The notes under the pieces: generated by a model | Database searches by the model: none | Seen by the model: only the letters and a program-made list of their open reading frames with translations | Told to the model about the DNA's origin: nothing | Assembly: GCA_001804565.1 (NCBI GenBank) | Contig: MHAC01000008.1 | Span: 3,446-67,445, forward strand | DNA from: Ignavibacteria bacterium GWF2_33_9 | Lineage (GTDB): Bacteria > Bacteroidota > Ignavibacteria > Kapaibacteriales > UBA2268 | Direction: 5' to 3' | DNA length: 64,000 bases | Made by a program: the position numbers and the translations under genes | Shown here: positions 1 to 64,000 of the stretch, one piece after another | How positions within the stretch are numbered: position 1 is the stretch's first letter | How the letters are laid out: each line of letters begins with the position of its first letter

Positions 1-1877
1 GTAATTCTGGTAATACTGTCGTAACAAGTATTCATCAACCTTCCCGAAAAATTTTCGGAAAATTTAATAAGATTATCATTCTCACAAAATCCGGTAAATT
101 GGCTTATTTTGGTTCAGTTCAGCGTTCAGTTGATTATTTCCAAAGGCGTTCTAAAATTAAATACGATGCATCATCAAATCCTGCAGTTTATATTCTTGAA
201 GCAATGGAATCAAAATCTCCAGAATTCTGGGAAAAACAATATCTTGAGTCCGAAGCATTTATCCATTATGTTCAACATTCACAAAAGGAACTGGAAAATA
301 AAGATATAAACCTAAAGAAGCAAGCACAGAAGGAAAAAATTTACAATCTATCTCAAGTATTTACTCTCGTTAAGCGAAGTTTGAAACTCAAATTGAACAA
401 TACTGCTTCGCTGCTATTGTTGATTTTACAAACACCAATTATTGCCATGTGTGTGGGATTGATATTTTCAGGGATTATTAAAGACGGCTCTCAACTTGAT
501 GATTTCAGACCTGAAGAAGAATTTTTCCGTCTGGAAAATTATTCACGTCCTGTCACTGCACGATACCTTCCGCCATTTAGTGAGGATATGAAAATTCAAA
601 ATCTTACTTCCAAAAATCTCTTGATATATTCTCAAGCTAATGATGTGCTTTATCCCGATACAAATTATTACCGGCAAATTGGTCCATATACAATTTCCAA
701 ACAAGAACTTGGAATACGGGATAAAATGTATTTTCCTGTCAAATCAGGCAATTATGTGCTTGTAATTTCCGATTCAATTTTAGATGAAGATAATTTGCGA
801 TCGGCAATGCATTTCGACTCTGACAATGTTACAAATTCAAACTATTATATTCTCAGTGACAGCCTCAAAACTTTTGCAGTTAACGATTGGAATGCACTCA
901 GCGATTCTCAGAAAGTTGCCCTTTGGTATGACAAGGTATTGATGGAAAGGAAAGTAAGAGTTGAAAGGGAAAATGCAGATTTTAGTAAATATGATTTGAT
1001 AAGCCGATATAGTGTATTTAGTCGATTAAATTTTCTTTTCGATAAAAATTTCACTCTCAATCAAATTAAAAAGTATTACTATACTCTCAAAACCGGTAAA
1101 TATGATTGGTTTGATGCTACTTACGATAAAAAGATTTTATATACAGGTAGCATAGGATATAAGGAACAATCCGAAAAACTTCTAAATCTCATTTTCATCC
1201 TGATTCTTTCTTTCATTTGGATTGGTATGACAAATTCAGTAAAAGATGTTGTTGTCGAAAGACAAATCTTCATCCGTGAAAACAGATACAATCTGAAAAT
1301 TTCTAATTATCTTTCATCAAAATTTCTTGTTTTACTTATAATTTCATCTCTACAGGTTTTAGTATTTCTATGGGTGCTCTATCTATTTATTCCTGTTTTA
1401 CCGGCGAATTACTGGACAATTGCTTTAATATTGCTTCTTACAGCAATGATTGCAGGAGGAATTGGAATATTTATCTCATCTTTGGCTAGTACAATTGAAT
1501 TTGCAATTTTCTCGCTCCCATTAATTTTGATACCTCAAATCATTTTTGCGGGTGTTTTCAAGCATATTGGTGCAATGAATGAGTTCCTAAGAAGTATTTC
1601 TGCCTGGACAATTTCACGATGGTCACTGGAATCGATGGTAAATGCAATTTCACGAACCGTGGACTTCGAATCACCATTCCATCATTTCTTTGTTCCCTTC
1701 AATAATATAATTTATCCCTGCTATTACCCAACTATGAATCGTGGAATAGTAGTTCAGACAGGCTATTTCCCATTTGTCCTTGAAATTGACATATTAATCC
1801 TTATCCTATTTGCATTCATTACTTTTGGGACTTCATGGACTATTCTGCAATTTAAAACTAAATTTATCAAAAAATAA
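1..1877 (+). CDS. ABC transporter ATP-binding/permease fusion (ABCG/ABC-2 type), 5' end outside window
   Basis: The frame is open from nt 3, and the upstream translation ...SIHQPSRKIFGKFNKIIIL contains the ABC H-loop motif (HQPS) in the ABCG arrangement. The C-terminal ~250 aa hold multiple hydrophobic helices typical of an ABC-2 permease. The ORF track shows only an internal TTG at 99. Confidence 0.7.
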   Translation, partial: NSGNTVVTSIHQPSRKIFGKFNKIIILTKSGKLAYFGSVQRSVDYFQRRSKIKYDASSNPAVYILEAMESKSPEFWEKQYLESEAFIHYVQHSQKELENKDINLKKQAQKEKIYNLSQVFTLVKRSLKLKLNNTASLLLLILQTPIIAMCVGLIFSGIIKDGSQLDDFRPEEEFFRLENYSRPVTARYLPPFSEDMKIQNLTSKNLLIYSQANDVLYPDTNYYRQIGPYTISKQELGIRDKMYFPVKSGNYVLVISDSILDEDNLRSAMHFDSDNVTNSNYYILSDSLKTFAVNDWNALSDSQKVALWYDKVLMERKVRVERENADFSKYDLISRYSVFSRLNFLFDKNFTLNQIKKYYYTLKTGKYDWFDATYDKKILYTGSIGYKEQSEKLLNLIFILILSFIWIGMTNSVKDVVVERQIFIRENRYNLKISNYLSSKFLVLLIISSLQVLVFLWVLYLFIPVLPANYWTIALILLLTAMIAGGIGIFISSLASTIEFAIFSLPLILIPQIIFAGVFKHIGAMNEFLRSISAWTISRWSLESMVNAISRTVDFESPFHHFFVPFNNIIYPCYYPTMNRGIVVQTGYFPFVLEIDILILILFAFITFGTSWTILQFKTKFIKK

Positions 1878-1927
1878 ATACCTTTCCTTTTGCAGCGTTT
1901 TATTATATTTGTTTTCGAACATTTTTA

Positions 1928-2542
1928 TTGTCCAAAATTTCTATTATGATTATTTCGCCTGAACTGTTAATTAATGCTTACTCTCACGGAATTTTTCCGA
2001 TGGCAGATTCACGTGAAGGTGAAATAAATTGGTATAAACCTGATAACAGAGCTATTTTCGACATTTACAAAACAAAAATCAGCCGCTCTGTAAAACAGTT
2101 AATCCGGAAGAATGTTTATAAGGTGGATGTTGATAAAAATTTCCGACAAGTGGTTATTCAATGTGCAGGAAGAGATGAAACCTGGATTAATGATGAAATT
2201 ATCGACACGTACACTACAATGCAGGAACTCGGATTTGCACACTCTGTGGAAGTATATAATAAAGAAAAACTTGTTGGGGGGCTTTATGGTGTTCATTTAG
2301 GTGGTGCTTTTTTTGGTGAATCTATGTTTAATCTGGAGCCAAATACTTCTAAAATAGCTTTTGCCTATTTGCTGGAAATTTTGAAATATAATAATTTCTC
2401 ATTACTGGATTCACAGTTTTTGAATCCATTTACCAAGCAACTCGGTGCATTCGAAATTGATGATCGAAAATATATGTTCCTTCTTAATACTTCAATTCAG
2501 CGCAAATGCGGCTTTTACAAACCCAAAATATTTGAAATATAG
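1928..2542 (+). CDS. aat: leucyl/phenylalanyl-tRNA--protein transferase
   Basis: N-terminal SPELLINAYSHGIFPM matches the conserved L/F-transferase N-terminus (E. coli ...LLMAYQRGIFPW). About 200 aa. TTG start at 1928; an alternative ATG lies at 1946. Confidence 0.75.
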   Translation: MSKISIMIISPELLINAYSHGIFPMADSREGEINWYKPDNRAIFDIYKTKISRSVKQLIRKNVYKVDVDKNFRQVVIQCAGRDETWINDEIIDTYTTMQELGFAHSVEVYNKEKLVGGLYGVHLGGAFFGESMFNLEPNTSKIAFAYLLEILKYNNFSLLDSQFLNPFTKQLGAFEIDDRKYMFLLNTSIQRKCGFYKPKIFEI

Positions 2543-2560
2543 CTTTTCTTATTTGCAAAT

Positions 2561-3703
2561 CTAAATCGCCAATATTCCCAAAATTGTGCTTGATTTAGCA
2601 CCTGTTATCTTTGTCAGATTCACTTTCTTTCCTTGCAAAAATAAATATCCCAAATATGCAAATGCTATTGCCTCTTTGTAATCGGAAGGTATGCCGAAAT
2701 CTTCGATTTTTCTGAAGTGTGAATTTTGCAATTTTGATTGAAGTACTTCCATAAGAAAAGTATTATTCCTGCCGCCTCCTGAAACAATTATGGTACTTTC
2801 CGGTTTACAAAATTGCCTGATATTACCGGAAATTGCCTCAGCTGTAAATTCTGTTAATGTACACATAACATCCGCATTTGGTATATTCTGAGAAGCAATT
2901 TTTTCTGCTAAATACTGCATATTATATTTTTCCCTGCCGGTAGATTTTGGTGGTGAAAGATGCAAAAATTCATCTGACAATAGTCTATCCAGAAATTCAG
3001 CATTGATATTCCCAGAACTGGCAAACTCACCATTCATGTCAAAATCTTTTCCTAATACTGTTTTGGAAAATCCGTCCAGCAAGGTATTCCCCGGACCACA
3101 ATCAAAAGCATTCATGAATTCACCCTTCGAAAGATATGTTACATTAGCAATTCCTCCAATATTGAGTAAAATTCTTTCTTCAGTTTCCTCAGCAAGGAAT
3201 TCCATATCGAAAATCGAAACTAAAGGTGCTCCTTCTCCTCCGAGAGCAATATCTCCGGAACGGAAATCTCCGATTACCGGCAATTCAATAATTTTTGATA
3301 ATGCTGATAGGTTTACGGCTTGATAAGTAGAAGATATTTCCCTCCCTTGAAATTCAGTTTTGCGTGGATTATGCCATAAAGTTTGACCATGTACTGCCAC
3401 ATAATCAATTTCGGATTTATTTATTTCTTTCATACCAATAAATCTTTCAATTGCTTCGGCATAAATTTCAGCAAGATAAAAATTAAATTGACTCAATTCA
3501 GAAATATGAATTTTTTCACTCAAACATCTTTGTAAAAATTCATTGACTTCCTTCGGATATGGCAAAAATTCAGTTGCCAGAATTTCTACTAATGGTTTTT
3601 TTTTAGAATTGAACTGCACAAACACAAGGTCGATTCCATCGCAGGAAGTACCTGTCATAAGTCCTAAACCTTTTAAACTATTTTTATCAGAAAATTCAAT
3701 CAT
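2561..3703 (-). CDS. anmK: anhydro-N-acetylmuramic acid kinase
   Basis: N-terminal GLMTGTSCDGIDLV motif (AnmK MSGTSLDGID). Typical length of about 380 aa. Confidence 0.8.
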   Translation of the reverse strand: MIEFSDKNSLKGLGLMTGTSCDGIDLVFVQFNSKKKPLVEILATEFLPYPKEVNEFLQRCLSEKIHISELSQFNFYLAEIYAEAIERFIGMKEINKSEIDYVAVHGQTLWHNPRKTEFQGREISSTYQAVNLSALSKIIELPVIGDFRSGDIALGGEGAPLVSIFDMEFLAEETEERILLNIGGIANVTYLSKGEFMNAFDCGPGNTLLDGFSKTVLGKDFDMNGEFASSGNINAEFLDRLLSDEFLHLSPPKSTGREKYNMQYLAEKIASQNIPNADVMCTLTEFTAEAISGNIRQFCKPESTIIVSGGGRNNTFLMEVLQSKLQNSHFRKIEDFGIPSDYKEAIAFAYLGYLFLQGKKVNLTKITGAKSSTILGILAI

Positions 3704-3835
3704 TTGCTTCCATTTTTTTTTTACAAAATTAGGTTTATTTAATAAAATAGTGTAAATTTGTGTAAATAAAATTACACAGTATTTGAAAACTGTTAATAAA
3801 TTTTAATATAATAAAAGTATGTTTCTTTAACAAAT

Positions 3836-4561
3836 TTGCATATGATATTTGCATTACTATTGGGATCATTAATTGGCTTTTTTCTGGCTGTCCCTCCCGG
3901 TCCGGTTGGGGTGAGCGTAGCTAAATTAGCCGTCTTTAATTCACGTAAAAGTGCCTATCAATTTGTATATGCAACTGCTATAATTGATATTATTTTCGCT
4001 TTTTCAGCAACGGTTACCGCATCAGCAATTGCTGATGCTATCGGTGAATTTACCGACAAACATGTTCTTCTCATAAATTTTGCACAGTTATTCATTGTAT
4101 CTGCTTTCATTATCTACGGAATTTATAGTATTATAAGAAGTAAAAAAGAAGTAATACTTAAAGAACATAAACCTTCAAAATTAAGTCAAATTTTCAATCA
4201 TCTTGCCCATAAAGGACCATTCTTCCTTGGTATGACAATTGCAACATCGAACCTCGCAAATCCTACATTTTTACCGGCTTTGGGCTATTTATCATTGCAG
4301 GCAGCTTCTTTCCATCTTTATGAATTGACCCTTGCAAACAAATTAATCTTTGCTCTCGGATTTGGTGTTGGTAATTTATTGTATCTCTATTTATTGGCTA
4401 ATATAATGGCTATTTACCGAAATAAACTCAGTAAAACTTTCCAGATGCGACTCAAACAATTTGCAGGAATTACTTTCATTAGTTTCGGAACTTTACTGGG
4501 GTACAGATTAATCCAATTTATTCATTGGCAGGAACTGCTGCGATTTGTATTTGTATTTTAG
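3836..4561 (+). CDS. LysE/RhtB-family translocator-like membrane protein
   Basis: Six hydrophobic segments. The N-terminal LAVPPGPVGV resembles the LysE-family (S)PGP motif. Confidence 0.45.
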   Translation: MHMIFALLLGSLIGFFLAVPPGPVGVSVAKLAVFNSRKSAYQFVYATAIIDIIFAFSATVTASAIADAIGEFTDKHVLLINFAQLFIVSAFIIYGIYSIIRSKKEVILKEHKPSKLSQIFNHLAHKGPFFLGMTIATSNLANPTFLPALGYLSLQAASFHLYELTLANKLIFALGFGVGNLLYLYLLANIMAIYRNKLSKTFQMRLKQFAGITFISFGTLLGYRLIQFIHWQELLRFVFVF

Positions 4562-4584
4562 AAGAATCTTAATTTTATATAAAA

Positions 4585-4615
4585 AAAGGGATACTTAATT
4601 TAAGTATCCCTTTTC
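4585..4615. terminator. bidirectional intrinsic terminator hairpin
   Basis: AAAGGGATACTTAA-tt-TAAGTATCCCTTTT is a perfect 13-bp stem flanked by A/T runs. It sits between convergent genes. Confidence 0.7.
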
Positions 4616-4637
4616 ATTTTTCTAATCAGTCTTGATT

Positions 4638-6107
4638 TTATTTATTATCAGGAATATTTTTTACTAATTCGAGTAAGAAATTCCAAATTTTCTGAACTGA
4701 TGAAATTTGTACTTTTTCACTAGGAGTATGAACGTCAAATAAGTTTGGACCAAAAGAAATCATATCCATTCCCGGGTATTTTTCGGCTACTAAACCGCAT
4801 TCCAAACCGGCGTGAATAACTGAAATGATTGCATTATGACCGAATACTTTCTTATACACTTGCTTGCCGAGTTCTAGTACAGGTGAATTCACATTTGGTT
4901 CCCATGCAGGATATCCATCGGACATTGTTGATACTGCACCACCAAGTTCCATAGCAGTTTGTACTTTATTTGCCATTACAACTTTTTCTGATTCAACAGA
5001 ACTGCGTTGTGAAGTGAGAACAGTTATGGATTTTGCATTAGTTTCCACGATAGCAAAGTTTGTTGAAGTTTGAACTAAGTCCTTAATGTCCGGGCTCATA
5101 CGATAAACACCATGAGGCATCACTTGGAATGAGTCAATCAATCTTCTTTGGAAATCATGGCTCATAACTCTTGAAGGAGCTGCAATAGGTTTCACTTCGA
5201 TGAACAAACCAGGTTCTTTCGTAGCAAATTCACGATCCATATTCACTTTGCAATCATTGATATATTCTTCGAAATCAGCAACTGCTGCTTCTTTTACGAA
5301 TATAGTTGCAAATGCTTCACGTGGGATTGCATTATGTTTGCCGGGAGCATTGAATTCTGCCAAACGAGCATTCACTTTGCGTGTTAGTTTCCATAAAATG
5401 CGAGTAAGTAGTACGATTGCATTACCACGACCTTCATGAATATTAATTCCGGAGTGACCTCCTAAAAGTCCTTTCACTGCAATCTGGTATGCAACACTTT
5501 CGCTTGGAACTGTGTCAGCTTCATATTCGTATTCACCGAATGTGTTGATACCGCCTGCACAACCAATTGTAAATGCATCTTCTTCTTCTGAATCAAGATT
5601 AATCATAATTTTTGCATTCATAATGCCGGGCTGCAATTGATTTGCACCTGTCAAACCTGTTTCTTCGTCCACAGTGCAAAGCAATTCAATTGGAGGATGT
5701 TCCATTCCGGGTGCAGTCATAAGTGCCATACCCATTGCAACACCGATTCCATTATCAGCACCGAGTGTAGTTCCGTTTGCTTTCACAAAATCACCATCAA
5801 TCACTGTTTCAATTCCTTGTGTGTCAAAATCGAAATTCACATCGCTGTTTTTTTCACAAACCATATCTACGTGACCTTGAATTGCTATTGGGGTACGATT
5901 TTCCATACCTTTCGTAGCAGGTTTGCTTATTACGAGATTTCCAACTTTGTCTTGAACATATTTGAAATTATTTTTGGTTGCCCATTCTTTCATAAAAGCA
6001 AGTATTTTCTCTTCCTTTTTAGAAGGACGAGGAATTTTAGTAATCTGGTCGAATGCTGTCCATACAGCCTTTGGTTCTAATGATGTTAGGCTTTTATTAT
6101 TTGCCAT
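4638..6107 (-). CDS. pepD: aminoacyl-histidine (Xaa-His) dipeptidase, M20 family
   Basis: 489 aa with PepD-like overall architecture and conserved His/Asp/Glu metal-ligand regions (HVDMV, DNG, EEE). Confidence 0.75.
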   Translation of the reverse strand: MANNKSLTSLEPKAVWTAFDQITKIPRPSKKEEKILAFMKEWATKNNFKYVQDKVGNLVISKPATKGMENRTPIAIQGHVDMVCEKNSDVNFDFDTQGIETVIDGDFVKANGTTLGADNGIGVAMGMALMTAPGMEHPPIELLCTVDEETGLTGANQLQPGIMNAKIMINLDSEEEDAFTIGCAGGINTFGEYEYEADTVPSESVAYQIAVKGLLGGHSGINIHEGRGNAIVLLTRILWKLTRKVNARLAEFNAPGKHNAIPREAFATIFVKEAAVADFEEYINDCKVNMDREFATKEPGLFIEVKPIAAPSRVMSHDFQRRLIDSFQVMPHGVYRMSPDIKDLVQTSTNFAIVETNAKSITVLTSQRSSVESEKVVMANKVQTAMELGGAVSTMSDGYPAWEPNVNSPVLELGKQVYKKVFGHNAIISVIHAGLECGLVAEKYPGMDMISFGPNLFDVHTPSEKVQISSVQKIWNFLLELVKNIPDNK

Positions 6108-6141
6108 ATATTACCTCAGTATATATATTTTATTAAAAAAT

Positions 6142-6495
6142 CTAGTTTTCTTCTTTTTCTATTAATTCCACAAAACCTTTGCTATGCATCATCCCAAAGT
6201 ATTTTGATACTCTTTCGTAAACCGGTTCTATCTTTTCGCCGAATTGTTCTTTCATTATTTTTGCTATTTCGTAAATGTTCCTTTCTCCATTAGATAGCGT
6301 AATACAAGTGGAACCGTATTCATCTAATTTTGCTTCTATGTGCTTTGACTGAAACTTTGGTATTAGGTATTTTTGAGCTAATTTATTCTTAAATCTGGGA
6401 ATTAATAATTTTACTTTATTATCTTCTGTTTTCTCTATTCCAACTTTTCTTTTAGGTATCAATTCTAAAAAATTTGTATCTTTATTTATCTTCAT
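6142..6495 (-). CDS. PqqD-family (RRE-like) small protein
   Basis: The C-terminal 60 aa (ITLSNGERNIYEIAKIMKEQFGEKIEPVYERVSKYFGMMHSKGFVELIE) follow the PqqD pattern of beta-strands then two helices, ending ...FL..L...GLIE. Confidence 0.35.
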   Translation of the reverse strand: MKINKDTNFLELIPKRKVGIEKTEDNKVKLLIPRFKNKLAQKYLIPKFQSKHIEAKLDEYGSTCITLSNGERNIYEIAKIMKEQFGEKIEPVYERVSKYFGMMHSKGFVELIEKEEN

Positions 6496-6602
6496 TCTAT
6501 GTTAAATTAATCCTATTTTTTCTTTTATTTTAATATGCAAATTATTGAAATTTATTAAACCAATCTCTATATCTTTTACAACTTTTGGATTATAAAATCA
6601 AT

Positions 6603-7376
6603 TTAAAAATTCATTAAACCAATGAATAGACCTAGCTGAAATTTAAATCCTGAGTGATTAATACTGCCGGGTACATTATTAATTTTAGCATTATTATTGT
6701 ATTCCCAATTTGAACTAACCAACGGATTATCCAATGAAAATGCATAACTAGCAATCGCACGGAACATTAAGAAATTCGTTACGGCATATTGCAAACTTAG
6801 ACGTGGTTCCAAATTCCAGAAATTTTTGGTCATTTGATGATTGTAATAAATTTCTTTTTCACCTAAATTACCCCAATCCTCTTCTTGTCCGGTTTTGCTG
6901 AGTATAATCTGAGAACTACCGAAACCAAATTGGAAACCCGGTAATATCGCAAAAGCTTTGTAGGGAACGAATGCATAATCCACACCAAAACCTTTATTCG
7001 CAATTTCATAGTTAAAACTGCCATAACTTGTATCTGATTTCATTGTAGATGAAGTGCTGCCGCTATAGCTGAAAAAACCTACGTTCAAATTCTTGACAAT
7101 AATTGCACCGGTTGTAATTTCAAATCCTGATGCGAAAAAAGGAGTTTTCAGTTCGCCAAAACCGAATCTTCCACCAATAGAATTCAAATCATCAAGGTTT
7201 ATAAGATTGTAAGTATAGGTGTATCCGGCTCCAACAGAAAAATACGAATTTGACTCTTGTTGCAATTCTTCTGTATCGAAATCCAAATCATCCAGTTCAT
7301 TCTGATTATCCTGCGATAAAATTACCATTGGCAAAAAAATGATTGCCGCTAAAACTAAAAAGAAAAATTTACGCAT
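6603..7376 (-). CDS. outer-membrane beta-barrel protein
   Basis: Signal peptide, alternating amphipathic beta strands, and a C-terminal aromatic residue (..LMNF). Confidence 0.55.
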   Translation of the reverse strand: MRKFFFLVLAAIIFLPMVILSQDNQNELDDLDFDTEELQQESNSYFSVGAGYTYTYNLINLDDLNSIGGRFGFGELKTPFFASGFEITTGAIIVKNLNVGFFSYSGSTSSTMKSDTSYGSFNYEIANKGFGVDYAFVPYKAFAILPGFQFGFGSSQIILSKTGQEEDWGNLGEKEIYYNHQMTKNFWNLEPRLSLQYAVTNFLMFRAIASYAFSLDNPLVSSNWEYNNNAKINNVPGSINHSGFKFQLGLFIGLMNF

Positions 7377-7528
7377 TGTTTGCTTTTTTTATTAATAATT
7401 AAAAGTGTATAAACAAAAAAAAAGAGTTTTTATTTTTTGTAAATTGAGATTTATATGAATTAGCATTTTTAAAGAAAAAAAAGGGCAAGAATTCTTGCCC
7501 TTTGTGTGATATTTATTGAAATATTGGC

Positions 7529-8239
7529 TTAAAATTCTTCAATAACAAGATAACAAGTTCCTGTGTATCTTTTACCTTTCGATGCATTGCCAGTTGGAGG
7601 AGGATTATTAGGATCAGTAGTATTATTGCCCATTGTTGAAATTCTGTTTGCCTGAATTCCATTGTCAATAAAGAAATGACGCAATGATTCTGCTCTAGCC
7701 TGAGTTAACTGCATATTTTGATTTGGGTCGCCTATTTCATCAGGGAAAGAAATTATTTTAAAGTTCACTGTCAAATTACCTTTGAAGAGATTGATAAAAT
7801 CCTGCAAAAGTACATTCGAACCAAATTTCAAAGTAGATTTATGCAAACCGAAAGCTTTGAAAGGCAGTTCGATTTTTGTACCTGACTTCTTCGGAATTAA
7901 GGTTAAGTCACGTGAAAATTCAGCATATTTGTCTGTCTTAGGGAATGAAACGACAACACTTTGGCGCATATAGTTGAATTCAGCAATTCTAACTTCATAA
8001 GTTTCACCCGGTTTCAGTGAAGTTGCAAAATAAACACCTGTTTTGGCATTACTTGTTACTTTTTGAACTCTTTTATTGCCTGAATCGTAAATTTCCACAT
8101 TGACGCCTATGGGTTGCTTTGAAATTGCATCGAGAACAACACCCGTGAGAGAAACAACTGTTCTCATTTGTGCATTCATTTCAGGTGCAATTAAAAGTAC
8201 TAATATTAAAGCTATATATTTTAAATTTTTCATTGTCAT
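7529..8239 (-). CDS. OmpA-family protein (signal peptide plus C-terminal OmpA-like peptidoglycan-binding domain)
   Basis: Signal peptide MKNLKYIALILVLLIA. The C-terminus has NMQLTQARAESLRHFFIDNGIQANRISTMG, an OmpA_C-like motif. The probable true start is the ATG at 8233. Confidence 0.55.
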   Translation of the reverse strand: MTMKNLKYIALILVLLIAPEMNAQMRTVVSLTGVVLDAISKQPIGVNVEIYDSGNKRVQKVTSNAKTGVYFATSLKPGETYEVRIAEFNYMRQSVVVSFPKTDKYAEFSRDLTLIPKKSGTKIELPFKAFGLHKSTLKFGSNVLLQDFINLFKGNLTVNFKIISFPDEIGDPNQNMQLTQARAESLRHFFIDNGIQANRISTMGNNTTDPNNPPPTGNASKGKRYTGTCYLVIEEF

Positions 8240-8244
8240 TCCTC

Positions 8245-9249
8245 CTATTTCTTACCACGTTTTTTAGAATTCTTTGCTTCAACTTTTCTGAGTAATCTCA
8301 CTGTCCCATCTTCGCAAGCAGCAATTAGAATAGAAGCATCGGAAACCAAGTCCACACTCCAAACACCAACTCCTAAATCTGCATCGAAAAGTAAAAAAGG
8401 ACCGTCTGAATCCCAAAGTCTTACGTGATGGTCCAAACTACCTGAAAGGATTGTCCTATTGTCTCCGGCAAAGGAAACGTCCTGAGTAATGTCAGTATGA
8501 GCTTTGAACTTTCTCATAATTTCGCCGTTTGCAGCATCCCAAATTACGATAAATCCATCAGAATCACTAGATACAATTCTTTTGCTGTCGAAACTGTAAA
8601 GAACTGTGAGCACAGGTGCATTATGTCCTCGAAGTACCATTAAAGGTGCAGCTGTTTCAAAATCTGTACTCCAAACACGTATTGTGCTATCGTCACTTGC
8701 TGTAGCAATAGTTTTTCCATCATAACTGTAAGCAACGTTATTCGTAGGTTGTGTGTGTCCACGCAAAGTTTTTATTTCAGTTCCGGAAGCAACATCCCAA
8801 AGTTTAACGGTTTTATCGAAACTTGTGGAAGCAACTAAAGAACTTTCGTCATCCTGGCTGAAATAAACACCTATCACAGGAGCAGTGTGACCTTGCAATA
8901 CTTTTAATTGTTCTCCTGTTTCTACATCCCAAATCCTTACAGTCCAGTCTTCCGATCCGCTAGCAAGAAATTTGTCATTTCCTGAAAATGAAATATTATA
9001 CACTGCACCAAGATGTCCTTTTAGTGTACGTAATTCTTTTCCTTCAGGTAAACTCCAAATTTTGATTGTTTCATCCAAAGAACTTGTGGCAAACTTTGTG
9101 TCGTCTTCGTTCACAAATACTGCCATCACTTCATCTTCGTGTTTTCCGCTGATTTCTGATTTGTAATTCAATTCCTCGGAAACCGCTCTAGAACCGGATA
9201 AGACGAATATAGCGATTAAAATAAACGAGTAAATCGTCGAAAATCTCAT
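8245..9249 (-). CDS. secreted WD40-repeat protein
   Basis: Signal peptide plus about 7 WD repeats (GH...WD motifs such as IKIWSL, VRIWDV, VKLWDV, IRVWS, VRLWD). Confidence 0.8.
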   Translation of the reverse strand: MRFSTIYSFILIAIFVLSGSRAVSEELNYKSEISGKHEDEVMAVFVNEDDTKFATSSLDETIKIWSLPEGKELRTLKGHLGAVYNISFSGNDKFLASGSEDWTVRIWDVETGEQLKVLQGHTAPVIGVYFSQDDESSLVASTSFDKTVKLWDVASGTEIKTLRGHTQPTNNVAYSYDGKTIATASDDSTIRVWSTDFETAAPLMVLRGHNAPVLTVLYSFDSKRIVSSDSDGFIVIWDAANGEIMRKFKAHTDITQDVSFAGDNRTILSGSLDHHVRLWDSDGPFLLFDADLGVGVWSVDLVSDASILIAACEDGTVRLLRKVEAKNSKKRGKK

Positions 9250-9390
9250 ATTTTCACCTTGTTTTACATTTTATTTGATTTACAAATTATAAAAAAAAAA
9301 TTAATAATTTCAGATTTTTTTATTTTTTTTGAAACTTTTTTTATTTTTTTTCGTAATTAAGGTTACATTTAATTAATTCAGGGTATTATT

Positions 9391-9726
9391 ATGAATAAAT
9401 ATACAAAATTTCAGTTAGCATTTGCATCATTTCTTTTGATTGCTGTAATTGCTGTATTTTCTACAAATTCTTTTGCCGCTGACACAAAAGATGCTAAAAC
9501 TTGTAATTGCAAAATTTCCACTAAAGTGGATAGTTTCTACGATAAAGACGTTATTGAAAACGAACTCAAAAATGACGAAGGTGTAAAAGACGTATATCTC
9601 GATTTAGATGAAAAAATTGTTTACGTTACTTACAATTATCCCGTTACAGATTCACAAAAACTTTGCAATAAAATCGTTAATTTAGGTTACGACGCAAAAG
9701 TTATGGAAGATTCAAACAAATTGTGA
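9391..9726 (+). CDS. small secreted heavy-metal-associated (HMA)-like domain protein
   Basis: Signal peptide, then a ferredoxin-like betaalphabetabetaalphabeta pattern (CNCKIS...VKDVYLDLDEKIVYVTYN...LGYDAKV) reminiscent of the HMA fold, but with a CxC instead of CxxC motif. Confidence 0.4.
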   Translation: MNKYTKFQLAFASFLLIAVIAVFSTNSFAADTKDAKTCNCKISTKVDSFYDKDVIENELKNDEGVKDVYLDLDEKIVYVTYNYPVTDSQKLCNKIVNLGYDAKVMEDSNKL

Positions 9727-9745
9727 TTATCTTAAGTAATCAGAA

Positions 9746-9780
9746 AAAAGACGCAATGCAAATTGCGTCTTTTTTTTTTG
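9746..9780 (+). terminator. rho-independent terminator
   Basis: AAGACGCAAT-gca-AATTGCGTCTT followed by T9. Confidence 0.8.
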
Positions 9781-9974
9781 CTGTTTTGTGTTATATACTG
9801 TAAGTAAATACTACGCACCCTTTGCTATAACTTACTTGCAAGAATATATTTTATAAATATTTTCAAAAAAAATAAAAATAATTGGGAAAATTTTTGTAAA
9901 TTAAATTTTGAAGAAATGCAAACTTATTAATTAGAATATTTTAGTATTATATTTAAAATTTATTGAGGTTTTTT

Positions 9975-12900
9975 ATGAAAAACACTTTTACAGCATTTAA
10001 GAAATATTGGGGAATATTAGCAATTCTATTTATTACCTTGATATTCACACAAAGTAGTGCTTTCAGTCAATGTTCCTACTGTTCCGCAACGACAACATAT
10101 GAGTACGAAGGTATAAAGAGAGTAGAATTTGGTGATATTGATAATACCACCGGTTGGGGATCAAGTGTGCAAAACTATACTTCTCAGTCAACTGACGTTG
10201 TTGCAACGATTGGTACAACTATGAAAATAACTAATTTGAATGCTTACTATGCCGATTTAGTATATGCATATATTGATATGAATCATAATTGTACTTATGA
10301 TGCAAATGAAGCATTTTCAATTACTTCTTCAGATGACGGTGCTACTTTTTCAGGAACAATTACTGTTCCTACTACAGCTTTGCCCGGTAGTACAACCATG
10401 CGAATTAGATTAGTAGATGTTTCATCATATCCATATTCATTTATTATCTGTGGTTCAGTTGATTGGGGCGAAACTGAAGAATACTCTGTAAATATAAAAC
10501 TTCCTGCACCTGATGCAGCAATTACAGAAATCATTACACCGACATATCCATATAATGAGGGCAACTACCCCATAAGCATGAAATTAGCAAATTTAGGTTT
10601 AGATAATTTAATAGGTTGCACAATAAATTGGTCAGTAAACGGTGTAGAACAAAATCCTTATTATTGGAGTGGTAATTTATCGCAGAAAGACAATCCTGTT
10701 CAGATCCAACTTGGGAATTATGATTTTATATATCCTGACGGAAGCAATTTTGACCCATTTACTATCCGTGTATGGTTAACAGATATTAAAAGTAATGGAG
10801 GTTTCCCTGATTCAGATCCTTCCAATCATGATAAAGAGACAAAAACAAACCCGAGTACTGAGGATGTAGCTGCAATGTCAATTTCTCAGCCAAGCAGTAG
10901 TTTTGTTCCGGGACCTGTTCAGATTGCAGTAACAATTCAGAATAATGCACGCAAACTACTCACGTCTTGCTATGTGGATTGGTATGTGGACGGCACTTTG
11001 CAAGGTTCGCAACTTTGGTTCGGAAGTTTAGCACAAGGAGAAACTGCAGAAGTTATTGTTGGTACATATAATTTCTACTTCAAAACTCCTTTGGCTCCTT
11101 TCACTATTGATGCAGAAACTAGAATGCCTAACGGAGTGGACGATCCTATCACTTCCAATGATGCTTGCACTCGTAACGTTGCTCCATCTTTAGTAGCAGG
11201 GACTTTCTATGTTGGCGGTCCTACTGCACACTTCCCTAAACTTGCTGATGCAGTTAGTTATTTAAATGCAAGCGGTATTATCGGTGATGGTGATGTTTAC
11301 TTGAAATTCAATAATGGAACATACAATGAACAAGGAATGTTCCTGACATTCCCTCACGGAAACAATCACTTTTACTTTGAATCAGCCAGCGGCAATCCAA
11401 GTGATGTAACGCTAAGTTTCGCTACTAATACAATGTATAATTACATTTTAGGTTTTGACGGAATGAATAATGTTACAATCCGTAATCTTACTTTCAATGC
11501 ATCGAACGGTGGAGCAGGAACAAATGTTGCGGTTTATAACGGTTATGATTTCACATTCAATAATGTTAGATTCAATGGTATTTATAACACCTCGAATTCA
11601 AATTATAGTTTGGTGAGATTCGAAAACACATCTGACGCATCATTCACTAATTGTACATTTTATGGTGGATATAATGGAATTGATGTACTTGACTATATCA
11701 ATTTGACTGTTAATAGCGGTACTTTCACAAATTATGGACATTATGGTGTTTACCAGGAAGCTATGTATGAAGGTTATTTAGTTTCCGGAAAATTAAATCA
11801 AAAAAATAAAATACAATCAGCACAACCAATTGAAATTACAAACAGTACTTTCAATGGAATGGGACAAAATCCTCATGGTGGTATCCGCATTATGCAGCCT
11901 GCTTTTATTACAGATAATTATTTCGCTAATTTTAGTTCTTCTGTTTCCGAAATGGCAGCAATTGTTGTTGAATCTGATGGTTCAGAACATACTTTAATTA
12001 AAAATAATGAGATTGAAAAATTAAATGGTGTAACAGGTATCGCATTTATTGGTGACAATGCAAATATCACTGAAAACAGTGTATCAACTTCATCCGATAG
12101 TTTTTCACCGCTTTATGGTATTTTCCTGCAAGCTTCAAACGTTGAATTTTCATACAATAACGTAATCGTTAAAGACGCAGGTTACCAAACAAATGGTATT
12201 GTTTCATTTTATTCAAACGGAGTTATTGCAAATAACCTAATTGTTTCTGAAAATGGTCCTGCTTTTACAGCTATTGAAAATTCAGGTTTAGGAGCATTTT
12301 ACAATACTTTAATTTCAAATTATGACGGTCAGGAAGGAGCCGCAAATTTCAATTACGGATACAACTCCTTTATGCGTAATATCGTAATGAATTATGGAAC
12401 AGGTCATTCAGTTACTTCTTCTTTTGCAAATGTAAATTCAGGAGAAAACATTTTCTTAACAAGAGGAAATACAAATGATAGTGATTTGAACTCATGGATT
12501 ACAAATACAGGTGACCAAACTTCATCCAATGCAGCAATTGAATTGAGTGATGATGGTAAATACTTGTATTCAAAATTCCAGGAACCGGCACTAACAGATT
12601 ATCCATTAGGAATTGGTCCTTTGGAAGCTTATGATTATTATGGAATGGAACGTGCAGGCTGGTTCTATGCTGGTTATGCAGGCATTACACTTGAAATCAC
12701 AATAAATGAACAACCAAAACCAATTTTGGCATGCGTTGGTGACGAAAATCAGGAACTTTATGCATCAGCTAAAATGAACTATGGTGTGAAACCATCATAT
12801 CAATGGCAAAAAGACGGCGTAAACATACCGGGTGCAGACAAACCTATTTATAGAATTACTGAATTTACTTATGAAACAACCGGTATTTATCGTTGCTTGA

Positions 12901-14117
12901 TTTATGGTCCTGCAAATACATCTTCCGGTGTTTTCACTAATGATGCAACTGTTTACACTTTGAGCCAGACAGAAATAACTCGCCAGCCTGTAAGCACTGA
13001 AGCAGAAATGGGCGGTACAGTATTCTTTGAAGTAGAAGTTCACATCAAAGGTATCGTTGCACCATACTTCCAGCATAAATACCAATGGTGGCGTCATGTA
13101 AATAATGAAGATGTTCAGTTAATGGACAATGATTACTTTGCAAATACTAAATCACCAATAATGACTATTACAAATCTCCAGGATTTGCATTTCTCAGGCG
13201 AAGATGATTATTACTATTGTGTGATTCAAGGCCAATGCGGTGAAGTTACTACTGAAAACGTTACACTTGGCTTAGTTAGCGGTTCAATCGTTATTAATAC
13301 TGATCCAATTGATCAAACAAGCTGTATTGGGTCAACAACAGTGTTCACCTGCGAGGCTTCAGTAGTTGGAAGTCAGGAAATCCTTACTTATCAATGGTTC
13401 CAAGGTGGTGTTGCTTTGGTTGATGATGCAAGAATTATCGGGTCAACCACTAATATGCTCACAATTGCAAATGCTGCACCAACTGACGAAACAACATATT
13501 ACTGCGAAGTATATGCAACTGAATCCGGACAATCTGCTCAAACTGAAGTAGCAATGCTTACTATTGAATATCCTGCTACAATAGATGTGCAGCCTGAAGA
13601 CCAAACAATCAAAGAAAGCGAAACAGTTAGTCTCTTTGTGGGAGCTTCGGGTTATGGTACAATTACTTATCAATGGTATTTCAATGATGCTATAATCGGT
13701 GGTGCTAATACTCCTGATTTCGAAATCGTAGGTGCAACTATTGATAATAGTGGATTCTATTATTGTGCTATAACTAATGAATGCGGTACAATTAATTCAA
13801 CAACAGTACAGGTTATTGTAGAAAAAGATGGTGGAACAACAAGCATAACAGATGCAAATGCAATTCAATTGCAAGTTACACCTAATCCTGCAATTTCCGA
13901 TATTAATGTGAACTTCACTTTGGCTGATGCTGCAAATGTTCAAATCAATATTATTGATATGACAGGAAGAACAATTGCAATGAAAGACGTGAATGCAGTT
14001 TCCGGTTTGAATACTGTGAAAATGAATTTAGGTCATAAAGTAGCAAGTGGTTCGTATTTCATTCAGGTTACATACAATAATGAAACTTACACACAACAAA
14101 TCGTTGTAAATAAATAA
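9975..14117 (+). CDS. large secreted beta-helix/Ig-like-repeat protein with T9SS C-terminal sorting domain (adhesin/hydrolase-like)
   Basis: Signal peptide at the ATG at 9975. Right-handed parallel beta-helix-like N/T/G-rich repeats, four Ig-like repeats (YQWxxxG...YYC). The T9SS CTD is LQVTPNPAISDINVNF...GSYFIQVTYNNETYTQQIVVNK. Confidence 0.7.
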   Translation: MKNTFTAFKKYWGILAILFITLIFTQSSAFSQCSYCSATTTYEYEGIKRVEFGDIDNTTGWGSSVQNYTSQSTDVVATIGTTMKITNLNAYYADLVYAYIDMNHNCTYDANEAFSITSSDDGATFSGTITVPTTALPGSTTMRIRLVDVSSYPYSFIICGSVDWGETEEYSVNIKLPAPDAAITEIITPTYPYNEGNYPISMKLANLGLDNLIGCTINWSVNGVEQNPYYWSGNLSQKDNPVQIQLGNYDFIYPDGSNFDPFTIRVWLTDIKSNGGFPDSDPSNHDKETKTNPSTEDVAAMSISQPSSSFVPGPVQIAVTIQNNARKLLTSCYVDWYVDGTLQGSQLWFGSLAQGETAEVIVGTYNFYFKTPLAPFTIDAETRMPNGVDDPITSNDACTRNVAPSLVAGTFYVGGPTAHFPKLADAVSYLNASGIIGDGDVYLKFNNGTYNEQGMFLTFPHGNNHFYFESASGNPSDVTLSFATNTMYNYILGFDGMNNVTIRNLTFNASNGGAGTNVAVYNGYDFTFNNVRFNGIYNTSNSNYSLVRFENTSDASFTNCTFYGGYNGIDVLDYINLTVNSGTFTNYGHYGVYQEAMYEGYLVSGKLNQKNKIQSAQPIEITNSTFNGMGQNPHGGIRIMQPAFITDNYFANFSSSVSEMAAIVVESDGSEHTLIKNNEIEKLNGVTGIAFIGDNANITENSVSTSSDSFSPLYGIFLQASNVEFSYNNVIVKDAGYQTNGIVSFYSNGVIANNLIVSENGPAFTAIENSGLGAFYNTLISNYDGQEGAANFNYGYNSFMRNIVMNYGTGHSVTSSFANVNSGENIFLTRGNTNDSDLNSWITNTGDQTSSNAAIELSDDGKYLYSKFQEPALTDYPLGIGPLEAYDYYGMERAGWFYAGYAGITLEITINEQPKPILACVGDENQELYASAKMNYGVKPSYQWQKDGVNIPGADKPIYRITEFTYETTGIYRCLIYGPANTSSGVFTNDATVYTLSQTEITRQPVSTEAEMGGTVFFEVEVHIKGIVAPYFQHKYQWWRHVNNEDVQLMDNDYFANTKSPIMTITNLQDLHFSGEDDYYYCVIQGQCGEVTTENVTLGLVSGSIVINTDPIDQTSCIGSTTVFTCEASVVGSQEILTYQWFQGGVALVDDARIIGSTTNMLTIANAAPTDETTYYCEVYATESGQSAQTEVAMLTIEYPATIDVQPEDQTIKESETVSLFVGASGYGTITYQWYFNDAIIGGANTPDFEIVGATIDNSGFYYCAITNECGTINSTTVQVIVEKDGGTTSITDANAIQLQVTPNPAISDINVNFTLADAANVQINIIDMTGRTIAMKDVNAVSGLNTVKMNLGHKVASGSYFIQVTYNNETYTQQIVVNK

Positions 14118-14142
14118 TAGACATTCGTCTAAACACAAAAAG

Positions 14143-14174
14143 AAAAGGCTGTTCGCAAGAACAGCCTTTTTTTT
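14143..14174 (+). terminator. rho-independent terminator
   Basis: AAAAGGCTGTTC-gcaa-GAACAGCCTTTTTTTT. Confidence 0.8.
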
Positions 14175-14336
14175 ATTCTTCCTTCATTATTATAATTACT
14201 TGGATCATTTGGAAAATGTATATTACAATAGCCAATCCATTTTTTCTAGCAGGCTGACATTGTTCAAAATCATTTTTTACATTTTCAATTTGACCGAATA
14301 ATTTGTTTCAATTATTGAACCACATTTTTTACAAAA

Positions 14337-17231
14337 TTATATCAATTCCTTCTGCAGATACTTTCCTGTAAGCGAATTCGGATTTCCGGCGATTTCCTGC
14401 GGAGTGCCTTCTGCAATGATATATCCACCCTTGTCTCCGCCTTCCGGTCCCAAATCAATTATCCAATCAGCAAATTTAATCACGTCCATATTATGCTCAA
14501 TCACAACAACCGTATTTCCTTTTTCGACTAATTTATCCAGCATATCGAGTAAGACACGAATATCTTCGAAATGCAGTCCGGTAGTCGGTTCATCAAGTAA
14601 ATACAGCGTTTTTCCGGTACTTCTCTTGGCAAGTTCAGTTGCAAGCTTCACTCTTTGGGCTTCTCCACCCGATAAAGTCGGCGACTGTTGTCCCAGCTTG
14701 ATATAACCTAAACCTACTTCCATCAGTGCAGTTAATTTGCGGTGTATTTTGGGAATTTCTGTGAAATACTCCAAAGATTCTTCCACAGTGCAATCCAGCA
14801 CATCGGCAATTGATAGATGCTTATATTTCACCTGCAAAGTTTCCTCATTATACCTTTTCCCTTGGCAAGTATCGCAAGGCACATAAATATCAGGGAGGAA
14901 ATTCATTTCAATTTTCTTGATGCCTGCACCCTGACAATCTTCGCAGCGACCACCCTTCACGTTGAAAGAAAATCTACCTGAAGCATATCCACGAATTTTT
15001 GCTTCGGGCAGCATTGCAAAAAAATTACGAACATTCGTGAAAACATCTGTATACGTTGCAGGATTCGAGCGGGCAGTTTTCCCAATCGGAGATTGATCAA
15101 TTTCGATAATTTTATCAATATTCTCTAACCCCTCAATTCCTTCGTATGGCAATGGTACTTTCACTCCATTGTAAAAATGAGCATTCAGTATGGGGTATAG
15201 TGTATCGTTTACTAAAGATGATTTTCCGGAACCACTAAGACCGGTAACACAGATGAATTTGCCTAAAGGAAGTTTCAGGTTTACATTTTTCAGATTATGC
15301 CCTTTCGCACCTTTCAATACCAAAAAAGAATCGCTTTTCTTTCTTTTACCAGCTTTAATTTCTATTTTTTTCATATTCAGCAAATATTGAGCAGTAAAAG
15401 AAGACTCAATTTGCATATCGCTCATTTTCTTCAACTTATTTGGTTCCGCAGAAAAAATGATTTCGCCCCCATGCACGCCGGCACGTGGTCCGATATCAAT
15501 GAACCAATCACTTTCTTCAATCATCGAACGGTCATGTTCCACAACAATCACGGAATTACCCAAATCACGTAAATCCTTAAGCGATTTTATCAACTTATAA
15601 TTATCATGCTGATGCAAACCAATGCTTGGTTCGTCCAGCACATAAGTAATTCCCACAAGCTGCGAGCCAATTTGCGAAGCAAGGCGAATTCGCTGCGATT
15701 CCCCACCCGATAGGGTTTTGCTCCCCCTGGCAAGGTTCAGATACGAAAGCCCTACATTATTCAGGAAGCTTAGTCTTTCGATAATTTCCTTAAAAATAAT
15801 CTTTGATATTTCTAATTCCCTGACTGTTAATTTCTTCTCAATTTTCGTAAAAAAAGTAATTGCAGATTCTATATCCATTTTAGTAATGTCGGCAATACTA
15901 TTCTTGTGAATCAATACATGAAGAGATTCCTGTTTTAGTCTGTCACCACGACAATCAGGACAATTCTGTTTCATCAGAAATTTCCCGAAATATTTATCAA
16001 CAGTTGGCAGCGGAGGATTTTCCAGCAATTGCTTCATAATGTTAATCAAGCCATCATATTTTTGCTTATAACTTTTTGAGTGAGTACCAAAAGTATGAGT
16101 AACATAAATTTCATTTTTTTCATCACCGTAAAGTATCTTTTGTATTTCTTCATCGTTGAGTTTGGAATATGCTTTGGAAAGATCTATATGATGCATATTG
16201 GCAAAGGCAATCAATTGCATCCAAACCCATGAATTTTTATTTTTTTCGAGTGTGAGAATTGCACCATCCAAAATCGACAAAGATTTATCGGGAACCATAG
16301 CATCCAAATCAAAGGTTTCCATTTCACCAATTCCATCACAAGTGCGGCAAGATCCATAACGTGAATTGAACGAAAAATTATTCGGAGAAAGTTTATCGTA
16401 CGATTTTCCGCAACTCGGGCAAGAATACTTTGTGCTGTATGTGCCTGCTTCCTGTCCATCTTCACGTGAAATCATAATCGTGGAATCTCCAACTTTGAGT
16501 CCAATTTCAAGTGAAGCTTTCAAACGCAGTTCCGACATTTCATTCACCACCAATCTATCTACCACGAGTTCGATATCGTGAATTTTGTACCGTTCTACCT
16601 GCATTCCTTCTGCTAAATTTTTCAGGACACCGTCTATTCGTACCTTGCTGTAACCTTCCTTGATTAATTGTGCAAAAAGTTCCTTATAGTGTCCCTTACG
16701 TGAACGGACCACAGGTGCAAGTATTAGCAGTTTTTCACCATAGAATTGCTCTTGTATTTCCTTGAAAATTACATCGTAAGTTTTCTCAATAACAGGTACC
16801 TTGCAGTCTATGCAATGCTGTACCCCAATTTTAGCAAATAGCAAACGAAGATAATCGTAAATTTCCGTCACAGTTCCAACAGTAGACCGTGGATGTTTGC
16901 TCACAGTCTTTTGTTCAATGGAAATTGCAGGCGAGAGTCCTTCGATAGTGTCCACATCTGGCTTTTTCAGCACTTCCATAAATTGACGGGCATAAGGAGA
17001 AAGACATTCCAGATATCTTCTTTGCCCTTCTGCATAAATGGTATCAAAAGCAAGCGAAGATTTGCCTGAACCGGACACACCGGTGATAACCACAAATTTA
17101 TCACGTGGTATATTAATATCTATATTTTTTAAATTATGTTCCCGAGCTCCACGGATACTAATTTCATTCAGTTCTGCAGATTTATTTTCTGTTGAAATTT
17201 GCTCAGATATAATTTTATTTGACTTCGGCAT
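14337..17231 (-). CDS. uvrA: excinuclease ABC subunit A
   Basis: 964 aa. Two ABC ATPase modules (GVSGSGKSS and GLSGSGKSS Walker A; LSGGE signatures) plus zinc-finger Cys clusters. Confidence 0.9.
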
Positions 17232-17385
17232 ATTTTAGAAAAAGTAAAATAATAAACTTGTAAAATTAGTTAAATTTGTATTAATAGGGGTAATTTTTTA
17301 CTAATAGTTTATAAAAAAATTGAGCAAAATCAAAAAAAATTCTTAAATTTGAAATTAAGTTTTTTCAAAATCTTTTGGACATATC

Positions 17386-18315
17386 ATGGAATATTCATCA
17401 GACAATTTAAAAATTGCAAAAAGCATACTATCGCTATATCTGAATAATGACCGAATTTATTATACGATAATTCGAAATGAAAACTCAGAATGGTATTTAG
17501 ATAAAATTGACTCCACAAATTATCCCTTGAAATTCGACAATGATTCAAAATTAATCTCAAACAGTTTTCAGGAATTAAATGCTATTTGCGAAAAATATAA
17601 ATATGATGAAATTAAAGTGGTATTTCCTAATAATTTATCACTAATTTCCAAAATCCCTTTCTCGCAGGAAATTATTGATGCAGAAGATTTAGCAAAAATG
17701 TTGGAACTGGAAACCAGCCGCACTTTCGCTAATTCACAGCCGGATGATTTCCTCTATGACTTTTATCTGATAGATGCCAAGGAAATTATGACAGTAATTT
17801 CCCCGAAAATTTTGCAGGAACAAATGAAAGGATTACTTAGCCTTTACAAGACTCCAATTGAATATTACTTTTCAGAACATTTTTCTGCGGCAAATCTTTT
17901 TTCCAATAATTATTCAAATCTGATAAATGAAAATGTGCTTTTAATCAGTTTGGAATCTAATGAAATTTTTCTTAATATAATGTTCCGAAATCAAATTGTT
18001 CATTCAGCTGTTTTGCACTATGAATCAAATTATGGTATTCCGGCGATAGTAACAAGATATTTAAATGAAATTATTCCTGAGAATAACTTTCAAATAAATA
18101 AATCATTTGTTTACGGTTCATCCCTGACAAAAGTAGTAATGGAGGAAATTAATAATAATTTGAAAGATTTGCAAATTCACTGTGAAAGGTTAAATCCATT
18201 TTCAGAACTTTACCCCAATTTATCTGATGAAAATCTGGAATATTGTTCCAGAGCTATGCAATTCTTCCCTGCTTGCATTGGCGCAAGTTTGCCCCAAATT
18301 CTTAAACGCAAATAA
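17386..18315 (+). CDS. hypothetical protein (translationally coupled to rsmD)
   Basis: 309-aa ORF with no recognisable motif. Its stop lies 2 nt before the rsmD start. Confidence 0.4.
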   Translation: MEYSSDNLKIAKSILSLYLNNDRIYYTIIRNENSEWYLDKIDSTNYPLKFDNDSKLISNSFQELNAICEKYKYDEIKVVFPNNLSLISKIPFSQEIIDAEDLAKMLELETSRTFANSQPDDFLYDFYLIDAKEIMTVISPKILQEQMKGLLSLYKTPIEYYFSEHFSAANLFSNNYSNLINENVLLISLESNEIFLNIMFRNQIVHSAVLHYESNYGIPAIVTRYLNEIIPENNFQINKSFVYGSSLTKVVMEEINNNLKDLQIHCERLNPFSELYPNLSDENLEYCSRAMQFFPACIGASLPQILKRK

Positions 18316-18317
18316 AA

Positions 18318-18887
18318 TTGAGGATAATAGCAGGCACATACCGAGGGTTATCGCTCCAAAGCAAAATTCCTGATGGAACTCGCCCCACAACAGATATGGC
18401 ACGTGAGGCAATGTTCAACACTTTGCTCAATCTGTTCGATATGGAAAATGCTAAAGTTTTGGATTTATATGCCGGCACAGGGGCAATTGGTCTGGAAGCA
18501 ATTAGCCGAGGTGCTTCTCATGTAACTTTTGTTGAACTCGGAATTAAGCAATTTCATTTAATTAATGAAAATACTAAATTACTGAAAATCGAAAAGGAAC
18601 AATTTCAGATTCACAAAAGAAAAGTACTGGATTTCTTAAAACATTTACCCGAAGAAACAAAGTTTGATTTCATTTTTGCAGACCCGCCCTATAAATTAAA
18701 TGAATATTACGACATTTTAGAAATTATAAAAGAAAAAGACTTGCTTTCCGAAAATGGCATAATCGTATTCGAAATGGATCAGGCAATCCAATTGGTATCG
18801 CATCCCTCATTTGAAATTCTAAAAGAAAAAAAATACGGCATAACCAAATTTCAATTTCTGGTAATAAATCCAAGCCTTACTGCTTAA
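18318..18887 (+). CDS. rsmD: 16S rRNA (guanine966-N2)-methyltransferase
   Basis: MRIIAGTYRGLSLQSKIPDGTRPTTDMAREAMFN matches the RsmD N-terminus. SAM motifs LDLYAGTGAIGLEAISRGA and FADPPY are present. Confidence 0.8.
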   Translation: MRIIAGTYRGLSLQSKIPDGTRPTTDMAREAMFNTLLNLFDMENAKVLDLYAGTGAIGLEAISRGASHVTFVELGIKQFHLINENTKLLKIEKEQFQIHKRKVLDFLKHLPEETKFDFIFADPPYKLNEYYDILEIIKEKDLLSENGIIVFEMDQAIQLVSHPSFEILKEKKYGITKFQFLVINPSLTA

Positions 18888-21111
18888 TAAATTTCCCTTG
18901 TATTTCTTTACCCTCAATCGTTCCTTGTATAAAATACGTTCCCGAATTCAATTCCGAAATATCAATACTCATAAATCCAAAATTATTCTTTTTGATATTT
19001 TTCACTTCTTTGCCTGTCATATCGTAAATTTTCAGATAATCAATTGTTTTGCCGTATGCATCAAAAAAGATTTTGTCACTTGCCGGATTTGGCAAAATAT
19101 TGAATTCTTCAACCTTAGGTGGATCTATTTCAATGTCTATAAGTATATCTATGGTTGGAATTGCAATTACTGTATATGAATGCGGTGGAAATTTGTATGT
19201 ATTTGATATATACTCTTCTCTTGACTTGGCAACTACTTTATTTGGTTCTTCGAATGAATTGTAATCAAGATAATTCGGGCTGCTTAGTTCAGTTATTTTC
19301 ACTTTATGCTCGCCTGTCCACGAAGGTATATTAATTATTGCTTCAGTTGGTTCAGATATATGACGGCTAATCACAGCCAAAAATAATGTATCTTTATTTT
19401 TGGTCGCAACTACATCAAGCATTGGAACATCATTCAGAAATTGCATCTTTTGATAATCAGGCAACGAATACATGTCACCATTATATTTCGTTGGGATAAA
19501 GTCATTACCGATACTAGAAAAAATCATCTTGTATGCTTCGTAGTTTGGGAAAGTATAATATTTTCTTTCTTTACCTATTGTGTCAGTTTTCAGAATTCCC
19601 AAATATAAAGTTCTACAAGCTGGACCAGTATTCTCATGATTTCTGAGAAAAGAATGCACAAAATTCATGTCACTAAGAGCAGCTTCCAGAGAATGAGCTT
19701 TAACGCAAGTATCCAAAAAATCTCTTTCGTAATTTACCCAGTATTCAGTAGGGGCATGTTTTAGATTTTTCCCTCCATTAGCCTTCACTTCATTCATTAA
19801 CCAATTAATATTTGATTGTATTACTAAGCTCCACGAAACCATTCCCCAATATTCTTCTTCCAAGGAACTTTCTTCATCCTGGTACGAAATTGAACAAGGA
19901 TGCCAGCTATAAAAATCTGCATTATCCTCTACAACGGAAAGAACTCTCTTCACATCTTTTATACCTGCCCAATGATTCCCATTCACGATTATTTCTAATG
20001 TTGAGTCTTTTTCTTTAAGTGCTGCATAATAATTTAAATATTTGCTTGGATAGTTAATATCCACGTTTTCCCATTGTTCGTTCCCAATTTCAAAATACTT
20101 CACATTAAAAGGTTCCGGATGTCCGTTTATTGCTCGTTTCCGTCCGTAAAGTGTATTCTGGTCGCCATTGCAGTATTCAACCAAATTTAATGCTTCTTGT
20201 ACCGACCCATCCATAACGTTTACTGTAAGAAATGGCACAATATTAAGTTCTTCGCAAAATTCAAGATATTCGTCTAATCCAAAATCCATTCGCTGAATTT
20301 TTGAGTCATACCAATAATTCGGGGCTCTTCTTTGGTCACGTGGACCAATATGTTGCTCGAAATGCCAAGTGAAATAGTCAGCAAAGCAACCACCGGGAAA
20401 ACGTAGAATTTTCATATTCATTTCTTTCAACATACCGAAAACTTCACTTCTTAGCGAATACCTATTGTCAGTAGCCATCAATGAAGCTTCATCGAAATGA
20501 ATATCTCCATTCGACTTTGAATATACTATTACATTTATCTTTTCTGATTTCTGAAGTGGGGCAATCATTACAGAATATTTTTGCCAGGAAGTAGTAATAG
20601 CACCCAAAGATTTATCCACTATCACTTCGCCGTCAGATTTAATTAACCTTAAATACACACTATCCACAGTACCTTTGCAATGAATATAAAACTCATAATC
20701 TTTATCGGCATCCATTCGGACTTCCTGCTGAAATCCGCAATCCCCTTTGGTGGCAGAACGTGTGATAAAATAATGGCGCATTCCATTTGAATTATAATGA
20801 TTAATCCACGGATACATCACTTCTATTGAATCAACAGAGCAAGTATTTAACAAATGCCAATACTGATATTTTTCTTCAGGTGGTCCACCTGGATACTGAC
20901 AATCAAATCCTCTATCCTGCAATTCCTGAGCCGAGATTCCCAAAGGACTATTTATACTTCCCTGTATATATTCCATGAACATACCTACGAGAGGTTTTTC
21001 TAGTGCATTTTTCTCAATATTTTGGAAATCAAGAGTAATTGTTGCTTTTTGAACTGCAAAAAGGGGCATTGAAAAAATCAAACCAATAATAACAATTTTT
21101 ATAATATTCAT
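18877..21111 (-). CDS. secreted clan GH-A glycoside hydrolase (GH51/GH79-like) with T9SS C-terminal sorting domain
   Basis: Signal peptide at MNIIKIVIIGLIFSMPLFA (ATG 21111). LRFPGGCFADYF and EIGNEQWE motifs are typical of clan GH-A. The C-terminal FNILPNPASDKIFF...GTYFIQGTIEGKEIQGKFIKQ is a T9SS CTD. Confidence 0.5.
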   Translation of the reverse strand: MNIIKIVIIGLIFSMPLFAVQKATITLDFQNIEKNALEKPLVGMFMEYIQGSINSPLGISAQELQDRGFDCQYPGGPPEEKYQYWHLLNTCSVDSIEVMYPWINHYNSNGMRHYFITRSATKGDCGFQQEVRMDADKDYEFYIHCKGTVDSVYLRLIKSDGEVIVDKSLGAITTSWQKYSVMIAPLQKSEKINVIVYSKSNGDIHFDEASLMATDNRYSLRSEVFGMLKEMNMKILRFPGGCFADYFTWHFEQHIGPRDQRRAPNYWYDSKIQRMDFGLDEYLEFCEELNIVPFLTVNVMDGSVQEALNLVEYCNGDQNTLYGRKRAINGHPEPFNVKYFEIGNEQWENVDINYPSKYLNYYAALKEKDSTLEIIVNGNHWAGIKDVKRVLSVVEDNADFYSWHPCSISYQDEESSLEEEYWGMVSWSLVIQSNINWLMNEVKANGGKNLKHAPTEYWVNYERDFLDTCVKAHSLEAALSDMNFVHSFLRNHENTGPACRTLYLGILKTDTIGKERKYYTFPNYEAYKMIFSSIGNDFIPTKYNGDMYSLPDYQKMQFLNDVPMLDVVATKNKDTLFLAVISRHISEPTEAIINIPSWTGEHKVKITELSSPNYLDYNSFEEPNKVVAKSREEYISNTYKFPPHSYTVIAIPTIDILIDIEIDPPKVEEFNILPNPASDKIFFDAYGKTIDYLKIYDMTGKEVKNIKKNNFGFMSIDISELNSGTYFIQGTIEGKEIQGKFIKQ

Positions 21112-21208
21112 ATATTTAGGGAAATTAACTTGGACTAAAAGTGCAAAATTATGAAAAATAGAGGAAATAGAGATAGTATGGTAGGTCTTACATGCAAAAA
21201 ACAAATAT

Positions 21209-22174
21209 TTATATTACTCTTTCAGCTACTCGCATTTTTGCACTTCGGGAACGAGGATTGAGTTCTAATTCTTCCTTTGCGGCAATAATCGGATTTTTTG
21301 TAAGAATTTTGAGTTTTGGCACAGGATTTGCTTCTTCACTAGTGCTTTTATACTTGTTCATATGAACTTTTTGAACAGAGTGTTCTTTGAAAAAGGTCTT
21401 GACAATCCTATCTTCCAGTGAATGGTACGACATAATGACAATACGTCCACCCAAATTCATTGCAGGCAAAATGCAATCAAGTATTTGCTCGAGTTCTTCG
21501 AGTTCACGATTGACGGCTATTCGGAAAGCCTGGAATACCCTCGAAAGAGAGTCCTTAGGATTGGATGATGGGATAATAGATTCAATGATTTCTTTGAGGT
21601 CGAAAGTTGTGTGGAGAGCTTTCACTCGGCGAACCTCAACGATTCGCCGAGCAATTTTTCGAGAGAAACTTTCCTCGCCGTAAACTCGGATAATTCTTTC
21701 GAGCTCTTCTTCTGTAGCTGAATTTATTATATCTTCTGCTGTTTCGCCCTCTGGTTGGAATCTCATGTCCAAATGAGAATCTGTACGATAGCTAAACCCC
21801 CCAGTTGCACTATCGAAATGTTTGGACGATACCCCTAAATCAAGCAAAAGACCGTCAATTAGACCAAATTCTTCAGCTATGCTGCATGCCTTACTAAAAC
21901 TCTGGTTTTTCAAAATCAATTTGGCATTTCTTTGAATAAGTACGGAAGCATACTTTTTCCTGCAATGTTCTATTGCATCGGGATCCTTATCGAATGAAAT
22001 TAATTTCCCCCCAGAACTTAATTTTTCGAGTATTAATCCTGTATGTCCCCCACCACCAAGAGTTCCATCTACGTAAAGCCCTTTCGGATTTTTTATCAAA
22101 TAACTTATTGTTTCTTCGTGCATTACCGGCAAATGGTAATCGTATTCTGCTATATGCCTCTTTTTCGCATTCAA
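21209..22174 (-). CDS. rsmH: 16S rRNA (cytosine1402-N4)-methyltransferase
   Basis: HLPVMHEETISYL...VDGTLGGGGHTGLIL matches the RsmH/MraW N-terminus. Located immediately downstream of mraZ. Confidence 0.85.
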   Translation of the reverse strand: MNAKKRHIAEYDYHLPVMHEETISYLIKNPKGLYVDGTLGGGGHTGLILEKLSSGGKLISFDKDPDAIEHCRKKYASVLIQRNAKLILKNQSFSKACSIAEEFGLIDGLLLDLGVSSKHFDSATGGFSYRTDSHLDMRFQPEGETAEDIINSATEEELERIIRVYGEESFSRKIARRIVEVRRVKALHTTFDLKEIIESIIPSSNPKDSLSRVFQAFRIAVNRELEELEQILDCILPAMNLGGRIVIMSYHSLEDRIVKTFFKEHSVQKVHMNKYKSTSEEANPVPKLKILTKNPIIAAKEELELNPRSRSAKMRVAERVI

Positions 22175-22647
22175 TTTGACTTAATATCTTCTCTGTTCAA
22201 ATAAAAGGCGCCTATTTCTTCACCCATTTCTTCGTATTCTTCATCAGAGATTGTAGCCATATATTCATCGAATTCTTCAGGAATCCAAAATTCAATATGG
22301 TCATCGGAACCTACAATTTTTACTTTATCCTTCAGATTTGTAAGTTCTACTAATCTTTTAGGTAAAATTATTCTTTGTTGAGCATCCATAGTTACTTCTT
22401 CAGTATCCTTCAGAAATCTCATTTTAAAATAACGATGTTTTTTATTGAATGGATTCAATTTCTTCAAAGCTTGCTCAACGACTTCCCATTGCTCCATTGG
22501 ATATGCCCAAATTCTTTGATTAATACCAATAATTATCATTATTGAGTCATTAGCCCCGACAGAGAATACTTTCAGCATCCTGGAAGGTAATTTCACTCTT
22601 CCTTTGTTGTCTATTACAAATTCTGAACTACCCGATAATGTTGGCAT
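22171..22647 (-). CDS. mraZ: transcriptional regulator MraZ
   Basis: About 158 aa with two MraZ half-domains, each carrying the DxxxR-type motif (IDNKGRVKLPSRM and MDAQQRIILPKRL). The stop overlaps the rsmH start. Confidence 0.7.
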   Translation of the reverse strand: MPTLSGSSEFVIDNKGRVKLPSRMLKVFSVGANDSIMIIIGINQRIWAYPMEQWEVVEQALKKLNPFNKKHRYFKMRFLKDTEEVTMDAQQRIILPKRLVELTNLKDKVKIVGSDDHIEFWIPEEFDEYMATISDEEYEEMGEEIGAFYLNREDIKSN

Positions 22648-22664
22648 ATATTTGGAAAATCATT

Positions 22665-22725
22665 AATTACTTTCCACAAAAATAGGAATTTATTTGGGAA
22701 TAACATCCACTTTTCCCCACTTTTA
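22665..22725 (-). promoter_or_regulatory. candidate MraZ operator and promoter (GTGGA/GTGGG direct repeats)
   Basis: In sense orientation: GTGGGgaaaaGTGGA with a 10-bp period, plus a third GTGGA 35 bp away, all within 80 bp upstream of the mraZ ATG. This matches the known MraZ-box architecture (GTGG[GT] repeats with 10-bp phasing). Confidence 0.35.
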
Positions 22726-22863
22726 TTAGTTATTTTGGGATTTTTTATCCACATAAAACCATTTCTGTATTTTATTAGCCAATTTTTTCTGCAAATTTTA
22801 TATTGGATAATTTTCATTAAATTTTTGTAATTTGCATTTACTTAAAAACTTAATCTCGAATTT

Positions 22864-25800
22864 ATGAGTTTCTTCCAAAAATCAGTCGTTTCGAAGTATC
22901 TCAATAACCTGAACAAAGAGACAGTCAGTTCTGCTTTTTTGTTATTCAAAGAACATTTCCTTAATCCCGATATTCAGAAAAATATTCGTTCAATCAACGA
23001 AGAACAATATCAGCAGGGTTTCTTCAATGACCTTTTCGTAAAAGTTCTAGGCTATACTCTTAGTCCTAATTCAAACTTTAATTTACTGCCTGAATACAAA
23101 AACGAAAAGGACAGCAAGAAAGCTGATGGTGCTATTGTCATAAATAACAATGTGAGGGCTGTAATTGAGCTGAAAGATACGAAAACAACGGATTTGGGCA
23201 AGGTGGAAACTCAGGCATTCGGTTACAAGAATAATCAGAAGGACTGCCCCTACGTAATTATCTCGAACTTCGAGAAACTACGCTTCTATGTAGATAATTC
23301 AGTTGACTGCATCGAGTTCAATCTCTTTACTCTTTCTGAGGAAGATTTTACCATTCTTTATCTGATTCTTTCATACGAAAGTATCGAAAAGGACATTCCG
23401 AAGAAGCTGAAGAGCGAAACCGTCAATCAGGACGACATTACAACCAAGAAACTTTATAATGATTATTCCGTTTTCAAGAAAGAACTTTTCCAAAATCTTA
23501 TTGCAAAAAATCCAAATTTCGATAAACTTACTCTTTTCAAAAAATCGCAAAAGCTGATAGACCGACTTCTTTTCATTTTCTTTGCGGAAGACCGTGGCTT
23601 GCTTCCTCCCAATTCCGTCCGGCAAATAATTCAGGATTGGCAGAAGTTAGGTGAACTCGACAGCTATTCTCCGCTTTATTCTCGATTCCAAAAGTTTTTC
23701 GGTTATCTCAATACCGGCTACCAAAGCCCAACGCTAAAGATTTTTGCGTATAATGGCGGACTTTTCGAACCGGATGAAGTGTTGGACTCAATTTCTATTG
23801 ACGATGAGATTCTTAATGAGAATACACTCCGGTTGAGCCGTTATGACTTCGAAACAGAAGTGGACGTGAATATTCTTGGGCATATTTTCGAGCATTCGCT
23901 GAACGAAATCGAGGAAATCCAATCCGAACTTGAAGGTAAAGTTCCTGACAAATCTAAATCCAAACGCAAGAAGGACGGAATTTTCTATACTCCTAAGTAT
24001 ATTACGAAATATATCGTGGAAAATACTCTCGGTACTTTGTGCTCGGAAAAACGGATTGAATTTGGTTTGAATGATGACGAAACTGAAGAAACCAAGCGGA
24101 AAGCTGAAAAGAAGGATTTACTCGAGAGGATTGATTCTTACCGCAAATGGCTTTTGGAACTCACTATTTGCGACCCTGCTTGCGGTTCGGGTGCTTTTCT
24201 GAATCAGGCATTGGACTTTCTGCTGAACGAACATCGCCGACTTGATGAGCTTACAGCCCGAACACTTGATTTGCCGATTGTTTTCTCCGATATAGAAAAT
24301 TCGGTTCTTGAAAATAATATCTTCGGGGTGGACATCAACGAGGAAGCTGTGGAAATAGCCAAGCTCTCGCTTTGGTTACGCACTGCCCAAAGAGGCAGGA
24401 AGCTCAATACTCTAAGTAATAATATAAAATGCGGCAACTCGCTGATAGACGACCCCGCTGTTGCAGGCGATAAAGCGTTCAATTGGCAGGAAGAATTTCC
24501 AAGAGTATTCAAGAGTAATATTTCGGAATTTCATCTTGTAACCTTTGCTACAAAATATTCACGAATACCATTTGAAAATATTCCAAAAAACTATAATGAT
24601 GTATTTGTAAAATTAGATGAAGATGAAAGAATAATATTTGCTAAATGTTTAGCAGAAAAAGCTTCAAAATTAAATTTCAAAATTTTAGCAACTGCAATAC
24701 TACCAGACCATATTCATTTAGTATTAGCTACAATGGGTCATTCACTTTCTAAAATCATGAATGAAATAAAAGGATATTCAGCTTATAAAATAAACGAATA
24801 CAGAAGAAGTAAAAAAAGCAACTACACCATTTATGGTGTAGGAGAAAGAGCAGAAGTGGAAACTCCATCTGATAGCAACTACACCCTTCAGGGTGTAGGA
24901 AAGAACACAAAACAAGGGGTAGAAGATACATCAGAAAACCGTGATACAGCCCACATCGTAAACGATGTGGTTGCAGAACAGGATAGCAACTACACCATTT
25001 ATGGTGTAGGAGAAAAAGCAGAGGCTGATACTCCTTCTGATAGCAACTACACCCTTCAGGGTGTAGGAAAGAACACAAAACAAGGGGTAGAAGGTACATC
25101 AGAAAACCGTGATACAGCCCACATCCTAAAGGATGTGGTTGCAGAACAGGACGACAACTACACCATTTATGGTGTAGGAGAAAGAGCAGAGGCTGATACT
25201 CCTTCTGATAGCAACTACACCCTTCAGGGTGTAGGAGATGAGCCACATCGTGTAGGCAATAAGAAAGATACGACAGACAAAGGTACTCCCCACATCCTAA
25301 AGGATTCACCCCACATCCTAAAGGATGTGGTTGCAGAACATATTTGGGGACGCAGGTATAGCAATACTTTTCTTGATGATGATTCTCACTTATATAACGC
25401 TATAAACTATGTAAATAACAATTATGAAAAACACAAAGAGAAGTGGGGCAATCTAGAGAATGAAAAGATATCCCACATCCTAAAGGATGTGGTTGTAGAA
25501 ATAGATATACACGATAGCAACTACACCCTTCAGGGTGTAGGAAATACAACAGAACATACAGATAGTACTCTGTCCCACATCCTAAAGGATGTGGTTGCAG
25601 AACAGGACGACAACTACACCATTTATAGTGTAGAAGAAAAGAAAGATACAACTGATAGCAACTACACCCTTCAGGGTGTAGGAAAGAACACAAAACAAGT
25701 GGTAGAAGGTACATCAGAAAACCGTGATGAAGCCCACATCCTAAAGGATGTGGTTGCAGAACAGGACCGCAACTACACCATTTATGGTGTAGGAGAAAAG

Positions 25801-27489
25801 AAAGATACGACTGATAGCAACTACACCATTTATGGTGTAGGAGAAAAAGCAGAGACTGACACTCCTTCTGATAGCAACTACACCATTTATGGTGTGGGAG
25901 AAAAGAAAGATACGACTGATAGCAACTACACCCTTCAGGGTGTAGGAGAAAAAGCAGAGACTGACACTCCTTCTGATAGCAACTACACCCTTCAGGGTGT
26001 AGGCAATAAAAACCAATTCTCATACTTTTCCGGCGGCTTCGATGTCATTATCGGCAATCCTCCATACGGTGCTGAATTGGATAATAAAACTAAAGAGTAT
26101 TTTAAAACAATTTATAATGATGTTCATTATAGAACAATTGATACTTTTAACTATTTTATTTCTAAATCTCTAAAAATTCTTAATCATAATGGTTTTTTAT
26201 CTTTAATTGTTCCTAATAATCTTCTATACCAACATGAGTATTTTGTAACAAGAAAATTATTAGTTGAAGAAAATAAGTTGATTAGAGTTATTAATTTAGG
26301 AGATTCTGTATTTCAAGATGCAGATGTACCTACTTGTGTTTTTATTGTCAATAAAATTAAAGCTGAAAATTATAAATTTGAATATAAAGATATTCGAAAT
26401 GAAGTTATTAAGCAAGAAAAAATTAATGAAAATTTCGATTTAATCAGTTCGAATACTATTTTACAATTACCTTCAAATATTATTGGCATCTCTGATAAAA
26501 TTTTTAATTTGATTGAAAAAGTAAATTCTAAATCAGTTTTAATTGATGAAATTGCCGAAGAAGTCGCTTCAGGTATATCTTCTGGAGGAGATAAAATCTT
26601 CAGAATTTCAAAAGAATTTGCAGAATCAAATTTGTTTGAAAAGGAATTATTATATAAAGTTCTAGTTGGAAGTGAAATGAATAGATATGCATTAAATTCC
26701 TCAAATAATCTTATTATTTATTCAGTAAAATCATCAGAAACCGAAAAAAAATCGAATATTTACAATTATTTATTAAATTTCAAAGAACAATTATCTCGAA
26801 AGAGGGAAACTCTAAAAGGAACTTTACCATGGTATTGTTTGCATTGGCCACGTTATAAAGAATTGTTTACAGAAGAAAAAGTCATTTTAAGACAAACATC
26901 TGATGATATACGTGCTACCTATGATAATATGGGATATTTTACACTTGATAGTATATTAATTTTAAAATTGCTAAAAAATGATTATTCATATAAATTCATA
27001 ACATCATTATTAAATTCTAAAATTATAAGTTTCATATATAAGAATCTTACAATGGAAGAAGGAAGGACTTTTGCACAAGTCAAGCCTATTAATATCCGTA
27101 AACTCCCTATCCCAAATATCTCTCCCAATGCCCAGCTCCCTTTCATCGAAAAAGCAGATTTAATGCTGAAGTTGAATAAAGACCTGCAGGAAGGAAAAAA
27201 TGCTTTTATTACCTTCATAAAAGGTGAATATAATTTAGATAGAATCAATACCAAACTGGAAGAATGGTACAATTTGCCTTTCGACAGCTTCACAAAAGAA
27301 CTCGAAAAACTGAAAGTGAAACTAACTTCCACTCAGAAATACGACCTGAAGCCCCTTTTCGACCGAGAAGCCGCCAAACTTTTGGCAATAAAAACCGAAA
27401 TCGAAACCACCGACCGAGAAATAGACCAAATGGTATATAAACTCTACGACCTAACAGAAGAAGAAATCAAGATAGTGGAGGGGAAATAA
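22864..27489 (+). CDS. Type IIG restriction-modification enzyme (N-terminal PD-ExK nuclease plus gamma-class N6-adenine MTase plus TRD; MmeI/Eco57I-like) carrying a 1.5-kb in-frame insertion
   Basis: PD-ExK: ADGAIV...VIELKDTK (nt 23124-23175). MTase motif I is ICDPACGSGAFL (nt ~24172). FNWQEEFPRVF is followed only after about 500 aa by GGFDVIIGNPPYG (motif IV, nt 26032-26070); in family members these two segments are separated by about 10-20 aa. The C-terminus ...MVYKLYDLTEEEIKIVEGK is the hallmark tail of this family. Confidence 0.7.
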   Translation: MSFFQKSVVSKYLNNLNKETVSSAFLLFKEHFLNPDIQKNIRSINEEQYQQGFFNDLFVKVLGYTLSPNSNFNLLPEYKNEKDSKKADGAIVINNNVRAVIELKDTKTTDLGKVETQAFGYKNNQKDCPYVIISNFEKLRFYVDNSVDCIEFNLFTLSEEDFTILYLILSYESIEKDIPKKLKSETVNQDDITTKKLYNDYSVFKKELFQNLIAKNPNFDKLTLFKKSQKLIDRLLFIFFAEDRGLLPPNSVRQIIQDWQKLGELDSYSPLYSRFQKFFGYLNTGYQSPTLKIFAYNGGLFEPDEVLDSISIDDEILNENTLRLSRYDFETEVDVNILGHIFEHSLNEIEEIQSELEGKVPDKSKSKRKKDGIFYTPKYITKYIVENTLGTLCSEKRIEFGLNDDETEETKRKAEKKDLLERIDSYRKWLLELTICDPACGSGAFLNQALDFLLNEHRRLDELTARTLDLPIVFSDIENSVLENNIFGVDINEEAVEIAKLSLWLRTAQRGRKLNTLSNNIKCGNSLIDDPAVAGDKAFNWQEEFPRVFKSNISEFHLVTFATKYSRIPFENIPKNYNDVFVKLDEDERIIFAKCLAEKASKLNFKILATAILPDHIHLVLATMGHSLSKIMNEIKGYSAYKINEYRRSKKSNYTIYGVGERAEVETPSDSNYTLQGVGKNTKQGVEDTSENRDTAHIVNDVVAEQDSNYTIYGVGEKAEADTPSDSNYTLQGVGKNTKQGVEGTSENRDTAHILKDVVAEQDDNYTIYGVGERAEADTPSDSNYTLQGVGDEPHRVGNKKDTTDKGTPHILKDSPHILKDVVAEHIWGRRYSNTFLDDDSHLYNAINYVNNNYEKHKEKWGNLENEKISHILKDVVVEIDIHDSNYTLQGVGNTTEHTDSTLSHILKDVVAEQDDNYTIYSVEEKKDTTDSNYTLQGVGKNTKQVVEGTSENRDEAHILKDVVAEQDRNYTIYGVGEKKDTTDSNYTIYGVGEKAETDTPSDSNYTIYGVGEKKDTTDSNYTLQGVGEKAETDTPSDSNYTLQGVGNKNQFSYFSGGFDVIIGNPPYGAELDNKTKEYFKTIYNDVHYRTIDTFNYFISKSLKILNHNGFLSLIVPNNLLYQHEYFVTRKLLVEENKLIRVINLGDSVFQDADVPTCVFIVNKIKAENYKFEYKDIRNEVIKQEKINENFDLISSNTILQLPSNIIGISDKIFNLIEKVNSKSVLIDEIAEEVASGISSGGDKIFRISKEFAESNLFEKELLYKVLVGSEMNRYALNSSNNLIIYSVKSSETEKKSNIYNYLLNFKEQLSRKRETLKGTLPWYCLHWPRYKELFTEEKVILRQTSDDIRATYDNMGYFTLDSILILKLLKNDYSYKFITSLLNSKIISFIYKNLTMEEGRTFAQVKPINIRKLPIPNISPNAQLPFIEKADLMLKLNKDLQEGKNAFITFIKGEYNLDRINTKLEEWYNLPFDSFTKELEKLKVKLTSTQKYDLKPLFDREAAKLLAIKTEIETTDREIDQMVYKLYDLTEEEIKIVEGK
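24532..26031 (+). mobile_element. in-frame insertion: split RAYT/IS200-like Y1 HUH transposase domain plus REP-like hairpin array
   Basis: EFHLVTFATKYSRIPFE...ILATAILPDHIHLVLAT...IKGYSAYKIN matches the TnpA_IS200/RAYT N-terminal half (yHlvw.tKyRr; HUH motif HIHLV). HIWGRRYSNTFLDDDSHLYNAINYVNNNYEKH (nt 25340-25440) matches the TnpA C-terminal half (WqrSYydhvird...l...YI.nNP). The two halves are separated, and also followed, by palindromic repeat arrays. Confidence 0.6.
24822..26002. repeat. tandem array of three perfect-hairpin palindrome families with GTAG/CTAC ends (REP-like), 168-bp in-frame period
   Basis: H1 CTACACCA-TTTA-TGGTGTAG (e.g. 24822-24841, 24990, 25158, 25614...). H2 CTACACCC-TTCA-GGGTGTAG (24879-24898...). 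H3 CCACATCC-TAAA-GGATGTGG (25118-25138...). A variant CCACATCG-TAAA-CGATGTGG at 24951-24970 keeps the pairing through a compensatory change. H1 start-to-start distances are 168, 168 and 456 nt (24822, 24990, 25158, 25614) and 148, 60 and 55 nt thereafter, so the regular 168-bp period applies only to the first part of the array. Confidence 0.85.
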
Positions 27490-27490
27490 A

Positions 27491-28243
27491 ATGGAGAAAA
27501 CAATGGAAGATAATATGAAACATTTCAGAACAATGTATTTAATAGGTGCAATATCCACAATTGCAGTTTTATGCGGTATTGTCCTTGATATGATGATTGG
27601 TTCTATTACCGGTGGCGACCTAACGTCTCTGCCTCAAACAGCAGTAGAAAGATTTAACCAATTAAATCAAAATTGGATTTTAGGATTATACAATCTTGAC
27701 TTTTTGAATTTAATTAATCAAATAATATTAATACCATCAGTATTTTCAATTTATCTAGTGCATAAATATGATGATAATGGTTACGCATTGTTAACCTTAA
27801 TCCTATTTTTAATTGGGACAACAATATTTATAACAAATAATACTGCCTTGACGATGTTCGAATTAAGCAAAAAATACTTTACTGCCGTTTCAGCAGAACA
27901 AAGGAATTTAATTGCTTCTGCAGGAGAGGCAATGTTAGCCAAAGGAGCACACGGCAGTTTAAGTGTATTTATTGGTTTTGCACTACCCACATTTGCAAAT
28001 ATCTTATTATCGCATGTGATGATAAAAAGGAGAATATTCTCTAAAACAACATCAATATTTGGATTAGTCGGAAATATTTTAATGTTATTATACATTATAC
28101 TTGTTACATTTAGCCCTTCCGTAGAAAAAATTGCAATTCTGATAGCAATGCCGGGAGGATTATTGGTAATGTCTTGGATGATAATGTATATGTTAAAACT
28201 TTTAAAATTAAGTTTTTCAGAAGTTACCAGCTACACGACCTAA
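27491..28243 (+). CDS. hypothetical polytopic membrane protein (cassette between RM 3'-end copies)
   Basis: 250 aa with about 6 TM helices. The ATG overlaps the RM stop (TAAAATG). Confidence 0.5.
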   Translation: MEKTMEDNMKHFRTMYLIGAISTIAVLCGIVLDMMIGSITGGDLTSLPQTAVERFNQLNQNWILGLYNLDFLNLINQIILIPSVFSIYLVHKYDDNGYALLTLILFLIGTTIFITNNTALTMFELSKKYFTAVSAEQRNLIASAGEAMLAKGAHGSLSVFIGFALPTFANILLSHVMIKRRIFSKTTSIFGLVGNILMLLYIILVTFSPSVEKIAILIAMPGGLLVMSWMIMYMLKLLKLSFSEVTSYTT

Positions 28244-28272
28244 CACCGGAAGCAATCAAGATAGTAGAGAGA
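28228..28272 (+). repeat. orphan duplicate of the Type IIG RM gene 3' end
   Basis: CTACACGACCTAACACCGGAAGCAATCAAGATAGTAGAGAGATAG (encoding LHDLTPEAIKIVER*) is about 80% identical to 27446-27489, CTCTACGACCTAACAGAAGAAGAAATCAAGATAGTGGAGGGGAAATAA (LYDLTEEEIKIVEGK*). Confidence 0.65.
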
Positions 28273-28432
28273 TAGGGATTTATTCCCCCTCTATCAAGAG
28301 GGGGCTAGGGGGTGTGTCGAACCGAGAACAACGAAAATAATATTAAAATTTGTAGAGACACATAATTTTGTGTCTCTACCTGAGAAAAATGTCAAGACAA
28401 GGCATGTCTTCTCTCTACGGGAAAATAATAAT

Positions 28433-29854
28433 TTAAATAGATACAAAAATTATTGCGATAATTCCTATAAAAATCAGATAATTCAATCTGTCTTTCAGTA
28501 CTAATTCAAAAGGATTGTCGGATTCAGTGACTCGGGAAGTATTGAACCAAATTCGCATTATAAAAAGCAGTAGCAGCGGAGTAATGTAAATTAGGTACTT
28601 TGGATGAGAATATAATAATTTCACTTTGTCGCTTTGCGTATAAAGTATAAACACCAAAGCTGAGATGAATCCCAAAGACAATCCGGAAAATAGCAGCATT
28701 GGTTCATCCGTTATGTGGTAACCTCTCACTTTTTTTCTGTCAATTCCCCTTGCCTGCAGTAATTTAATTTCTGCATAACGTTTCAGAATAGCGAAACTCA
28801 GAAAAGTGAATATTGCGAATGAAATCATCCAGTCGGACTGAGCAACTTCTGCCAAAATTCCTCCGGCAACCAATCTTAAAGTATAAAATGACGAAAGAAG
28901 GATAATGTCCAAAATAGCTTCATTTTTCAGATATTTGGAATAAACAAAATTCAGTACATAGTAAGATATTAAAATTATCACAAATTTGTAATTACCCAAA
29001 AATGATGCAAGTGCTATACCACCTATTACAAAAAATATTGCCATATAAAAAGCATTTGGTAAATGTATAGCTCCGGAAGCAATAGGGCGGAATTTCTTAA
29101 TGGGGTGCATCCTGTCAGCTTCCAAATCATTCAGGTCATTCATAAGATATACTGATGAACTCACCATGCTGAATGCCAAAAAACCTAAGAAAAGAAGAAA
29201 TAATGTGTTCAAATCATGATTTAGAGCAAGTAAAAACGGAATGAACAATAAAGTGTTTTTCAACCATTGTTTCACCCTGATGGCACGAATAAAGTTCTGA
29301 AATTTCGTGGATTGAGGATAAAATACTTTTACGACATTAGTAATTTTTTTTGTACGGTTCAGTAAATCTTTTGAAGGTTCAACCAGTATTGCATTTTCAG
29401 CATGCTTCCAAACACCTAAGTCCACGTAAGAATCACCAATATAATCAAATCCCTTGTCTCCATATAATTCCACAAGCTTTGCAGCTTTGTTTTTGCCACG
29501 CAAATTGTATTCAGGTGTCGTTGCTATCACATTATCGAAAATACCGATATGATTAGCAACAGGAATTGCATTTTCTGAATAAGAAGCAGTAGCCATGATA
29601 ATTTCACGACCTTTGCTCTTTTCCTCTTTTACGAAATCAATTACTTCTTCTCTATAAGGTAAATATTGAGGATTTAACGATGTACGTTTGAAAACTTCCT
29701 GTTTAACAACTGCAAATCCTTTAAGCACCCAGTAAATCACAGCGAAAATCATAAAAGGATTATTCTTTATCACCTGGAATGTTTGCTCCATGAGTATATC
29801 CGAAGCAATCAGAGTTCCGTCAAGATCCACAATCAAGGGCTTATTTTTCAGCAT
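28433..29854 (-). CDS. HAD-phosphatase / UbiA-family prenyltransferase fusion protein
   Basis: The N-terminal MLKNKPLIVDLDGTL is HAD motif I. The C-terminal half has about 8 TM helices and the UbiA signature LMNDLNDLEADRMHPIKKFRPIASG (NDxxDxxxD). The ATG at 29854 is preferred over the upstream ATG at 29896. Confidence 0.65.
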   Translation of the reverse strand: MLKNKPLIVDLDGTLIASDILMEQTFQVIKNNPFMIFAVIYWVLKGFAVVKQEVFKRTSLNPQYLPYREEVIDFVKEEKSKGREIIMATASYSENAIPVANHIGIFDNVIATTPEYNLRGKNKAAKLVELYGDKGFDYIGDSYVDLGVWKHAENAILVEPSKDLLNRTKKITNVVKVFYPQSTKFQNFIRAIRVKQWLKNTLLFIPFLLALNHDLNTLFLLFLGFLAFSMVSSSVYLMNDLNDLEADRMHPIKKFRPIASGAIHLPNAFYMAIFFVIGGIALASFLGNYKFVIILISYYVLNFVYSKYLKNEAILDIILLSSFYTLRLVAGGILAEVAQSDWMISFAIFTFLSFAILKRYAEIKLLQARGIDRKKVRGYHITDEPMLLFSGLSLGFISALVFILYTQSDKVKLLYSHPKYLIYITPLLLLFIMRIWFNTSRVTESDNPFELVLKDRLNYLIFIGIIAIIFVSI

Positions 29855-29977
29855 AAAAAATAGAAATTGATTTTTCTTAAAAATATAAATTAACAAAAAA
29901 AGTCATAATATTTTGTTTTTATTAATATTATATGAAAAAGAGTTTATAAATTTGTAAATTCTCTATTTGGAAATTAA

Positions 29978-30451
29978 ATGGAAATTATTTTTAACGAAAC
30001 AGAATTAAAAGAAGTAGAAAAAATTAAATCGAAATACCCAACCGATCAATCAGCATTGATGGGCGTATTGTGGTTGGCTCAAAAGAAATTCGGGTGGATT
30101 TCAAATGATGTTATGGCTTATGTTGCAGGATTATTGAATCTTTCCCCTGCTCACGTTGAAGGTGTTGCCCGCTTTTACACAATGTACTTCAAAAAACCGA
30201 TGGGTAAATATCATGTGCAAGTATGCACAAATGTGTCCTGTATGCTCCGAGGCGGAGAAAATATCTGGGAATTCATGAAGGATAAACTCAGTATCGGTCA
30301 CATGGAAGTTACTCCCGACGGAAAATTTTCACTTGAAGAAGTGGAATGTATGGGTGCTTGTGGCGGTGCTCCTATGATTGCAATTAATGAAGATTATTAC
30401 GAAAATATTTCAATAAATAGAATTGAACAAGTACTTAGTACTTTAGAATAA
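29978..30451 (+). CDS. NuoE-like thioredoxin-fold [2Fe-2S] protein (NADH dehydrogenase 24-kDa subunit family), not in a nuo operon
   Basis: ALMGVLWLAQKKFGWIS...VARFYTMYF...YHVQVCTNVSCMLRGG...ECMGACGGAPMIAIN carries the four-Cys [2Fe-2S] ligand pattern of NuoE/HoxF. Confidence 0.7.
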   Translation: MEIIFNETELKEVEKIKSKYPTDQSALMGVLWLAQKKFGWISNDVMAYVAGLLNLSPAHVEGVARFYTMYFKKPMGKYHVQVCTNVSCMLRGGENIWEFMKDKLSIGHMEVTPDGKFSLEEVECMGACGGAPMIAINEDYYENISINRIEQVLSTLE

Positions 30452-30544
30452 ATTTTACATACTGAATACACAAAAAAATATGTTGCTCATTTGTAACTTT
30501 TTATTGTTTTATTTGTTTATACATTTGTAATTAAGAAGTATTAA

Positions 30545-31408
30545 TTGAAAAGAACATCATTCATATTATTCATACCTTTTGCACTATTTTCAATAGTAAA
30601 TATAGTGTTTAATTTGGGATTCGAGAATATTTTAAGCTTGAATCCTTTTCTGGTGCAAACAAAAAGTGAAATTTGGAGAATTTTCACATTCCCATTTGTA
30701 GATACTTCCTTTATGTCAATTTTTGTGCTCGGATCAACTTTGTACCTTTTCCTGCCGCAGCTTTCGAGGTATTTCACAATATTCCAGTTGTCGGCTTTAC
30801 TCTTTCTGTTAATTTTACTCCAAGGTGCAGTTCAGCTATTGGGTTTTTGGGGAACAAATATTTCATTTGGAGGTTACAGCTCAATTTCTTCATTTTATCT
30901 TGTTCTGACAATTCTGATTTTCCCGAAGGAAAAATTTCGTGACTCCGAATTCCCAAGAATTTCCAATATACAAATTATACTCTTGCTTATTGCTGCATAT
31001 TTATTTGCTGGATTAGGAAGTATTATTAATGGTGAACCTTCTGCGGTCATTGCATATCTCTTCCCTATGATTTTCGGAACATCAATTGCATTTTTAACAG
31101 TATTACAAATATATCTTTTCCGCAAATATTTCCTGCCGAAACGACAAGCACGTTCAATTGCTGAAATAGCAGAATTACTTTCCCAGGCACGTGAATCAAT
31201 GCGTCAAATGGAAATGGTTGATGAAACAGTTTCAGAAACAGGATATCAGCATAAAAGAGTTAATGAATATTCATACAGTCTTTCCGATGACCCAAGTGAA
31301 AATGAAAACCAACTTAATGAAATATTGGACAAAATTTCCGCAAAGGGTCAGAATTCGCTCACTCCTGATGAAATTCATTTTTTAAGTCAAATTTCGAAAA
31401 ATCTCTAA
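30545..31408 (+). CDS. hypothetical polytopic membrane protein with C-terminal cytoplasmic tail
   Basis: TTG start, about 6 TM helices, and a charged C-terminal 80 aa. Confidence 0.4.
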   Translation: MKRTSFILFIPFALFSIVNIVFNLGFENILSLNPFLVQTKSEIWRIFTFPFVDTSFMSIFVLGSTLYLFLPQLSRYFTIFQLSALLFLLILLQGAVQLLGFWGTNISFGGYSSISSFYLVLTILIFPKEKFRDSEFPRISNIQIILLLIAAYLFAGLGSIINGEPSAVIAYLFPMIFGTSIAFLTVLQIYLFRKYFLPKRQARSIAEIAELLSQARESMRQMEMVDETVSETGYQHKRVNEYSYSLSDDPSENENQLNEILDKISAKGQNSLTPDEIHFLSQISKNL

Positions 31409-31731
31409 TTAAAATTCCTAATTACTTTAATAACTCTTCCGATGATTTTGAAATCATCTTGTTCAGTTATGGGAATTGGTGAATATTTGGGATTTTGCGG
31501 CATAAGGAATACTCCGTTTTCATTTTCGATAAATGTTTTCACTGTCCATTTGCCATTTATTTCTGCAATGATTATTGTATCCAAATTATTACCGAAAGTG
31601 CGGTCAACCAAAAGAAAATCTCCTGTTTTGATTCCCGCATTTATCATTGAATCTCCTTTAACTCGTATCATAAAATACTTACTTTGACCAACTGAGACTT
31701 TATCTAAGGTGTTTTCGTAATCGTTTTTCAT
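31405..31731 (-). CDS. S24 (LexA/UmuD-like) self-cleaving peptidase domain protein
   Basis: 108 aa. FMIRVKGDSMINAGIKTGDFLLVD contains the Ser nucleophile (GDSM), and a downstream Lys lies in KWTVKTF. There is no N-terminal DNA-binding domain, so it is UmuD-like. Confidence 0.65.
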   Translation of the reverse strand: MKNDYENTLDKVSVGQSKYFMIRVKGDSMINAGIKTGDFLLVDRTFGNNLDTIIIAEINGKWTVKTFIENENGVFLMPQNPKYSPIPITEQDDFKIIGRVIKVIRNFN

Positions 31732-31791
31732 TAAATTTTCGTATATCTTTTATACGAAAATCACAAAAAATGTGCCAAAAAAAGTCAGGGA

Positions 31792-32820
31792 TTATAATTT
31801 GGATAGTATATTGGCGAAAGTGCTGGCAAAACTTATCATTTTTGGATAATCCATTCTTTTCGGTCCTATGATTCCCATCGAACCAAGTGCATTTCCGTAA
31901 TTATATGTGGTTAGTACCATCCCATAATCATTGAATAGACTATTATCAATTTCCTTACCGATGAGAACTTTCACCTTGGAATGTTCATCAGCTTTTTCGA
32001 GTAAATGTATTATGACATCCTGATTTTCGAGCAATTCTACTATTGTGCGAACTTTGGATAAATTTCCGAATTCCGGATAAGTGAGTAGATTTGTTGCACC
32101 GGAATGAAGAACCTTTTCTCCGGGATTCAGATTTTGTACAATTTTGTCTAGAGAATTTGTGAAAAGCCTTATTACAGGTTTATCTGTAAAATCTTTTTCC
32201 TTAATTATGGATTCAAAATTTTCCCGAATATATTTCAAGGGTTTGCCTGCTAATTTTTCATTCAGTGCGGCATTAATTTCCTCCAGCATATATCTGTCCA
32301 ACAGGAAAGATGATTCCAATGTAACTGTCCTGACAAAATTAGAATCAATGGAAATTATAACCAGCAAACGTTTTTCAGTAATAGGGACAAGTTCAAGATT
32401 CGTAACAGTGCAATTTTTGATTTCGGGCATCTGAATAATTGCCAAACTATTGGAAAGCCAACTGAGCATCTTCGTTGTGGATTTGAATAATGTATCATAA
32501 TCCTTAGAAGCTAATTCTTCGCTGTATTTATGTAAATCATTTGGATTCAACTTTCCAACTTCGTTCAAATTGTCCACGTAAAATCTATATCCTTTGTCCG
32601 TGGGCACCCTTCCTGCAGATGTATGAGGGTGCGAAATATATTCAAGTTCTTCCAAGTCCGACATCAAATTCCTAAGTGTGGAAGCACTCAATCCCAATTC
32701 ATTTTCCAAATGTCGGGCAAGAGTTCTGGATCCAATTGGCTCACCTTTCAGAATATATAATTGTATAATCTTACTTAGGACTTGTCTTTCTCTATATTTT
32801 AATTCTTCAATATTCTTCAA
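31792..32820 (-). CDS. hrcA: heat-inducible transcription repressor HrcA
   Basis: N-terminal winged HTH RERQVLSKIIQLYILKGEPIGSRTLA...GLSASTLRNLMSDLEELEYISHPHTSAGRVPTDKGYRFYVD is the classic HrcA sequence. Confidence 0.85.
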   Translation of the reverse strand: MKNIEELKYRERQVLSKIIQLYILKGEPIGSRTLARHLENELGLSASTLRNLMSDLEELEYISHPHTSAGRVPTDKGYRFYVDNLNEVGKLNPNDLHKYSEELASKDYDTLFKSTTKMLSWLSNSLAIIQMPEIKNCTVTNLELVPITEKRLLVIISIDSNFVRTVTLESSFLLDRYMLEEINAALNEKLAGKPLKYIRENFESIIKEKDFTDKPVIRLFTNSLDKIVQNLNPGEKVLHSGATNLLTYPEFGNLSKVRTIVELLENQDVIIHLLEKADEHSKVKVLIGKEIDNSLFNDYGMVLTTYNYGNALGSMGIIGPKRMDYPKMISFASTFANILSKL

Positions 32821-33311
32821 AATCCGTACTTTTCTTTTAGTTTTTCAGCTACAAATACTGGTACAAATTCGCTAACGTCATGGTCGTAACGACCAATTTC
32901 ACGAATAATACTTGAGTTTAGATACGTATATTTTTCATTTGGAAGCAAAAATACCGTATGAACATTGGGTGCAAGTTTCCTGTTCATTAATGCAATTTGC
33001 AATTCATATTCATAATCGCTAATTGCACGAATACCACGGACAATTGCTGCGGCATTCAGTTCTATGGCGCATTCCACAGTCAATCCCTGATATGTAATTA
33101 CTTCCACATTGGGTAAATCTTTCAGACTCTCACGAGCCATTACGAGTCTTTCTTCTTCACTAAAAAGAGTGGATTTTTGGGAATTGACCGCAATCACAAC
33201 ATAAACTTTGCCAAAGAGGTCTGCGGCTCTCTCTATCACGTCCACATGCCCATTTGTAATCGGGTCAAATGTACCTGGATATATTGCTATTTTACTTATA
33301 TTTTCTTCCAT
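32817..33311 (-). CDS. coaD: pantetheine-phosphate adenylyltransferase
   Basis: IAIYPGTFDPITNGHVDVIERA (T/HxGH nucleotidyltransferase motif). 164 aa. Confidence 0.85.
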   Translation of the reverse strand: MEENISKIAIYPGTFDPITNGHVDVIERAADLFGKVYVVIAVNSQKSTLFSEEERLVMARESLKDLPNVEVITYQGLTVECAIELNAAAIVRGIRAISDYEYELQIALMNRKLAPNVHTVFLLPNEKYTYLNSSIIREIGRYDHDVSEFVPVFVAEKLKEKYGF

Positions 33312-33473
33312 AATTTTTTAGATATTGATTATTAAATTAATTTAACCAAAGCATAAAAAAGTAAAATTATAAAAAATTATACTATTATAATAATGTCTTT
33401 GAAAAAAACATTAATTCTCAAAAAATTCTTAATTTGCAAATTCTTATGAATTGAAAAAAGAAATTTTGAAATT

Positions 33474-34271
33474 ATGTCTCAAGATAAATATAATGCAACG
33501 GTAGTTGGAAAAATAATACTAACACCTGATTTGATGGTTTTAAGACTAAGAACAGACGAACCAAGAAATGAATTCAAAGCAGGTCAATACACTACAATTG
33601 GGCTGTTAGCAAAAGAAAGCAGATCTCAGAATTCATCTATCCCAATTGACACACTGGAAGATGATTTTTTGATTAAGCGGCCTTATTCAATCGCATCTGC
33701 AAATACTGCAACCCGAGATTTTGAATTTTACATCAGTCAAGTTAAATCCGGACAGCTCACTCCCCGACTCTTCAATTTAAATCAGGGTGACAGAATGTGG
33801 ATTGATGATAAGATTTTAGGTATTTTCTCTTTGCACGATACACCACCTCAAACAAATATAGTAATGATTGCAACAGGTACAGGACTTGCTCCATATATCA
33901 GTTTTCTACGTTCACACTTGAGTGAACATCCGAAAATTAAGCTTGCAATCTTCCATGGTGCTGCCTACCCTTGGGATTTAGGTTATATGAGTGAACTTTC
34001 ATTCATTGAAAATTTATTCCCTAATTTTCATTATTTCCCAACGTTGCTCAAAGCGGATCCAACCTGGACGGGTTTGACAGGTTATATTGAAAATCATCTT
34101 GAAAGTAATTTACTAAAATCAGTAGGAATTGAGATTAATCCTGATAAAACTCACTTTTTCCTTTGCGGTAATCCTAAAATGGTGGAAAGTGTTTCAAATT
34201 TTCTTTTCAAACATAATTATTCAAAACATTGCGACAATAAACCAGGTGCATTGCATATTGAGGAATATTAA
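33474..34271 (+). CDS. ferredoxin--NADP(+) reductase (FNR family)
   Basis: RPYSIAS (RxYS FAD-binding motif) and MIATGTGLAPY (NADP-binding GTGxAP). Confidence 0.7.
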   Translation: MSQDKYNATVVGKIILTPDLMVLRLRTDEPRNEFKAGQYTTIGLLAKESRSQNSSIPIDTLEDDFLIKRPYSIASANTATRDFEFYISQVKSGQLTPRLFNLNQGDRMWIDDKILGIFSLHDTPPQTNIVMIATGTGLAPYISFLRSHLSEHPKIKLAIFHGAAYPWDLGYMSELSFIENLFPNFHYFPTLLKADPTWTGLTGYIENHLESNLLKSVGIEINPDKTHFFLCGNPKMVESVSNFLFKHNYSKHCDNKPGALHIEEY

Positions 34272-34273
34272 TT

Positions 34274-34918
34274 ATGTTTAATAAGTCTTCTAAATATATT
34301 ACTGTTGTGAAATTTCTTGCTTTAGCCATGATTTTCATATTAACTGCATCCAGTTGTATTTTCGTTAAAGTAAAAGAAAAACCTGTTGAAGAAGTTTTCG
34401 TGGACGTGATCCAGAAGCCTGAAATTGAAATGAACGAAGATGCATTACGCTCTACAAAAGGGGATATGATTTCTTTAATCCCTAAAAATTGGTTTTTTGT
34501 TGATTTAGGAGAAAATACTCCACGTGACATTTTCGCAATTGCCGTAAATCCCCAATATACTCTTTCTGTTGTATTCTCTACTTATCCTTCCAATGAAGTG
34601 ATTGATGAAATTTTCAAGGCTCAGAATTTGATAGGTTTATCGAATTATTCATTCGACAAAAAGCAGAAAAAAGCCATGGGTGGGTTGATTAAGGAAAAGC
34701 GTATTTCTACAATAAAATCGGGTAATTTGAATTTTGTTGTGTACAATTACAGAACTAAAACCCAGCCGATTTACTCCCAAACTGCTGTTTTCAAATCTTC
34801 TAACGGAGCGATTTATGAAATTAGTTTGGTACCAATGAATATTTCCGGCTATTCCCTGCCTCCTGAAAAAGATATCGAAACAATATTTAAATCAATTCTA
34901 GCTACCGTAAGGTATTAA
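34274..34918 (+). CDS. hypothetical lipoprotein
   Basis: Signal peptide with ...LTASSC lipobox. Start lies 3 nt after the FNR stop. Confidence 0.45.
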   Translation: MFNKSSKYITVVKFLALAMIFILTASSCIFVKVKEKPVEEVFVDVIQKPEIEMNEDALRSTKGDMISLIPKNWFFVDLGENTPRDIFAIAVNPQYTLSVVFSTYPSNEVIDEIFKAQNLIGLSNYSFDKKQKKAMGGLIKEKRISTIKSGNLNFVVYNYRTKTQPIYSQTAVFKSSNGAIYEISLVPMNISGYSLPPEKDIETIFKSILATVRY

Positions 34919-34930
34919 ACTTTTATAAAC

Positions 34931-34960
34931 AAACGAAAAGGGGCGTTAAGCCCTTTTTTT
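34931..34960 (+). terminator. probable intrinsic terminator
   Basis: AAAAGGGGC-gttaa-GCCCTTTTTTT, a short stem plus T7. Confidence 0.5.
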
Positions 34961-35076
34961 GTAATGTAATTCTGAACGAAGTGAAAAATCCATTTTTTTT
35001 GAATACAACACACTCCTAAATCTTCACTTATTAGAGGGGAACAAATGCATTCGGAATTACTGCAACAGACTAATAT

Positions 35077-36549
35077 CTATATTTTCACAAATTTAATTGC
35101 TGCTCTTTTCGTTCTATAATCAATAATTAATGTATAAAAACCTGATGGGAAATGAGTGAAATTAAGGTCTAATGGCACCCCTCTGTTAACATTGCCTCTA
35201 TATATTTCAGTGCTGTTACCCAGCAGGTCAACTATCTCAATCGTTGCAAATCCTGAAAACTCATTATTCGTTTGTAATCGTGCAAAATCAGAAACGGGAT
35301 TGGGATAGAGTGAATTTTTTTTTAGAGCAATTTCCTGAATTCCTACATCATCTGGAACACCATAGTATATATATACAAATGGTGCATTTGGCCATGGTTT
35401 ATTTGAAATTCTTGGATTTAAAACTAAGAATATTTCTCCTTTTTTTGTGACCGAGGGTGATGCATATGCATAATAATTATAATCATAAATTGTATCAAGA
35501 ATAGGCATGGGAACAAAAGAAAATGTTTCTCCAAAATCATCAGATATCATCAGACTGTCAATATTAAGAGTATCACTAAATCCAAATCCATATGAAGAAC
35601 AACCCAATTTACAAACAATATAATTATTATTACTACAAGCCATTAAAGTAATTGGATTCATACCACCATAAACATTAAGATAGTTCAGTAAATACGTTTT
35701 TTGAGAATTGTTTTTTTCATCATAACCAAAAAGACCATAAATACTTGTTTCATTAATCAAACTATCCCGAATTACATGAGAATAAATAAATTTTCCATCA
35801 TTTAGTTCAATCTGTTTATAAATACTAAATTGTTCTTTATCAAAAAAACATAATTTAATATTCTTAAATAAATCAGTAGTAGAATATAAATTATTAAATG
35901 TTGAAATTAGTATAGTATTACTCTTACTATCATATGTATAATCTTGGAAGGACATTAAATCTTTGTCTATAGCAATATTAAGTGAATCATCTGAAGATTG
36001 CCTGGGAATCAATTGAGTTAATGATTTTTCTTTAGAATCAAATATGAGTAAATAAGTTTGAACTTGGTCATTTGCCTTTATGAAATATTTTCCGTTTATA
36101 TATTCTCTTGGTCTAGTAAACGTCATATTTTTTTCATTAATAATATTAATAGTATCGACAATATTTGTGTGCAAATCTTTGATATATATATTACATAAGC
36201 TATCTTTCTTCATGCCTGTTATTATCAATTTATCGTTACTATCTATTATATAATCAATATAACTACCATTTTGTGGAAAAGCAATTTGCCAGCTTTTTCC
36301 ATTATCATCAGACTGATAAATGCTTCTTTGGTATAAAGTATAATATCCTCTGCCTCCAATGATTAATATACCATTTGAAGATTTTTGAATTTTCGAATAA
36401 ATATAATCAGAAGTGTCTTTAGTACCGTCTATACTTGCTAGTTTTGTCCATTTGTAATGTTTGGTTGAATAAATTTGAGCAGTTAAATTTGCTGAACAAA
36501 ATAATATCATTCCATAAAACATTAAAGTTATTATAACTGATGTTTTCAT
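35077..36549 (-). CDS. BNR/Asp-box repeat protein with T9SS C-terminal sorting domain
   Basis: Signal peptide. Asp-boxes SDDNGKSW and SDDFGETFS. The CTD is LYPNPVSDFARLQ...GFYTLIIDYRTKRAAIKFVKI. Confidence 0.6.
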   Translation of the reverse strand: MKTSVIITLMFYGMILFCSANLTAQIYSTKHYKWTKLASIDGTKDTSDYIYSKIQKSSNGILIIGGRGYYTLYQRSIYQSDDNGKSWQIAFPQNGSYIDYIIDSNDKLIITGMKKDSLCNIYIKDLHTNIVDTINIINEKNMTFTRPREYINGKYFIKANDQVQTYLLIFDSKEKSLTQLIPRQSSDDSLNIAIDKDLMSFQDYTYDSKSNTILISTFNNLYSTTDLFKNIKLCFFDKEQFSIYKQIELNDGKFIYSHVIRDSLINETSIYGLFGYDEKNNSQKTYLLNYLNVYGGMNPITLMACSNNNYIVCKLGCSSYGFGFSDTLNIDSLMISDDFGETFSFVPMPILDTIYDYNYYAYASPSVTKKGEIFLVLNPRISNKPWPNAPFVYIYYGVPDDVGIQEIALKKNSLYPNPVSDFARLQTNNEFSGFATIEIVDLLGNSTEIYRGNVNRGVPLDLNFTHFPSGFYTLIIDYRTKRAAIKFVKI

Positions 36550-36571
36550 TATATATATATTTTTTAGTTGT

Positions 36572-36597
36572 GGGGGGGGGAATTACCCTCCCCCTAC
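36572..36597 (-). repeat. G9 (sense C9) homopolymeric tract plus GC hairpin within 25 nt of the downstream gene's start
   Basis: The + strand reads TGGGGGGGGGAATTACCCTCCCCCTACCC, with G9 at 36572-36580. It lies in the 64-nt gap between the Cys-rich gene's stop and the BNR gene's ATG (36549). Confidence 0.6.
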
Positions 36598-36613
36598 CCA
36601 ATTTAATAATTTA

Positions 36614-37489
36614 TTATTTATTTATAATAAATTTTGTATTTGTAAGGATATGGGACTCATTTGTTATTCGTAAATTATATTTTCCATTAACAAATTTTGA
36701 TAAATCCAAAGTTAATTCATATGTGTCAGAAATCTTATTTATCATAATTTGATAAACTAATTTTCCAAGATTATTATAAATTTCTAAAGTAAATTCTTCT
36801 TTAGAAAAACCATTCAATGTGATCTTAAAATGCCCATCATTTGGATTAGGAATAATTGATGTTGTTAAATAAGCATCAATATTAATATCTTGAACAGGTT
36901 TTTTATATAAATAACCATTTGGGTCACAAATATAAGTACAATTATGTCCCTCCCAATCTAAACAACCAGTATGTTCTTGATCATCATCATCTCCAACAAA
37001 ATGTAAAATTCCATTTTCCACATAATAATAGCTTTTGCAGCAATATACATTATTGGGACAAGGTTGTGATTTAGGGAATGGACCAAGTAAATCTGAGGAC
37101 CAACAAGAAGATAAACTTAGTTTTACAATAGTTCCATCAACTAAATTAAAGGAAATTTTATTTAAAAATCCTTTTAATACTTGTTTTGCAAATTCAACGT
37201 CATTTGGCATATTCCAACAATTATATTGAAGACATGTATAATTGCCTTCCCAGTAGTCAATGTGAAACTGATATTCTTCAGGTGGAATATTGTTTGGACA
37301 ATTTGCAATTCTGTAATGATAATGAACTAATACTACGCAACCATAACAATTTGCTATCCATATTTCTTCTGTACCTTCTTGCCAATCGCCGGTACAATCA
37401 CCTAAATCACAAGGTGGCTCCCATTGCGATAATAATTGAAAATTTATACTAAACATTAGTACAATTAAAATTAATATGAATTTCTTCAT
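36614..37489 (-). CDS. cysteine-rich secreted protein with T9SS C-terminal sorting domain
   Basis: Signal peptide MKKFILILIVLMFSINFQLLSQ (ATG 37489). About 25 Cys residues in the mature region. The CTD is IIPNPNDGHFKITL...KYNLRITNESHILTNTKFIINK. Confidence 0.6.
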   Translation of the reverse strand: MKKFILILIVLMFSINFQLLSQWEPPCDLGDCTGDWQEGTEEIWIANCYGCVVLVHYHYRIANCPNNIPPEEYQFHIDYWEGNYTCLQYNCWNMPNDVEFAKQVLKGFLNKISFNLVDGTIVKLSLSSCWSSDLLGPFPKSQPCPNNVYCCKSYYYVENGILHFVGDDDDQEHTGCLDWEGHNCTYICDPNGYLYKKPVQDINIDAYLTTSIIPNPNDGHFKITLNGFSKEEFTLEIYNNLGKLVYQIMINKISDTYELTLDLSKFVNGKYNLRITNESHILTNTKFIINK

Positions 37490-37540
37490 TTTTGTAACTC
37501 CTAATTGTTTTAAAAGATTAAAAAAGTCTTTTTTTCTTCT

Positions 37541-37700
37541 CGGCTTATTTTCAAACTTCTTAAGCCAAACTTGAGGGCAAGTTTTTGCTGAGGTGGGGGT
37601 AAAGCAAACTTCATTAAACAAGGCTTAAGAACCAAATGTTAGTTTGCACCCCTACGTATATCGAAAGCAAACTCACAATTCATTTTAAATAAATCCCGAA
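37541..37700 (-). promoter_or_regulatory. conserved structured 5' leader/promoter element (copy A) upstream of the Cys-rich T9SS gene
   Basis: About 75% identical to 46620-46770 over about 150 nt. Shared blocks are CATTAAACAAGGCTTAAGA and AGTTTGCA(A/C)CCC. The CTTAAGCC...GGCTTAAG inverted repeat and the ACTTG-loop-CAAGT hairpin are conserved, with a different loop in each copy. Confidence 0.55.
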
Positions 37701-38450
37701 TAATTTTGAAATTGAAATTACTTTGGCAATTATTATTTTTCCTGTAATTACAATCTGATTTTTGCTCATATTTTTTTGGGATTTTGATACAATAAAATTC
37801 GTCTGATTCGTCTCTACGTAAGCATATAAGCCCATCTTGTGTCCTTTTCAGAATATACTTCATGCAATATATTTATTGAAGAAATCATTTTCAATTCTTA
37901 AATATATTTTTCATCTATTAAAAAAATTTCTATGCAAATTACAAAGAAAAAAGAAATAAATAACAACATATTTAAAATATTTTTTCAAATTGCAATCCTT
38001 CCTATATACTAAACACCAAAAATAGCCAAAAATTACACTTGAGATGAAAAAATACTATTGAAAATAGTCCAAAAGGGGTAGAGACTTCGCATGCTACGTC
38101 TTTTAAATGCAATTTAAATTTCACTATTTCTAGTACCTCTATACAGTTCAGAATGACTTACAAATAAAAGTCCCTCACTTTAGGGAGAGGGATTAAGGGA
38201 AAAGTCGAATTTTATAACAGTTTGTTCCCCGTGTCAAGCACGGAAAGACAGTGACATCGTCCCCCTTTTTAATCACTTTTACTTTTCCTGATTTCTTCTG
38301 TAACAAATTCACTCTGAATAAATACTGGAAATTGAAGGACAAATATAATAATTTAAATAAATTGCTGATATATAAACAAAATATGCAATATAAACAAAAT
38401 ATTTCGTTATTATCGTCTTTTAAGTATTGATAATTCAAATACATAAATAT

Positions 38451-40727
38451 ATGAAAAAAATCCTATTTCTCCTTATTTTAATTTCATTTGAATATACAGC
38501 ATATTCTCAAAATCAGGGAATCATTAGCGGAAAAGTAACCGATAAATTAAATAATAAAACTCTTTCCGGTATTAACGTGAGAGTGATTGGTACTAAGTTT
38601 GGTGCCGTAACCAGTAAAGATGGTGAATTTTCGATTAAGAATCTGTCACCGGGATTTTACACACTTCAAATTAGTGGAATTGGTTATGCACCCCATACTG
38701 AAACAAATATTTCAGTTAATAATACTAAACCCACTACCCTAAATATAGAATTAACCGAAATCGTAATTCAAACAAAAGGTGTGGAAGTTATTGCAGATTA
38801 TTTCGATAGAACAATTGAAACTTCAGCAAGTTCTCAAAGTCTTAATTCGCAAGATGTCCGCAGAGCACCGGGGGTACAGGAAGATATAATTAGAGCGACT
38901 CAACTTTTGCCGGGTGTTGGCATCAGTTCTGCCGGAAGGAACGATTTAGTAGTGAGGGGCGGAGCTCCCTTCGAGAATTTATTTGTAGTAGATAATTTCG
39001 AGGTCCCAAATATTAATCACTTTGGGACACAGGGTTCAACCGGCGGTCCACTGGCTTTGATTAATATAGATTTTGTTGAAAATGTTGATTTTTCATCAGG
39101 AGCATTTTCTTCCTATTACGGAGACAAAACTTCATCATTTACTAATATTCGTTTAAGAAATGGCAATCAGGAAAAATTCGGTGGTCAATTGAATTTATCA
39201 GCTACAGGATTTGGTTTGAACTTCGAAGGACCAGTAAACGACAAAGGAAGTTATTGGTTTAGTGCCAGACGCAGTTATCTTGATTTTATCTTCAAAGCAG
39301 CTGGATTTGCCTTTATACCTGAATATTGGGATTTTCAAGGAAAATTTAATTTCAATATAAATTCCAAAAATCAGATCTCTTTTCTGGCAATTACAGCACT
39401 GGATTATGTAACTCTCAATAATGAAACAGATGATCAGCTCTATAGTAATAGTAAAGTTGCGGCTCCAAATCAGAAGCAATATTTCTCGGCAATTACCTGG
39501 AAGCATTTCTTCGAAAAAGGTTATATGAATACAACTCTTGGCGAAACTCTTTCTCTCTATGAAGTTACTCAGAACGATTCACTTGGTTTGCCAATTTTCA
39601 CGAATAATTCCAAGGAAGCCGAAACTGCTTTGAAATTCGATTTTTTCTTCCAGCTTACAAAAAGTCTTGACATTTCTTTTGGCAACCAATCGAAATTTGC
39701 ATCATCATTGGATTATGATATTGTTATTCCGGGTTATCTGAGATACGATACTGAAGGAACATTTTACCCATTTCAAATTGATACCTCATTTGTGAATTTC
39801 AAAAACGGCACTTATGTGAATCTAACCCAAAAAATTGGCAGTTTCCAATATAGTGCAGGTTTGCGTTATGATTACTATAATAATTTGGAGAATAATTCCT
39901 ACATATCTCCAAGATTTTTAATCGGATATCAAATTGATGGAAAAAGTTTTGCAAGCATAAGTGGTGGAACTTATTATCAATCTCCGTCATATATTTGGAC
40001 AATCGGGGATAAAATTAATTCAAAATTAAAGCCAATAAGATCGGACCAGATTGTTTTATCTTATCAGAGAACTATACGAAAAGATTTAAAATTCCAAATA
40101 GAATTGTACCAAAAATGGTATAAAGATTATCCTGCAAGATTATTCAGACCTTGGTCTGTGCTTTCTCCTTCAGGATTTGACGATATCACTTCCGATATCC
40201 CATACGGCATTGAACCACTTGTAAGTACTGGTATTGGATATTCCAGAGGAATGGAAGTCTTTTTGCAGAAGAAATTTAGTGATATTCCTCTTTACGGGTT
40301 GATGAGTTTTACTTTTAGTGATACAAAATTTAAATCATTGAAAGGTGACTACATTCAGGGAGCATACAATACTCCGATTGTTTTCAATCTTTCAGCGGGC
40401 TATCTTTTGGGAAAAACATGGGAAATTGCAGCAAAGTTCAGATATTCCTCCGGTTTGCCAATAACACCTTTTGATACGACAACCGGTAAATTGATTTTAG
40501 ATGAATACAATCAAGGTGGCAGAATGCCTGATTTTCATGCTTTGGACATAAGATTGGACAAAAGGTGGTCTTTCGGCCATTTTTCACTAGATACATATTT
40601 AGATATTCAAAATGTATATGGCAGAAAGAATGTAGCTGGATATAAATGGGATCCAAGAGAGAAAGAAGTTATCAAGCAGGAATCATTTGGAATTTTACCT
40701 AGTATTGGAATTAATTTTGAATTTTAG
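38451..40727 (+). CDS. TonB-dependent receptor (carboxypeptidase-regulatory-like N domain plus plug plus beta-barrel)
   Basis: Signal peptide MKKILFLLILISFEYTAYSQ. GKVTDKLNNKTLSGINVRVIGTKFGAVTSKDGEFSIKNLSPGFYTLQISGIGY is a CarbopepD_reg-like domain. Plug motif ...VVRGGAPFENLFVVDNFEVP. The beta-barrel ends ...GINFEF. Confidence 0.8.
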   Translation: MKKILFLLILISFEYTAYSQNQGIISGKVTDKLNNKTLSGINVRVIGTKFGAVTSKDGEFSIKNLSPGFYTLQISGIGYAPHTETNISVNNTKPTTLNIELTEIVIQTKGVEVIADYFDRTIETSASSQSLNSQDVRRAPGVQEDIIRATQLLPGVGISSAGRNDLVVRGGAPFENLFVVDNFEVPNINHFGTQGSTGGPLALINIDFVENVDFSSGAFSSYYGDKTSSFTNIRLRNGNQEKFGGQLNLSATGFGLNFEGPVNDKGSYWFSARRSYLDFIFKAAGFAFIPEYWDFQGKFNFNINSKNQISFLAITALDYVTLNNETDDQLYSNSKVAAPNQKQYFSAITWKHFFEKGYMNTTLGETLSLYEVTQNDSLGLPIFTNNSKEAETALKFDFFFQLTKSLDISFGNQSKFASSLDYDIVIPGYLRYDTEGTFYPFQIDTSFVNFKNGTYVNLTQKIGSFQYSAGLRYDYYNNLENNSYISPRFLIGYQIDGKSFASISGGTYYQSPSYIWTIGDKINSKLKPIRSDQIVLSYQRTIRKDLKFQIELYQKWYKDYPARLFRPWSVLSPSGFDDITSDIPYGIEPLVSTGIGYSRGMEVFLQKKFSDIPLYGLMSFTFSDTKFKSLKGDYIQGAYNTPIVFNLSAGYLLGKTWEIAAKFRYSSGLPITPFDTTTGKLILDEYNQGGRMPDFHALDIRLDKRWSFGHFSLDTYLDIQNVYGRKNVAGYKWDPREKEVIKQESFGILPSIGINFEF

Positions 40728-40844
40728 AAATATTTTTGTGATTTTCAATATTAAAAAAATATTTTTGAAATTTATTTTGTAGATTAAAAAAATCTTTGTA
40801 ATTTTGTATTCTATTCTAAACGTTCTTTAGAAAAAAAACGATTT

Positions 40845-40917
40845 GCCACTTTAGCTCAGTTGGTAGAGCAGCTGATTTGTAATCAGCCGGTCGGCGGTTC
40901 AAGTCCGTCAAGTGGCT
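40845..40917 (+). tRNA. tRNA-Thr (anticodon UGU)
   Basis: Manual fold: acceptor GCCACTT/AAGTGGC, D-stem GCTC/GAGC, anticodon stem GCTGA/TCAGC with loop TTTGTAA (anticodon TGT), T-arm GGCGG-TTCAAGT-CCGTC. CCA is not encoded. Confidence 0.85.
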
Positions 40918-41497
40918 CACTGAATAGAAAAAGCCCTCCAGTTATCTGGTGGGCTTTATTGTTTTATTGACTTCAATTTGGTTACGATTTAATTATCTTA
41001 TGATATTTCAATATTACCAAGTACTGCAGTTTTTTTGATAATTTGATAAAGGTCTAAAAATCTTTTTGCTCTATCATTAATTTTTGTATGCATTAAACCG
41101 CTTTCCGAGACTATTATAAATAGCTTATTAAAAAGATTATCATTATTTTTATATTCGTCAGAATTCAAGGTCATCCTACTTATTATTGTTTATTTTAATT
41201 TCCCTTAGAACTTCGAGAATCTCTCTTTTCTTAATTTCTTTCTGACATTCAAGTCGTTTCTTGTTTCCTACCAATGTACAATACTTGTCAGCAAGTTATT
41301 GCTTGTTCTTTTTATTTTATTTTTACAAAATTTGTCGATATTCTCCTTTTTTTCGACACTTTTGTCGACATTTATTAAAACATTGAAAGATTGAAATTAA
41401 TACAATTTCTTTAATATATAATACTTACTGCACTTGGCACGTTTTTTTATTGTTTAAAATCAATTATTTTTCAAAAATTTTTAAAAAAGGTAAAAAA

Positions 41498-42214
41498 ATG
41501 AAAAAGATTTTTGTTTCAACTATTGCATTATTTGTAATAGTGTTTTTGGTAGGCTGTTCAGATACAACATCACCTAATGAAGGTACTGTAAACGTTGTAA
41601 GTGAAATGTTGAATCCTTCAGTTAGTATTGTTCCTGTGAAATCAAAACTAAACAATGAAATACAGGCAAACGAAGTTGATTCGATTAAAATCACAAGTAT
41701 TAGGATTTTATTATCAGAAATGAAGCTACACTCAACTACGACTGATTCAACTGATGGTAAAGCACTAAAAACAACTCCATTCTTGTTCCATATTGATACT
41801 TTAGGAAATTTAATCCAACTAACTTCAACCTCAATTCCAGTAGGTTCGTATGAAAAGATAAAGTTGGAATTCCATAGATTTAGTTCGAGCGAAACTTCCC
41901 AATATGCAACTGACCCAGTTTTAAAGGATTTCGCAACTTCTGATCGTTATACTGTAATTATCAATGGAACATATTTCAAAAACAATTTACCAACGGATTT
42001 TACGTATAATTCGAAGATTACAGCCAATTTGACATTCAATTTTGTTCCATCAATTAATATTGAAGAAGGAGCAACTACAACAATTTCAATTCAAGTTGAT
42101 CCCACTCTTTTCTTCAAATTGAACGGGAGCATTCTTGATCCGACAAATTCAAAGAATTTCAGTGTTATAGAAAATGCTATCAAAAATTCAATAAAAGCTC
42201 AAAAACGTGCATAA
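41498..42214 (+). CDS. hypothetical lipoprotein
   Basis: MKKIFVSTIALFVIVFLVGCSD (lipobox LVGC), preceded by RBS-like AAAAAGGTAAAAAA. Ser/Thr-rich mature protein. Confidence 0.5.
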   Translation: MKKIFVSTIALFVIVFLVGCSDTTSPNEGTVNVVSEMLNPSVSIVPVKSKLNNEIQANEVDSIKITSIRILLSEMKLHSTTTDSTDGKALKTTPFLFHIDTLGNLIQLTSTSIPVGSYEKIKLEFHRFSSSETSQYATDPVLKDFATSDRYTVIINGTYFKNNLPTDFTYNSKITANLTFNFVPSINIEEGATTTISIQVDPTLFFKLNGSILDPTNSKNFSVIENAIKNSIKAQKRA

Positions 42215-42266
42215 TTCACCGAATTATTAAATTAACAAAATTTACAAAACTTAAAAAGGTGTCTTT

Positions 42267-43445
42267 ATGACAAATTCTATCTTAAAAATAATGATTATTG
42301 TTATTACTTTATCTTGTTCTTCACAAATTTTCGCACAGGAAAAAAATATTTCTATAGGATTAGGATTAGGTCTTTCACGTGGTGTGAACGAAGCTGATCC
42401 TATCGAAAAGCAAATTGGTCCTTTGTTTGGAATTTACGGGCTCTATAAAAATGGTTTTGGAGAAAATTTTACTCCTGAAGTTAGTATTTCATATTATCTC
42501 AATAGCACCAATGATATTGGTGGTATTTCCCAATACAAAACTTCTTTTTTTACTCCTGAATTAAGGGTAAGATATTATTTCCCAACTGACTGGGAAATAG
42601 AACCTTATGCTTTTTTAGGTTTAGGTGCAATGATCTATAATGTTCAAGATGTACCCATCAACGCAGATCCGGATTCCGAATCTGACGGCATTGCACTCAG
42701 CATACCAGCTGGTTTAGGATTTAGTTATTCTTTAAGCAGTAAATGGGCACTCGACCTGAATGGTTACTATAATTTTTCGACCACTGACAATTTAAATCCT
42801 GTTTGGGATGATATTCTAGATGGAAACTGGGCTGCTAGACTTGGTATTCATTATACTATATTAGAAATTCAAAAAGATACTGATGGGGATGGATTATCTG
42901 ATGAAGATGAAGCGAAATACGGTACTGATCCAAATAATCCTGATTCCGATAACGACGGTCTGAAAGATGGAAAAGAGATTAATAAATATAACACGAATCC
43001 TCTTGAAGCTGATTCTGACAATGGTGGAATAAAGGATGGAATTGAAGTTGTGAATGATGCAAACCCACTTGATGGCGATGATGATATAATGAGTATACCT
43101 GTCGGTGGGAATTTAATTACTAAAAATATTGAATTCGAAACTGGAAAAGCAACTCTTACTCCTTCTTCCGACAAAACCTTAAATAATGTTTTGACAGCAA
43201 TGAAGGCTGCTCCGGATATGGAACTACGTATTACAGGTCATACAGACGATACCGGAGAACGGGACCAGAATATCAAACTTTCTCAAGATCGGGCAGAAAC
43301 AGTTAAAGCATGGTTAGTGGCAAGAGGAATCTCGTCAAATAGGATTACAACTCGTGGGTTAGGTCCTGATGAGCCATTAGTACCTAATACAAGTGATGAA
43401 AATCGTCAGAAAAACAGAAGAGTTGAATTCAGTAGAGGCAAATAA
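42267..43445 (+). CDS. OmpA-family outer-membrane protein with thrombospondin type-3 (Ca-binding) repeats
   Basis: Signal peptide. N-terminal beta-barrel (ends ...GIHYTI). DTDGDGLSDEDE / DPNNPDSDNDGLKDGKE / DSDNGGIKDG are TSP3 repeats. C-terminal OmpA_C: ITGHTDDTGERDQNIKLSQDRAETVKAWLVARGI...NRRVEF. Confidence 0.8.
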   Translation: MTNSILKIMIIVITLSCSSQIFAQEKNISIGLGLGLSRGVNEADPIEKQIGPLFGIYGLYKNGFGENFTPEVSISYYLNSTNDIGGISQYKTSFFTPELRVRYYFPTDWEIEPYAFLGLGAMIYNVQDVPINADPDSESDGIALSIPAGLGFSYSLSSKWALDLNGYYNFSTTDNLNPVWDDILDGNWAARLGIHYTILEIQKDTDGDGLSDEDEAKYGTDPNNPDSDNDGLKDGKEINKYNTNPLEADSDNGGIKDGIEVVNDANPLDGDDDIMSIPVGGNLITKNIEFETGKATLTPSSDKTLNNVLTAMKAAPDMELRITGHTDDTGERDQNIKLSQDRAETVKAWLVARGISSNRITTRGLGPDEPLVPNTSDENRQKNRRVEFSRGK

Positions 43446-43481
43446 AACTAATAAATTTTTATTTTCAGTTTACATTACATT

Positions 43482-43507
43482 AATCCCCTATTTAGGGGAT
43501 TTTTTTA
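43482..43507. terminator. bidirectional intrinsic terminator
   Basis: AATCCCCTA-ttt-AGGGGATT followed by T7. Sits between convergent genes. Confidence 0.7.
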
Positions 43508-44287
43508 TTCCCCAATAAATTTCGGTTTTCTTTTTTCTTGGAATGCCCTCTTCCCTTCTAAGTAATCTTTGCTGTCATAAACCTTTCTCCGTAAGCCCTG
43601 AATTCTTTCGAATGTATCGGGCGAAATTGCACTCGAATCTCCCAAAATACGCAGTTGCTCTTTAATTACGGCTATACTCAGAGGAGAATTCTGAAGCATT
43701 TGCTCAGCAGTAAACATAGTGAATTCTTCGAGTTGTTCGATTGATGGAACAAGATGATTCAACACACCATAATGTTTTGCCTGATGTGCATTAATTGGCA
43801 ATGCAGTAAAAAACATTTCCTTTGCAAGATGTAAACCAACCATATTCACAAAATGCAGAACTCCGCTCGGATTGTAAGGCACACCAATCTTTGCAGGAGT
43901 AATGGCGAAAGAAGCTGTTTCGGTACCTATTAATAAATCGCAGACAAAAGCCAAATCGCAGGCACCACCCCAAACACTCCCTTCTATCATCCCGATAACC
44001 GGACCGGGATAATACTGAATAGCTCTTATGGTTTGCTCGATAGGTTCATTATAGGAAAGTGGGTCTCGGCCCGGTTCCGGCAATTCATCAATATCGAAGC
44101 CCGCTGACCATACTTTGACTCCGGGATTTGCTCTTATGATTACAACTCGAATCTTATGGAACTTAAAGTCATCTAAAGCAAGAATTATTTCGTAAAGCAT
44201 ATCCCTGCAAAGTGCATTTCTTTTTGCATCATTATTGAAAGTGATAATTCCAATTGAATTTTTAATGTGAGATTTGATATAATCCAT
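43505..44287 (-). CDS. enoyl-CoA hydratase/isomerase (crotonase) family protein, methylmalonyl-CoA decarboxylase (YgfG/ScpB)-like
   Basis: Crotonase fold motifs (VWSAGFDIDE, GSVWGGACDL). The C-terminal FERIQGLRRKVYDSKDYLEGKRAFQEKRKPKFIGE closely resembles what I recall of the E. coli YgfG C-terminus. Confidence 0.6.
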   Translation of the reverse strand: MDYIKSHIKNSIGIITFNNDAKRNALCRDMLYEIILALDDFKFHKIRVVIIRANPGVKVWSAGFDIDELPEPGRDPLSYNEPIEQTIRAIQYYPGPVIGMIEGSVWGGACDLAFVCDLLIGTETASFAITPAKIGVPYNPSGVLHFVNMVGLHLAKEMFFTALPINAHQAKHYGVLNHLVPSIEQLEEFTMFTAEQMLQNSPLSIAVIKEQLRILGDSSAISPDTFERIQGLRRKVYDSKDYLEGKRAFQEKRKPKFIGE

Positions 44288-44387
44288 AATTTCTAATTTG
44301 TTTTAATAAATAAATACAAAATTATGAATAGTAAAGGTAAATTTGATAATAATATTTTTATAGTTTAATCAGACCTATTCTATAAAC

Positions 44388-44415
44388 AAAAATCCCTCGA
44401 TAGAGGGATTTTTGT
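44388..44415 (-). terminator. intrinsic terminator for the upstream minus-strand operon
   Basis: AAATCCCTC-gat-AGAGGGATTT with flanking T/A runs. Confidence 0.7.
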
Positions 44416-44492
44416 TTTGTTGTCATTTCTGCGTATGTAGGAATCTATATATTTCTGTAGAGTTGCTCTCAGTCCTCTCTCTACATAACACT

Positions 44493-45734
44493 TTATAATT
44501 TCACGAATTTAATTATTTCTTTTTTATTTCCATAATCAAGTATTAAAATGTACTGACCAGAAATTAATCCTGAAATGTCTAATTGTAAATTATTTCCCGA
44601 GGTATATCCTTCCCAAAGTAATATTTCATTCCCTTTTAAATTTACAGCTGAGATTTTACCTGAAAATTCTTCTTTTAATTCCAATATTAAATTTGAATTT
44701 GCAGGATTTGGGAATGCCTTTATCTTACTTTCCGTAATTGTCTTAACAGAATTAAATATATTTTTATATTCCGTTCTTATTACACCGTATGTTTTAGAAC
44801 CGGCAAAGAGAAAATCACCTACTCTACAGAAAGAATTTATTCCATCGGAAATACCAATATAGTGCGATGTATATTCAGGCTCCCAAGTCTCACCGAAATC
44901 ATACGAAATATAAATACCATTATGATTTGTTCCTGCAAGAATAGTATTTCCCTCAACATAAACTGCATTAATTCTTTGTAAGGCTAAAGAATCAATAGGA
45001 GTAATTCTCACCCAATTTTCTCCCCAGTCATTTGACCTGCAAATACCTCCTCCAAAGGTTGAGGCATAAAGAAATCCTTCGAAATATTGTAATCCGTATA
45101 TTGCTTGAAAGCTTATACCATTATTTCTTTCGTGCCAGCTTTCACCATCATTCGAAGACATCCAAACTCCGATATTATTCATGCCAAGAAATATTTTATC
45201 ATCAATAATAAGAAATTTATTTGTAGTTAAATATTTCTTCCAATCCGGTAAATCAACAAAATTTTCTTTAATTTCCCAAGGTGTAGAATCTGAAATTTTT
45301 GAACGACTCAAACTAACTGTTCCACCAACAAAAACAAAATCGTCTTTGATTCCAACGATAGTTCTTAAGTTTAAAGATGAATCTCCAATTCCTTCAATAT
45401 ATTGACTCCAGTTATAGCCAAAGTCGGTTGACTTTAAAACGGGCTTGCGACTTGCAACTCCCACAAATACAACATTATCATTGGCTGCAATACTCATCGC
45501 ACCGGCAGTCATAAAATCGGTGTTGATGTACCATGTTTCTCCATGATCAGTACTTATGTCAAGATTCATGTTATCAGTCATGTATAAACGATTACCATAT
45601 AATGTTAACTGAACTGCTAACATAGATGTCCCATTTGGTGGATTTTTCTGTTGCCAAAATGGATTTGATAATAATGCGTAATGCGTGAAGGCAATAAATA
45701 AAATTACCCAATGCAGCAAATTTTTAGTTTTCAT
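44493..45734 (-). CDS. BNR/Asp-box repeat (Ycf48-like beta-propeller) protein with T9SS C-terminal sorting domain
   Basis: Signal peptide MKTKNLLHWVILFIAF. Asp-boxes STDHGETW, STDFGYNWS, SNDGESWH, SNDWGENW, SYDFGETW. CTD: KAFPNPANSNLILEL...GQYILILDYGNKKEIIKFVKL. Confidence 0.65.
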   Translation of the reverse strand: MKTKNLLHWVILFIAFTHYALLSNPFWQQKNPPNGTSMLAVQLTLYGNRLYMTDNMNLDISTDHGETWYINTDFMTAGAMSIAANDNVVFVGVASRKPVLKSTDFGYNWSQYIEGIGDSSLNLRTIVGIKDDFVFVGGTVSLSRSKISDSTPWEIKENFVDLPDWKKYLTTNKFLIIDDKIFLGMNNIGVWMSSNDGESWHERNNGISFQAIYGLQYFEGFLYASTFGGGICRSNDWGENWVRITPIDSLALQRINAVYVEGNTILAGTNHNGIYISYDFGETWEPEYTSHYIGISDGINSFCRVGDFLFAGSKTYGVIRTEYKNIFNSVKTITESKIKAFPNPANSNLILELKEEFSGKISAVNLKGNEILLWEGYTSGNNLQLDISGLISGQYILILDYGNKKEIIKFVKL

Positions 45735-45746
45735 CATCGCCTCCAT

Positions 45747-46553
45747 TTACCATAAAAACAGTGGATTAGTGCAACCGGCTGTACATTCTGAATTCATCAC
45801 CATTGTTACTGTATAAGTAATACCCAATATATCAACAGTATCATTTACAGATAAACAAGGTGGACCGGATGGATTAACCGGACATGGTTCTGATAGTTGA
45901 CTCGGTAATCGTTCCCATATAGTTTCATCGTATTGATTCTGGCAAAAGAGAAAATCTGTGTAACAACAAACTTCATCATTGCATATTTTAGGTACATATA
46001 CAACTGCATCAGGTTCGCCCGGTGCAGACAATCGTGCACCACATACTTTTTTACAACTTGCAATTGCATATTTCCTAAAACGCATTTTCTCGGGGCAAGG
46101 GAATTGGCTCTTAATACTTTGGAAAAGAACAGAGTCTAAATCCTTATATAAGGTTATTTCCAAGGCATCGTAATTTGATTGATCTAATGGATTATTGATA
46201 CATCCATTATCACTTGGAGGTGGTTCAGGTGGACCGGGATGTAAGAAACATATTAAATCAGGACAATCGTATATGTTTACTTTGATGTAATTTAGGTCAA
46301 TAAAAACAGTAGGTTCTGGGCAATCACATGTTTTCATCCTATAGAAAACTGTGATATCGCATGTAATTCCTTGAAAATTAACTGGTATTGTTATATTTCC
46401 TGTAGTTTCAATACTACAATTACTACACAATGCAAAATCTTGTTGATAACAAGAAGTAAATGGCCTTCCAAGACTTGTTTGAGAATAAACAAAACTACTC
46501 CCAAACATCAAAAGAAATGCAAATATGTAGTATATTTTTATAATGCGTTTCAT
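45747..46553 (-). CDS. cysteine-rich secreted protein (no CTD), immediately upstream of and zero-gap coupled to the BNR T9SS gene
   Basis: Signal peptide MKRIIKIYYIFAFLLMFGSSFVYSQ. 29 Cys residues (CDC, CPDLIC, CxxxC patterns). Pro-rich PGPPEPPPSD. Its stop abuts the ATG of the downstream gene. Confidence 0.55.
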   Translation of the reverse strand: MKRIIKIYYIFAFLLMFGSSFVYSQTSLGRPFTSCYQQDFALCSNCSIETTGNITIPVNFQGITCDITVFYRMKTCDCPEPTVFIDLNYIKVNIYDCPDLICFLHPGPPEPPPSDNGCINNPLDQSNYDALEITLYKDLDSVLFQSIKSQFPCPEKMRFRKYAIASCKKVCGARLSAPGEPDAVVYVPKICNDEVCCYTDFLFCQNQYDETIWERLPSQLSEPCPVNPSGPPCLSVNDTVDILGITYTVTMVMNSECTAGCTNPLFLW

Positions 46554-46619
46554 TTTTTTACCTTCAATTTAATTTATTCGTATTCTCTTTTCATTACGAA
46601 ATAGAGTTTAATTAAGTTA

Positions 46620-46770
46620 TACTCCAAACATCTTAAGTCTAAAACTTGATTTCAAGTTTTTACTGGAGTGGGTATCGCAAATTACATTAAACAAGGCTTA
46701 AGACGAAAATATAAGTTTGCAACCCTTTGTATTTCGAATTCATACTCACAATAGAGGACATACAGTTTAG
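46620..46770 (-). promoter_or_regulatory. conserved structured 5' leader/promoter element (copy B)
   Basis: Paralogous to 37541-37700 (see that entry). Lies 70-220 nt upstream of the 45747-46553 gene's ATG. Confidence 0.55.
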
Positions 46771-47011
46771 TGGTATATTGTGAAGTAAATTGTATATCTT
46801 GAAAATGATTTATTTTAAGGTTTGTTTCCTCATTTAAAACAATAATTGAAGAATCAAAGATTTTTTCTTTGATGAATTTAATAGGAGTTATTTTCGAAAT
46901 ATTATAATGTTTATTAGTAGGTTTTGCCCACTTTGACGGCTCAGCGGACATCTTATCGCTAATAATGAATAAAAATGCAGCTATTAAACAATATGTAAAA
47001 ACTCTTTTCAA
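46682..47011 (-). CDS. small secreted hypothetical protein (the ORF may in part reflect the conserved leader element)
   Basis: Signal peptide MKRVFTYCLIAAFLFIISDKMSA. Its C-terminal YCEYEFEIQRVAN is encoded by the conserved element, and the 37639-37863 ORF ends with the similar NCEFAFDIRRGAN. Confidence 0.3.
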   Translation of the reverse strand: MKRVFTYCLIAAFLFIISDKMSAEPSKWAKPTNKHYNISKITPIKFIKEKIFDSSIIVLNEETNLKINHFQDIQFTSQYTTKLYVLYCEYEFEIQRVANLYFRLKPCLM

Positions 47012-47097
47012 ATAATTCCATAATTTAATTAAAAAAAAAAGTAAAAAAGTACGGTTGAAAAATCAGCCGGACCTTCTAAATCAAATTGAAACAAATC

Positions 47098-48201
47098 TCA
47101 ATACATATCTAACCTTGGGAATAATATTTTTAAACATTGGATAAAAATTTCGCCACATTGTTTTATACAACTGTTATTTCCTTGACCACACATATTCAAG
47201 CACAAATTGTAAGCATCATAACAAATTCTAAGGTTTGGATCTACAGCAGTCATTTGAATATAACTACCAGAATCGCCTGCTCCAAGTATGTATCCACATT
47301 GATAATGAATACAATTTATTGAGTTATTATTTCCAACATTTAACGTTGTCCATGCGTTACCATTATCATCAGTTTGATATATTAAACCATTATCAGCACA
47401 TACTACAATAGAACTATCAGAAAATGCAACTAGAGAGGTGAAATTAACTCCTGATGAAGTTTGTGGCGGTGCAATTGAATCCCAACTTTGTCCCCCATTT
47501 GTTGTTTTACAAATTAATTTATCTTCGCCAACAACATAACCGACTAAGCTATCTACAAACTTTAATGACAATATATTCTTATTGATGTTAATATTCGAAG
47601 ATTGCCAATTAGTGCCTTGGTTTGTTGATTTTGAGATAAAACCTCCAGTACCCCCAACATAAATTAAATTACTATCTGACTGGAAAACGTAGATAGAATT
47701 TAACGAATTAACAATAAAATACTGATAATTCACACTCCAATTACTGCCGCCATTCGTTGTTTTTAAAATAATTCCATTATTTCCAACTGCCCATCCAAGA
47801 TCTGAATTTGAAAATCTTATTTGATTTATTCTGGACTGGATTTGCATATTCATATCATCCCAATTTTGTCCTCCGTCAATTGTTTTTGCTGCTTTTCCAT
47901 TATCTCCAGCTACCCAACCAACCAGAGAATCAATAAAAAATATTGAACGTAAGTTTACATAATTTGAACTTGATATTACATTGTTTATTCTTTGCCAAGA
48001 CTGACCGTTGTTTGATAAAAATACTACATTACTATCTGCACAGATATTGTTTCTCATATCTTCACTAATAAAGCAAGAATTAAGATTAATGTTCGTATTC
48101 AATGTCTTGGTTGTATCAGTTTGGGAAAATAAGATAGTAGGAAAAAAAGCAAGAATTAACAGCATTACTCTAAAAAAGCAAATTTGAAAATGATTTTTCA
48201 T
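47098..48201 (-). CDS. BNR/Asp-box repeat beta-propeller protein with Cys-rich C-terminal tail
   Basis: Signal peptide. Asp-boxes DGGQNWD, TNGGSNW, TNQGTNWQ, TNGGQSWD, DDNGNAWT. The C-terminal 60 aa contain 10 Cys (CYDAYNLCLNMCGQGNNSCIKQCGEIFIQC). Confidence 0.6.
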   Translation of the reverse strand: MKNHFQICFFRVMLLILAFFPTILFSQTDTTKTLNTNINLNSCFISEDMRNNICADSNVVFLSNNGQSWQRINNVISSSNYVNLRSIFFIDSLVGWVAGDNGKAAKTIDGGQNWDDMNMQIQSRINQIRFSNSDLGWAVGNNGIILKTTNGGSNWSVNYQYFIVNSLNSIYVFQSDSNLIYVGGTGGFISKSTNQGTNWQSSNININKNILSLKFVDSLVGYVVGEDKLICKTTNGGQSWDSIAPPQTSSGVNFTSLVAFSDSSIVVCADNGLIYQTDDNGNAWTTLNVGNNNSINCIHYQCGYILGAGDSGSYIQMTAVDPNLRICYDAYNLCLNMCGQGNNSCIKQCGEIFIQCLKILFPRLDMY

Positions 48202-48277
48202 TTCAACCTCAATTTTTTTTTCAAAATTATTAAAATAAAATTTATTGACAAAATAATTTTTTTAAATGTATGTATTA

Positions 48278-48320
48278 GTAATCAGCCGGTCAGAGGTTCA
48301 AGTCCGTCAAGTGGCTCTCG
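48278..48320 (+). repeat. degenerate direct repeat of the tRNA-Thr 3' half (att-like remnant)
   Basis: GTAATCAGCCGGTCAGAGGTTCAAGTCCGTCAAGTGGCTC matches the tRNA from the anticodon loop to the acceptor 3' strand (40877-40916) with 3 mismatches. The mismatches break the T-stem, so it is non-functional. Like the genuine tRNA, it is followed by an AAGCC...GGCTT hairpin plus a T-run. Confidence 0.75.
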
Positions 48321-48483
48321 TCGAAAAGCCTAGAAGTTCATCGGGGCTTTTTTTATGCAATTTTATAAACTATTTCAGACTTCGATTCATCTTTCATTAG
48401 ATTTGCAGCAGATAGAAGTTATGTATATGTATAATACAAATGTTTGGCTAAAGGAGCGTGAAAGACTGAAGGGAAAAATTGAT

Positions 48484-50271
48484 TTAACCAACCATAATAG
48501 TATCGGTCTTGTAATGATATTCAGGCTCTTTACTTGGTTTATAGAATGCAAGGAAGAAATTGAGGAAACCTACCCTGCCAATGAACATAAGGAGAATTAT
48601 TACTATTTTGCTGCCGCTTTGCAGATAAGGTGTAACATTTCGGGAAAGTCCTACAGTGCTTGCTGCAGATACTGCCTCAAAAACTAAGTCAAGCGGTTGC
48701 ATATTATTTTCAATAATTAATAAAACTAAAATACCAATAGAAAGTGCCCCTATATTTGCTAACAGCACTTGGAAAGCATTGTTTATATTTTTTGGAGAAA
48801 TCTCACGGTTAAATATTTCCAGCCTTTCTTTGCCACGAATAGTGTTAAAAAGTGAAAGGAAAATCAGAGAAAAAGTAGTAGTTTTAATTCCTCCACCGGT
48901 AGAACCCGGAGAAGCACCTATCCACATAAGGAATATCACAAAAAAGGCTATAGAAAAACTTAAGCCCTCAGAAGCAAGTGTATTGAATCCTGCTGTTCTA
49001 CTTGTTACTGATAGAAACAATGAATGATAAAGATTGAAGAAAAAACTGCCTTTTGTAAATCCCTGGAATTGAAACAACAAGAAGATAATAATTCCTCCTC
49101 CAAAAATTAAAACAGCAGAAGTTATCAGTACTAATTTTGATGAAGCCGAGAGATGTGTTCTCGAAAATTTCTTTAAATTTTTATGTGTATCTCTGCGTAA
49201 ATATGATGATAAATCCCAAAGAACAGTGAATCCTAATCCACCTAAAACTATCAGAACCATTATGTTTAATGTGTAAATTGGATTATTCAGTACAAATTTT
49301 TCCATCATCCCATTTTGCAAAATAGAAAACCCTGCATTACAAAATGCTGAAACAGAATGGAATATAGATTGGAAAGCTAGGTCACCCATGCCATTATAGT
49401 TAACCGGGTCGGAACTTATATACAAAATTACAGCACCAATAAGTTCAATAGTTAAAGTAAAGAAGAAAATTCTCCAAATCAACTTGGCAATTGTTCCTGC
49501 ATTCAATTGACTGAAAAATTCTTTCATCAGGAAACGTACCCTCACACTTAATCCACCGGAAACAATTGCAGCAAAAAACGTTGTGAGTGTCATCACTCCT
49601 AATCCACCTATTTGAATTAGCAGTAAGATAATAATTTGGCCGAATAATGTAAAATGCGTAGCAGTGTTATTCACTACCAGTCCTGTTACGCAAACAGCAC
49701 TTGTACTGGTAAATAGAGCATCCAGATAAGAAGTTGAAGCACCTGCAATAGTGGCTTTAGGTAAACTTAAAAATATACTGCCGGTGAAAATGATTGTAGC
49801 AAAACTTAAGGCAAAAAGTGCAGATGGGTGTAAGTTCAATTTCAGTAAAGAATCAAGATACTTTGTGGATTTTATAAAGAAAGTACCAATAAGAATTATA
49901 TTCAGTATAGTCAAATTAATGCTTTGCAATTCTGTTGTTGACAGTCGTTTAAAGAAATAAGAAACAATATTTTGGAAAAATGTAATGTCGAATAAAAGGA
50001 AAATAAAGAGAAAAGAAACAAGAATTTCAAACCATCTTTCAATCAAATGTATTTGCTTTTTGGGTGCAAAATAAAATCTTGCAAGCTCTTGAAATATAAA
50101 TATCAACATTACTATATTTGTTCCGGTTGACAGCACGTGCAGGGTTTCTTTCGAAACATAAAATCCAATTGTAGTGATAAGTGAAATAATCGAAAAACCA
50201 ACTGTCAGCCCTAGAGCAATTTCGGAAAAGATTTTTACTTTTCTAACTATATATCTTAATGAATTATTCAT
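48484..50271 (-). CDS. TrkH/KtrB-family potassium transporter subunit
   Basis: About 12 TM helices with four repeated pore-loop-like segments (CVTGLVV, CNAGFS, RTAGFNT, TVGLS). There is a 100-aa N-terminal extension. Confidence 0.6.
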   Translation of the reverse strand: MNNSLRYIVRKVKIFSEIALGLTVGFSIISLITTIGFYVSKETLHVLSTGTNIVMLIFIFQELARFYFAPKKQIHLIERWFEILVSFLFIFLLFDITFFQNIVSYFFKRLSTTELQSINLTILNIILIGTFFIKSTKYLDSLLKLNLHPSALFALSFATIIFTGSIFLSLPKATIAGASTSYLDALFTSTSAVCVTGLVVNNTATHFTLFGQIIILLLIQIGGLGVMTLTTFFAAIVSGGLSVRVRFLMKEFFSQLNAGTIAKLIWRIFFFTLTIELIGAVILYISSDPVNYNGMGDLAFQSIFHSVSAFCNAGFSILQNGMMEKFVLNNPIYTLNIMVLIVLGGLGFTVLWDLSSYLRRDTHKNLKKFSRTHLSASSKLVLITSAVLIFGGGIIIFLLFQFQGFTKGSFFFNLYHSLFLSVTSRTAGFNTLASEGLSFSIAFFVIFLMWIGASPGSTGGGIKTTTFSLIFLSLFNTIRGKERLEIFNREISPKNINNAFQVLLANIGALSIGILVLLIIENNMQPLDLVFEAVSAASTVGLSRNVTPYLQSGSKIVIILLMFIGRVGFLNFFLAFYKPSKEPEYHYKTDTIMVG

Positions 50272-50371
50272 CTATTTATAAGTTTTCGATTTTTCAAATT
50301 CAAAAATACGAATTTCTTTCTTTATTCTCCTAAAAATTACAATTAAGATGATATGCATAAATTATGCCGTT

Positions 50372-52081
50372 TTACTCATCAAAGAGTAACATTACATTTT
50401 CGATATCCCAGCGGTCCTTTACTTCAATTTCATTTTTGAAAATCTTGAATTTTTCTGCGGGTACATACGGGAATGCTAAACCACAATCGTACTTGCCATT
50501 CATATTCTCATCGCAAAATGTTTCCAAATGATATTTCCCGGGTTTCACTCGCTCGAATTTCCATTTGCCGTCAGTATATTTATCAGTTTGATATACATCC
50601 TTCCCGTCATTTGAAATAAGTTGCAAAACTAATTTCCCGTACCCTGATTTATCCAGCAGCATGCCACTCACAGCAGGATAAGTTCTCCAGTCACCTGTTT
50701 GGAAATCAAATTTAACAGTTGTATCTTTCAGTTGATGACTGAAAACATTTTTCACCAGAGATTCATTGAATTTCAAGCGGTACCAGCTTTCGGAGAGCAA
50801 TTCAGCTTTTGGTAAAATTATTATTGAATTCGGATTTTCTTTAACTACCTCAAAATCTACCATGGAACTATCTGTCAACCTTATAAAATCAAAATACTTC
50901 GCTGACGAATCCAATTGAATCGGCATATTGAAAGTAAATGTAAACGAATGGTCGTACATAATTTTACGAATGCTGTCCTTCAGTGGAATATAATTTTGAG
51001 AAAAAGAAAAATCATTTTTATTAACTCTGGAAACAAAGACATAATTTCCCTTTTGCAGCCATACATCGGATGTATCTTTTATCAGTGAATCTTTTCTCAC
51101 TTGCAACGTTAAATCATTTTGCAATGATAAAGAATCAGCAAGTTGAAAAAATAATTTTCCGGAGATAGTTGAATCCAAAAAAATTGCTGAAAATTCAATA
51201 TTTTTCCCGGAAGTAGAATCGTAAAGTCCGAAATATTCTTTAATTTCAGATAAATCAGATTTATTGAAGAATGCTTTCTGAAAAATTATTGATAAAAATT
51301 TATTCTGATATAATTCTGAGCTTACAATTTGATTTGGAGCAATATTCGGATATTGACCGAATTTAATTTTCGCATTTTCCGATACCCCATTTTTCACAAC
51401 AAAATCATTAGCAGTTGTACCAAAAAAGTCAGATGCTGGATGGAATAAATTATCTTTAAAATCAGACTTTACCGCTATCAAACGAAATTCTCCATCAGGT
51501 AAAGCACGAAGTGTGAATGCACCATTTGTACCAACCTGCGTTTTGAATTCAGCAATCACATTCTCTGGATTCAATGTGTCGATATTCTTATTATCTTTCC
51601 TGTAACCATAAATAAAAGTACCTTCAATTTTCTCACCATAAAGCATTCCGTCAATTTTACCTGTGTCAATTTTTTCTCCGGTAGAAAAGGTAACTGCAAA
51701 AGCAGAATCCGGTTTATTGCCTTTCAAATCTGTGTATTCAGTTCCTAATAAAAATGAATAAGTCGTATTACTTTTGAGAGTGTCCAAAAATTCAACAGAA
51801 AGCTTAGTACCACTCCAGCTATATCCCATAGTAATAGGTGGAGAAATGGAGATATTCTGCACCACTTTATTTCTATCGGGCCACTCGGAAAAGGCAATTT
51901 GAATTTCTTCACCGGCAAAATTGCGTGTCATATCTAATGGCATAGCATCAATGACAGACGGAGGAATAGAATCTTTCGGTCCACCTGAGGGTGGTTGAAT
52001 ATTTGCACAATCTGTGAGAGAAAGCAATGCACCTAATAATACAGAAAGTAATAATATTTTATAAAAAATACTTATTTTCAT
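50372..52081 (-). CDS. Ig-like (Big_5-type) domain lipoprotein
   Basis: Signal peptide plus LTDC lipobox, followed by the QPPSGGPKDSIPPSV motif typical of bacterial Ig-like domain lipoproteins. Confidence 0.45.
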   Translation of the reverse strand: MKISIFYKILLLSVLLGALLSLTDCANIQPPSGGPKDSIPPSVIDAMPLDMTRNFAGEEIQIAFSEWPDRNKVVQNISISPPITMGYSWSGTKLSVEFLDTLKSNTTYSFLLGTEYTDLKGNKPDSAFAVTFSTGEKIDTGKIDGMLYGEKIEGTFIYGYRKDNKNIDTLNPENVIAEFKTQVGTNGAFTLRALPDGEFRLIAVKSDFKDNLFHPASDFFGTTANDFVVKNGVSENAKIKFGQYPNIAPNQIVSSELYQNKFLSIIFQKAFFNKSDLSEIKEYFGLYDSTSGKNIEFSAIFLDSTISGKLFFQLADSLSLQNDLTLQVRKDSLIKDTSDVWLQKGNYVFVSRVNKNDFSFSQNYIPLKDSIRKIMYDHSFTFTFNMPIQLDSSAKYFDFIRLTDSSMVDFEVVKENPNSIIILPKAELLSESWYRLKFNESLVKNVFSHQLKDTTVKFDFQTGDWRTYPAVSGMLLDKSGYGKLVLQLISNDGKDVYQTDKYTDGKWKFERVKPGKYHLETFCDENMNGKYDCGLAFPYVPAEKFKIFKNEIEVKDRWDIENVMLLFDE

Positions 52082-52139
52082 ATTTTTAATATTTGTAAAA
52101 AACTAAATTAATATATTAAGGTCGATTATTTTTTATTAA

Positions 52140-53081
52140 ATGATGAATTTTCCGAGAAAATATTTGAATTATATGGGAATAAACGTATTGAAGAATTTCT
52201 TGAAAAGAATTTACAAGAGAATTGCTAATTTCATTGAAGTAATTGACAGGCACAATATCTTCATGCTTGCCGCCGGGATTTCCTTTAATATATTTCTTTA
52301 CTTTATCCCCTTGATTTTAATTGCAATTTATTTTGCAATCAATTTACTGGATGCGCAAATGGTGGATAATACCATTCAAAACTTATTTCTTGAATTTTTA
52401 CCTGATACAGAAAATACTTATGTGATAATTTATGAAGTGCTCACAGAAATATCTGCAATTCAAAAAGGAAGCGGCACCTCAGGTTTGATTGGTGTGATTA
52501 CCACACTTTGGTTATCCTCTCTTTTCATTTCAGCCATCAGAAGCGGATTGGATAGAGTTATGGAAGTGAAACAGCATAAAATATTTCTTTTTTACAAACT
52601 CAAAGATATACTGCTAACCTTAATTTTTCCATTTTTGATTATACTTTACTCAATATCTATCCCATTTTCTGCAATTCTGATTAATTTCTTCAAAGATTAT
52701 ATTCCATTTATCAAATGGGGCTTTGTAGAGTCATATGCCGATGAAGCAATTGCCATTACTTTTTCGATTCTGCTGTTTTACTTTATGTATAGATTCATTC
52801 CTTCACATGCACGCAAAGGGAAATTTTCTCTTTTAGCAGCAATTATAGGTAGTATCCTAGTTTTCATGGCACGTCAAATCTTTAGCTGGTACTTAGTTTC
52901 CATGAGCAAATACGGTACTTTTTACGGGACTTATGCTACAATTGTTGCAATAGCATTATGGGTATACTATTTTTCATTTATAATGTTATTTTCTGCAGAA
53001 ATTGCAAATCTTTTCTTCCCTGATAATGGCGATATCCAAAAAAAAGAGCCTGAAAAAAAAGTTTCACAAATTCTTGAATAG
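52140..53081 (+). CDS. YihY/BrkB-family inner-membrane protein
   Basis: ...AAGISFNIFLYFIPLILIAI... and a six-TM topology characteristic of YihY. Confidence 0.6.
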   Translation: MMNFPRKYLNYMGINVLKNFLKRIYKRIANFIEVIDRHNIFMLAAGISFNIFLYFIPLILIAIYFAINLLDAQMVDNTIQNLFLEFLPDTENTYVIIYEVLTEISAIQKGSGTSGLIGVITTLWLSSLFISAIRSGLDRVMEVKQHKIFLFYKLKDILLTLIFPFLIILYSISIPFSAILINFFKDYIPFIKWGFVESYADEAIAITFSILLFYFMYRFIPSHARKGKFSLLAAIIGSILVFMARQIFSWYLVSMSKYGTFYGTYATIVAIALWVYYFSFIMLFSAEIANLFFPDNGDIQKKEPEKKVSQILE

Positions 53082-53171
53082 TTAATACAGAAAAATATTT
53101 GCACACTTTATTTAATATTTAAATAAAAATTATTAAATTGCTTTTTTCAAATTTTATTCATCGGAGGATTG

Positions 53172-54236
53172 ATGAAAAAACTTTCTATTTTGTTTTTTGC
53201 ATTTGCAATTTTAACTTCAGTATCCACATCTAAAGCTGAAGATACATTCCATATTTATGGATTTGCGGACACCTATTTTGCAACCGACAATTACTACGTA
53301 CCACAAGGTTCAGAATATAGCTATATGAGGCCGATAGCAATGAATAATTCAAAAGAAAGTACTTTTGGATTGAATATTGCACAATTGTGTATTCATGGCA
53401 ATTATGGCGATGCTCGTGGACATGTAGTATTGCATTTTGGGGAAATGGCTTCGATGGCTTCTTCGGCAGGCGGAAATTCTACAATTCAACAAGCTAATGT
53501 TGGATTTAGAATTTTTGATAATTTCTGGGTTGATGCAGGTTTATTCACTACTCACATTGGTGACGAAGGTTTCTCGCCTGCACACAATTGGCTTTCTTCA
53601 TACTCAATCGTAACAATGAATCAACCTTTCTTCCAAAGTGGTGTTAAATTTGGATATGAAGGTGAAAAATTCACTGGTCAAATTCATATCCTGAACAGAA
53701 ACGGTGATTTCGAAGAAAACAATTGGAACAAAACTTACGGAGTTTACTTGGCATATAAGATACTCGAAAATTTCACTTTATCTTATGGCAATTTACTAGG
53801 TAATGAAAATGCTTCAGCACCTAAAAATCCTTATTTTGTCATGCTCCACAATGTTTGCTTCGATTGGGAAGCTATGGAAAATTTTGCAGTAAAAGGCGAA
53901 GTTGACTTTGGATCACAGCAATTTAAAGATGCTGATGCAATTGATTCTGATTTAGGAATTGCAGCTCAAGCTCGTTATAAATTCAATGATAAATGCTCAG
54001 CGACTCTCCGCTTTGCTATGTTATCAATGACTGAAGATGATGGTAGCGAATCAACTACTAATTCAATGAATCAAATTACTTTGGGTGCTCAATACAAACC
54101 AACCAAGAATACATATTTCAAATTGGAAGGTTCTATGTTCTCATCTGATAACGAGAATGCATTTCAACATGTAGATAATGAAACATCTGGTTCAATGATG
54201 GAACTTATTCTGAATTTTGGTGTATTTATTAAGTAA
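53172..54236 (+). CDS. putative outer-membrane porin (beta-barrel)
   Basis: GGAGG RBS, signal peptide MKKLSILFFAFAILTSVSTSKA, and amphipathic beta-strands throughout. Confidence 0.5.
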   Translation: MKKLSILFFAFAILTSVSTSKAEDTFHIYGFADTYFATDNYYVPQGSEYSYMRPIAMNNSKESTFGLNIAQLCIHGNYGDARGHVVLHFGEMASMASSAGGNSTIQQANVGFRIFDNFWVDAGLFTTHIGDEGFSPAHNWLSSYSIVTMNQPFFQSGVKFGYEGEKFTGQIHILNRNGDFEENNWNKTYGVYLAYKILENFTLSYGNLLGNENASAPKNPYFVMLHNVCFDWEAMENFAVKGEVDFGSQQFKDADAIDSDLGIAAQARYKFNDKCSATLRFAMLSMTEDDGSESTTNSMNQITLGAQYKPTKNTYFKLEGSMFSSDNENAFQHVDNETSGSMMELILNFGVFIK

Positions 54237-54262
54237 GTAGATTGTGTTTTGAATAGATATAA

Positions 54263-54293
54263 GAATCCCCGGTGTTTGCATCGGGGATTTTTC
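54263..54293. terminator. bidirectional intrinsic terminator
   Basis: AATCCCCG-gtgtttgcat-CGGGGATTTTTC. Confidence 0.7.
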
Positions 54294-54297
54294 ATTT

Positions 54298-56349
54298 TTA
54301 TTTATTCAGATTTATTTCTACTCTACGGTTTTTTGAGCGGTTTTCTTCTGTATCATTCTGCGTCACAGGTTGCGAAGCACCAAAGGATTTTACGATCATT
54401 TTTTTATTTACACCCTTTTTGGTAAGATAATCCTTCACTGCATTGGCTCTTTTGTACGCAAGGTCTTTATTGTATGAATCAGTTCCACGATTATCTGTAT
54501 GACCTGATATTTGGACTGTGATTTCGCCTGCATCCTTTAAGAAGTTTACTAATCTATCCAGTTCAAAGAAACTTTCCGGTTTAAGGTCAAATTTATCAAA
54601 ATCGAAGAAAAGATTATTAATTGTAATAGCTGTTTTATTCTCCTTCATTTCTTCCAGTGAAGTGAGAGTAATATTGAGTGTTATGCTCGTATCTTTTTTG
54701 AATTTAGTCAAATCAATATTACCGGAAGTCGGGTAAAATCCTTTTTTTTCCGCATAGAATCCGTAATTTTTTCCAAGAGGTAATACAATAAAGTAATTGC
54801 CTGTTTTAGGATTTGATTTAAGAATTCCCAAATTTTCTCCTGTAGCAAGATTTTGCCATTTAATATCGGCCGCAAGCGGTTTTCCGTCATTCGACAGTAT
54901 ATGCCCCCGAATTGATGCAACTGCTGCAGGTTTATACATGCCAGGCAAAGTAACAGCATACAAATCCAGCCCTCCGTTGCTGTCTTCACGATATCTTGAA
55001 GAAAAATATGCAGTATCTCCCGTTAAACCAATTTTATAGCCCCAATCATCATCTGCGGAATTAATATATCTTCCGAGATTAACCGGTTCACTCCATTCTT
55101 TCCAAGAAGAATCACTTAATCTGACTGATTTAAATACGTCCATATGACCTAAGCCGGGATGACCATCTGAACTGAAATAAAGAGTCTTTCCATCAGGATG
55201 CAAAAATGCTGATCGTTCGGAAAATGGTGTATTCACAGCAGGACCCAAATTAATCGGTTCGCTCCATCCATCTTCTGTTTTCAGAGATACATAAATATCC
55301 ATATTCCCATTCACTCCACCATGAAAATAAGTTCCATAAGAAACTTGCTCGCCTGATTCATTTGGTCTGTCCGAAGTAAAAAGCAGTGCTTTTCCATCGC
55401 TTGTGAGATAACCGGACTCATCCTGGTAAGTGGAATTTATCGGCATTGGATAATGGTATAAATTTCCCCAGCCTTCTTCAGTTGCAGATGCTGAATATAT
55501 ATCAAATAATCCGAAAGTTCCTGCAAAATTTCCGGAAAGGAATAAAGTATTTCCATCCACCGAAACATTATCAATTGTTTCATTTGCTTCTGAATTAATT
55601 GGTAGTCCTAACGAAACAGGATTGCTCCATGTCTCTCCCTGATTAGTGGAAATGAAAACATCATTACCACCCATTGAGCCTTGCCTTTGACCGGAAAAAA
55701 AGAGATATTTTCCGTCAGGAGTCGGATTCGGATCCCATTCATCCTGACTTGAATTAATATTCTTCGGCAAATGAATAATTGTCACATTGTCTTCTTTTCT
55801 GGAAAGAACTTCAATTACTCCATCGAACTTACGTTCAAGAGCAGGATATAAAGGTTTGAAATTTTCAAAAGCTGCAAGTGCTGAATCGAATTGCTGCTCT
55901 CGAATGAATTTTTCCGTATATCTCTGAACGGCAATAAATCCGTCTTCTGTGTTCTTAATTCGTATAGCAAGATTATTATATAATTTTCTTCTTTCCTCTT
56001 CCGGTGATTGAACAAGTGCTAATCTGATTAAATTTGTTTTTTCCTGTTCAATTTTAATGGAATAATTTGGAAAGAGATTTTCATAAAGGTAAAAGACCTC
56101 AAGAGCAACAATATAATTTCTGCTTTGGTAATGTATCCTTGCTATATGGACTACAACGCTATAAGCATCCTGCGAAGGAGCATATTTGCGAATATAAGTA
56201 TCCCATTCTTTGAAAGTCTCCGGATTTAATGGTTTGGATAAATTTGGTTTTAATTGCTGTGAATAAACATTTACATTAGGAAAGAGTATAAAAAAAGAAA
56301 TTAAAAGAAAAATAAATTTCAAATGATTCGGTATGGAAAAAAAGTTCAT
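54298..56349 (-). CDS. PorE-like T9SS-associated protein (TPR plus PD40 beta-propeller plus carboxypeptidase-regulatory-like domain plus OmpA_C domain)
   Basis: Signal peptide. N-terminal TPR-like helices. PD40/TolB-like repeats (DEWDPNPTPDGKYLFFSGQRQGSMGGNDVFIS; YLTSDGKALLFTSDRP; FLHPDGKTLYFSSDGHPGLGHMDVF). C-terminal OmpA: ISGHTDNRGTDSYNKDLAYKRANAVKDYL...NRRVEI. This domain order matches P. gingivalis PorE. Confidence 0.5.
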   Translation of the reverse strand: MNFFSIPNHLKFIFLLISFFILFPNVNVYSQQLKPNLSKPLNPETFKEWDTYIRKYAPSQDAYSVVVHIARIHYQSRNYIVALEVFYLYENLFPNYSIKIEQEKTNLIRLALVQSPEEERRKLYNNLAIRIKNTEDGFIAVQRYTEKFIREQQFDSALAAFENFKPLYPALERKFDGVIEVLSRKEDNVTIIHLPKNINSSQDEWDPNPTPDGKYLFFSGQRQGSMGGNDVFISTNQGETWSNPVSLGLPINSEANETIDNVSVDGNTLFLSGNFAGTFGLFDIYSASATEEGWGNLYHYPMPINSTYQDESGYLTSDGKALLFTSDRPNESGEQVSYGTYFHGGVNGNMDIYVSLKTEDGWSEPINLGPAVNTPFSERSAFLHPDGKTLYFSSDGHPGLGHMDVFKSVRLSDSSWKEWSEPVNLGRYINSADDDWGYKIGLTGDTAYFSSRYREDSNGGLDLYAVTLPGMYKPAAVASIRGHILSNDGKPLAADIKWQNLATGENLGILKSNPKTGNYFIVLPLGKNYGFYAEKKGFYPTSGNIDLTKFKKDTSITLNITLTSLEEMKENKTAITINNLFFDFDKFDLKPESFFELDRLVNFLKDAGEITVQISGHTDNRGTDSYNKDLAYKRANAVKDYLTKKGVNKKMIVKSFGASQPVTQNDTEENRSKNRRVEINLNK

Positions 56350-56435
56350 TCTTGCAAAAATTTTTGAGAAAAAAAATTAAAAGTAAATATTATTAAAATA
56401 TTATTCGTTAAATTTACGAATAAAGAATTATCAAA

Positions 56436-58262
56436 TTGAAAAAATCGTTAAAAATATTAATTTTTATACCTTTTATTCTCTTTGTTTCTGCGTGTCAGAC
56501 AATAACTACCAGATACGAAGAGCAATCATGTCCGGAGCCTCAAATAGTATGCAGTCCCAAGAAATACACCGGCATCGAAAGGGATACTTCCGAGATGGTC
56601 GCAAAAATTCAGGGGTGGCATTATCGAGTTGAGGAAGTTCAACAATTGAATACTTCAGGAAATGAATGGGCAATTTCATTCAATAAATCTACTCCTTATC
56701 TCACAATCAGTGATGGAGATAAAAATTCGGTTCTTGTCTGCAAAGCTTTAAACTTTAATAAAATACTTCCCCAGAAAACATTCCAAAATCCTGCATTCGG
56801 AAGCTATGGATTTCCGGTTTTCCGAAAGAATAAAGTTTATTACAGCTATGTAGAAGATAAATCCAAACGTACAATTAATGAATTTTTCGACTCTACCGGA
56901 AGAGTTCTTGTCCCGATAGAAGAACAGATTGGTCAGGCAGAACTTTATTCCTCAGATTTTAAGATAAATGAAATAAGCAATCCTGAAAGAATCGACATTT
57001 ACGATAGACAAGTAAGCGATTGGTATTCGCAACCTGCATTCACTTCCGACGGACATATTATGTTTTTCGCAAGTGACAGAAAAGGTTCGCTTGGCGGGGT
57101 GGATATTTGGATGGCTTATATCAATAATGGTAAAATGTCAAAACCGATTAATTGCGGGAATTTAGTCAACACTGAATGCGATGAAATCACACCTTTTGTA
57201 AGTGAAAATGACAAGAAACTCTATTTTGCAAGCTGTGGTGGAGAAACTTTGGGAGGTTTTGATATTTTCAGCGTTGAAATTTCAGATTTACTCAATGAAA
57301 GCAGATTAGCATCTACAGAGGAATTAGAAAAACTGAACTTCTTCACAAAAAGGGAAAATATACGTGGTCCGTTTAATACTAAGTATAATGAAATTTCTCC
57401 TTTCGCTGTTGGAGTAAATGATTCCTTATTTTACTATGCATCAAATCAAAATCAAGTTTCTACAAGTACAGATAAAGGTGGATTCGATATTTTCGTGAGA
57501 TATAAAGTTTATATTGATAATAAACAGGAAAAAGTGAATATTACACAAAATGAAATAAATATACAACCAAAAGAAGAGGTGAAAATCGAAACACCAAAAA
57601 CTGATTGGTTCTATAAATTGGAAGGTACTGTTTACGAGAAAAAAAATAATAATCCTATAGATAACGCAGAAATAATTGCTGAAGAAAAAATCGGCACAAA
57701 GAAAAATTCTGTAAAAACTGATAAGCAAGGAAATTACTCAATTCCTATGATTAGGAATGAAGAATATTTAGTAACGGCAACTGCGAGGGATTTATTCCCT
57801 CAAAATGTGAAGATATTTGTAGGGATGGATGATACGACCAAAATTGTTCATCAGAATTTTTATTTACCGGAAATATATACTTTGCGTGTGAATTTCCCGA
57901 CAGATGTTTATGACCAGCCATATCGCTATGTGCTTGACAGCACAGGTACTGAAAGCAATGTACTTTGGCAGGAAGATATATCTTCTCTTGCAGAAAATAT
58001 TATTCAAGGGAAGGACAATATTGTGAAAATTATCCTTGTAGGCCATACAGATGATGTTGCAAGTGATGAATATAACCAAAAGTTAGGCGAAAGAAGAGTT
58101 AATTTCGTCAAAAATGAACTAATAAAGCAAGGAGTGCCATCTGAGCTTTTAGAAGTACGCTCTGCAGGAGAAAGTGAATTGCTCCCACGATGGCCGAATG
58201 AATCAGTTGAAATGAATAGGAAGCGCTGCAGGAGAGTTGTTTTGGAAAAAGTATTGAAATAA
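56436..58262 (+). CDS. OmpA-family lipoprotein with PD40-like repeats and carboxypeptidase-regulatory-like domain (PorE paralog-like)
   Basis: TTG start. Lipobox FVSAC. PD40 repeats (FTSDGHIMFFASDRKGSLGGVDIWMAY; LYFASCGGETLGGFDIF). C-terminal OmpA_C: VGHTDDVASDEYNQKLGERRVNFVKNEL...RRVV. Confidence 0.55.
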   Translation: MKKSLKILIFIPFILFVSACQTITTRYEEQSCPEPQIVCSPKKYTGIERDTSEMVAKIQGWHYRVEEVQQLNTSGNEWAISFNKSTPYLTISDGDKNSVLVCKALNFNKILPQKTFQNPAFGSYGFPVFRKNKVYYSYVEDKSKRTINEFFDSTGRVLVPIEEQIGQAELYSSDFKINEISNPERIDIYDRQVSDWYSQPAFTSDGHIMFFASDRKGSLGGVDIWMAYINNGKMSKPINCGNLVNTECDEITPFVSENDKKLYFASCGGETLGGFDIFSVEISDLLNESRLASTEELEKLNFFTKRENIRGPFNTKYNEISPFAVGVNDSLFYYASNQNQVSTSTDKGGFDIFVRYKVYIDNKQEKVNITQNEINIQPKEEVKIETPKTDWFYKLEGTVYEKKNNNPIDNAEIIAEEKIGTKKNSVKTDKQGNYSIPMIRNEEYLVTATARDLFPQNVKIFVGMDDTTKIVHQNFYLPEIYTLRVNFPTDVYDQPYRYVLDSTGTESNVLWQEDISSLAENIIQGKDNIVKIILVGHTDDVASDEYNQKLGERRVNFVKNELIKQGVPSELLEVRSAGESELLPRWPNESVEMNRKRCRRVVLEKVLK

Positions 58263-58294
58263 GATTTATTAAAAATTATGGAAATCAGAAAAAT

Positions 58295-60421
58295 ATGACA
58301 CCCTTGAAATTTTTGTGGATACTTGTATCCGGTTTTATTTTAATTTGCTTAGTATTGTTTTTCTACATTCAAAATATCGTTAGTAACGGTATGCCTTCGA
58401 TTTATGAATTAGAAAATCCAAAATTGAATTATGCAACACAGATTTATTCCAGTGACGGACATCTTATTGATAATTTTTTTGTGGAAAGAAGGGTAGATTT
58501 GCAATATGAACAAATTCCCGAAAGCATGATAAAAGCGCTCATTGCAACCGAAGACAGAATTTTCTACAAACATTGGGGTGTGCACGTTACCAGGATATTC
58601 AAGGCAGCACTCAAAAACATTTTTTCAGGAGGCAGACCTGAAGGTGCTTCTACTATTACAATGCAGCTTGCACGAAATTTGTACCTGAATCAGGACGTAA
58701 AATTATCTCGTAAAATTCGTGAAGCATTCACTGCATTGCAAATTGAAAGAAATTATACTAAAGAACAGATTTTACAGCTTTACCTGAATTCTGTTTACTT
58801 CGGCAGGGGTGCTTACGGATTGAACATTGCTTCGAAAGTATTCTTCGATAAAACTCCGCAAACTCTCACTATCGGGGAATGTGCCACGCTTGTTGCAATA
58901 CTGAAAAATCCCCATGGATATGACCCATTCCTTTTCCCTGATAGAAGCTTGCAAAGAAGAAATTTAGTACTAACTTTAATGCTTAAACAGGATTATATAA
59001 CTCCAGAGCAATTTATAAAGTCAGCAGAAGAACCTTTACTTCCAACTTCCACAAGAGAAGCTAACAGTAAAGGAAGATTTGACAGACTACTTGCACCACA
59101 TTTTGTAGAAATGATACGCCAGGATTTACGTGAAGATAGCAGATTAATCAATCATGACCTTTATCGTGACGGATTAGTGATAAAAACTACATTGAATTAT
59201 CAAATTCAAAAATATGCTAACCAGGCTGTCGAAGAGCATATGAAGGAATTTCAGGCATATTTCGATTCAAAATGGAAATGGTCAAAAAATCAGGAATTAT
59301 TATCAAAATTGATTGAAAAAGCCATTCGTTCAAATTCACGTTATCTCGCAATTAAAGGAGCTGAAAGAGATAAATTAGCAAATACTTTAAGAAATAGTGA
59401 AAAATTCATTGATTCGGTGAAAAATGCAGCTACAACAATTCAAGTCGGACTTGTTGTACTTGATGTTAAAACAGGAGATATAGTTGCAATGGTTGGTGCT
59501 TCTCCGAAATTCATCAATCAAAATCCTGCAGCCAAATATTCATTGAATCACGTTACACAAATTAAACGTCAGCCGGGTTCTTGTTTTAAACCATTTATTT
59601 ATGCATCTGCTCTTCAGAAGGGATTGAATCCATTTTCAGAAATAGAATGCGGACCATTTTCAATAGAATTATCTACTGGTGAAATTTGGGCACCATCCGG
59701 TTCAGGTTCATGTGAACCCGGAGATACAAGGTCACTCGCATCTGCTTTGGCAGGTTCTATTAATTCAGTTGCAGCTAGATTAATAACACAAGTAACAAAT
59801 CCTGAAGATGTTGTGAATTTGGCAAAAAGAATGGGAATTACTTCGCCTCTTGGTGCATATCCGGCTTTGGCACTTGGTGCCGGCGGAGATGTTTCACCAT
59901 TGGAAATGGCACATGCATTCAGTACTTTTCCCGGATTTGGAACAGTTGCCAAAATTCGCTTCCTTCGTGAAGTTGATGACCATTACGGTAATATTTTAAT
60001 CAAACAGGAAAGAAGACCTGTTATCACCAGAGGAATAATTGCTGATTCCATTGCAAGCGATATGATTTATATGATGCGTGGAGTTATCAATTCCGGTACT
60101 GCAACAGTAATAAAACAATATCTGAGCAATGTGGAAGGAGCAGGCAAAACAGGCACAACCAATGACGCCGCAGATGCCTGGTTTACCGGATACACACCTG
60201 AATTGGTTTGTGCAGTATGGCTGGGATTTGATGACAAAAGAATTAACTTCGACTGCTTGGGTGGATATGGATACGGAGGTCGCACAGCTGCACCAATTTG
60301 GGGCAGATTAATGTCGAAAATTTACCGTGATCCAAATTTACCTTATAAATTGAGGACTTTCAGCTTACGACAAGCTAGATTTGGTATTGCTCCGCAAGGA
60401 CCAAATTTTCCCCAGGAATAA
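58295..60421 (+). CDS. class A penicillin-binding protein (PBP1A; transglycosylase/transpeptidase)
   Basis: GT51 motifs EDRIFYKHWGV and GASTITMQLARN. Transpeptidase motifs SCFKPF (SxxK), SIN, KTGTTND (KTG). N-terminal TM anchor. Confidence 0.85.
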   Translation: MTPLKFLWILVSGFILICLVLFFYIQNIVSNGMPSIYELENPKLNYATQIYSSDGHLIDNFFVERRVDLQYEQIPESMIKALIATEDRIFYKHWGVHVTRIFKAALKNIFSGGRPEGASTITMQLARNLYLNQDVKLSRKIREAFTALQIERNYTKEQILQLYLNSVYFGRGAYGLNIASKVFFDKTPQTLTIGECATLVAILKNPHGYDPFLFPDRSLQRRNLVLTLMLKQDYITPEQFIKSAEEPLLPTSTREANSKGRFDRLLAPHFVEMIRQDLREDSRLINHDLYRDGLVIKTTLNYQIQKYANQAVEEHMKEFQAYFDSKWKWSKNQELLSKLIEKAIRSNSRYLAIKGAERDKLANTLRNSEKFIDSVKNAATTIQVGLVVLDVKTGDIVAMVGASPKFINQNPAAKYSLNHVTQIKRQPGSCFKPFIYASALQKGLNPFSEIECGPFSIELSTGEIWAPSGSGSCEPGDTRSLASALAGSINSVAARLITQVTNPEDVVNLAKRMGITSPLGAYPALALGAGGDVSPLEMAHAFSTFPGFGTVAKIRFLREVDDHYGNILIKQERRPVITRGIIADSIASDMIYMMRGVINSGTATVIKQYLSNVEGAGKTGTTNDAADAWFTGYTPELVCAVWLGFDDKRINFDCLGGYGYGGRTAAPIWGRLMSKIYRDPNLPYKLRTFSLRQARFGIAPQGPNFPQE

Positions 60422-60536
60422 TAAATTAAATAGCATACTTTAAGTAATTTTCTTATATAATTATTATTGCTATATAATGTAAGTTTATTAATTTTGTAAT
60501 TCTATATTTTTTTAAATCAATTTTTTTAATAGGAAA

Positions 60537-62720
60537 ATGGGTACTTTAACTAACATAAGAAAAATGTCACCATATTTGCTTGCAATTTTTGCTATAGTCT
60601 TTATTGGCTTTATGGTATTAAGTGATGCAGATGTAACTAATTTAATAAAACAAGACCAAACATTGCAAAAAGCAGTAATAGGCGAAGTAAATGGCGAAAA
60701 AATTCTTTATAAAGATTATGAAGAAAAAGTTCGTACACAAATGGAACAGGAAAAGTCACAAATGCAGGATCCCAATGCAGAAGTTGATGAAACCCGCATT
60801 CGTCAGCAAGTTTGGAGCCAGATGGTAGATAATATCATTATCAATCAGGAAGCTGAAAAATTAGGCATAAAAATCACAGCAGAAGAAGTTCGTGACGAAA
60901 TGATTGACAATCCCCCTGATTACTTGAAACGTTCCTTTACTGATTCGTCTGGCAATTTTATGCGTGATGTTTATTTGGAACTCGTAACGAAACCGGAAAA
61001 TTATGTTAAGTATCTTGGTGACCCAAGCAAAATTTCCCAAGAAGAAAAAGATGCGGCAGTAAATCGCTTACGTTTGGATTTGAGACAAGTTGAAGAATAT
61101 GTTATCAAAAACAAATTATTTTCAAGATTACAAAAAACAATCAGTAATTCCAGTTCATTCATTTCTCCATCTTTTGCGGTAGAAAAATATCGTTTGGACA
61201 ATATGACTGCTGACCTTAAAGCAATCGTTTTCCGTGCAGGTACAGTGAAGCCTGCATCAATAAAAGTTTCTGATGCTGAAATTAAAAATTATTACGAATC
61301 ACATAAACAATACTACACTCAAGATGCTCAGGTTAAACTGAAATATCTTAATTTTAAAATTCAACCTTCAAAAGAAGATTCTGCACGTTCTGTGAGAAGT
61401 ATAAACGACATCTCTATGTCTTTAGCTTCTGCTCAGGATGAAATGTCAAAAGACAGTATCTTCGATCTTAAATTAAGTGAATATGGCGGAACAACATCTG
61501 AATTTACTCCTGTAAATCAGATTGACCAAAATGCTTTTGCATTTATTAAAGATTTCACAAATGGTCAGATTGCTGGACCTATCAACGCCCAGGAAGGTGT
61601 TTCCTTCTACAGACTTGATGAACGCCGTCAGAGTGAAACTCCAACAGTAAAAGCCAGCCACATTTTAATAAAATTCAATGATAATCAAGATAGTGCATTT
61701 GCAGTTGCTCAATCACTTTTGGCAAGAGCAAAAAGTGGTTCAGATTTCGCTGAATTGGCTCGTGAATATTCCGAAGATAAAGGTTCCGGAACTCAAGGCG
61801 GAGATGTAGGATATTTCGGGAAAGGACAAATGGTGCAGCCTTTCGAAGAAGCTTGCTTTGCTGCAAAAATTGGAGATATTGTCGGACCTGTTGAATCCCA
61901 ATTTGGTTACCACATAATTAAATTGACAGACAAAATTAATGATGAAATCAAATATAGCAGTATAGTAATTACTCCGAATATTTCTAACGTTACAAAAAAT
62001 ACACTGTACCGTGAAGCATATTCAATTCAAAAACAAGTTGAAGGTGGAGAATCTTTCGATAAAGTTGCTGAAAGATTAGGACAAAAAGTACTCGAATCAC
62101 CATTTTTCACTAATGAACGTCCTATTTTCAATTCTTGGTATTTGACTAATCAAGCTTTCGAAATGGAAATTGGAACTATGATTGAACCAATAGAAATCAA
62201 ATTCTATGGTGTGATGGTTGTTCAAATAGCAGATAAAAAATCTGCCGGAATTGCTTCTCTTGAAGATAAAAAAGAAGAAATCAAAGAAATTTTGTTGAAG
62301 AAAAAACAAATTGATTATCTCAAAAAACAAGCTCAAGAAATTTACAATAAAGTTAAAAATATCGGCGATTTAGAACAAGCAAAATCCCTACTTCCAAACC
62401 TTGAAATCATTTCTGTGCCTGACTTTAAAGGTAATGGAAGCTTGCCGGGTTACCCGAAAGATATCGTTCTGAATCAACAAATTCTCAGCAGCAAGGGTAA
62501 AGGCCTTCTTACTCCTATCCGAGGTGAACAAGGTTACTATATCATTCAATTGAATAACATTGTAGTGCCTCAATCAAAAGAAATTCAAGAAAAACTTTCA
62601 GAATTTGCAACAAATCTTTCAATGCAAACATCTCAAAATGCTTTTAATATTTGGTATACTAAAGTTAAAAAAGATGCAAAAATTGAAGATTTTCGAGCAA
62701 AATACTTCAAAGAGTTCTAA
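60537..62720 (+). CDS. periplasmic chaperone/peptidyl-prolyl isomerase PpiD-like (SurA_N plus parvulin domain)
   Basis: N-terminal TM helix. Parvulin domain KASHILIKF...GGDVGYFGKGQMVQPFEEACF...GYHIIKL. Confidence 0.75.
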   Translation: MGTLTNIRKMSPYLLAIFAIVFIGFMVLSDADVTNLIKQDQTLQKAVIGEVNGEKILYKDYEEKVRTQMEQEKSQMQDPNAEVDETRIRQQVWSQMVDNIIINQEAEKLGIKITAEEVRDEMIDNPPDYLKRSFTDSSGNFMRDVYLELVTKPENYVKYLGDPSKISQEEKDAAVNRLRLDLRQVEEYVIKNKLFSRLQKTISNSSSFISPSFAVEKYRLDNMTADLKAIVFRAGTVKPASIKVSDAEIKNYYESHKQYYTQDAQVKLKYLNFKIQPSKEDSARSVRSINDISMSLASAQDEMSKDSIFDLKLSEYGGTTSEFTPVNQIDQNAFAFIKDFTNGQIAGPINAQEGVSFYRLDERRQSETPTVKASHILIKFNDNQDSAFAVAQSLLARAKSGSDFAELAREYSEDKGSGTQGGDVGYFGKGQMVQPFEEACFAAKIGDIVGPVESQFGYHIIKLTDKINDEIKYSSIVITPNISNVTKNTLYREAYSIQKQVEGGESFDKVAERLGQKVLESPFFTNERPIFNSWYLTNQAFEMEIGTMIEPIEIKFYGVMVVQIADKKSAGIASLEDKKEEIKEILLKKKQIDYLKKQAQEIYNKVKNIGDLEQAKSLLPNLEIISVPDFKGNGSLPGYPKDIVLNQQILSSKGKGLLTPIRGEQGYYIIQLNNIVVPQSKEIQEKLSEFATNLSMQTSQNAFNIWYTKVKKDAKIEDFRAKYFKEF

Positions 62721-62744
62721 TCTCTTATAATTTATGCCAATTAG

Positions 62745-62785
62745 AATAACCGTCGTGATTTAGGTCAGACGGTTATTTTCTTTTA
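62745..62785 (+). terminator. rho-independent terminator
   Basis: AATAACCGTC-gtgatttaggtca-GACGGTTATTTTCTTTT. Confidence 0.7.
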
Positions 62786-63068
62786 TAATAACATTACCGC
62801 AAAATAATATGAATCGGATTCATTTTATTTTTTTGTGTTTTGTAACTTTTACTCATTTTTTGTGTTTTAATAGTTGTAGGTTAAATTACTTTTTCATACT
62901 TAGAAATAAATCTCTATAATTTGGTTATTTCGGTAGATATTTTCTAACAAGACTAACTCCCTATAGTTTTAAATACCGAGATAACCATTTTTGGAGATTT
63001 CTTTTTATATACCATTTATTTACTAACTTTTTATTATATTTGAATTTTGCAGCAGAGAGGAAATAAAA

Positions 63069-64000
63069 ATGTTAGATGAAAAGCCGCTTTCTCCAGATGA
63101 TAATCAGGAGGAAGATGCTCCAATTGTAAAGGATTTACGGAGTAAATTCAAATTCCAAATTAAAGCAATATCAGTGCTATTAATAATTACTCTATTCTTT
63201 CTGATATTAGCCGTTATCTCATATTCACGTTCAGATATAGAGGAAGCAAATATTGGTTTCTTTGATTTATTCGGTTTGATGAATGACAGACCCGATATAA
63301 TAGCCTTGCAAGCAACTTCTTACAATTGGCTAGGACTTATTGGTGCCTATCTGGCAAACAAATTAATAAATGGCACATTTGGTTATTCTGTTCTTCTATT
63401 GCTTTCTACCGGCATATTACTTTCCTCAAGTTTATTTAAAAATCTCAAATTTTCGGCAAATGCAATTCGCCATTCAAGTTTCATTCTTTTATTAATGCTG
63501 CTTATTTCCGGCTTCATTGGAAGTCTGCTCCATTTTTCTTGGTTAAACAATATTCCTTTTGAATGGACAGGCAGCGTAGGCTTTTTCATTTCAAGTATGC
63601 TCAATGGAATTTTTGGCAATGTAGGTGCATTCCTTATTCTAATGCTCTTAATTTTCTTCACAGTCTTTTATAAAATGAATTTTAAAATTTCTGAAATAAC
63701 TAAATATCTATTCAATAGAACTGTTGCAGAAATTAAATCCTCCCGAAATAAATCAGATATGCAAAAAGATGAAATTTTGCAGGATGAAGTCTCATCTGAT
63801 CCAGAGGGAGATCAATCTCAGACTATTTCTTTTGAAAATTCTGCAGAGGAAAGTCCAAGGACAGGAATACCTTATGAAGTAAAAACATCAAAATCCGATG
63901 TGAAATTAAATATTCGCATTAATGAATCGGCAAACATACCGGATCCAATAAATACTCATGTAAGTAATCCTGACGGAAATCCATTCGCAGATTCATTGCA
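63069..64000 (+). CDS. DNA translocase FtsK/SpoIIIE, N-terminal membrane domain (3' end outside window)
   Basis: Manual translation from the ATG at 63069 is open to the window end. It has about 4 TM helices (FtsK_4TM-like: ...SYSRSDIE..., ...GNVGAFLIL...) followed by a low-complexity linker. The ORF track omits it because there is no stop within the window. Confidence 0.5.
   Translation, partial: MLDEKPLSPDDNQEEDAPIVKDLRSKFKFQIKAISVLLIITLFFLILAVISYSRSDIEEANIGFFDLFGLMNDRPDIIALQATSYNWLGLIGAYLANKLINGTFGYSVLLLLSTGILLSSSLFKNLKFSANAIRHSSFILLLMLLISGFIGSLLHFSWLNNIPFEWTGSVGFFISSMLNGIFGNVGAFLILMLLIFFTVFYKMNFKISEITKYLFNRTVAEIKSSRNKSDMQKDEILQDEVSSDPEGDQSQTISFENSAEESPRTGIPYEVKTSKSDVKLNIRINESANIPDPINTHVSNPDGNPFADSL

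What the first reader, a model, noticed from the sequence alone, without database searches (positions are those of the whole stretch)
24532..26031. A split RAYT-like HUH transposase domain plus hairpin array is inserted in-frame into the catalytic core of a Type IIG RM gene
- **Seen in sequence:** In MmeI/Eco57I-type enzymes the F(N/D)WxxEFPxVF segment sits about 10-20 aa from GGFDxVIGNPPY (motif IV). Here the two are about 500 aa apart. The extra DNA begins exactly with an IS200/RAYT TnpA N-terminus (EFHLVTFATKYSR; HUH motif DHIHLV; IKGYSAYKIN) and contains the TnpA C-terminal Tyr region (HIWGRRYSNTF...YVNNNYEKH).
- **Frame:** The transposase is in the same frame as the RM gene, and the whole 1.5 kb has no stop codon despite the AT-rich genome (ORF track: one 1541-aa ORF).
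- **Further disruption:** The transposase is itself interrupted twice by GTAG-bounded palindromes, the motif RAYTs bind and cleave.
- **Inference:** This could be a domesticated HUH nuclease module inside an RM enzyme. It could also be an RM gene that tolerates a selfish element (Type IIG enzymes lose R and M together, so the insertion is not suicidal), or an engineered or natural phase-variable RM. Nothing like a RAYT nested inside an MTase motif III-IV linker is standard.
Basis: partly seen in the sequence, partly recalled or inferred. Interest (0 to 1): 0.9.

Follow-up and report, generated by a model that had tools for sequence, protein, structure and literature searches.

The report
Transposase domain nested inside restriction enzyme
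A restriction-modification enzyme gene of an uncultured Ignavibacteria bacterium carries, in frame inside its methylase domain, a hairpin-cutting transposase-like (RAYT) domain plus about 20 translated copies of that domain's DNA hairpins, and this nested arrangement proves to be widespread in Bacteroidota-group bacteria, although I found no paper describing it.

Summary
ORF 22864-27489 (1541 aa) is a MmeI/Eco57I-type Type IIG RM enzyme. About 500 extra residues sit between its FNWQEEFPRVF segment and motif IV (GGFDVIIGNPPY).

The extra DNA encodes a Y1-HUH (IS200/RAYT-superfamily) domain in two pieces:
- the HUH half, 24520-24816;
- the Tyr half, 25339-25449.

Array 1 separates the two pieces and array 2 follows them. 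Together they hold 20 complete perfect hairpins of two families, all in one reading phase.

It is not a one-off insertion. Of 121 close homologues, 28 carry a RAYT domain in the same loop, and 190 matching stretches turned up in species-representative genomes. HUH and Tyr are always kept, and dN/dS is about 0.2. Most relatives also have in-frame hairpins in the same HUH-to-Tyr linker.

Hairpin type co-varies with RAYT subtype. Hairpin-encoded peptides occur only in RAYT-bearing genes. A free-standing relative has the same hairpins inside and on both sides of its gene, as in a REPtron.

Best reading: a REPtron-like RAYT/hairpin unit living in frame inside RM genes, with this window the most expanded case seen. 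Catalysis and any benefit to the host are untested. I found no literature on it.

The parts
22864..27489 (+). Type IIG (MmeI/Eco57I-family) restriction-modification ORF, 1541 aa, host of the nested element
   Evidence: ORF. Pfam MmeI_N/MmeI_hel/MmeI_Mtase/Eco57I/TaqI_C. PADLOC REase_MTase_IIG 871 bits. Motif I DPACGSG and motif IV NPPY can be read in the translation. The exact protein is encoded on 3 contigs from different records.
24478..24519 (+). Left anchor FNWQEEFPRVF plus KSN: the last RM residues before the insert
   Evidence: Motif positions. The PADLOC profile stretch ends at aa 551. Nucleotide homology to the empty-site allele L002 ends at 24497.
24520..24816 (+). RAYT-like Y1-HUH domain, N-terminal part (beta1 EFHLVTFATKYSR; HUH DHIH at 24706-24717; IKGYSAYKIN helix)
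   Evidence: Pfam Y1_Tnp E=2e-11. NCBIfam REP_Tyr_transpos 44.8 bits. Family profile positions 2-105. AlphaFold pLDDT 93-96. Foldseek matches IS200/IS605 TnpA.
24817..25338 (+). Hairpin array 1, in the HUH-to-Tyr linker. A-type hairpins start at 24822, 24879, 24990, 25047, 25158, 25215. B-type start at 24951, 25119, 25311, with a partial B at 25290-25305. Translated as SNYT(I/L)(Y/Q)GVG and HILKDVV repeats.
   Evidence: The 168-bp unit repeats 2.5 times. 0 stops in the frame in use, 13 in each of the other + frames. AlphaFold pLDDT below 50. Relatives have hairpins in the same linker.
25339..25449 (+). RAYT-like domain, C-terminal part: HIWGRRYSNTF strand and the helix with catalytic Tyr849 (25408-25410) in YVNNNYEKH
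   Evidence: Alignment with 26 nested relatives, with W and Y..N..KH conserved. Profile positions 104-137. pLDDT 87-94, packed with the N-part.
25450..26004 (+). Hairpin array 2, between the RAYT and motif IV. A-type hairpins start at 25521, 25614, 25662, 25773, 25821, 25878, 25926, 25983. B-type start at 25473, 25575, 25734.
   Evidence: Periods of 48, 57 and 105 bp, all multiples of 3.
25547..26008 (+). 462-bp in-frame segment missing from an otherwise 99.98-100% identical contig (L005, protein P0001, 1387 aa). Its end points lie in two identical 34-bp A-hairpin repeats, so the boundaries are ambiguous by 34 bp.
   Evidence: blastn of L005 against the window; P0001 sequence. It could be a real variant or a repeat collapsed during assembly.
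26005..26067 (+). Right junction NKNQFSYFS and motif IV GGFDVIIGNPPY, where the RM methylase core resumes
   Evidence: Sequence; motif positions; Pfam Eco57I resumes at aa 1049.

Best explanation
The window holds a natural Type IIG RM gene whose methylase domain carries a nested REPtron-like unit in the surface loop just before motif IV. The unit is a RAYT-like Y1-HUH domain plus its own cognate DNA hairpins, all read in frame as part of the RM polypeptide.

**Shown**
- The domain is a complete Y1-HUH fold with HUH and Tyr intact.
- The architecture recurs in many FCB-group genomes and is under purifying selection.
- Perfect hairpins are concentrated in and around the nested domain, especially in its HUH-to-Tyr linker.
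- Hairpin sequence co-varies with RAYT subtype and shows compensatory stem changes.
- The same hairpin family is read in different frames, so it is a DNA-level element.
- Hairpin-encoded peptides were found only in RAYT-bearing genes.
- A free-standing relative has the same hairpin pair inside and on both sides of its gene.

**Inferred**
- The domain is made as part of the RM enzyme and binds its hairpins on single-stranded DNA.
- By cleavage and strand transfer, helped by slippage or unequal recombination between copies, it multiplies them locally.
- Only copies that stay in phase, lack stops and fall in disordered loops survive, because the RM ORF and the downstream Tyr helix are under selection.
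- This window is the most expanded case seen: a 174-aa linker against a median of 42, and a 194-aa tail against a median of 29.

Whether the host gains anything is not known.
For: **Identity of the domain**
- Pfam and NCBIfam hits.
- A family profile hits the solved ISDra2 and IS608 transposases and the RAYT structure 4er8.
- AlphaFold plus Foldseek confirm the fold.
- In a full-length model of P0087 the nested domain folds with the same strand and helix order.

**Recurrence**
- 28 of 121 homologues carry it in the same loop.
- 190 matching stretches in species-representative genomes; 50 of the 80 fetched loci have it between the EFP and NPPY motifs of one ORF.
- An isolate genome, Tangfeifania diversioriginum DSM 27063, has an intact copy.
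- Other Eco57I-type hosts carry it too.

**Selection**
- HUH and Tyr are intact in all 28.
- dN/dS is 0.18 and 0.27 for the two halves, against 0.07 for the RM N-half.

**Hairpins**
- Density is 2.16 per kb in inserts, 0.21 in the rest of the gene and 0.08 in flanks. The ACAAGG..CCTTGT family is at 1.05 against 0.006 per kb.
- 42 of 52 relatives have at least one perfect hairpin in the HUH-to-Tyr linker.
- Two reading frames are used: TRGHAPLS and NKGLQPLV.
- Compensatory stem changes occur across relatives and within the window at 24951.
- Relatives of the window's A and B hairpins lie next to RAYTs of the same subtype (L092, L098).
- Hairpin peptides are in the N-half of 7 of 27 RAYT-bearing proteins and 0 of 93 others, p=1.5e-5.
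- A free-standing RAYT (L171) has the hairpin pair upstream, inside and downstream of its gene.
- A RAYT with flanking hairpins is nested at a different site in a Type ISP-like methylase (L104).

**Known mechanism**
- RAYT cleavage and strand transfer on REP hairpins, and local clustering of REPs near tnpA-REP in some REPtrons, are established (PMC8266576).
Against: - Nothing here shows catalysis, or translation of the full-length protein.
- The domain scores below NCBIfam's curated cut-offs for both RAYT (44.8 against 80) and IS200 (34.4 against 55).
- The hairpins lack the canonical 5' GTAG guide.
- The higher-order tandem units (168, 105, 57 and 48 bp) can arise by slippage or unequal recombination with no RAYT activity.
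- Hairpins in other loops of related genes may be inherited rather than independent events, so the Fisher p value is optimistic.
- A whole-genome hairpin census was not possible.
- Paralogue pairs in one genome show no sign of recent intragenomic transfer.
- Long retention under purifying selection fits a host-beneficial role equally well.
Confidence: 0.6

Rival explanations
1. Domesticated module. The HUH domain is a working part of the defence enzyme, for example targeting single-stranded or hairpin DNA of invaders, mediating dimerisation, autoregulating through hairpins in its own gene or mRNA, or promoting exchange of the specificity half. The hairpins would then be functional sites rather than parasites.
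For: - Catalytic residues are conserved in all 28 homologues, and dN/dS is about 0.2.
- Intact long ORFs across many species.
- The unit sits exactly at the junction where the N-half and the specificity half recombine.
- The same loop hosts an alternative roughly 70-aa coiled-coil insert, and the two inserts are swapped between P0049 and P0034. This suggests the loop carries accessory modules.
Against: - 77 of 121 close homologues work with an empty loop.
- N-half and C-half are uncoupled in empty-site enzymes as well (Spearman 0.18 against -0.03), so shuffling does not need the RAYT.
- Free-standing relatives have the same intragenic and flanking hairpins with no RM context.
- No experiment was possible.
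Confidence: 0.25
2. A recent selfish IS200/IS605-type insertion that happens to be in frame and is merely tolerated, because a Type IIG enzyme loses restriction and methylation together.
For: - Fold and profile hits are best to IS200/IS605 transposases.
- A 97%-identical N-half exists with an empty site (P0002).
Against: - It has no start or stop codon of its own and no terminal left/right-end structure.
- It is the only copy in 64 kb.
- The same site is occupied in many diverged genomes, with RAYT identity (mean 0.65) like that of the RM N-half.
- It is under purifying selection.
- The Y motif is Y...N, not the Y...Q signature of TnpA-IS200 (PMC6006769).
- The P0002 allele differs throughout the middle of the gene, so it is a recombinant and not a pre-insertion state.
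Confidence: 0.07
3. The arrays are protein-level repeats selected for the peptide they encode, and the DNA palindromy is incidental.
For: - All copies are in one frame and every period is a multiple of 3.
- The peptide repeats are regular.
Against: - The stems are perfect 8-9 bp (z = -3.4 to -4.7 as ssDNA), with a compensatory double change at 24951.
- Related hairpins are read in different frames and also lie outside ORFs.
- The encoded segment is predicted to be disordered.
Confidence: 0.03
4. Assembly chimera, repeat mis-assembly or engineered construct.
For: One contig (L005) lacks 462 bp of array 2. Short-read assemblers can collapse or expand repeats.
Against: - The exact 1541-aa protein is on three contigs from different records.
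- The nested architecture is found in complete genomes and in an isolate.
Confidence: 0.02

Closest known systems
REPtrons: RAYT (TnpA-REP) genes flanked by REP/BIME hairpins (E. coli, Stenotrophomonas, Marinomonas; PMC8266576, PMC6006769)
   Same: - A single-copy Y1-HUH protein physically associated with short perfect palindromes.
- Several hairpin variants alternate in arrays, as in BIMEs.
- The hairpins cluster next to the gene, as reported for the Marinomonas REPtrons.
- The hairpin co-varies with the protein.
   Different: - The RAYT has no gene of its own. It is a nested domain of an RM enzyme.
- The hairpins lie inside coding sequence and are translated, including one site inside the RAYT's own HUH-to-Tyr linker.
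- There is no 5' GTAG guide tetranucleotide.
- No genome-wide dispersal was seen in the DNA available.
IS200/IS605 transposase TnpA (IS608, ISDra2)
   Same: - Same fold and the same HUH and Tyr catalytic motifs; these are the best structural matches.
- The substrates are hairpins on single-stranded DNA.
   Different: - It is not an insertion sequence: no ends, no ORF of its own, not multi-copy.
- The Y motif is not Y...Q.
- It scores below the NCBIfam IS200 cut-off.
Rickettsia palindromic elements (RPEs), which insert in frame into protein-coding genes (from my own knowledge; Ogata et al. 2000)
   Same: Palindromic selfish-looking DNA tolerated in frame in surface regions of proteins and translated as extra peptide segments.
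   Different: - RPEs are 100-150 bp, dispersed over many genes, and have no known cognate enzyme.
- Here the hairpins are about 20 bp, confined to one gene, and sit beside the enzyme presumed to act on them.
Inteins with nested homing endonucleases
   Same: A selfish-type nuclease module inserted in frame next to a conserved catalytic motif of a host enzyme and expressed from the host gene's signals.
   Different: There is no Hint splicing domain or splice-junction residues. The insert stays in the mature protein.
MmeI-family Type IIG enzymes with modular specificity domains; solved relatives MmeI 5hr4, CamA, BrxX/PglX
   Same: - The host protein has the family's domain order and motifs.
- The N-half and the specificity half are mosaic, as is known for this family.
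   Different: None of the solved or characterised members found here has a domain in the EFPxVF-to-motif-IV loop.

Membership tests
Y1-HUH transposase superfamily (Pfam PF01797, IS200/IS605 TnpA and RAYT) | HUH metal-binding motif on a central beta strand | tested here: met
   DHIH at aa 615-618. It aligns with DH[ILVM]H in all 26 nested relatives and with the solved transposases.
Y1-HUH transposase superfamily (Pfam PF01797, IS200/IS605 TnpA and RAYT) | Single catalytic Tyr on the C-terminal helix | tested here: met
   Y849 in YVNNNYEKH lies in an invariant column of the family alignment. It is on a predicted helix packed against the HUH half.
Y1-HUH transposase superfamily (Pfam PF01797, IS200/IS605 TnpA and RAYT) | Profile score above the curated threshold, and the fold | tested here: met
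   Pfam 44.4 bits against a cut-off of 23. The top 29 Foldseek PDB hits are all IS200/IS605 TnpA, with target-normalised TM-scores of about 0.5-0.6.
RAYT / TnpA-REP in the strict sense | Reaches the NCBIfam REP_Tyr_transpos equivalog cut-off | tested here: not met
   44.8 bits against 80. It is still the best-scoring Y1 model, ahead of IS200 at 34.4.
RAYT / TnpA-REP in the strict sense | Physically associated with cognate palindromes (REPtron arrangement) | tested here: met
   All 20 complete hairpins lie within 1.2 kb around the domain and none elsewhere in 64 kb. The same holds in relatives, and a free-standing relative is flanked by its hairpins.
RAYT / TnpA-REP in the strict sense | REP carries a conserved GTAG tetranucleotide 5' of the palindrome (PMC8266576) | tested here: not met
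   In A-type hairpins the GTAG is the 3' end of the stem on both strands. B-type hairpins and the ACAAGGG family have none.
RAYT / TnpA-REP in the strict sense | Tens to hundreds of extragenic REP copies across the genome | tested here: inconclusive
   0 copies in 62 kb of window outside the gene. 0.006 per kb in 506 kb of relatives' flanks. No whole genome could be scanned; the hairpin pattern had no hit in the species-representative genomes.
RAYT / TnpA-REP in the strict sense | Cleaves and joins single-stranded REP DNA | not testable with these tools
   Needs biochemistry, for example the cleavage/strand-transfer assay of PMC8266576.
IS200/IS605 insertion sequence | Autonomous element: own ORF, subterminal left and right hairpins, usually multi-copy; Y...Q motif | tested here: not met
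   No start or stop of its own. Single copy in the window. The motif is Y...N, whereas the signature is Y...Q (PMC6006769). The IS200 model scores 34.4 against a cut-off of 55.
Type IIG RM enzyme, MmeI/Eco57I family | Single polypeptide: N-terminal nuclease, helical spacer, gamma-class N6A methylase with motif I and NPPY, then a specificity domain | tested here: met
   Pfam domain order (MmeI_N is weak, 23 bits against 27). PADLOC REase_MTase_IIG 871 bits. DPACGSG, NPPY and the D...ELK nuclease motif can be read in the translation.
Type IIG RM enzyme, MmeI/Eco57I family | Restriction and methylation activity | not testable with these tools
   Only intact motifs and an intact ORF can be shown.
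Intein | Hint domain and conserved splice-junction residues | tested here: not met
   No Hint-family Pfam hit at E<=1. The junctions are KSN|ISEF and SYFS|GGFD.

The most novel reading that the evidence does not exclude
The nested RAYT plus hairpins is a distinct class of element: an HUH transposon-like unit that lives in frame inside restriction-modification genes. It needs no promoter, start codon or splicing. It seeds its own hairpins into coding DNA and can occupy different sites in different RM families, as seen in the Eco57I-type loop and inside a Type ISP specificity domain. Going further, its ssDNA nicking and joining activity may be co-opted by the defence enzyme, or may drive module exchange at the junction of the conserved and specificity halves.
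Probability: 0.25. Interest if true: 0.9.

Novelty: new variant of a known kind. Interest (0 to 1): 0.78.

Why it matters
RAYTs and REP hairpins are abundant, yet how REPs spread and why RAYTs persist are still debated. This is a RAYT lineage with three unusual properties:
- it has given up its own gene and is expressed as a domain of a defence enzyme;
- it keeps a cognate hairpin inside its own coding sequence;
- its hairpins accumulate only in the gene that encodes it.

That gives a compact system in which protein and substrate sit on one DNA fragment. It allows tests of cis-acting hairpin multiplication, of how much insertion a methylase core tolerates, and of whether HUH chemistry contributes to defence or to shuffling of RM specificity.

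It also matters for annotation. These genes are easily mis-called as fusions, pseudogenes or assembly errors, and one major survey of Y1 proteins discarded over-long proteins for that reason (PMC6006769).

A cultured carrier (Tangfeifania diversioriginum DSM 27063) makes experiments feasible.

Tried and rejected
- **Hairpin pattern scan.** An exact-pattern scan for the A-type hairpin in the species-representative genomes gave 0 hits, so I could not census hairpins in the source genome.
- **First locus search.** The first RAYT alignment (A1) was too diverse for the search for related loci. I replaced it with A2.
- **RNA families.** Rfam gave only chance sub-threshold miRNA hits, so this is not an IStron or intron.
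- **Literature.** Eight searches found no description of a RAYT nested in an RM gene. The library is incomplete, so this is absence from what I could search, not proof.
- **RAYT travels with the specificity half.** Rejected: RAYT distances correlate with the N-half (rho 0.40) and not with the C-half (0.00).
- **RAYT causes shuffling of the specificity domain.** Not supported as specific to the RAYT: empty-site enzymes are equally mosaic.
- **Recent intragenomic homing.** Two same-genome paralogue pairs have RAYTs no more alike than their N-halves.
- **Single origin of nested RAYTs.** An NJ tree of nested and free-standing Y1 domains was too poorly resolved to decide.
- **Formal covariation count.** Not run with the tool, because the hairpins had been selected for pairing. 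I report only pair-type tallies.
- **On/off phase variation by frameshift.** Rejected: all periods and the one indel are multiples of 3.
- **Reverse-strand ORFs over the arrays**. These are mirror-frame artefacts of the palindromes.
Full report
**1. The observation**

The window has one 1541-aa ORF at 22864-27489 on the + strand. Pfam gives this order: MmeI_N (weak), MmeI_hel, MmeI_Mtase, Y1_Tnp (aa 575-652, E=2e-11, profile positions 14-89 of 121), Eco57I, TaqI_C. PADLOC's Type IIG model scores 871 bits, and its first matched stretch stops at aa 551.

In 77 of 121 close homologues the FxWxxxFPxxF motif starts exactly 14 residues before GFDxxIGNPPY. Here the distance is 519.

The extra segment has four parts:
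- a RAYT-like N-part at 24520-24816, with HUH = DHIH at 24706-24717;
- hairpin array 1 at 24817-25338;
- the RAYT C-part at 25339-25449, with Tyr849 at 25408-25410;
- hairpin array 2 at 25450-26004.

Nine residues then follow, and then motif IV (26032-26067).

A profile of nested RAYTs matches the ORF in two pieces that abut exactly, positions 2-105 and 104-137. No other copy exists in the 64 kb. AlphaFold, run on aa 545-880 with an alignment of relatives, folds the two halves together (pLDDT 93-96 and 87-94) and leaves array 1 disordered, below 50. The 29 best Foldseek PDB matches are all IS200/IS605 transposases, and the E. coli RAYT 4er8 is rank 30. A sequence profile also finds these structures.

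There are two hairpin families:
- A, CTACACC-N6-GGTGTAG, 14 copies;
- B, CCACATCC-TAAA-GGATGTGG, 6 copies plus one partial.

Shuffled sequence gives none, and none lies elsewhere in the window. As single-stranded DNA they fold at -7.1 to -7.7 kcal/mol, z = -3.4 to -4.7. Of the 24 strong perfect hairpins in the whole window, 18 lie in this 1.5 kb.

All 20 complete copies are in the same codon phase. The frame in use has no stop across the insert, while the other two + frames have 41 and 48. One reverse frame is open over both arrays, which explains the reverse-strand ORFs. The B copy at 24951 carries a compensatory double change that keeps the stem.

The RAYT is interrupted once, not twice. And only the A family is CTAC...GTAG-bounded.

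**2. Source and reality of the sequence**

Neighbouring proteins are identical to those of the MAG 'Ignavibacteria bacterium GWF2_33_9'. The exact 1541-aa protein is encoded on three contigs from different records.

A further contig (L005) is 99.98-100% identical but lacks 462 bp between two identical A-hairpin repeats. It gives a 1387-aa protein. This is either a real in-frame variant or a collapsed repeat.

**3. It is a recurrent architecture**

Of the 121 proteins (120 best hits plus the query), 28 have a RAYT domain in the same loop. Another 16 have an unrelated helical insert of about 70 aa there, and 77 have an empty loop. JGI's automatic annotation already names some of them 'RayT / RM methylase'.

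All 28 keep HUH and the Y..N..KH motif. A scan of one genome per species found 190 stretches encoding this RAYT subtype. They come mostly from Bacteroidales, Lentimicrobiaceae, Prolixibacteraceae and Flavobacteriales, with some Ignavibacteria, Chlorobiota and Cloacimonadota. Of the 80 loci fetched, 50 have it between the EFP and NPPY motifs of a single ORF. The isolate Tangfeifania diversioriginum DSM 27063 has an intact 1309-aa example.

The window's RAYT is a divergent subtype, 29-41% identical to the mainstream, while the RM N-half is about 70% identical. Its nearest relatives among 1.84 billion representative proteins (44-54% identity) are again nested in Eco57I-type enzymes, several with a different N-terminal nuclease domain, and there they are contiguous.

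dN/dS is about 0.18 for the HUH half and 0.27 for the Tyr half, against 0.07 for the RM N-half. Synonymous sites are near saturation, so these are rough values.

**4. The hairpins belong to the RAYT**

In 53 nested loci, the density of perfect hairpins with stems of at least 8 bp is:

| Region | Hairpins per kb |
|---|---|
| Insert | 2.16 |
| Rest of the RM gene | 0.21 |
| 300-bp gene edges | 0.37 |
| Flanks | 0.08 |

The dominant ACAAGG...CCTTGT family is at 1.05 per kb in inserts against 0.006 per kb in flanks.

Of 52 loci, 42 have at least one hairpin in the HUH-to-Tyr linker, 15 have one after the Tyr helix, and only 5 have none. The same stem is read in two frames, as TRGHAPLS in the linker and as NKGLQPLV after the Tyr helix. 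The stems show several Watson-Crick pair types per position. So selection acts on the DNA (or RNA) structure, not on a peptide.

In relatives of the window's subtype, the conserved linker peptide VNRRFKSSV / VNRTLKGTV is encoded by a perfect 12-13-bp hairpin, GAACCG...CGGTTC, with compensatory differences between loci. L092 has GCAACTGCACCCTGAAGGGTGCAG just downstream of its gene, the counterpart of the window's A type with one compensated pair. L098 and L099 have CCATATCCTTCAGGATATGG, the counterpart of the B type. Hairpin type therefore tracks RAYT subtype.

The same hairpins also sit in other loops of RAYT-bearing RM genes, near aa 95, aa 360-430 and the C-terminal region. Hairpin-encoded peptides occur in the N-half of 7 of 27 RAYT-bearing proteins and in 0 of 93 without a RAYT (p=1.5e-5). 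These events may not be independent.

A free-standing member of the clade (L171), with no RM gene nearby, has the same hairpin pair upstream of, inside and downstream of its gene, a REPtron-like layout. Another free-standing member (L173) has one hairpin in its linker.

In L104, a RAYT flanked by identical hairpins is nested inside the Type_ISP_C specificity domain of a different RM methylase.

The window is the extreme case. Its linker is 174 aa against a median of 42 (range 12-118), and its tail is 194 aa against a median of 29 (range 25-95).

**5. Evolution**

RAYT-bearing proteins are scattered over the tree of the RM N-half. Several results point to recombination:
- N-half and C-half histories are uncoupled in all classes.
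- P0002 shares 92% nucleotide identity with the window up to 24497, and 84% over the last 380 bp. Its middle and its flanks are unrelated.
- P0049 (RAYT) and P0034 (coiled-coil insert) are 93% and 90% identical on the two sides of the loop.

The patchy distribution is therefore explained at least in part by recombination in the conserved motif-coding DNA. Two paralogue pairs give no sign of recent intragenomic transfer. Whether nested RAYTs have one origin could not be resolved.

**6. Mechanism**

Shown:
- a complete, conserved Y1-HUH domain;
- its exclusive association and co-variation with perfect hairpins;
- in-frame maintenance of everything.

Established knowledge: RAYTs and IS200/IS605 transposases bind hairpins on single-stranded DNA and cleave and rejoin next to them. 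In some REPtrons the REPs cluster by the gene (PMC8266576).

Inferred: the domain is produced as part of the RM polypeptide and acts on the hairpins of its own gene. Together with slippage or unequal exchange between copies (tandem units of 168, 105, 57 and 48 bp), this multiplies them. Selection on the RM ORF and on the downstream Tyr helix then keeps only in-phase, stop-free copies in disordered loops.

A full-length model of P0087 keeps the RM domains folded, and the nested domain folds with the same strand and helix order as the window's RAYT (mean pLDDT 80.8). The tool gives no inter-domain geometry.

**7. Comparison with what is known**

It works like a REPtron and belongs to the Y1-HUH superfamily. 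It fails strict RAYT and IS200 tests:
- it scores below both NCBIfam cut-offs;
- it has no 5' GTAG guide;
- it has no gene of its own;
- its Y motif is not Y...Q (PMC6006769).

It resembles Rickettsia palindromic elements in being translated palindromic DNA, and inteins in being an in-frame nuclease module beside a catalytic motif. It has no splicing domain. Solved relatives of the host enzyme (MmeI, CamA, BrxX) have a short loop at this position.

[quoted passage not shown] No paper describing this architecture turned up in eight searches.

**8. Verdict**

- The window's gene is not unique. It is the most hairpin-expanded member found here of a widespread nested RAYT-in-RM architecture for which I found no published description.
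- Novelty: a new variant of a known kind (REPtron/RAYT).
- Interest: 0.78.

Noticed in passing
Homologues P0016, P0020, P0023, P0026, P0028, P0034, P0035, P0039, P0045, P0047, P0064, P0068, P0074, P0081, P0089, P0114; same loop as window 24511-26031: 16 of 121 close RM homologues carry an unrelated helical insert in the same EFPxVF-to-GGFD loop. It is about 70 aa in most of them (PDYLKLIKEKSLEAQAKAEQ...YEYAEKLE) and looks like a coiled coil. P0049 (RAYT) and P0034 (this insert) are 93% and 90% identical on either side, so the loop content is an exchangeable cassette.
   Followed up: partly
L001-L004 (protein P0002), compared with window 22799-24497 and 27114-27491: This empty-site allele has 92% and 84% nucleotide identity to the two ends of the window's gene, but its methylase C-half and specificity domain are unrelated. 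It sits in a different genomic context and is followed by an overlapping HEPN_AbiV gene. N-half and C-half are uncoupled across the whole family.
   Followed up: partly
L104 3316-7182 (JGI Ga0209490_10000045): A RAYT flanked by identical AACAAGGGGCTTAAGCCCCTTGTT hairpins is nested inside the Type_ISP_C specificity domain of a 1289-aa ISP_coupler + N6_Mtase protein. The same protein has a (TRGL)n hairpin-derived array at aa 607-640. This is a second host family and a second insertion site.
   Followed up: partly
L171 4485-5767 (GCA_014379665.1, JACMLK010000375.1): A free-standing 209-aa RAYT of the same clade has the hairpin pair CAATGGGTTGAAACCCATTG / CAAGGGGTTTCAACCCCTTG upstream and downstream of its gene. 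Inside the gene, the first hairpin is perfect and the second appears only as the peptide SKGFQPIA. The downstream copy also duplicates adjoining RAYT coding sequence (KAIKGKSAYLFNK...).
   Followed up: partly
L006 9829-9870 and 13514-13545 (P0087 locus, 3.49-Mb contig): Long perfect hairpins of the ACAAGG family (15- and 20-bp stems) lie 106 bp upstream and 10 bp downstream of the RAYT-bearing RM ORF, bracketing the whole gene.
   Followed up: no
L172 5001-5498 (ENA ERZ27300156 k141_1138365): A free-standing RAYT of the window's subtype (P0133) is interrupted by six in-frame TGA codons, each at a position where Trp is expected. This suggests the host organism reads TGA as Trp (genetic code 4 or 25).
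   Followed up: no
L029 8186-12115 (Tangfeifania diversioriginum DSM 27063, NZ_FQZE01000001.1): A cultured isolate carries an intact 1309-aa RM gene with a nested RAYT and hairpin-encoded peptides (GEHAPHV, REHAPRR). It is a possible experimental system.
   Followed up: partly
window 24755-25309, 25400-26023, 25741-26016 (- strand): ORFs of 184, 207 and 91 aa on the reverse strand overlie the arrays. Two of them (24755..25309 and 25400..26023) lie in the one reverse frame that has no stops across both arrays, the mirror of the palindrome-rich coding frame, and there is no sign that any of the three is a gene.
   Followed up: yes
L007 (protein P0003, Candidatus Kapaibacterium sp.): This homologue shares the window's specificity half (72% identity). 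It carries ACAAGGGGTTGCAACCCCTTGT hairpin arrays at three places: before the methylase core, inside the RAYT ahead of the HUH motif, and after the Tyr helix. It is another heavily colonised gene.
   Followed up: partly

What the first reader, a model, noticed from the sequence alone, without database searches (positions are those of the whole stretch)
24822..26002. 168-bp-period array of three perfect-hairpin families with GTAG ends and a compensatory stem mutation, fully inside an ORF
- **Seen in sequence:** There are at least seven copies each of CTACACCA-TTTA-TGGTGTAG and CTACACCC-TTCA-GGGTGTAG, and at least five of CCACATCC-TAAA-GGATGTGG. All are 8-bp perfect stems with 4-nt loops.
- **Compensatory change:** The copy at 24951-24970 reads CCACATCG-TAAA-CGATGTGG, a C>G substitution matched by G>C. 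This argues that the DNA/RNA secondary structure, not only the encoded peptide, is under selection.
- **Periodicity:** Start-to-start distances between consecutive H1 copies are 168, 168 and 456 nt (all multiples of 3) in the first part of the array (24822-25614). Those units encode about 56-aa repeats (SNYTIYGVGEKAE.DTPSDSNYTLQGVGKNTKQGVEGTSENRDTAHILKDVVAEQD). The later H1 copies (25762, 25822, 25877) are 148, 60 and 55 nt apart, so the distal part is irregular and not a multiple of 3. The reading frame stays open only because the spacers vary in length.
- **Inference:** Unit gain or loss by slippage, recombination or RAYT action would keep the frame. This offers a length-variation mechanism for an RM enzyme.
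- **Antisense artefact:** The antisense strand also yields long stop-free Cys/His-rich ORFs, which are an artefact of the palindromes.
Basis: seen in the sequence. Interest (0 to 1): 0.75.

Follow-up and report, generated by a model that had tools for sequence, protein, structure and literature searches.

The report
Mobile hairpin element inside restriction gene
The hairpin array is two clusters of REP-type DNA palindromes belonging to a RAYT-like transposase gene that sits in frame inside a restriction-modification enzyme gene; in-frame REPs are known, but I found no description of a transposase nested at one fixed site of many restriction genes.

Summary
The hairpins are real: 20 copies of three perfect 8-bp-stem palindromes plus remnants, found only at 24822-26002 in the 64-kb window.

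They lie in a 1541-aa Type IIG restriction-modification ORF (22864-27489). That ORF carries an in-frame IS200/RAYT-like HUH Y1 nuclease just before methyltransferase motif IV (NPPY).
- Block 1 fills the loop between the nuclease's HUH and Tyr motifs.
- Block 2 lies between the nuclease and the resumed methyltransferase.

Relatives carry single hairpins at the same codon positions with fully covarying stems. A predicted compensatory synonymous change was confirmed. Selection therefore acts on the DNA/RNA hairpin, not the peptide, which AlphaFold2 models as disordered.

The same nuclease insert occupies the same site in about 25 of 111 close homologues. It also occurs in a different Type IIG architecture. 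It is scattered on gene trees and mostly in frame.

In-frame REPs inside RAYT genes are published (Quentin 2018). I found no description of a RAYT nested in restriction genes. Verdict: new variant of a known kind. Nuclease activity, array length variation and genome-wide hairpin dispersal are untested.

The parts
22864..24519 (+). N-terminal part of the Type IIG restriction-modification ORF: nuclease and helical domains, then methyltransferase motifs up to '...AFNWQEEFPRVFKSN'
   Evidence: Pfam finds MmeI_N, MmeI_hel, MmeI_Mtase and Eco57I. PADLOC REase_MTase_IIG PDLC03609 scores E 2.3e-262 over aa 1-551. It is 63-67% identical to many Bacteroidota homologues.
24520..24816 (+). RAYT-like HUH Y1 nuclease, N-terminal half (ISEFHLVTF...LPDHIHLVL...KGYSAYKINEYRRSKK). 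The HUH motif D-H-I-H is at 24703-24714.
   Evidence: Pfam Y1_Tnp covers aa 575-652 at 44.4 bits against a cutoff of 23. NCBIfam REP_Tyr_transpos scores 61 bits when the two halves are stitched. AlphaFold2 pLDDT is 78-96. Foldseek matches ISDra2 TnpA.
24817..25338 (+). REP block 1: nine hairpins (H1-H2-H3 three times) plus one truncated and one chimeric remnant. It fills the loop between the HUH and Tyr motifs of the nuclease.
   Evidence: AlphaFold2 pLDDT is below 40 with no secondary structure.
25339..25464 (+). RAYT-like nuclease, C-terminal half (HIWGRRYSNTFLDDDSHLYNAINYVNNNYEKHKEKWG). The putative catalytic Tyr codon is at 25408-25410.
   Evidence: W106, Y127, N131, K134 and H135 are invariant in alignment A1. 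AlphaFold2 pLDDT is 65-94. The sequence matches subfamily-A relatives ('NAIEYVNNNYxKH').
25465..26004 (+). REP block 2: eleven hairpins in the order H3, H2, H3, H1*, H2, H3, H1, H1, H1*, H2, H2 (* = one mismatch). It lies between the end of the nuclease and the resumption of the methyltransferase.
   Evidence: AlphaFold2 pLDDT is below 40.
26005..26031 (+). Short tail of the insert (NKNQFSYFS) directly before GGFDV. It corresponds to the conserved tail 'W(E/K)D(F/Y)EYxx' of related inserts.
   Evidence: Comparison with P0121, P0122, P0124, P0125 and P0127.
26032..27489 (+). C-terminal part of the restriction-modification ORF: GGFDVIIG-NPPY (motif IV, NPPY at 26056-26067), the rest of the methyltransferase, and the TaqI_C specificity domain, up to the stop codon.
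   Evidence: Pfam finds Eco57I, N6_Mtase and TaqI_C. PADLOC Type IIG models cover aa 1056-1441. Foldseek matches CamA, M.TaqI and BrxX.
24822..24841 (+). H1 hairpin CTACACCA-TTTA-TGGTGTAG (encodes NYTIYGVG)
24879..24898 (+). H2 hairpin CTACACCC-TTCA-GGGTGTAG (encodes NYTLQGVG)
24951..24970 (+). H3 variant CCACATCG-TAAA-CGATGTGG, with the closing pair changed C-G to G-C (encodes HIVNDVV)
24990..25009 (+). H1 hairpin
25047..25066 (+). H2 hairpin
25119..25138 (+). H3 hairpin CCACATCC-TAAA-GGATGTGG (encodes HILKDVV)
25158..25177 (+). H1 hairpin
25215..25234 (+). H2 hairpin
25243..25256 (+). Chimeric remnant: 5' arm of H3 (CCACATC) joined directly to the 3' arm of H1/H2 (GTGTAGG)
   Evidence: Read from the sequence.
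25290..25305 (+). Truncated H3 (CCACATCCTAAAGGAT)
   Evidence: family D6
25311..25330 (+). H3 hairpin
25473..25492 (+). H3 hairpin
25521..25540 (+). H2 hairpin
25575..25594 (+). H3 hairpin
25614..25633 (+). H1 hairpin with one mismatch (...TATAGTGTAG)
25662..25681 (+). H2 hairpin
25734..25753 (+). H3 hairpin
25773..25792 (+). H1 hairpin
25821..25840 (+). H1 hairpin
25878..25897 (+). H1 hairpin with one mismatch (...GGTGTGG)
25926..25945 (+). H2 hairpin
25983..26002 (+). H2 hairpin

Best explanation
The array is two clusters of REP-type palindromes. Each has an 8-bp stem bounded by C[TC]AC...GT[AG]G.

**Where they sit**
- They belong to a RAYT/TnpA_REP-like HUH Y1 nuclease gene.
- That nuclease gene has no start or stop codon of its own. 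It is nested in frame in a Type IIG restriction-modification gene, in the loop just before methyltransferase motif IV.
- One cluster fills the nuclease's HUH-to-Tyr loop. The other follows the nuclease.

**How the clusters arose (inferred)**
- Relatives carry a single hairpin at each of these two places.
- In the window these grew into 9 and 11 copies by local tandem duplication of units of 168, 105, 57 and 48 nt.
- Only copies in one stop-free codon phase survive. The nuclease's catalytic Tyr and the methyltransferase motifs IV-VIII plus the specificity domain lie downstream and must still be translated.
- The encoded peptides are tolerated as disordered surface loops.

**What the hairpin does (inferred)**
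- The hairpin is what is conserved. By analogy with characterised TnpA_REP/REP pairs, it is the single-stranded-DNA site that the embedded nuclease binds and cuts.

**Shown versus inferred**
- Shown: the anatomy, the common codon phase, the covariation, the recurrence of the nested nuclease at the same site, and the predicted disorder.
- Inferred: binding and cleavage by the nuclease, the duplication mechanism, and translation of the full 1541-aa product.
For: **Anatomy**
- Pfam and PADLOC show a Type IIG enzyme with Y1_Tnp at aa 575-652.
- The HUH motif and the 'YVNNNYEKH' Tyr motif lie on either side of block 1.
- The stitched nuclease scores higher on NCBIfam REP_Tyr_transpos (61 bits) than on IS200 (42.6 bits).
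- PDB profile hits are IS200-family TnpA proteins and TnpA_REP 4er8.
- AlphaFold2 gives confident models for both nuclease halves and pLDDT below 40 for both hairpin blocks. Foldseek matches ISDra2 TnpA.

**Frame constraint**
- All 20 hairpins share one codon phase.
- Frames +1 and +2 carry 13-18 stops per block.
- The chance of 504 codons staying open is about 3e-13.

**Hairpin-level selection**
- Relatives carry palindromes at the same codon position: AACCGTACC-CTGAAG-GGTACGGTT (NRTLKGTV) in L084, and CCCCACG-CTTCAG-CGTGGGG three times in L083.
- 97% of cells are paired and 6 of 8 pairs change on both sides. Slid controls give 33-42%.
- I predicted that the Thr-to-Ala change in P0121 would be matched by an Arg CGT-to-CGC change. 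It was.
- L084 has a second copy 3' of the Tyr motif in another codon phase. Its loop is changed to avoid a TGA stop.

**Family context**
- The same nuclease insert is found at the same site in 25 of 111 classifiable close homologues. At least 13 read through into GGFD..NPPY.
- It also occurs in HSDR_N-type Type IIG enzymes.
- The catalytic residues are invariant.

**Published precedent**
- Perfect-palindrome REPs recognised by co-evolved TnpA_REP proteins (PMC8266576).
Against: - No hairpin copy lies outside the gene in 64 kb. In homologue loci the palindromes are also confined to the restriction gene. The defining dispersed, extragenic property of REPs is therefore not shown.
- The nuclease falls below NCBIfam's curated RAYT cutoff (61 bits against 80).
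- Its W motif is 'WG', not 'WQ'.
- The GTAG tag is at the 3' end and inside the stem, not a 5' unpaired foot.
- There is no direct evidence that the 1541-aa protein is made or that the embedded nuclease is active.
- Several hairpins used for the covariation count were found with a palindrome finder. That count is partly circular. The P0121 prediction is not.
Confidence: 0.72

Rival explanations
1. The embedded HUH nuclease is not a passenger. It is a domesticated working part of the restriction enzyme, or it promotes exchange of the variable C-terminal specificity module. The hairpins would then be its cis-acting sites at the boundary between the constant and variable parts of the gene.
For: - The catalytic residues are invariant across inserts that are only 25-55% identical.
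- The insert is kept in frame in many lineages and in two enzyme architectures.
- The insertion site coincides with the point where homologues change from 65-90% to 30-45% identity.
- GC3 drops sharply at the same point.
Against: - 71 of 111 close homologues lack any insert and show the same constant/variable boundary.
- Insert presence is scattered on both the N-part and C-part trees.
- In some lineages the frame breaks inside the repeats, for example P0072/L078 and P0108.
- There is no functional data.
Confidence: 0.15
2. The array is a programmed length- or phase-variation module (a contingency locus) that switches or tunes the restriction enzyme through gain and loss of repeat units.
For: - The array contains tandem units at 93-94% identity.
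- A related lineage has its frame broken within the repeat region.
Against: - All unit lengths are multiples of 3, so slippage cannot switch the frame.
- The three assemblies that carry the gene are identical.
- The repeat peptides are predicted to be disordered loops far from the catalytic motifs.
Confidence: 0.07
3. The repeats are purely a protein-level linker or structural repeat, and the DNA palindromes are incidental.
For: - The ORF is open through the array.
- The peptide units are regular at 56 aa.
Against: - No Pfam family matches the repeat region.
- AlphaFold2 models it as disordered.
- Homologues carry unrelated peptides (EHAPLP, KGLQPLV, NPTLQRGD, NRTLKGTV), and each is encoded by a perfect palindrome.
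- Covariation includes a synonymous compensatory change.
Confidence: 0.03
4. The region is an assembly artefact, or the gene is a decaying pseudogene interrupted by a transposon.
For: - Many homologues are truncated near the insert, and assemblies tend to break at repeats.
- Some loci are split into two ORFs.
Against: - An identical sequence appears in three assemblies held by different sources.
- 1541 codons are open in a 34% GC genome.
- All catalytic motifs of both enzymes are intact.
- Full-length relatives of 1108-1325 aa exist.
Confidence: 0.03

Closest known systems
TnpA_REP subclass 2.4 REPtrons (Quentin, Siguier, Chandler & Fichant 2018, PMC6006769; Bertels RAYT group 4)
   Same: [quoted passage not shown]
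- The tags are of the GT[AG]G / C[TC]AC 'double foot' type.
- The variable region is modelled as a peripheral loop.
- The subclass occurs in Bacteroidetes.
- The Y motif YIxNNP resembles the window's YVNNNY.
   Different: - The window's nuclease is not a free-standing gene. It has no start or stop codon and is nested in frame in a restriction-modification gene.
- Its HUH motif is DHIH, not NH[IFV]H. Its W motif is WG, not WQ.
- The tag order is 5'-CTAC...GTAG-3' and lies within the stem.
- The hairpins are not seen dispersed.
[quoted passage not shown]
Intragenic GTAG-REPs and Rickettsia palindromic elements (Di Nocera et al. 2013, PMC3733652, and the work it cites)
   Same: - Short palindromic repeats are inserted in frame in ORFs that probably stay functional.
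- They sometimes form clusters encoding tens of residues.
- They are presumed to sit in permissive loops.
   Different: - Those elements are members of genome-wide dispersed families that land in unrelated genes.
- Here about 350 residues of repeats are confined to one gene, next to their own nuclease.
IS200/IS605 TnpA and E. coli TnpA_REP (PDB 2ec2, 2xm3, 2a6m, 4er8)
   Same: - The HUH Y1 fold and motifs are shared.
- Recognition of single-stranded DNA hairpins is the established activity.
- Sequence-profile and fold matches were found here.
   Different: - Identity is low (about 16% in the fold alignment).
- The nuclease is embedded in a host protein.
- The hairpins lie inside coding sequence, not at element ends.
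MmeI / Eco57I-type Type IIG (IIL) restriction-modification enzymes
   Same: - The host ORF has the full domain order, with motif I (DPACGSGAFL) and motif IV (NPPY).
   Different: - A 504-codon insert lies before motif IV.
- Uninterrupted relatives are about 947 aa.
Inteins and homing elements in conserved enzyme motifs
   Same: - The insert is in frame at one fixed conserved site of a host enzyme.
- It is present or absent among very close alleles.
- The empty site is exact.
   Different: - No Hint or intein domain is found, and there are no splicing residues at the junctions.
- The insert most likely stays in the mature protein.

Membership tests
REP / REPtron | Short palindromic hairpin carrying a conserved GT[AG]G tetranucleotide tag | tested here: met
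   The stems are CTACACC./.GGTGTAG and CCACATCC/GGATGTGG. Caveat: the tag is paired and at the 3' end, with its complement at the 5' end.
REP / REPtron | Hairpins physically flank, or lie in, a RAYT/TnpA_REP gene | tested here: met
   Block 1 lies between the HUH and Tyr motifs. Block 2 lies directly 3' of the nuclease.
REP / REPtron | Many copies dispersed around the genome, mostly extragenic | tested here: not met
   There are 0 copies outside 24822-26002 in 64 kb. Homologue loci also show palindromes only inside the restriction gene. The whole genome was not available, and the public scans did not return this organism.
REP / REPtron | Cognate nuclease binds and cleaves the folded single-stranded hairpin | not testable with these tools
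   This needs biochemistry. It is established only for other TnpA_REP/REP pairs (PMC8266576).
RAYT / TnpA_REP (HUH Y1 nuclease) | HUH motif and a single catalytic Tyr in a Y1_Tnp domain | tested here: met
   DHIH and YVNNNYEKH are present. Pfam Y1_Tnp scores 44.4 bits against a cutoff of 23. The residues are invariant in A1.
RAYT / TnpA_REP (HUH Y1 nuclease) | Score at or above NCBIfam NF047646's curated cutoff | tested here: not met
   61.1 bits against a cutoff of 80 for the stitched domain. This is still higher than the IS200 model at 42.6 bits against 55.
RAYT / TnpA_REP (HUH Y1 nuclease) | IS200-type TnpA fold | tested here: met
   AlphaFold2 models both halves with confidence. Foldseek matches ISDra2 TnpA with target TM-score 0.54-0.59 and E about 7e-5.
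RAYT / TnpA_REP (HUH Y1 nuclease) | Free-standing gene of about 150-330 aa | tested here: not met
   There is no start or stop codon. The domain is nested at aa 553-1056 of a 1541-aa ORF.
TnpA_REP subclass 2.4 (Quentin 2018) | [quoted passage not shown] | tested here: met
   Block 1, 24817-25338.
TnpA_REP subclass 2.4 (Quentin 2018) | Motifs NH[IFV]H / WQ / YIxNNP | tested here: inconclusive
   The window has DHIH / WG / YVNNNY. Relatives have DH[IVM]H / W[TSA]Q or WAK / Y[IV]xxN[RY]xKH. The subclass HMMs were not available.
Type IIG restriction-modification enzyme | Single polypeptide with an N-terminal nuclease, a gamma-class N6-adenine methyltransferase (motifs I and IV) and a C-terminal specificity domain | tested here: met
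   Pfam and PADLOC results. DPACGSGAFL and NPPY are in the translation.
Type IIG restriction-modification enzyme | Restriction and methylation activity | not testable with these tools
   Needs expression and methylome data.
Intein | Hint domain and splice-junction residues (Cys/Ser at the start, His-Asn plus Cys/Ser/Thr at the end) | tested here: not met
   No Hint or intein Pfam hit. The junctions read KSN|ISEF and YFS|GGFD.
Simple-sequence contingency locus | Repeat unit not divisible by 3, so slippage switches the frame | tested here: not met
   Periods of 168, 105, 57 and 48 nt, and all copies in one phase.

The most novel reading that the evidence does not exclude
A lineage of RAYT-type HUH nucleases lives, mainly or only, as in-frame 'guest domains' at one fixed loop of Type IIG restriction-modification enzymes, just before methyltransferase motif IV.
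- The guests are translated as part of the host protein.
- They carry their own REP hairpins inside the coding sequence.
- They move between, or are precisely lost from, restriction-gene alleles in a homing-like way.
- They may exploit or promote recombination at the boundary between the conserved N-terminal module and the variable specificity module.
Probability: 0.3. Interest if true: 0.85.

Novelty: new variant of a known kind. Interest (0 to 1): 0.64.

Why it matters
- **A tractable test of RAYT function.** RAYTs and REPs are widespread, but their function and mode of spread remain unsettled. Here the nuclease, its hairpins and a host enzyme with an easily measured activity (methylation and restriction) are on one polypeptide and in one locus. 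Insert-free alleles up to 90% identical in DNA upstream of the insertion site serve as natural controls.
- **Structure maintained inside coding DNA.** A DNA/RNA hairpin has been kept within a coding region across deep divergence, through both synonymous and non-synonymous compensatory changes.
- **A possible new lifestyle for a prokaryotic mobile element.** If the homing-like behaviour is real, this would be a permanent in-frame guest of a defence gene. It would also point to a possible driver of modular exchange in Type IIG enzymes.
- **An annotation problem.** These ORFs are variously labelled 'transposase', 'methylase, partial' or both.

Tried and rejected
- **Protein searches.** Searches with the insert peptide and with the nuclease N-half returned nothing, not even the window's own protein. 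They give no information on whether the hairpin peptides occur in other proteins.
- **Collection scans.** Genome and metagenome scans for the H1/H2 pattern did not return the window's organism.
- **RNA families.** Rfam found nothing but tRNAs in the window and in 15 loci carrying the hairpin.
- **Expression signals.** Promoter-like and terminator-like sites were at shuffle level, so there is no evidence for separate expression of the nuclease.
- **Plasmids.** tblastn of a clean insert against plasmids found no match.
- **Contingency-locus idea.** Rejected because all units are multiples of 3.
- **Intein idea.** Rejected because there is no Hint domain and no splice residues.
- **Nuclease inherited with the C-terminal half.** GC3 suggested this. 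The C-part tree also scatters insert-bearing genes, and insert-free L082 shows the same GC3 drop.
- **Simple vertical co-inheritance of nuclease and methyltransferase.** This is contradicted.
  - The window's nuclease is 55% identical to that of P0121, whose methyltransferase N-part is only 36% identical.
  - Genes with N-parts 63-67% identical carry nucleases only 29-35% identical.
- **Literature.** Searches for a RAYT or Y1 transposase nested in a methyltransferase or Type IIG enzyme found nothing. The library is incomplete.
Full report
**1. Observation**

The three hairpin families are present as described.
- H1 (CTACACCA-TTTA-TGGTGTAG) has 5 perfect copies and 2 one-mismatch copies.
- H2 (CTACACCC-TTCA-GGGTGTAG) has 7 perfect copies.
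- H3 (CCACATCC-TAAA-GGATGTGG) has 5 perfect copies. There is also the compensated variant at 24951, a truncated copy at 25290-25305 and a chimeric remnant at 25243-25256.
- None occurs elsewhere in the 64-kb window, even with a relaxed pattern. Shuffles give about 0.
- Tandem Repeats Finder reports a 168-nt unit (2.5 copies, 94% identity) and 105-, 57- and 48-nt units distally.
- As single-stranded DNA each hairpin folds at -7.1 to -7.9 kcal/mol.

The distal H1 copies are at 25773, 25821 and 25878, with spacings of 159, 48 and 57 nt. All 20 hairpins start at the same codon position. Only the reading frame is stop-free on the + strand, and the other two + frames carry 13-18 stops per block.

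**2. What the ORF is**

ORF 22864-27489 (1541 aa) is a Type IIG restriction-modification enzyme.
- Pfam finds MmeI_N, MmeI_hel, MmeI_Mtase, Eco57I, N6_Mtase and TaqI_C.
- PADLOC REase_MTase_IIG scores E 2.3e-262.
- Motif I (DPACGSGAFL) and motif IV (NPPY) are intact.

Between '...FPRVFKSN' and 'GGFDVIIGNPPY' it carries a 504-codon insert with no start or stop codon of its own. The insert is an IS200/RAYT-type HUH Y1 nuclease.
- Pfam Y1_Tnp scores 44 bits.
- With its two halves stitched together it scores 61 bits on NCBIfam REP_Tyr_transpos (cutoff 80) and 43 bits on IS200.
- PDB profile hits are IS200-family TnpA proteins and TnpA_REP 4er8.

Hairpin block 1 (24817-25338) splits the nuclease between the HUH motif (DHIH) and the W/Tyr motifs (HIWGRRY...NYVNNNYEKH). 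Block 2 (25465-26004) lies between the nuclease and the resumed methyltransferase.

AlphaFold2, run on aa 400-1260 with a 50-sequence alignment, gives these results:
- pLDDT 78-96 for the nuclease N-half.
- pLDDT 65-94 for the nuclease C-half.
- pLDDT below 40 and no secondary structure for both hairpin-encoded blocks.

Foldseek matches the nuclease part to ISDra2 TnpA and the rest to CamA, M.TaqI and BrxX.

**3. The hairpin, not the peptide, is conserved**

H1, H2 and H3 differ from one another only by mirrored stem changes. The closest relatives of the window's nuclease come from an exhaustive HMMER search (sequences). They share a loop peptide 'NRTLKGTV' at the position of block 1.

At the DNA level that peptide is a palindrome in the same codon phase as the window's hairpins:

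| Source | Codons | Peptide |
|---|---|---|
| L084 (P0122) | AAC CGT ACC CTG AAG GGT ACG GTT | NRTLKGTV |
| Window H2 | AAC TAC ACC CTT CAG GGT GTA GGA | NYTLQGVG |
| Window H3 | CCC CAC ATC CTA AAG GAT GTG GTT | (P)HILKDVV |
| L083 (P0159), three copies | AAC CCC ACG CTT CAG CGT GGG GAT | NPTLQRGD |

Before seeing the DNA I predicted that P0121's Thr-to-Ala change (NRTLKGAV) would be matched by a synonymous Arg CGT-to-CGC change. L085 reads AAC CGC ACC CTT AAG GGT GCG GTT.

Over nine hairpin types:
- 97% of cells pair.
- 6 of 8 stem pairs show changes on both sides.
- Slid controls give 33-42%.
- Some of these sequences were found with a palindrome finder, so the count is partly circular. The P0121 prediction is not.

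L084 has a second copy 3' of the Tyr motif. It is a 50-nt perfect palindrome in another codon phase, and its loop is CTTAAG, where CTGAAG would create a TGA stop. The ancestral layout therefore appears to be one hairpin in the HUH-to-Tyr loop and one after the nuclease. The window is an expanded version of that layout.

The other nuclease subfamily carries unrelated peptides (EHAPLP, KGLQPLV) that are again palindromes, ACAAGGGAGCATGCTCCCTTGT and CAAGGGGCTGCAGCCCCTTG-like. In L077 there are five such palindromes inside the restriction gene and none in about 19 kb of flanks.

**4. The nested nuclease is a family trait**

- Among the 120 best homologues of the N-terminal part (about 65% identical, Bacteroidota), 111 could be classified:
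  - 71 are uninterrupted ('...FPxxFxKGGFDV...', about 947 aa).
  - 25 carry the nuclease at exactly this site.
  - 15 carry other inserts there, for example a helical segment of about 74 aa.
- At least 13 of the 25 read through in frame into GGFD..NPPY.
- HUH, W, Y, N, K and H residues are invariant in the insert alignment.
- Insert-bearing genes are scattered on trees of both the N-terminal and the C-terminal parts, with close insert-bearing/empty sister pairs.
- In one pair (P0057 and P0076), 1658 nt upstream are 90% identical. The insert is exactly 612 nt, with only a 2-nt microhomology and no target duplication.
- The window's nuclease is 48-55% identical to those in P0121, P0125 and P0128. 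Their host enzymes have a different N-terminal domain (HSDR_N) and are only 32-36% identical in the N-part. Hosts 63-67% identical carry nucleases only 29-35% identical.
- The nuclease history is therefore not the host gene's history. Either inserts move between alleles, or alleles recombine around them.
- The genomic neighbourhoods of the genes differ.

**5. How it most likely works**

Shown:
- A HUH Y1 nuclease with intact catalytic motifs is translated, if at all, only as part of the restriction enzyme.
- Its hairpins lie in two permissive, probably disordered segments.
- Hairpin structure is under selection.
- The copies are constrained to one stop-free codon phase.

Inferred:
- The hairpins are the single-stranded-DNA sites that the nuclease binds and cuts, as for characterised TnpA_REP/REP pairs, including perfect-palindrome REPs (PMC8266576).
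- The arrays grew by local tandem duplication, through slippage, unequal exchange or nuclease action.
- Selection for downstream translation filtered the copies. Downstream elements are the nuclease Tyr motif after block 1 and methyltransferase motifs IV-VIII plus the specificity domain after block 2.
- Gain or loss of units keeps the frame, so the array cannot act as an on/off switch.

**6. Comparison with what is known**

- In-frame intragenic REPs and Rickettsia palindromic elements are also known (PMC3733652).
- The array itself is therefore an extreme example of a known phenomenon.
- I did not find any description of the nuclease being nested in frame at a fixed site of Type IIG genes. 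Quentin et al. explicitly discarded long 'fusion' proteins. Automated annotation labels such ORFs with both functions.
- The literature library is incomplete, so the novelty claim is limited to what it holds.

**7. Limits**

- The rest of this organism's genome was not available.
- L001 and L002 are identical to the window, so length variation is untested.
- Two protein searches failed.
- The trees are neighbour-joining trees on partial proteins.
- There is no biochemical or expression evidence.

Noticed in passing
L008, L017-L019, L022, L024 (Nanoarchaeota MAG H51-bin135_1) and L036, L037, L040, L053, L060: The exact H1 20-mer sits in a dispersed conserved element of about 65 nt: TTAATCCTAAAAA.AAAT-CTACACCATTTATGGTGTAG-TA..TTATGTA.ATTT.TTTTGGGAA. 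A CTCAAAACC motif follows about 45 nt downstream. The flanks can pair around the hairpin. No Rfam family matches.
   Followed up: partly
L003, L004, L006, L014, L020 (Anaerolineae MAG) and several metagenome contigs; L013 500-856; L039 188-1124: CTACACCATTCATGGTGTAG recurs in conserved contexts in Chloroflexi. In L013 it lies directly after the stop codon of a Y1 transposase ORF. In L039 a Y1 transposase ORF is flanked on both sides by palindrome arrays, one of them a 24-nt-period array of this hairpin. This hairpin class is therefore linked to Y1 nucleases across phyla.
   Followed up: partly
L083 13736-14401: A free-standing RAYT ORF of 221 aa (NHIH, WQ, YIILNP) lies immediately downstream of the restriction gene that already contains a nested nuclease. 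It has in-frame repeats in its own HUH-to-Tyr loop.
   Followed up: partly
window 22864-27489; also L081, L082, L083, L085: There is a sharp GC3 mosaic.
- N-terminal part: 0.38-0.52.
- Nuclease N-half: 0.10.
- Methyltransferase C-part codons 1057-1300: 0.08-0.15.
- Last ~120 codons: 0.35-0.43.
- Neighbouring genes: about 0.27-0.33.
The drop at the insertion site also occurs in the insert-free homologue L082. It coincides with the switch from conserved to variable sequence in this enzyme family.
   Followed up: partly
Homologues P0007, P0016, P0026, P0040, P0052, P0081, P0086 (same site as window 24519/26032): A different insert of about 72-77 aa, probably helical ('...PDYLKLIKEKSLEAQ...KKVYEYAEKL...'), occupies the same loop before GGFDV. 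P0058 and P0067 have a 10-aa insert there. The loop is a general hot spot for insertions.
   Followed up: no
L078 10001-13947 (P0072) and P0108: In this lineage the reading frame breaks inside the hairpin region. The gene is called as two overlapping ORFs: N-part plus nuclease, and C-part with Eco57I and TaqI_C.
   Followed up: no
Insert tails: window 26005-26031; P0121, P0122, P0124, P0127; subfamily B 'YEHAFRTEYK': The conserved tail just before GGFD ('W(E/K)D(F/Y)EY..', 'QFSYFS', 'AFRTEYK') resembles the host segment just before the insert ('F.W..EFP..F.K'). This may be a degenerate duplicate of the host segment. It rests on pattern resemblance only.
   Followed up: no
L077 10281, 11087, 11247, 13403; P0064 and P0066 N-terminal parts: In the other nuclease subfamily, palindromes encoding 'EHAPL' also sit in frame at several places in the restriction gene outside the nuclease insert. 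None was found in the flanking ~19 kb.
   Followed up: partly
window 25243-25256: A loop-less chimera joins an H3 5' arm to an H1/H2 3' arm (CCACATC|GTGTAGG). It suggests deletion or recombination between neighbouring hairpins.
   Followed up: no
window 40845-40917 and flanking genes: There is one tRNA gene. Neighbouring genes include mraZ/rsmH directly upstream on the minus strand and several T9SS (Por_Secre_tail) proteins. These point to a Bacteroidota chromosome with no other restriction-modification partner genes nearby.
   Followed up: no

What the first reader, a model, noticed from the sequence alone, without database searches (positions are those of the whole stretch)
35077..37489. Duplicated two-gene module: Cys-rich secreted protein followed by BNR-repeat T9SS-CTD protein
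- **Seen in sequence:** Two loci, 37489>36614 with 36549>35077 and 46553>45747 with 45734>44493, share the same architecture. A signal-peptide protein with 25-29 cysteines comes first. A short or zero gap follows. Then comes an Asp-box (SxDxGxxW) beta-propeller protein ending in a T9SS sorting domain.
- **Third related protein:** A third BNR protein (47098-48201) instead carries a Cys-rich C-terminal tail. This suggests the Cys-rich unit and the propeller are partners that can be fused.
- **Function:** Unknown. Disulfide-rich modules next to a sialidase-like propeller could be a lectin/hydrolase pair or a secreted toxin/effector pair exported by the T9SS.
Basis: seen in the sequence. Interest (0 to 1): 0.6.

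Follow-up and report, generated by a model that had tools for sequence, protein, structure and literature searches.

The report
Repeat-switched secreted-protein cassettes in Ignavibacteria
The two gene pairs are copies of a multi-copy cassette in a groundwater Ignavibacteria genome, in which a conserved leader carrying an unstable 8-base repeat precedes a fast-diverging cysteine-rich secreted protein and a propeller protein exported by the type IX secretion system.

Summary
The Cys-rich proteins have 14 and 20 cysteines, not 25-29. A1 has its own T9SS sorting domain. B1 has only two weak Asp-boxes. A1/A2 and B1/B2 show no significant pairwise similarity apart from the B sorting domains. The loci are nevertheless related. 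Each is preceded by a copy of the same leader (78% identity over 130 nt, E 1e-24), found nowhere else in the window. The leader precedes at least 12 different Cys-rich genes in related Ignavibacteria contigs, usually followed by a BNR/sortilin-type propeller with a T9SS domain. It holds a small open reading frame (S) containing a tandem 8-nt repeat, then a conserved hairpin. At the window's own A1 locus another assembly is 100% identical except for seven extra repeat units. That assembly has S in frame; in the window S is frame-shifted. I read this as a family of repeat-switched (phase-variable) cassettes for variable secreted or surface proteins. The repeat polymorphism and the cassette family are shown. 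Control of A/B by S, A-B complex formation and the function are inferred. The third propeller's Cys-rich tail is unrelated. Neither Cys-rich domain matches Pfam or a solved structure.

The parts
37933..38250 (-). Upstream conserved block of module 1. It may hold the promoter and includes hairpins. It is shared with some other modules.
   Evidence: About 80% identical to L025 4686-5005 and L026 4695-4963 (blastn E 1.5e-75 and 3.6e-58).
37814..37888 (-). S1 N-terminal fragment. It runs from the ATG through 24 codons (MISSINILHEVYSEKDTRWAYMLT) to a TAG stop. This is the frame-shifted 'OFF' state of the small leader ORF.
   Evidence: Translation. The same N-terminus continues in frame in P0023 (101 aa) and P0020 (93 aa), which come from other assemblies.
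37816..37831 (-). Octanucleotide repeat tract: GCTTATAT followed by GCTTACGT (one perfect and one degenerate unit).
   Evidence: L027 is the same locus and is 100% identical over about 520 nt, except for 56 nt, which is 7 extra GCTTATAT units.
37639..37815 (-). S1 C-terminal reading frame (RDESDEFYCIK...MNCEFAFDIRRGAN, then a stop). It is out of frame with the ATG in this window.
   Evidence: The same frame is open in every leader copy. There is a third-codon-position excess and a higher synonymous fraction in this frame.
37552..37813 (-). Leader copy 1 (extent of the profile match).
   Evidence: nhmmer E 3.9e-74. Alignment with 8 other copies.
37596..37652 (-). Conserved hairpin H1 (GGGGTGCAAACT ... 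AGTTTGC-TTTA-CCCC). It overlaps the end of the S frame. The CTTAAGCC/GGCTTAAG arms (37558-37630) interleave with it.
   Evidence: H1 is in the minimum-free-energy fold of 9 of 9 window-type leaders. L015 and L001b keep the helix with changed sequence. The 10-bp outer stem is shown.
36614..37489 (-). A1: a signal peptide, a Cys-rich domain of about 185 aa (14 Cys) and its own T9SS sorting domain.
   Evidence: The family has only 11 members with E<=1e-3 among 1.84 billion representatives. AF2 pLDDT is 78. No PDB match for the Cys-rich domain.
35077..36549 (-). B1: 490 aa, a degenerate Asp-box propeller-like protein with a T9SS sorting domain.
   Evidence: It is 24% identical to L007_B1p, which carries BNR/sortilin hits.
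34936..34957 (-). Terminator-like hairpin downstream of B1.
46682..47011 (-). S2: a 109-codon ORF (TTG start) homologous to S in its C-terminal part (…CEYEFEIQRVANLYFRLKP…). Its hydrophobic N-terminus is not made of repeats.
   Evidence: It was recovered by the S profile as P0026, E 5e-22. The query alignment included this ORF's own C-terminal 62 residues, so this hit is not independent evidence.
46625..46868 (-). Leader copy 2.
   Evidence: nhmmer E 5.7e-46. Direct blastn against copy 1 gives 78.5% identity over 130 nt, E 1.5e-24. The exact 19-mer TCTTAAGCCTTGTTTAATG is present only at these two places in the window.
46670..46725 (-). Hairpin H1 of copy 2.
45747..46553 (-). A2: a signal peptide and a Cys-rich protein (20 Cys). 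It has no sorting domain and no Pfam hit.
   Evidence: Relatives are P0002 (58% identity) and L025_A (E 4e-14).
44493..45734 (-). B2: a BNR/sortilin-type propeller (5 Asp-boxes) with a T9SS sorting domain. An alternative start lies at 45746.
44384..44417 (.). 15-bp hairpin downstream of B2, which could act as a terminator in both directions.

Best explanation
The two loci are two copies of a lineage-specific, multi-copy cassette in an Ignavibacteria genome. Each cassette has three parts.

1. A conserved leader. It contains a small ORF (S) whose hydrophobic N-terminal stretch is encoded by a tandem 8-nt repeat. A conserved hairpin follows, overlapping the end of S.
2. A disulfide-rich secreted protein (A). 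It diverges so fast that paralogues are barely or not recognisable.
3. A BNR/sortilin-type, sometimes degenerate, beta-propeller (B) ending in a particular sub-type of T9SS sorting domain.

Shown:
- The repeat changes length in natural populations in steps of 8 nt.
- These changes move S in and out of frame. S is OFF in this window and ON in another assembly of the same locus.

Inferred:
- Slipped-strand changes in the repeat act as a stochastic switch (phase variation).
- Whether S is translated through the hairpin region sets expression of the downstream A and B genes, by translational coupling or by polarity.
- A and B work together as a variable secreted or surface-displayed pair delivered by the T9SS. 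In most cassettes only B carries the sorting domain.
- The diversity and the switching reflect diversifying selection on exposed proteins, for example by phage or predators, or for attachment or recognition.
For: Relatedness of the two loci:
- The leader core 19-mer occurs exactly twice in the window, each time upstream of a Cys-rich gene, with 0.04 matches expected by chance.
- Direct blastn between the two leaders gives 78.5% identity over 130 nt, E 1.5e-24. The only other DNA similarity between the modules is the last 53 nt of the B genes.
- B1 and B2 sorting domains are each other's only phmmer hit among the C-terminal tails of all window ORFs of at least 150 aa. At least five proteins in the window carry PF18962.

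Cassette family:
- The leader precedes different Cys-rich genes in L001 (twice), L004/L016, L007 (twice), L012, L013, L014, L015, L024, L025 and L020.
- The next gene is a BNR/sortilin-type or degenerate propeller with PF18962 in most of these.
- The A+B pairing also holds for distant A1 relatives that lack the leader.

S ORF:
- One frame is open in all window-type copies examined, with 0 internal stops against 1-2 and 3-8 in the other frames.
- There is an in-frame 3-nt indel, a third-position excess, and 25% synonymous changes against 13-16% in the shifted frames.
- A profile of S finds 11 predicted proteins, at least three of them (P0022, P0023, P0026) from loci used to build the query alignment. 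One is from 'Ignavibacteria bacterium GWF2_33_9'.

Repeat polymorphism:
- Window and L027 are identical over about 520 nt except for 7 repeat units.
- L004 and L005 carry 7 and 4 units at the same locus.
- Copy numbers from 1 to 11 are seen across loci.

Hairpin:
- H1 is predicted in 9 of 9 window-type leaders, with changed but still complementary arms in L015 and L001b.

Remote homology of A proteins:
- A2h against P0006 gives E 3e-4. L001_192 against P0017 gives E 5e-5.
- hhalign of the A1 family against the A2 family gives E 0.0026 over 138 collinear columns.
- The AF2 models have the same order of secondary-structure elements: three strands, a short helix, a long helix, then three or four strands.
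Against: - No expression data exist. Nothing shows that S is translated, or that its state affects A and B.
- The A genes have their own Shine-Dalgarno-like sites.
- The coding signal in S is only moderate. All three codon positions are conserved, so RNA- or DNA-level constraint, or gene conversion, may be the main cause.
- (GGCTTTAT)n tracts contain an ATG in every frame, which would blunt a strict on/off switch.
- Fold z-scores for the 3' leader are weak (-0.5 to -1.9), and covariation rests on two sequences.
- A1-A2 homology is only marginal statistically, and the A2 model is of low confidence (pLDDT 54).
- One leader (L026) is followed directly by a B-type gene with no A gene. In another (L012) the second gene is a lipoprotein, not a propeller.
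- The repeat-length differences come from assemblies, not from read-level counts.
Confidence: 0.55

Rival explanations
1. The leader is a non-coding promoter and 5'-UTR element. The repeat tunes transcription or mRNA structure and processing, as in H. influenzae hmw1A. The open frame S is incidental or only a by-product.
For: - Conservation is at the nucleotide level in all three codon positions and continues beyond the variable S stop codon.
- A conserved hairpin and interleaved arms are present.
- The S stop position and the start codon are not conserved.
- hmw1A sets a precedent for a transcribed repeat acting through 5'-UTR structure (PMC12721329).
Against: - The frame is open in all copies, including the most diverged one. 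That copy (window 46682-47011) is open for 109 codons in 30% G+C DNA.
- There is an in-frame indel and a codon-position bias.
- The pre-repeat peptide is also conserved in frame (…VNSK.GAR…).
- No Rfam family matches.
Confidence: 0.25
2. The conserved leader and the conserved 3' end of the sorting domain are homology arms or attachment sites for exchanging A-B cassettes (recombination-based antigenic variation or an integron-like system). The repeat would be secondary.
For: - DNA similarity between the modules is confined to the two ends.
- Leaders within one genome are more alike than leaders between lineages. The two L007 modules share an identical 95-nt leader segment, which is consistent with gene conversion.
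- Modules cluster within 3-10 kb of each other (window; L001; L007).
Against: - No recombinase or integrase gene was seen next to any module.
- The flanking genes are housekeeping genes and differ between loci.
- Orthologous modules sit stably next to the same neighbours. L027 has the same TonB receptor neighbour as the window.
- This explanation does not exclude phase variation.
Confidence: 0.1
3. The pairs are secreted toxin/effector pairs with a partner or immunity protein.
For: - The products are secreted, highly polymorphic and disulfide-rich.
- In L001 the A2-type module lies just downstream of polymorphic-toxin cassettes (Tox-MPTase3, Imm-NTF2-2, an RHS core).
Against: - No toxin, immunity or defence domain was found in S, A or B.
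- Both partners have signal peptides, so neither looks like a cytoplasmic immunity protein.
- The toxin neighbourhood is seen at only one locus.
Confidence: 0.08
4. The resemblance is coincidental: two unrelated Cys-rich proteins happen to lie next to two unrelated T9SS cargo genes.
For: No significant pairwise protein similarity apart from the sorting domain.
Against: - The shared leader.
- The specific sorting-domain sub-type.
- The same three-part layout at 12 or more loci.
Confidence: 0.02

Closest known systems
Repeat-driven contingency loci with the repeat inside the coding region, for example Neisseria opa genes (CTCTT repeats in the signal-peptide coding region; from my own knowledge)
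   Same: - A tandem repeat whose unit length is not a multiple of three lies near the 5' end of an ORF.
- The repeat encodes a hydrophobic stretch.
- Copy number differs between otherwise identical sequences and shifts the reading frame.
- Several paralogous loci occur in one genome.
   Different: - The unit is 8 nt, which is rare.
- The switched ORF is a small conserved leader ORF, not the variable surface protein itself.
- The variable proteins are separate downstream genes.
- The host is a free-living groundwater Ignavibacteria, not a host-adapted pathogen.
- Switching rate and any effect on expression are untested.
H. influenzae hmw1A: a heptanucleotide repeat transcribed within a structured 5'-UTR (PMC12721329)
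   Same: A repeat tract sits upstream of an adhesin-type secreted protein gene, within a long conserved leader that has a predicted hairpin.
   Different: - In hmw1A the repeat is non-coding, forms one arm of the hairpin, and acts through RNase III.
- Here the repeat lies in an open frame, and the conserved hairpin is about 170 nt downstream of it.
- No processing data exist for this leader.
VPS10/sortilin domain: an Asp-box beta-propeller packed against a Cys-rich 10CC module (from my own knowledge)
   Same: A sortilin/BNR-type propeller (B2 matches PF15902 at 33.2 bits) is associated with a disulfide-rich module.
   Different: - Here the Cys-rich unit is a separate protein encoded upstream.
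- It has no match to Pfam, including the sortilin C-terminal family.
- A physical interaction between A and B is untested.
T9SS type A cargo proteins (Por_Secre_tail, PF18962 / TIGR04183)
   Same: A1, B1 and B2 end in this domain above the curated cut-offs.
   Different: - A2 and most other A proteins lack the domain.
- The B sorting domains form a distinct sub-type ending in …LLIDYG.K.E..K..K.
Leader-peptide (upstream ORF) attenuation and translational coupling
   Same: A short ORF ends in or next to a conserved hairpin upstream of the structural genes. AGTTTGC occurs twice, and both copies are complementary to GCAAACT (and my reading of it).
   Different: - No U-tract terminator follows the hairpin.
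- S, at 55-110 codons, is long for a leader peptide.
- No sensing codons are evident.

Membership tests
T9SS type A sorting-domain cargo (PF18962 / TIGR04183) | C-terminal domain scoring above the curated cut-off | tested here: met
   Pfam scores are A1 45.4, B1 34.3 and B2 34.8 bits against a cut-off of 27. TIGR04183 scores are 37.7, 27.4 and 32.3 bits against a cut-off of 23. A2 has no hit.
T9SS type A sorting-domain cargo (PF18962 / TIGR04183) | N-terminal Sec signal peptide | tested here: met
   Read from the sequences: a positively charged start, a hydrophobic core, and an A/S-x-A/S site followed by Q. No predictor was run.
T9SS type A sorting-domain cargo (PF18962 / TIGR04183) | Actual export by a T9SS in the host | not testable with these tools
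   The core T9SS genes of the host were not examined in this window.
BNR/Asp-box beta-propeller (PF02012, PF15902) | Repeated S-x-D-x-G-x-T-W motifs scoring above the family cut-off | tested here: met
   This applies to B2: five motifs, BNR 32.3 bits against 27, and Sortilin-Vps10 33.2 bits against 33.
BNR/Asp-box beta-propeller (PF02012, PF15902) | The same criterion applied to B1 | tested here: not met
   B1 has two motifs and a BNR score of 19.2 bits, below the cut-off of 27. It is 24% identical to L007_B1p, which has BNR/sortilin hits. No structure was predicted for B1.
Sialidase (exo-alpha-sialidase) | F/Y-R-I/V-P motif and catalytic arginine triad | tested here: not met
   No [FY]R[IV]P motif in B1, B2 or the third propeller. 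No sialidase family hit.
Repeat-mediated phase-variable (contingency) locus | A tandem repeat tract inside an ORF or promoter, with a unit length that is not a multiple of 3 | tested here: met
   The 8-nt units GCTTATAT, GGCTTTAT and GGCTTATT occur 1-11 times inside the S frame.
Repeat-mediated phase-variable (contingency) locus | Tract length polymorphic between otherwise identical sequences, changing the reading frame | tested here: met
   The window has 1+1 units and L027 has 8+1, with 100% identity elsewhere. S is truncated in the window and 101 aa in L027. L004 has 7 units and L005 has 4.
Repeat-mediated phase-variable (contingency) locus | Reversible high-frequency switching with a change in phenotype or expression | not testable with these tools
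   This needs read-level repeat counts, cultures or reporter constructs.
VPS10/sortilin domain (propeller plus 10CC) | A Cys-rich 10CC module homologous to the sortilin C-terminal domain | tested here: not met
   No Pfam family at E<=0.1 for the Cys-rich domain of A1 (its hits, PF18962, DUF3244, CHU_C and FlgD_ig, all lie in the C-terminal sorting domain, residues 208-289) or for A2. None at E<=1 for four other A proteins.
Polymorphic toxin / immunity pair | A recognisable toxin or immunity domain | tested here: not met
   No hit in Pfam, NCBIfam or PADLOC.
Known structured RNA family (Rfam) | A covariance-model match to the leader | tested here: not met
   The only gathering-threshold hit in the window is a tRNA. 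The permissive scan of 37480-38430 gave only noise, with E>3.

The most novel reading that the evidence does not exclude
The cassettes form a dedicated surface-diversification system in a free-living subsurface bacterium. There would be a dozen or more paralogous A-B receptor or adhesin pairs. Each would be gated independently by an octanucleotide switch in a conserved translated leader. The conserved leader and the conserved end of the sorting domain would also serve as arms for exchanging cassettes. Each cell would then display a stochastic subset of a hypervariable repertoire. This resembles opa/pilS-type antigenic variation, but would be driven by phage, predators or kin recognition rather than by host immunity. 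The A proteins would also represent a new disulfide-rich fold that caps sortilin-type propellers.
Probability: 0.2. Interest if true: 0.85.

Novelty: new variant of a known kind. Interest (0 to 1): 0.68.

Why it matters
- Repeat-driven contingency loci are known almost only from host-adapted pathogens. Two full-text searches pairing Ignavibacteria with phase variation, or type IX secretion with phase-variable or repeat terms, found no paper on the subject.
- This is a directly observed repeat-length polymorphism at a multi-copy cassette family in an uncultivated groundwater Ignavibacteria. It suggests that stochastic switching of exposed proteins also operates in free-living subsurface communities.
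- The leader is a compact DNA marker for finding hypervariable secreted-protein genes that sequence similarity cannot link.
- It explains why assemblies break at these loci.
- It defines an uncharacterised disulfide-rich protein class (A), whose subfamilies are only weakly linked to one another and have no solved structural relative, and which is repeatedly partnered with BNR/sortilin-type T9SS cargo.

Tried and rejected
1. Direct and profile comparison of A1 with A2, and of B1 with B2. Results were non-significant or confined to the sorting domain. Larger profiles gave only marginal support, so protein homology is left as 'suggestive'.
2. The Cys-rich tail of the third propeller as a fused A domain. 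Rejected.
3. A scan of one genome per species with a leader pattern gave only a chance hit in Ensifer. Neither the lineage nor the exact pattern is in that collection.
4. Rfam gave no family for the leader.
5. A Foldseek search of the A1 model against the PDB matched only the Ig-like sorting domain. The A2 model matched nothing.
6. The profile of solved structures for the B1 family matched sorting domains only.
7. RNAalifold on four leaders returned only the invariant 10-bp outer stem with no covariation. The alignment misplaces L015, so I did not run formal covariation statistics.
8. Sigma-70-type promoter scans are at chance level (74 found, 74.6 expected), so I make no promoter claim.
9. 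A 207-aa ORF with 12.6% Cys at 25400-26023(-) was dismissed, because it is antisense inside the 1541-aa restriction-modification gene.
10. Defence-system and toxin readings found no support.
11. A1 family profile search: one hit (P0013, 523 aa, six matched stretches) is an unrelated tandem-repeat protein, and a second (P0015, 3006 aa, 17 stretches) has the same multi-stretch pattern but was not inspected. Both were ignored.
Full report
**Observation**

- A1 (36614-37489, 291 aa) and A2 (45747-46553, 268 aa) have signal-peptide-like N-termini. They are the most Cys-rich real proteins in the window. They contain 14 and 20 cysteines, not 25-29.
A2 has no Pfam or NCBIfam hit.
- B1 (35077-36549) and B2 (44493-45734/45746) both end in PF18962.
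- B2 is a clear BNR/sortilin-type propeller with five Asp-boxes. B1 has two weak motifs and fails the BNR cut-off.
- The third protein (47098-48201) is a Ycf48-like propeller with a Cys-rich tail.

**Protein similarity**

- A1 against A2 is not significant (BLASTP E 0.38; hhalign of the small families E 0.037).
- B1 against B2 is significant only in the sorting domain (E 1e-10). With that domain trimmed, only one Asp-box aligns.
- The tail of the third protein matches neither A family.

**Synteny**

- Both Cys-rich proteins belong to very narrow families. An exhaustive profile search of 1.84 billion representatives found 11 hits for the A1 domain.
- In every contig recovered, the A1-type or A2-type gene is followed by the matching B-type gene.
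- This also holds for distant A1 relatives, which are followed by 499-749-aa BNR/sortilin proteins with sorting domains.
- The gene pair is therefore a conserved unit.

**The leader**

Gene callers had placed small ORFs with odd repeated peptides (ALWLYGFM…) upstream of the A genes in other contigs. That led me to compare the upstream DNA.
- Both window loci carry a homologous element just upstream of the A gene.
- The 19-mer TCTTAAGCCTTGTTTAATG occurs exactly twice in the window, with 0.04 matches expected by chance.
- Direct blastn gives 78.5% identity over 130 nt, E 1.5e-24. The only other DNA similarity between the modules is the last 53 nt of the B genes.
- A profile of the leader finds just these two copies in the window: 37813-37552 and 46868-46625.
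- No Rfam family matches.
- A pattern scan of JGI metagenomes, plus look-ups of predicted S proteins, recovered further copies in L001 (two), L004/L016, L007 (two), L012, L013, L014, L015, L024, L025, L026 and, diverged, L020.
- In all but one, the next gene is a signal-peptide protein with 7-20 cysteines, and its sequence differs from locus to locus.
- The following gene is usually a BNR/sortilin-type or degenerate propeller with a sorting domain.
- Exceptions are L026, which has no A gene, and L012, where the second gene is a lipoprotein.
- One S homologue carries the source name 'Ignavibacteria bacterium GWF2_33_9', which gives the lineage.

**Anatomy of the leader**

- The 5' two-thirds is an open reading frame (S) in every window-type copy examined. 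It has 0 internal stops, against 1-2 and 3-8 in the other frames.
- S also shows an in-frame 3-nt indel, more variation at third codon positions, and 25% synonymous codon differences against 13-16% in the shifted frames.
- In the second window module, S is the 109-codon ORF 46682-47011.
- Near its 5' end S contains a tandem 8-nt repeat (GCTTATAT, GGCTTTAT or GGCTTATT, 1-11 units). The repeat translates to a hydrophobic peptide.
- After S, or overlapping its end, lies a hairpin: GGGGTGCAAACT … AGTTTGC-NNNN-CCCC. It is in the predicted minimum-energy fold of 9 of 9 window-type leaders. Two diverged copies keep it with altered but complementary arms.
- A 10-bp CTTAAGCC/GGCTTAAG pair interleaves with the hairpin.
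- Fold z-scores are weak, so the structure is a hypothesis.

**Repeat polymorphism**

- L027 is the same locus as window A1 from another assembly. It is 100% identical over about 520 nt except for 56 nt, which is exactly seven GCTTATAT units.
- In L027 the ATG-initiated S ORF is 101 aa (P0023).
- In the window the ATG at 37888 runs into a stop after 24 codons, and the conserved S frame (37815-37639) is out of phase.
- A third variant (P0020) has one more unit than the window and is in frame.
- At the orthologous A1h locus, L004 has seven units and L005 four. L006 breaks at the tract.
- A 16-nt tract is shorter than any usual assembly k-mer. Repeat collapse by the assembler is therefore an unlikely cause of the short allele (my inference).

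**Are the A proteins one superfamily?**

- Sub-families link weakly: A2 with L025_A at 4e-14, L014_A with L024_A at 4e-10, L001_192 with P0017 at 5e-5, and A2h with P0006 at 3e-4.
- hhalign of the A1 family against the A2 family gives E 0.0026 over 138 collinear columns that align the cysteines. The A1 family against L001_192 gives E 1e-4.
- Most A proteins share a C-x(2-5)-CC-x3-[YF] motif, by my reading of the sequences.
- The AF2 models of A1 (pLDDT 78) and A2 (pLDDT 54; about 75 over residues 40-150) have the same order of secondary-structure elements.
- Neither Cys-rich domain has a PDB match.
- Common descent with very fast divergence is likely but not proven.

**Interpretation**

- Shown: there is a multi-copy cassette with a conserved leader and S ORF, a variable Cys-rich gene and a propeller gene with a sorting domain. 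The repeat inside S is length-polymorphic and shifts the frame.
- Inferred: the repeat acts as a phase-variation switch. The state of S influences A/B expression through the hairpin region or through polarity. A and B act together outside the cell.
- The main rival is that the leader works as RNA or DNA and S is incidental. The H. influenzae hmw1A 5'-UTR repeat is a precedent.
- Cassette exchange through the conserved ends is compatible with the data and is not excluded.
- The toxin and defence readings have no support.

**Novelty**

- Two full-text searches, pairing Ignavibacteria with phase variation and type IX secretion with phase-variable or repeat terms, found no paper on the subject. 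Two other searches returned nothing relevant.
- The mechanism class (repeat-driven contingency loci) is known.
- The octanucleotide unit, its position in a conserved leader ORF shared by hypervariable downstream genes, the protein families and the host are new.

Noticed in passing
window 47098-48201 (-): A Ycf48/PSII_BNR-type propeller (E 4.5e-24). Instead of a T9SS sorting domain it ends in a Cys-rich tail with regular spacing (C-x6-C-x3-C-x6-C-x3-C-x6-C). The tail is unrelated to A1 and A2. The gene lies immediately upstream of the second leader, and a terminator-like hairpin follows it.
   Followed up: partly
window 22864-27489 (+): A 1541-aa MmeI/Eco57I-type restriction-modification fusion protein. 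It has an IS200-like Y1 transposase domain (residues 575-652) embedded in the same ORF. The region has raised G+C (0.40) and a strong AT skew (0.217).
   Followed up: no
window 37933-38250 (-); L025 4686-5005; L026 4695-4963: A further block of about 320 nt upstream of the S ORF is about 80% identical between some modules. It contains a perfect palindromic hairpin (AGACGTAGC-AT-GCTACGTCT in L025, imperfect in the window) and a terminator-like CCCTCTCC…GGAGAGG hairpin. Its role is unknown; it could be a promoter, a small RNA or a repeat element.
   Followed up: partly
L006 1; L017 30; L018 76; L019 75: Public contigs often begin within the leader (L006, just after the repeat tract) or 30-76 nt upstream of the A gene (L017-L019). 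This is what a multi-copy, length-variable element would do to assemblies.
   Followed up: partly
L001 1-7400: The A2-type module in this contig lies just downstream of an array of polymorphic-toxin and immunity cassettes (DUF4329, Imm-NTF2-2, Tox-MPTase3, an RHS-core-like remnant) and a ParE/RelB pair.
   Followed up: no
L020 1330-1390: The diverged leader of a more distant relative (GCA_964637845.1) has (GGAACTAT)x2 at the usual repeat position. It also has a second 8-nt repeat, (TTTTGTGC)n, between the leader and the A gene.
   Followed up: no
L007 1-95 and 3085-3180: Two tandem A-B modules in one contig share an identical 95-nt leader segment and then diverge. Their two B genes end in nearly identical sorting-domain sequences. 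This suggests gene conversion between neighbouring cassettes, or an assembly chimera.
   Followed up: partly
window A1, A2, B1 and 47098-48201 N-termini: All four predicted signal peptides are followed by Gln at the likely cleavage site (…LLS|QWEPP, …VYS|QTSLG, …LTA|QIYST, …LFS|QTDT). This resembles the 'Q-rule' described for Bacteroidetes (PMC5837995), here in an Ignavibacteria genome.
   Followed up: no
L013 6489-7214: A second Cys-rich gene (241 aa, 10 Cys) is paralogous to the first A gene of that module (E 5e-12). It follows the B gene directly, without a leader or a partner of its own.
   Followed up: no
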